The notes under the pieces: generated by a model
Databases searched by the model: none
What the model saw: only the letters and a program-made list of their open reading frames with translations
Told to the model about the DNA's origin: nothing
Translations under genes and position numbers: made by a program
Part shown: piece by piece, positions 1 through 26,193 of the stretch
How positions within the stretch are numbered: position 1 is the first letter of the stretch
How the letters are laid out: every line of letters begins with the position of its first letter
Origin: a virus
Lineage: Duplodnaviria; Heunggongvirae; Uroviricota; Caudoviricetes
Virus record (IMG/VR): IMGVR_UViG_2671180431_000011
Reading direction: 5' to 3' (one strand)
DNA length: 26,193 nucleotides

Positions 1-43
1 TCGCACCGAAAATGTCAGCCAGCTGCTTTTTGTTGACTTCCAT
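1..43 (-). CDS. Terminase small subunit (Nu1-like), first 14 codons only; gene continues left of window
   Basis: Reverse complement of 1-43 reads ATG GAA GTC AAC AAA AAG CAG CTG GCT GAC ATT TTC GGT GCG = MEVNKKQLADIFGA, which I recall as the N-terminus of lambda Nu1. Confidence 0.7.
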   Translation of the reverse strand, partial: MEVNKKQLADIFGA

Positions 44-220
44 TGTTCATTCCACGGACAAAAACAGAGAAAGGAAACGACAGAGGCCAAAAAGCCCGTT
101 TTCAGCACCTGTCGTTTCCTTTCTTTTCAGGGGGTATTTTAAATAAAAACATTAAGTTACAACGAAGAAGAACGGAAATGCCTTAAACCGGAAAATTTTC
201 ATAAATAGCGAAAACCCGCG

Positions 221-232
221 AGGTCGCCGCCC
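221..232. other. cosN cohesive-end sequence (lambda type) within a cos region spanning about 44-420
   Basis: AGGTCGCCGCCC at 221-232 is the reverse complement of the lambda 12-nt cohesive end GGGCGGCGACCT. Flanking sequence on both sides matches my recollection of the lambda cos region (cosB toward Nu1, cosQ on the other side). Confidence 0.65.
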
Positions 233-431
233 CGTAACCTGTCGGATCGCCGGAAAGGACCCGTAAAATGATAATAATTATCATCTACATGTCACAACGT
301 GCATCTACGCCATCAAACCACGTCAAATAATCAATTATGACGCAGGTATCGTATTAATTGATCTGCATCAACTTAACGTAAAAACAACTTCAGACAATAC
401 AAATCAGCGACACTGAATACAGGGCAACCTC

Positions 432-626
432 ATGTCAACGAAGAACAGAACCCGCAGAACAACAACCCGCAACATCCGCTTTCCTAACCAAATGATTGAA
501 CAAATTAACATCGCTCTTGAGCAAAAAGGGTCCGGGAATTTCTCAGCCTGGGTCATTGAAGCCTGCCGTCGGAGACTAACGTCAGAAAAGAGAGCATATA
601 CATCAATCAAAAGTGATGAAGAATAA
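432..626 (+). CDS. Small conserved prophage protein (possibly DUF3950, YlcI/YnfO-like), 64 aa
   Basis: ATG at 432, basic N-terminus (RTRRTTTR), protein-like composition. Family assignment is from memory only and is weak. Antisense to late transcription, as lambda bor is. Confidence 0.4.
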   Translation: MSTKNRTRRTTTRNIRFPNQMIEQINIALEQKGSGNFSAWVIEACRRRLTSEKRAYTSIKSDEE

Positions 627-920
627 ACATCCCGGTTTCTTCCACCATCGCACCGGAAAAGCGACTATGAGGGTAAACCTGCGTCCGTCATCGCAGTAAA
701 ACCCGGTGTGCATCGTTTTTGATTATTCCCGCACACTCACGCAGAAGGAATTCCCCGTCGGGCTACGGTCATGGTTAATGCGGGAATACGGCGACGATAC
801 AGCGCATGATGTGTCAGGCTTGAATACCTTTATCCGTTAAAAGGGATATCAGTTAAGTTATCCCGTGCAGGGTATAAGCCATTATCAAGCCCCCCGTAGA
901 TAGGCTTTGTAATGACATCT

Positions 921-1444
921 TCAATTAATCAGCAGTTCAGGCTGTGTCACCTGCAAGATGTATTCATGCTCGACAGCCAGGACACGCTTCTCTTTCTTCC
1001 GTTCGTTCATTAACCGACTGCCGATCGTACCTTTCAGCTTTGAGCGTGTTTCTTTGATGGCGTAGCGGTGCTGCATTTCTTCGCCAATTGCCATGCGGCG
1101 GCTCAGTTGCTCTGCCATCCAGTTGAATGCTGCGATATAGCTCTCCTTGATTGCCGCAGCAGCTTTCCCGGTGAACCCCATCACAACCATGATCCAGCCA
1201 TCTTTCGTCAGGCTGTACATCGGGCGAACCTTGCCCTGCTCATCGATATAATCAGCCGACGAAAATTGCGTTGGCTAAACTCACGCGAGCAATCAGCCTT
1301 AACCTGCTCGATTTTCCTGAGAACATCACCGTGTCGCTTGCCGAAGTACTTGGCAATTTTTCTGGATGTGGTAACGACCTCTCCGTTTTTGGCTTGCACC
1401 ATTTCTCGGAAGTCGAAGGCTGGAATAACTGAATGATTATTCAT
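921..1444 (-). pseudogene. Rha-family phage regulatory protein, apparently frameshifted
   Basis: ATG at 1444-1442 gives MNNHSVIPAFDFREMVQAKNGEVVTTSRKIAKYFGKRHGDVLRKIEQ (Rha N-terminus). The C-terminal part (MYSLTKDGWIMVVMGFTGKAAAAIKESYIAAFNWMAEQL) is in another frame (ORF 921-1220). Frame change is near 1208-1260. Confidence 0.55.
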
Positions 1445-1786
1445 AGCGTCTTTACCTTTTAGAAAGTGAGCCTGTCTCACAGAAAAGCCGCCCGAGAGAG
1501 GTCGCCACCTATAACGGCATTTCTCAGGCTCGCTTACTGAAAGGCTCTCGTTAATATGCGCGTGAGATGCGCTGTGAAATTCAGATATAAAAAGCCCCGC
1601 GAATGCGAGGCTAAATCCTGGTATTTGTAATGAACTGGCTCTTATCTCAACGCAGCCCCTTACTGCGCGCCAGATGCTCAATATCAAGCATCAGCAATGA
1701 GATGTTTAATCTGGATTTACTCCAGAAGTGATCACCACCCTGTCTACAGAGCCAGATGTGAAGGATGATGAGTAAAATTATCGCTA

Positions 1787-2254
1787 TCATCGAAGGCATT
1801 GCGTCCTGATGTATTCCTGAAGCGTTCTCAGTGCTGTCTGGTCTCTGATGATTCCGTCCCGGATACCGAGAACGTTTCGTCCAGCAACTGGAGAGAGTTC
1901 GACGGTGGCATCATTGCCCATGCCGGAGGCGCTGGAGGTTTCGGCTGAGGATGGCACAGAGCATTTTCCTTTGACGAGCACCCGACCACCATTATCAAGC
2001 TTGCGCCGAAGAGCATCATTTTCAGCTTTCGCATCAGCCAACTCCTTCGTGTATTTAGCATCGAGTACATCAGCAGCACGCTGGCGTTGCTGCATGTCAG
2101 TAATGGTGGCGGTCGCCTGCTTCAGCTCACTGACTTTTTTATCACGCTGTTCTTTGTAGGCGATGGCGTTATCACGGTAATGATTGACCGCCCACGACAG
2201 GCAGACGATGATGCAGATAACCAGAGCATAAATAATCGCGGCGACTCTGCTCAC
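1787..2254 (-). CDS. Rz i-spanin (lambda Rz-like)
   Basis: [33 protein letters not shown] closely matches my recollection of lambda Rz. Probable GTG start at 2254-2252 overlaps the endolysin TGA (GTGA). The track ORF extends to a TTG at 2269. Confidence 0.8.
1828..2034 (-). CDS. Rz1 o-spanin lipoprotein, embedded in Rz in the +1 frame
   Basis: [21 protein letters not shown]: signal peptide plus lipobox Cys, then a Pro-rich segment ([11 protein letters not shown]). ATG at 2034-2032. Fully nested inside Rz, as in lambda. Confidence 0.7.
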
Positions 2255-2784
2255 TGATCTATCCCCCAACAGGCTAATGCGCTTTCCTGGTCACGACGAA
2301 TAACCTGTCCATAGCAGTTATTTGAACGTATGCGGCAATCGCGCCCACCATCTTTTATCCACCAGCGAATCGCCTCGCATGCACCTTTACGATCACCAGC
2401 ATTCAGCCGCTTATAAAACGTCGACGGAAAACACTTACCGGGGCCAATGTTATAGGGACAAAATGACGCGATACCCGCTTTTTGTGGCTCGGTCAGTGGT
2501 ACTTTAATATTGCGCTCCACCCATGCCAGCGCCTTATCACGCTCAATGGCGTTGACCTGGTCGCATTTTTCCTTCGACAGTTTCATACCGGGAAAAACGG
2601 GTTTTCCATCCACCATCGTGGCACCCCGACAGATGGTCCAGATGCCGGACCCATCGCGGTATGCCGTTGTGTGGTTACCTTCTTTTTCATCCAGAAACTG
2701 GTCGAGAATATCAGGCGCGGGCGCACCGACGGCAATCAGTGCCAGAACGGCAGCCGACAGGCCGTATCTGATTTTTGCGTTCAT
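2251..2784 (-). CDS. SAR endolysin (phage lysozyme, T4/P21 type)
   Basis: Weakly hydrophobic Gly/Ala-rich N-terminal segment ([18 protein letters not shown]) typical of a signal-anchor-release domain, followed by a lysozyme catalytic region ([22 protein letters not shown]). Confidence 0.85.
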
Positions 2785-2847
2785 GGATATTTATCAGGAT
2801 TTATCGGTTTCTGCCCACGGACAGGTTTATCTGTTCCGGTCAGTGAC

Positions 2848-3198
2848 TTAAGGTTGTGATTCCGGAGGAGTCTTCAGAGAACCAGTAATTCTTCCTGGTA
2901 GCTTTCCTTTGTAGGTTATCCAAACATTCTGCGCATCTAAAATTACGGGGCGCTTTTCCGGCGACTGCTCATCCCCTTCACATAACCCGGCAGCAACATC
3001 CAGGAAGACCTGTCTGATGCTCCTTCTGGCTGCTGCCTCATAAACCTCCAGCGCGGCACCTTCAACACGGTCCAGCGAGATGTCCAGGTCAAAAATTTCA
3101 CCGTCAAAGCGTTTTTTGTCCCGTAACGCTAAAGTTACCGTAACTTTATTCTCAAAATTGCGGATCCCTTTCACAATCAGTTCATAGTTTTGAGTCAT
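2848..3198 (-). CDS. Hypothetical protein, 116 aa, inserted between holin and endolysin
   Basis: Long ORF in the same orientation as the lysis genes, lying in the gap between S and R. No family recognised. Confidence 0.4.
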   Translation of the reverse strand: MTQNYELIVKGIRNFENKVTVTLALRDKKRFDGEIFDLDISLDRVEGAALEVYEAAARRSIRQVFLDVAAGLCEGDEQSPEKRPVILDAQNVWITYKGKLPGRITGSLKTPPESQP

Positions 3199-3202
3199 TG
3201 AA

Positions 3203-3418
3203 TTACTCTCCCCGTGCAGCCTTACGCTTGTCTTCTTTAATCTTGAAATAAAGGTTTGTCAGATACGTCAGCAAGCCAAATACCAGACTACCCAGCACAC
3301 CTATTGCCGCCCACTGTGAGGGCGTGACTTTATCGAGCAACTGTAAAAACCAGTACCCGGCACTACCTGCTGAGGTGCCATAGGCGACACCCGTTGTTAA
3401 CTTATCCATGGATTTCAT
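3203..3418 (-). CDS. Class II pinholin (phage 21 S21-like) with dual-start motif
   Basis: [71 protein letters not shown], 71 aa, two transmembrane domains, Met1-Lys2-Ser3-Met4 dual start. ATG at 3418 preceded by GAGGTGGGG. The track ORF extends upstream to 3481. Confidence 0.85.
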
Positions 3419-3485
3419 AACCCCACCTCGCAGATGCGGGTGCTGTGTAATGGAAATAAAAAGGCCACCTGACGTGGCCACCAGA

Positions 3486-4538
3486 TTATTTCCCCACCAG
3501 CTCGTTTATCTCTTTCACTGTCTGATTAAACCGCTCTGACTCAAGCTCAACACCTAAGGCCCGACGCCCCAGCGCCATTGCTGCTTTTATTGTGGAACCG
3601 GATCCCATAAAAAAATCAGCAACCAGATCACCTGGTCGACTACTGGCATTGATTATTTGCCTGAGCATATCCGCCGGTTTCTCACACGGATGTTTCCCCG
3701 GGTAGAACTGAACGGGTTTATGCATCCAGACATCGGTATAAGGCACGGAGACTGATACGGAGAAATAGCGCCGGAGAGATTTAAACTCATCCAGCAATTC
3801 AGAATATTTACGATTCAGTGAATCATAAGATGCCACCAGCTGGTGGTGTGGTTGTTCCAGTTGTTGTTCCTGAAACTTCTCTGCCGCTATACGGGAAAAC
3901 AGTGCCTGTAACTTCCGATAGTCAGCCTCATTCGGCAACTGCCACTGACTGGCACCAAACCAGTGGGAAACCATATTTTTCTTACCTGTGGCTTCGGCAA
4001 TTTGTTTTGCCGTTATACCCAGTTCGGCACGAGCATCCCTGAAATACGATATCAGCGGTGCCATTATGTGCTGTTTGAGTTCCCTTTCTTTTGCTGCATA
4101 GCCGTCACTTTTGCCGCGATATGGCCCCTGGTAATGTTCAGCAAACAGAACGCGCTCTGTGGCAGGAAAATATGCGCGCAGACTTTCTTTATTACACCCA
4201 TTCCAACGTCCGGACGGCTTCGCCCAGATGATATGGTTAAGCACGTTGAAACGTTCACGCATCATGATCTCAATATCAGATGCCAGGCGATGCCCACAGA
4301 ACAGGTAAAGGCTTCCGGCAGGTTTTAACACCCGCCAGAACTGGGCCAGACAGTGGTCCAGCCACTTAAGGTAATCTTCGTCCCCTTTCCACTGATTGTC
4401 CCAGCCGTTGGGTTTCACCTTGAAGTACGGCGGATCGGTAACAATCAGGTCAATGGAATCATCAGGCAGGGACTGAATAAAATGCAGGCAATCAGCGTTG
4501 ATTAAATCAACACTGTTTATTTTTACAGTATTTTTCAT
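3486..4538 (-). CDS. Orphan DNA methyltransferase (N6-adenine or N4-cytosine, DPPY class)
   Basis: DPPY motif near the N-terminus (LIVTDPPYF) and an AdoMet-binding motif near the C-terminus (DFFMGSGST). This order suggests a beta-class amino-methyltransferase. No adjacent restriction gene. Confidence 0.8.
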
Positions 4539-4688
4539 GGATCAGTAAGCGTAACTCTGGTAGGCTCACTCTGCTTTTGCGCTAAAGCAGTGGGCCGTGG
4601 TTCGCTTGTGACCAGTAAGCATGAGCGAATGGCTGGCAGGTGCTACCAACACCCACCAGCCGCCCATTTTCACAGCAGGAAACCGCCA

Positions 4689-4916
4689 TTACTGGCAGCG
4701 TCTGAATTTATTCCCGTACCCGCCGTTATCCTTCGCCAGCCCCGCCAGAACTAACTGAGTCAGTATTAACTGGCACCGGGCTTCGCTTACTCCGGTAGTT
4801 CTCGTCATCATGCGTGGCGTTACCCACTTGTCAGCAGGTAAGAAATGAAGGACTGCGGCGGCGGTTTCTGTCATATCTTGCTGTTTTAGCATGTCTTTTT
4901 CCCTTCTGGTTAACAT
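4689..4916 (-). CDS. Hypothetical small protein, 75 aa
   Basis: ORF in late-operon orientation between tR' and the methyltransferase. No family recognised. Confidence 0.3.
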   Translation of the reverse strand: MLTRREKDMLKQQDMTETAAAVLHFLPADKWVTPRMMTRTTGVSEARCQLILTQLVLAGLAKDNGGYGNKFRRCQ

Positions 4917-5012
4917 GACATACCAATAACTCTTGTCTAAAAAGCCAGCAAGATAAAAAGTCAGTATTCACGACCACCAGCGTGTTTACTGTATTGCACC
5001 AAGTTTACAGGT

Positions 5013-5040
5013 ACAAAAAAACCCGCTCAGTGGCGGGTTC
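5013..5040 (-). terminator. Intrinsic terminator downstream of Q (tR'-like, end of a short late leader RNA)
   Basis: On the minus strand, AACCCGCCACTGAGCGGGTT forms a hairpin followed by TTTTTTT (plus-strand 5014-5020 is an A-run). It lies about 105 nt downstream of the Q stop, the expected position for PR'-qut-tR'. Confidence 0.55.
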
Positions 5041-5145
5041 TTAAATCTTATCAACGGTAGACATACAAAGCCCATCGTTGTGAAAATCTTATCCATATTT
5101 TTTGAAAAACGCAAGCATCATGTCGTCATCTTCGGCGAAAACCAT

Positions 5146-5898
5146 TTATCTTGTCACCTTTCTCAATTGTATCTCTGCATATGCTTCTTCCTGCCAGCAC
5201 TTTGTAACCAGTTTATCAATGACATCTGCATATCCTTTGTACCACTGATAATCCGTCAGGTCTGGTACCAGCTTCTGGACATGAAGCCGCGCCAGTGTGG
5301 TTGGTAAACGGCTAAACCGGTTTCCATTGCAACGCCCACAAACCTTATAAACAGGCGTGCCATGAAGCCGGGTTCTTTTTTCATCCAGGACAATACCTTT
5401 ACCCTTACACCCTCTGCACGCTGTGCTGACTTCTCCCTTACCATGACAATGCTGACACAGTTCCTTCACCCACTCTTCCTTGATAACAGATTCCCCGCTT
5501 CTGGAGTGTTTCACCACTTCGCGCAATACATTATGAAATCCAGTACCAGCACAATGCTCACAGCGAGCCTTACTTGCCGCAGACCTGGAATAATCAGCAA
5601 AGGCAAAATTCACAAGGTAAGGGATGATCTGTAACCGGGTTTCTTCACTCAATTTGTTCAATGTCGGGTTATCCAGTGCCATCGCGTAATTGAGCAGACC
5701 TTCAATCGCAAACTGAGGATCCTGAACACCAACTTTTGCCAGGAATAAGGCAAACCCAAGCGGTGCTTTCGACTGCACCATCCCCTGCGCAGCCATTACA
5801 TCCGTAATTGTTAAACCACCCGAGCCTGTCGCCGGTGCGTCATCGCTCAATTTTGGAGATTTTGGGGAGTAATATTTCGGTAAGGCTTCAAGGTTCAT
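5146..5898 (-). CDS. Late-gene antiterminator Q (250-aa QuuQ-like family)
   Basis: 250 aa with multiple Cys/His clusters (CEHCAGTG, CQHCHGKGE, CRGCKGKG, CGRCNGN). Positioned immediately upstream of the terminator and lysis genes. Confidence 0.75.
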   Translation of the reverse strand: MNLEALPKYYSPKSPKLSDDAPATGSGGLTITDVMAAQGMVQSKAPLGFALFLAKVGVQDPQFAIEGLLNYAMALDNPTLNKLSEETRLQIIPYLVNFAFADYSRSAASKARCEHCAGTGFHNVLREVVKHSRSGESVIKEEWVKELCQHCHGKGEVSTACRGCKGKGIVLDEKRTRLHGTPVYKVCGRCNGNRFSRLPTTLARLHVQKLVPDLTDYQWYKGYADVIDKLVTKCWQEEAYAEIQLRKVTR

Positions 5899-5911
5899 GC
5901 TCGTTCTCCAC

Positions 5912-6907
5912 TTACGCCAGTACGCCTATTGCCAGCGCACGATCGATAAAACGAAATATCAGCTCCAGCTGGGAGCCATACTTCTCTTCAAATGCCACGG
6001 TATCCGCATGCAGCTCGTCGTGATGCTTTCTGCACAAAGGCAACACAAAGAGGTCATGCGCTTTTGTACCCATTCCCCCCTGACCGTGGCCTATCAGGTG
6101 GTGGGGATCATCAGCAGGCTTTCCACAACATGCACACGGCTGTGTCTTAACCCAGCGCGTGTACTTTTCATTAACCCAGCGGCGACGTTTTGGGCGTAAC
6201 ATAAAAGACTCCGGCGACTCCGGATCCACTTTCAGCGCCAGCACCTTTTTCGCCTTATCCTGGATGATGCTGGTGGCAGGAACCGAAGGCACAAGGTCAC
6301 TTTCCCGGGTGACAGACGGCACAACAGGCTTCGGTAATCTCAGTGCCTTACGGGCTGCACTTTCCGGTAAGGCATCCGCCAGGTCATTACGAATCAGCCA
6401 CCAGCACAGTTCCGGCATTGTCACAACGTGACTGTCATCAAAACCGAGATCCCGACGCACAACAGACAACACCCAGCGGGCACAGTTATCCGTTGCCATT
6501 GATTCCAGCCGTTCCGTGAACTGATCGCGCAGCTGGTTATCGCAGTGCCAGCACAGACGGATTGCGCCCGGCGCGTGTCGCATTGTTGTCATGTTCTCGC
6601 TGTGCCAGTCGGAATGAGGCCACTGGCAGCCTTTTTCACGAAGTAACCAGCTTTCAAGACATTCCACGCCACCAGCACGACGGATCACTGCCTCATTGCG
6701 GAACACGGCCCGAACGACAGGATCATCCGCCAGCGGTTGTGATGCCGCCGGAACGGCACCACTGGCAAAAGATGAATAACGTTCCGGCTCAGGCTCCAGC
6801 AGGACACGCCCCTGCATAAACAGGGGCATCAGCTCTGAACCAGGTCTGAACAATACGATCCCCATACGCGGGGCAATTTCAGGGGTCAGTAGTGCTCTCA
6901 CGGTCAC
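5912..6907 (-). CDS. DUF968-like nin-region protein with a C-terminal HNH-like Cys/His motif
   Basis: 331 aa. C-terminus CACCGKPADDPHHLIGHG...CRKHHDELH. Position between KilA-N and Q is typical for DUF968 proteins of lambdoid prophages (from memory). Confidence 0.55.
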   Translation of the reverse strand: MTVRALLTPEIAPRMGIVLFRPGSELMPLFMQGRVLLEPEPERYSSFASGAVPAASQPLADDPVVRAVFRNEAVIRRAGGVECLESWLLREKGCQWPHSDWHSENMTTMRHAPGAIRLCWHCDNQLRDQFTERLESMATDNCARWVLSVVRRDLGFDDSHVVTMPELCWWLIRNDLADALPESAARKALRLPKPVVPSVTRESDLVPSVPATSIIQDKAKKVLALKVDPESPESFMLRPKRRRWVNEKYTRWVKTQPCACCGKPADDPHHLIGHGQGGMGTKAHDLFVLPLCRKHHDELHADTVAFEEKYGSQLELIFRFIDRALAIGVLA

Positions 6908-6908
6908 C

Positions 6909-7751
6909 TCAATGTACGGTATCGAGCAGCTTTAACAGCTCAGGGAATCGGGATTCGAAGAAATGCGGCTGCGTCTCGCGCGGATTTGCGGGACTGGTGA
7001 TGTTCTTGCCGAACATGCAGCCTTTCGCTGTCAGTGACCAGAATTTTTTGATGTTGTTAATCGCGGTACGGCTGTATCGTTCGCGCTGCTCGACGATCCC
7101 CAGCTTCACCATCTGGTGATATGCCTGATTAGCTGTCAGGCGGATACCATACTGCTTCAGCAATGCACTCAGTGACAGCGTGGGGCGGCTTGAGCCATCA
7201 GGCGCGTCAGCAGGAGCATCAATGGCATAGCGCGGTGCCAGATTCGGTAAGCCAACAGCCTCCTGGAGTTTCTGACAGGCCCCAAGCACTGAAGAGTTAG
7301 ACAGGTTTAACTCCCTGCGCATAAAGTCCAGCAGAATCACTCCAGCCTGCATCTTGTCAGCAGCCTGCCCGGATAATTTTTCCGGTGCGCTGGTTACCAT
7401 ATCGAAAGTACGGATCACCTTCAGATGGAATGACGGGCTGATCCACATTGCATAGGCATACACCAGTTCCTTGCAGACATAAGTTCCCCGTTCATTTCCC
7501 CCATGAATCACACTCACCGGGTCAACACCCAAATTCTGGGTGTTGGTCAATTCATGAACAAGTTCAACAGTTTGTTGGCTGGAAAGAAACTTTCCTGGCT
7601 CCTTGGTTCTGGCATTTGCACCAGATGCTACTGCTGCGCGATGCAGATCGTTCAGGCTGTAACGCCCATAAGCATCACGACGAACTTCAATACCATCAAT
7701 GACCATCAGATTATTCATACTTCGTTTCTCCTTTTGCTCAGGCGGCTGCAC
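6909..7751 (-). CDS. KilA-N domain protein (antirepressor-like)
   Basis: N-terminal region MVIDGIEVRRDAYGRYSLNDLHRAA resembles the KilA-N DNA-binding domain. The true start may be the internal Met (MNNLMVIDG). Confidence 0.5.
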   Translation of the reverse strand: MQPPEQKEKRSMNNLMVIDGIEVRRDAYGRYSLNDLHRAAVASGANARTKEPGKFLSSQQTVELVHELTNTQNLGVDPVSVIHGGNERGTYVCKELVYAYAMWISPSFHLKVIRTFDMVTSAPEKLSGQAADKMQAGVILLDFMRRELNLSNSSVLGACQKLQEAVGLPNLAPRYAIDAPADAPDGSSRPTLSLSALLKQYGIRLTANQAYHQMVKLGIVEQRERYSRTAINNIKKFWSLTAKGCMFGKNITSPANPRETQPHFFESRFPELLKLLDTVH

Positions 7752-8128
7752 CCGCCGTTTTCTCGTACTTACTGATAGTGATCTCGACCTTCCCTTCCGG
7801 GATAACCGGTCCCCACTCCACCAGCATTCTTTTCACCTGACTGTCGTCTTCCCACACACCCGCGTGGGTCAGGGCGTCAAACAGCGCCTTGTTATAGTTG
7901 TCCAGATCGCGGCTCCGGTTATCCGGAAGGAAACAACACGATCTCCACTGAAGCAGGTGCCGACGTTGGTTTTGGCAGACGACGTAACTGCTCAACTATT
8001 GCTGCGCACGCCGCGCTCTGGAATTTTCGCCCCGCCGCGCTTATCAGGCTCTTACCAGCAAACGCCCCTTTGTTGGGGTGTCGCCAGTACGTGTTCACGC
8101 TGGGCGGGAAAGGCAGGATCAGCTTCAT
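7738..8128 (-). pseudogene. rusA: RusA Holliday-junction resolvase, frameshifted
   Basis: N-terminal part MKLILPFPPSVNTYWRH (7919-8128) and C-terminal part RDLDNYNKALFDALTHAGVWEDDSQV (7738-7995) are in different frames. Together they resemble the 120-aa RusA. Confidence 0.6.
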
Positions 8129-8451
8129 ACTTTCAGGCCTCTCTCATGTAACCAGTGAGTTGCACGCAGCCTTGCGTTTTCCTCACCGGCAAGCAGTGAG
8201 CGGATAATCCCGACCGCCTCGCTGTCGTCGTCCTTCACCGCGGTATGAAGCGTGATCCCCCGGGCCACACCACGCTTTATCGTGATGACGCCTTTTTTCT
8301 CCAGTGCGCGAAGATGCTCCACCGCTGCATTCACTGAACGGTATCCCAGCATGGTTGCCACCTCCTGATTGGTTGGCGGAAAGCCACGTTCTTGCTGGTA
8401 AGAAATCAGCATATCCAGCACCTGCTGCTGACACTGAGTTAACGTCGTCAT
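8125..8451 (-). CDS. Winged-helix DNA-binding protein (LexA N-terminal-domain-like)
   Basis: MTTLTQCQQQVLDMLISYQQERGFPPTNQEVATMLGYRSVNAAVEHLRALEKKGVI resembles the LexA DNA-binding domain. ATG at 8451 overlaps the upstream TAA by one nucleotide (TAATG). Confidence 0.5.
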   Translation of the reverse strand: MTTLTQCQQQVLDMLISYQQERGFPPTNQEVATMLGYRSVNAAVEHLRALEKKGVITIKRGVARGITLHTAVKDDDSEAVGIIRSLLAGEENARLRATHWLHERGLKV

Positions 8452-8945
8452 TAAGCCCCCACGTAATTCCCTGACAGATACCATTCATCACCCGATACAG
8501 CGCGCTTGCTGCTTTTCCGTAAGCACCGCTCTCGACGCGCCAGAAAGTTGTTTCGTTCTGGCTGGGAGTGACTTTCACGGAATGCCGCCATCCACACCGT
8601 TGCAGCACGACGGTATAAGCCCCTGGACTCCAGCTCTTCAGCCTGGCGGGTCAGGCACAAAATCACCCGGGGATCGTTAGTGCCGACATAGAAATTGCGC
8701 ACAGGTCTGGTTTCACGAACAGGTTGTGGTTCCGGCTCCTGCGCTCTCTCAGTCAGGCGCGGGAAATGTCTGCGTGTATCTCCTTCACAACGGTGAGCCA
8801 CACGCCCACTCTGACGTAACTTGCTTGCTGACTGCAGAACGCGCTGCCGTGAGTAACCTGCAAAAGCATCCGCAATGTCTCCGGAAGTACAGCCCGGATG
8901 GGCTTCAATGAATTTCTGAACGTCATTCAAAAGACTCATGATCAC
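8451..8945 (-). CDS. Hypothetical regulatory protein; C-terminal region possibly PerC-like
   Basis: 164-aa ORF. The segment GLYRRAATVWMAAF...ERNNFLARRERCL recalls PerC-type regulators (from memory, weak). Confidence 0.35.
   Translation of the reverse strand: MIMSLLNDVQKFIEAHPGCTSGDIADAFAGYSRQRVLQSASKLRQSGRVAHRCEGDTRRHFPRLTERAQEPEPQPVRETRPVRNFYVGTNDPRVILCLTRQAEELESRGLYRRAATVWMAAFRESHSQPERNNFLARRERCLRKSSKRAVSGDEWYLSGNYVGA

Positions 8946-26193: not shown

Follow-up and report, generated by a model that had tools for sequence, protein, structure and literature searches.

M.EcoGII, carried by a prophage of E. coli O104:H4 C227-11, is a DNA methyltransferase that modifies adenine whatever the surrounding sequence, up to 99% of dA, and accepts dsDNA, ssDNA, ssRNA and DNA:RNA hybrids as substrates (Murray et al, 2018, PMC5778455). 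Its methylation blocks multiple restriction enzymes, and both M.EcoGII and M.EcoGI are silent in the lysogen and harmful if expressed constitutively (PMC5778455). In the model proposed for the family, the Rossmann core is dimeric, the recognition domain is an HTH of four helices and the linker is charged, and all the reconstructed M.EcoGII ancestors that were tested methylate both DNA and RNA, with non-specificity kept (PMC11551740). Homologues of M.EcoGI and M.EcoGII in other strains have been labelled 'nonspecific' by REBASE similarity (PMC6602927). Broad-spectrum DNA modification late in infection, silent in lysogens and toxic if mis-expressed, is likewise provided by Mu Mom, whose chemistry is unrelated, and by the alpha-class promiscuous phage adenine methyltransferases (Drozdz et al, as cited in PMC5778455), whose motif order is reversed relative to the enzyme described below; sequence homology with that enzyme is expected for neither.

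The window analysed here (the whole stretch of 26,193 nucleotides in viral record IMGVR_UViG_2671180431_000011) is a lambdoid E. coli prophage adjoining tRNA-Ser(CGA), mtfA, tRNA-Asn and yeeJ. On its minus strand, at 3486-4538, lies an intact ORF with an ATG start and 350 codons (ORF list and translation), the product of which is identical to RefSeq WP_000799656.1. Pfam family PF01555 (N6_N4_Mtase) covers residues 29-341 in a single stretch with a long insert (E=2.2e-42), and the Type II methyltransferase model of PADLOC matches with E=3e-152. The DPPY motif occupies residues 35-38 (window 4436-4425, minus) and the FxGxG-type SAM motif, F-M-G-S-G, residues 310-314 (window 3611-3597, minus), which is the beta-class order of an N-terminal DPPY, a central recognition domain and a C-terminal FxGxG. 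The ORF, the Pfam match and the motif positions thus bear out the initial annotation, which had placed a DPPY-class methyltransferase at 3486-4538; from PF01555 and the alignment with M.EcoGII, we assign the gene to the M.EcoGII family of beta-class N6-adenine DNA methyltransferases. A PDB sequence search and a Foldseek search with an AlphaFold model returned the beta-class amino-methyltransferases M.BceJIV, M.RsrI, M.MboIIA and CcrM, with M.BceJIV, CcrM and MboIIA as the best Foldseek matches. Note that the AlphaFold2 model, computed with 29 close homologues as input, has a mediocre mean pLDDT of 63.8 and was used for the fold class alone, past which the predicted structure adds little.

We then compared the protein with M.EcoGII, itself a beta-class DPPY...FxGxG enzyme of 349-350 aa, using the genuine sequence from the O104:H4 genome (WP_000935520.1, 349 aa), from which the version in the supplement of PMC11551740 differs by three machine-reading slips only. 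The two proteins are colinear over their full length, with no internal gap and 81.4% identity (284/349). Identity amounts to 89.6% in the N-terminal catalytic region, 76.9% in the recognition domain, 72-73% in the linkers and 77.8% in the C-terminal catalytic region; the 65 substitutions cluster in the linkers, recognition domain and C-terminal part, and the 19% overall divergence takes in ~23% of the recognition domain. In the dimer interface, the segments 97-110 and 116-140 contain only two differences, S97N and I129V, and N at position 97 is also found in the reconstructed ancestor Anc291. The features that PMC11551740 defines for the family, the HTH recognition domain (160-237) and the charged linkers absent from M.PflMI, are all present and ungapped in the alignment. 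Identity reaches ~90% with Anc291 and ~71% with SUPREM, as counted on ancestor sequences that were machine-read and hold a few errors; both of these are synthetic proteins with demonstrated methylation of DNA and RNA (PMC11551740), whereas the window enzyme is a natural one. Together with the 81.4% to M.EcoGII, these values agree with a place in the clade bracketed by experimentally non-specific enzymes.

The initial annotation considered that the target specificity could not be predicted from the sequence. With 81.4% full-length identity to a non-specific enzyme this does not hold, and non-specific adenine methylation by this orthologue can be predicted with reasonable confidence. The best-surviving alternative, still an unlikely one in our view, is a sequence-specific orphan methyltransferase with a motif of its own, divergence of the recognition domain having restored or changed the specificity. 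The 76.9% identity of this domain leaves room for such a change, and the overall fold predicted for M.PflMI, the closest relative that is site-specific, is similar. However, identity between M.PflMI and M.EcoGII is only 27%, and M.PflMI is devoid of the charged linker (PMC11551740), which the window enzyme retains ungapped, and reconstructed ancestors down to ~70% identity are still active and non-site-specific. The protein is an M.EcoGII orthologue, of an already known and widespread kind and of low interest by itself. Annotations such as 'DNA-methyltransferase' or 'site-specific DNA-methyltransferase' could become 'M.EcoGII-like, probably non-specific'. M.EcoGII is widely used for chromatin footprinting, and tool development can draw variants from natural orthologues with ~80% identity.

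The resemblance to the M.EcoGII locus extends to the surroundings of the gene. In both prophages the methyltransferase lies in the late region, downstream of Q, behind an identical small ORF and a leader that is 86% identical between the two; tRNA genes follow M.EcoGII, whereas a holin gene directly follows the window methyltransferase. The order on the minus strand of the window is Q, the late promoter PR', the terminator tR', the small ORF, the leader, the methyltransferase, a terminator hairpin and an S21-type holin, and the annotations of SfV, Ayreon and E. coli CFSAN061770 show the identical arrangement, both terminators included. Upstream of these, and on the same strand as all the features given in this and the next paragraph, are a KilA-N gene (7751-6909) and a DUF968/HNH-like gene (6907-5912). 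The Q antiterminator, 250 aa, spans 5898-5146 (PF03589 Antiterm, E=6.7e-53; phrog_127, E=1.5e-107). PR' (5114-5071) is composed of a -35 element TTGCGT (5114-5109), N17, a -10 element TAAGAT (5091-5086), TTTCAC and AACGATGGG; its counterpart in the lambda record reads TTGACT-N17-TAAATT-TGACTC-AACGATGGG, so that the layout and AACGATGGG are common to both. The promoter consensus scan missed PR' at its threshold and the call was made through homology to lambda, from which PR' is likely to be a functional late promoter with a transcription start near 5079. The intrinsic terminator tR' (5043-5014; ACCCGC-CACUGA-GCGGGU followed by U7) stands ~65 nt past this presumed start and folds with -13.9 kcal/mol (z=-4.0), a stability equalled by 0/200 shuffled sequences; terminators are annotated at the equivalent position in SfV and Ayreon. 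The PR'-to-tR' interval (5014-5079) would yield a constitutive transcript of ~65 nt, placed analogously to, though far shorter than, lambda 6S RNA and the StxS of Stx phages.

The small ORF (4892-4689, extendable to 4916; phrog_331, E=3e-26) encodes 67 aa, RefSeq WP_000917724.1, identical to the protein preceding M.EcoGII in O104:H4, and has a homologue upstream of the methyltransferase in 48/68 species-level loci. Its product shows sub-threshold similarity only to MarR_2/TrmB and is possibly a winged helix. The distance from its stop codon to the methyltransferase ATG is exactly 150 nt in the window, CFSAN061770, Ayreon, F3, PBP8 and one Stx2c phage, and 149-151 nt in SfV, phiNP and O104:H4; at many loci this stop codon falls within a terminator-like hairpin. 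Between the methyltransferase stop and the holin start, the terminator scan found a second terminator-like hairpin (3479-3455; GGCCAC-GUCAG-GUGGCC, then UUUUUAUUU) folding with -15.6 kcal/mol (z=-3.1), where SfV and Ayreon also carry an annotated terminator. The S21-type holin with its MKSM dual start (3418-3203, PF04971) is followed by a DUF1327 gene (3198-2848, PF07041), a SAR-type lysozyme (2784-2251, PF00959) and Rz with an embedded Rz1 (2269-1787, PF03245), the lysis cassette spanning 1787-3418. The Pfam gene calls, the fold of tR' and the gene order agree with the initial placement of the methyltransferase between the Q-dependent terminator and the holin. In this prophage context the gene is bracketed by terminators on both sides, and promoter-like sites in its region, as counted by the consensus scan, are no commoner than in shuffled sequence.

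The gene is found in 1,265/5,426 complete E. coli genomes, about a quarter; 613 records match its DNA at >=99% identity, one of them (E. coli CFSAN061770) at 100%. Phages Ayreon, mEp460, cdtI and SfV (orf48) carry annotated copies with 97-99.8% DNA identity over the whole gene, in the same slot from Q to holin with annotated flanking terminators; they differ from the window in their lysis cassettes and in some inserted ORFs because of mosaicism, and a search of the literature returned no biochemical characterisation of these copies. The gene of Stx2c phages is ~85% identical, and protein homologues occur across Enterobacterales with 62-93% identity.

This distribution bears on the possibility that the gene is a silent relic of a decaying prophage, never expressed or encoding an inactive protein, which we regard as quite improbable. 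Signs of decay do exist: a Rha-family gene ~2 kb downstream of the methyltransferase is broken up into a pair of ORFs (921-1220 and 1208-1687), related prophages have frameshifted lysis genes, and M.EcoGII itself was described on a 'cryptic prophage' (PMC5778455). On the minus strand, the two Rha ORFs overlap, 1208-1687 holding the N-terminal domain part of the regulator and 921-1220 the C-terminal part, which suggests a frameshift and some prophage decay; with this gene split the prophage may be defective, its structural genes falling outside the window. Yet the 350-codon methyltransferase ORF is intact with all its motifs, 613 records hold it at 99-100% identity, the viable phages named above carry it, and the combination of 62-93% protein identity across genera with freely varying third codon positions indicates purifying selection.

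As a whole, the locus is probably best explained by an intact M.EcoGII orthologue that methylates adenine in any context, stays silent in the lysogen and partially hypermethylates progeny DNA late in infection against restriction, at a low dose set through its leader. The enzyme would be a homodimeric SAM-dependent N6-adenine methyltransferase whose HTH recognition domain and charged linker contact nucleic acid irrespective of its sequence, and would therefore methylate adenines in any context. Its gene is a cassette in the 'moron' slot of the lambdoid late operon. In the lysogen, PR' transcripts are expected to end at tR', and because of this the toxic methyltransferase would not be made; upon induction, Q-modified RNA polymerase would pass tR' as well as the hairpins that lie at the small ORF's end and behind the methyltransferase gene, and the enzyme would be produced alongside the lysis and morphogenesis (head-tail) proteins. 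Replicated phage DNA would then be partially hypermethylated before packaging and, in the next host, would be safe from the numerous restriction enzymes of Types I, II and III that m6A blocks. The leader, devoid of a Shine-Dalgarno sequence, probably holds the dose low. The phage should gain from such a limit because plasmid DNA with 80% m6A from M.EcoGII transforms 10^4-10^5-fold less well (PMC5778455): full methylation would harm the phage, and hypermethylated DNA could also become a target of m6A-dependent Type IV enzymes.

Partial hypermethylation of progeny DNA against restriction, from a gene silent in lysogens, is thus the most likely role of the methyltransferase. Protection of phage DNA, one of the two functions put forward initially, is the one that the literature favours for the M.EcoGII family (PMC5778455, PMC12707154). 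The other, an altered epigenetic state of the lysogenic host, finds no support: M.EcoGI and M.EcoGII are lysogen-silent and harmful if constitutive, and the window gene, bracketed by terminators, has no promoter of its own above chance. A main substrate or purpose other than phage DNA, either methylation of RNA or damage to the host chromosome at takeover or superinfection, is slightly less probable still than the relic. ssRNA, ssDNA and DNA:RNA hybrids are indeed substrates of M.EcoGII, which is also harmful to the cell when expressed. Nevertheless, the RNA activity varies ~12-fold among reconstructed relatives, which the authors read as neutral drift, deeming the DNA activity the biologically relevant one (PMC11551740), and a late timing beside packaging fits the modification of progeny DNA.

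The methyltransferase was described as lacking a cognate endonuclease, and this stands. Searches with Pfam, PHROGs, NCBIfam and PADLOC found no restriction endonuclease family among the neighbour genes, the DUF968/HNH-like protein being the sole nuclease-like neighbour; the genes tested (small ORF, holin, DUF1327 and Q) do not form a Type II restriction-modification pair with the methyltransferase, which is the only PADLOC match. A pair with the DUF968/HNH-like protein (5912-6907), which matches phrog_96 'HNH endonuclease' and weakly Pfam HNHc_6, is very improbable, since that gene lies upstream of PR', ahead of Q, and is therefore transcribed apart from the methyltransferase, its product is without a PADLOC match, and a homologue is present at only 26/68 methyltransferase loci. 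Moreover, the genes flanking the methyltransferase differ among the 68 species-level loci. In other genomes, the same slot holds an stx2c A subunit, Tad2-like (anti-Thoeris) proteins, a Ser/Thr kinase or a PstI-like restriction-modification fusion (L004 4284-5384; L068 3745-4521; L087 3700-4683; L074 3686-4435; L053 64-2178). The slot behaves as a variable 'moron', a hot spot of counter-defence and virulence functions, with no fixed restriction-modification pair.

The sole element of the region that may be new is the leader RNA. A block of ~165 nt around the methyltransferase ATG, from -136 to +27 (window 4674-4512, minus), is conserved above the level of the gene itself. Across 50 loci the leader blocks display 81-98% mean column identity, with two variable loop stretches at 67-70%, and leader identity is 72-92% where the methyltransferase DNA identity is 63-77%. 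Conservation at the nucleotide level continues into the first 27 nt of the coding sequence (4538-4512, minus): in the same 50 loci, identity at third codon positions is 0.87 in the first 30 nt versus 0.56-0.62 beyond. A covariance model of the leader finds exactly one copy per locus, always sense and immediately next to the ATG, the Photorhabdus form being shorter, and the leader is present but unannotated in 1,065 E. coli genomes, that of M.EcoGII included.

The leader is made of two domains, all of their elements being on the minus strand. The 5' domain (4674-4601) has a pseudoknot-like arrangement supported by covariation: a P1 helix (4674-4670/4611-4607), a P2 helix (4667-4665/4623-4621), a long P3 hairpin (4661-4631) with changes on both sides at nine pairs, and a Palt hairpin (4629-4624/4606-4601), P1 and P2 joining the 5' end of the leader to the Palt loop. 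In this domain 93.4% of the cells are paired versus 32-43% in slid controls, 12 pairs have changed on both sides, and 0/500 shuffles reach the observed covariation. One Palt pair occurs as C-G 24, A-U 8, U-A 8 and U-G 3 times, another as U-A 38 and C-G 9 times. The 3' domain (4596-4541), specific to the methyltransferase cassette, consists of the conserved hairpins P4 (4596-4563) and P5 (4561-4541); a P4 base pair covaries (G-C 37, G-U 6, A-U 5). Note that the G-U versus C-A counts are mixed between the strands and do not settle the strand for every leader helix. P5 ends 2 nt ahead of the methyltransferase ATG, before which no Shine-Dalgarno sequence is found. The initial annotation expected expression at a high level; with no Shine-Dalgarno sequence and a start region behind a conserved structured leader, this is doubtful.

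Searching the whole window with Rfam at the gathering score returned two tRNAs only, and at E<=10 no match within 4539-4680; the AgvB, AsxR, Esr41 and STnc100 models do not match the leader, and a full-text literature search found no mention of its sequence. The leader is distinct from AgvB, AsxR, the Pas sRNAs, StxS and Esr41. Other sources of the conservation were also considered. A coding explanation fails on 1-nt indels that break every frame. A Chi site does not account for it: other genera have a different sequence in place of the P3-arm GCTGGTGG and retain the pairing. Finally, an antisense RNA with a promoter inside the methyltransferase start is not favoured, the best promoter-like match being 8/12 and the conservation ending at +27.

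The leader covariance model also matches lambda (E=7e-6) and HK022 (E=9e-7), in both cases between tR' and S and in the absence of a methyltransferase gene. The homologues of the 5' domain lie at 520-616 of the lambda record (L091) and 37095-37191 of the HK022 record (L090). The lambda late-leader segment between tR' and S, at ~45,015-45,099, is homologous to the 5' domain of the window in both sequence and structure, and adds compensatory changes, from U-A to C-G in P1 and again in P2. The lambda-type segment of the 5' domain is present in 125 phage records, HK97 and P22-like phages among them; HK97 and the P22-like phages, like lambda and HK022, share the 5' domain without the methyltransferase. 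Lambda and HK022 share only this domain with the window, whereas P4, P5 and the start region come with the methyltransferase cassette; the 3' domain is deleted in their versions of the leader.

These comparisons suggest that the lambda late leader itself holds a conserved folded RNA, for which the literature search returned no stated role. Two similar modules (TCGTGAA..., a hairpin, a T-run and ...GTGC) are visible in the lambda late leader, at 318-370 and 520-580 of L091; the first is the reported Hfq-bound sRNA LPR2 and the second is the homologue of the 5' domain. LPR2 is thus not the identity of the leader, as its probe maps to the neighbouring module, and neither is lambda PreS, which is located in the early left operon. 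The architecture of the leader, in which a single nucleotide separates two hairpins, is reminiscent of HK022 put; in HK022, however, the covariance model matches the late leader and not the put sites near the early promoters.

RNase III processing sites have been reported in the lambda late leader (Daniels et al, 1988, as cited in PMC7547250), and the long irregular helix of the leader is a plausible RNase III substrate. Candidate roles are RNA processing or stability, or translational control of the methyltransferase dose. We tentatively propose, with more doubt than conviction, that the block from -136 to +27 is a functional, previously undescribed structured RNA, in which a general lambdoid late 5' domain, which might be an RNase III, processing or stability site, is combined with a cassette-specific 3' domain that buries an SD-less start and sets the dose of a toxic methyltransferase. 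If so, progeny DNA would be hypermethylated partly, and not lethally, through the dose set by the leader, which bears on how a phage can express, at a tolerable level, an enzyme that is toxic for the cell and, if fully dosed, for phage DNA too.

Three further observations concern the prophage at large. A near-identical prophage of strain F3 (L003 10354-11007) carries a second methyltransferase gene, a Dam-type 'phage N-6-adenine-methyltransferase', between PerC-like and LexA-like genes; it is absent from the window, as compared at about 8450-8485. Between the integrase (15298-16284) and tRNA-Ser, a low-GC island (0.32-0.35; 16308-18565, minus) contains three ORFs of 265, 145 and 352 aa with no match in Pfam, NCBIfam or PADLOC, and may be uncharacterised prophage cargo. 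Lastly, the interval 2359-15247 contains twelve Chi sites (GCTGGTGG) where 0.8 would be expected. Ten of these sites are on the minus strand, along which the Q-to-lysis genes are transcribed; three of the twelve lie within the methyltransferase gene and one in the P3 arm of the leader.
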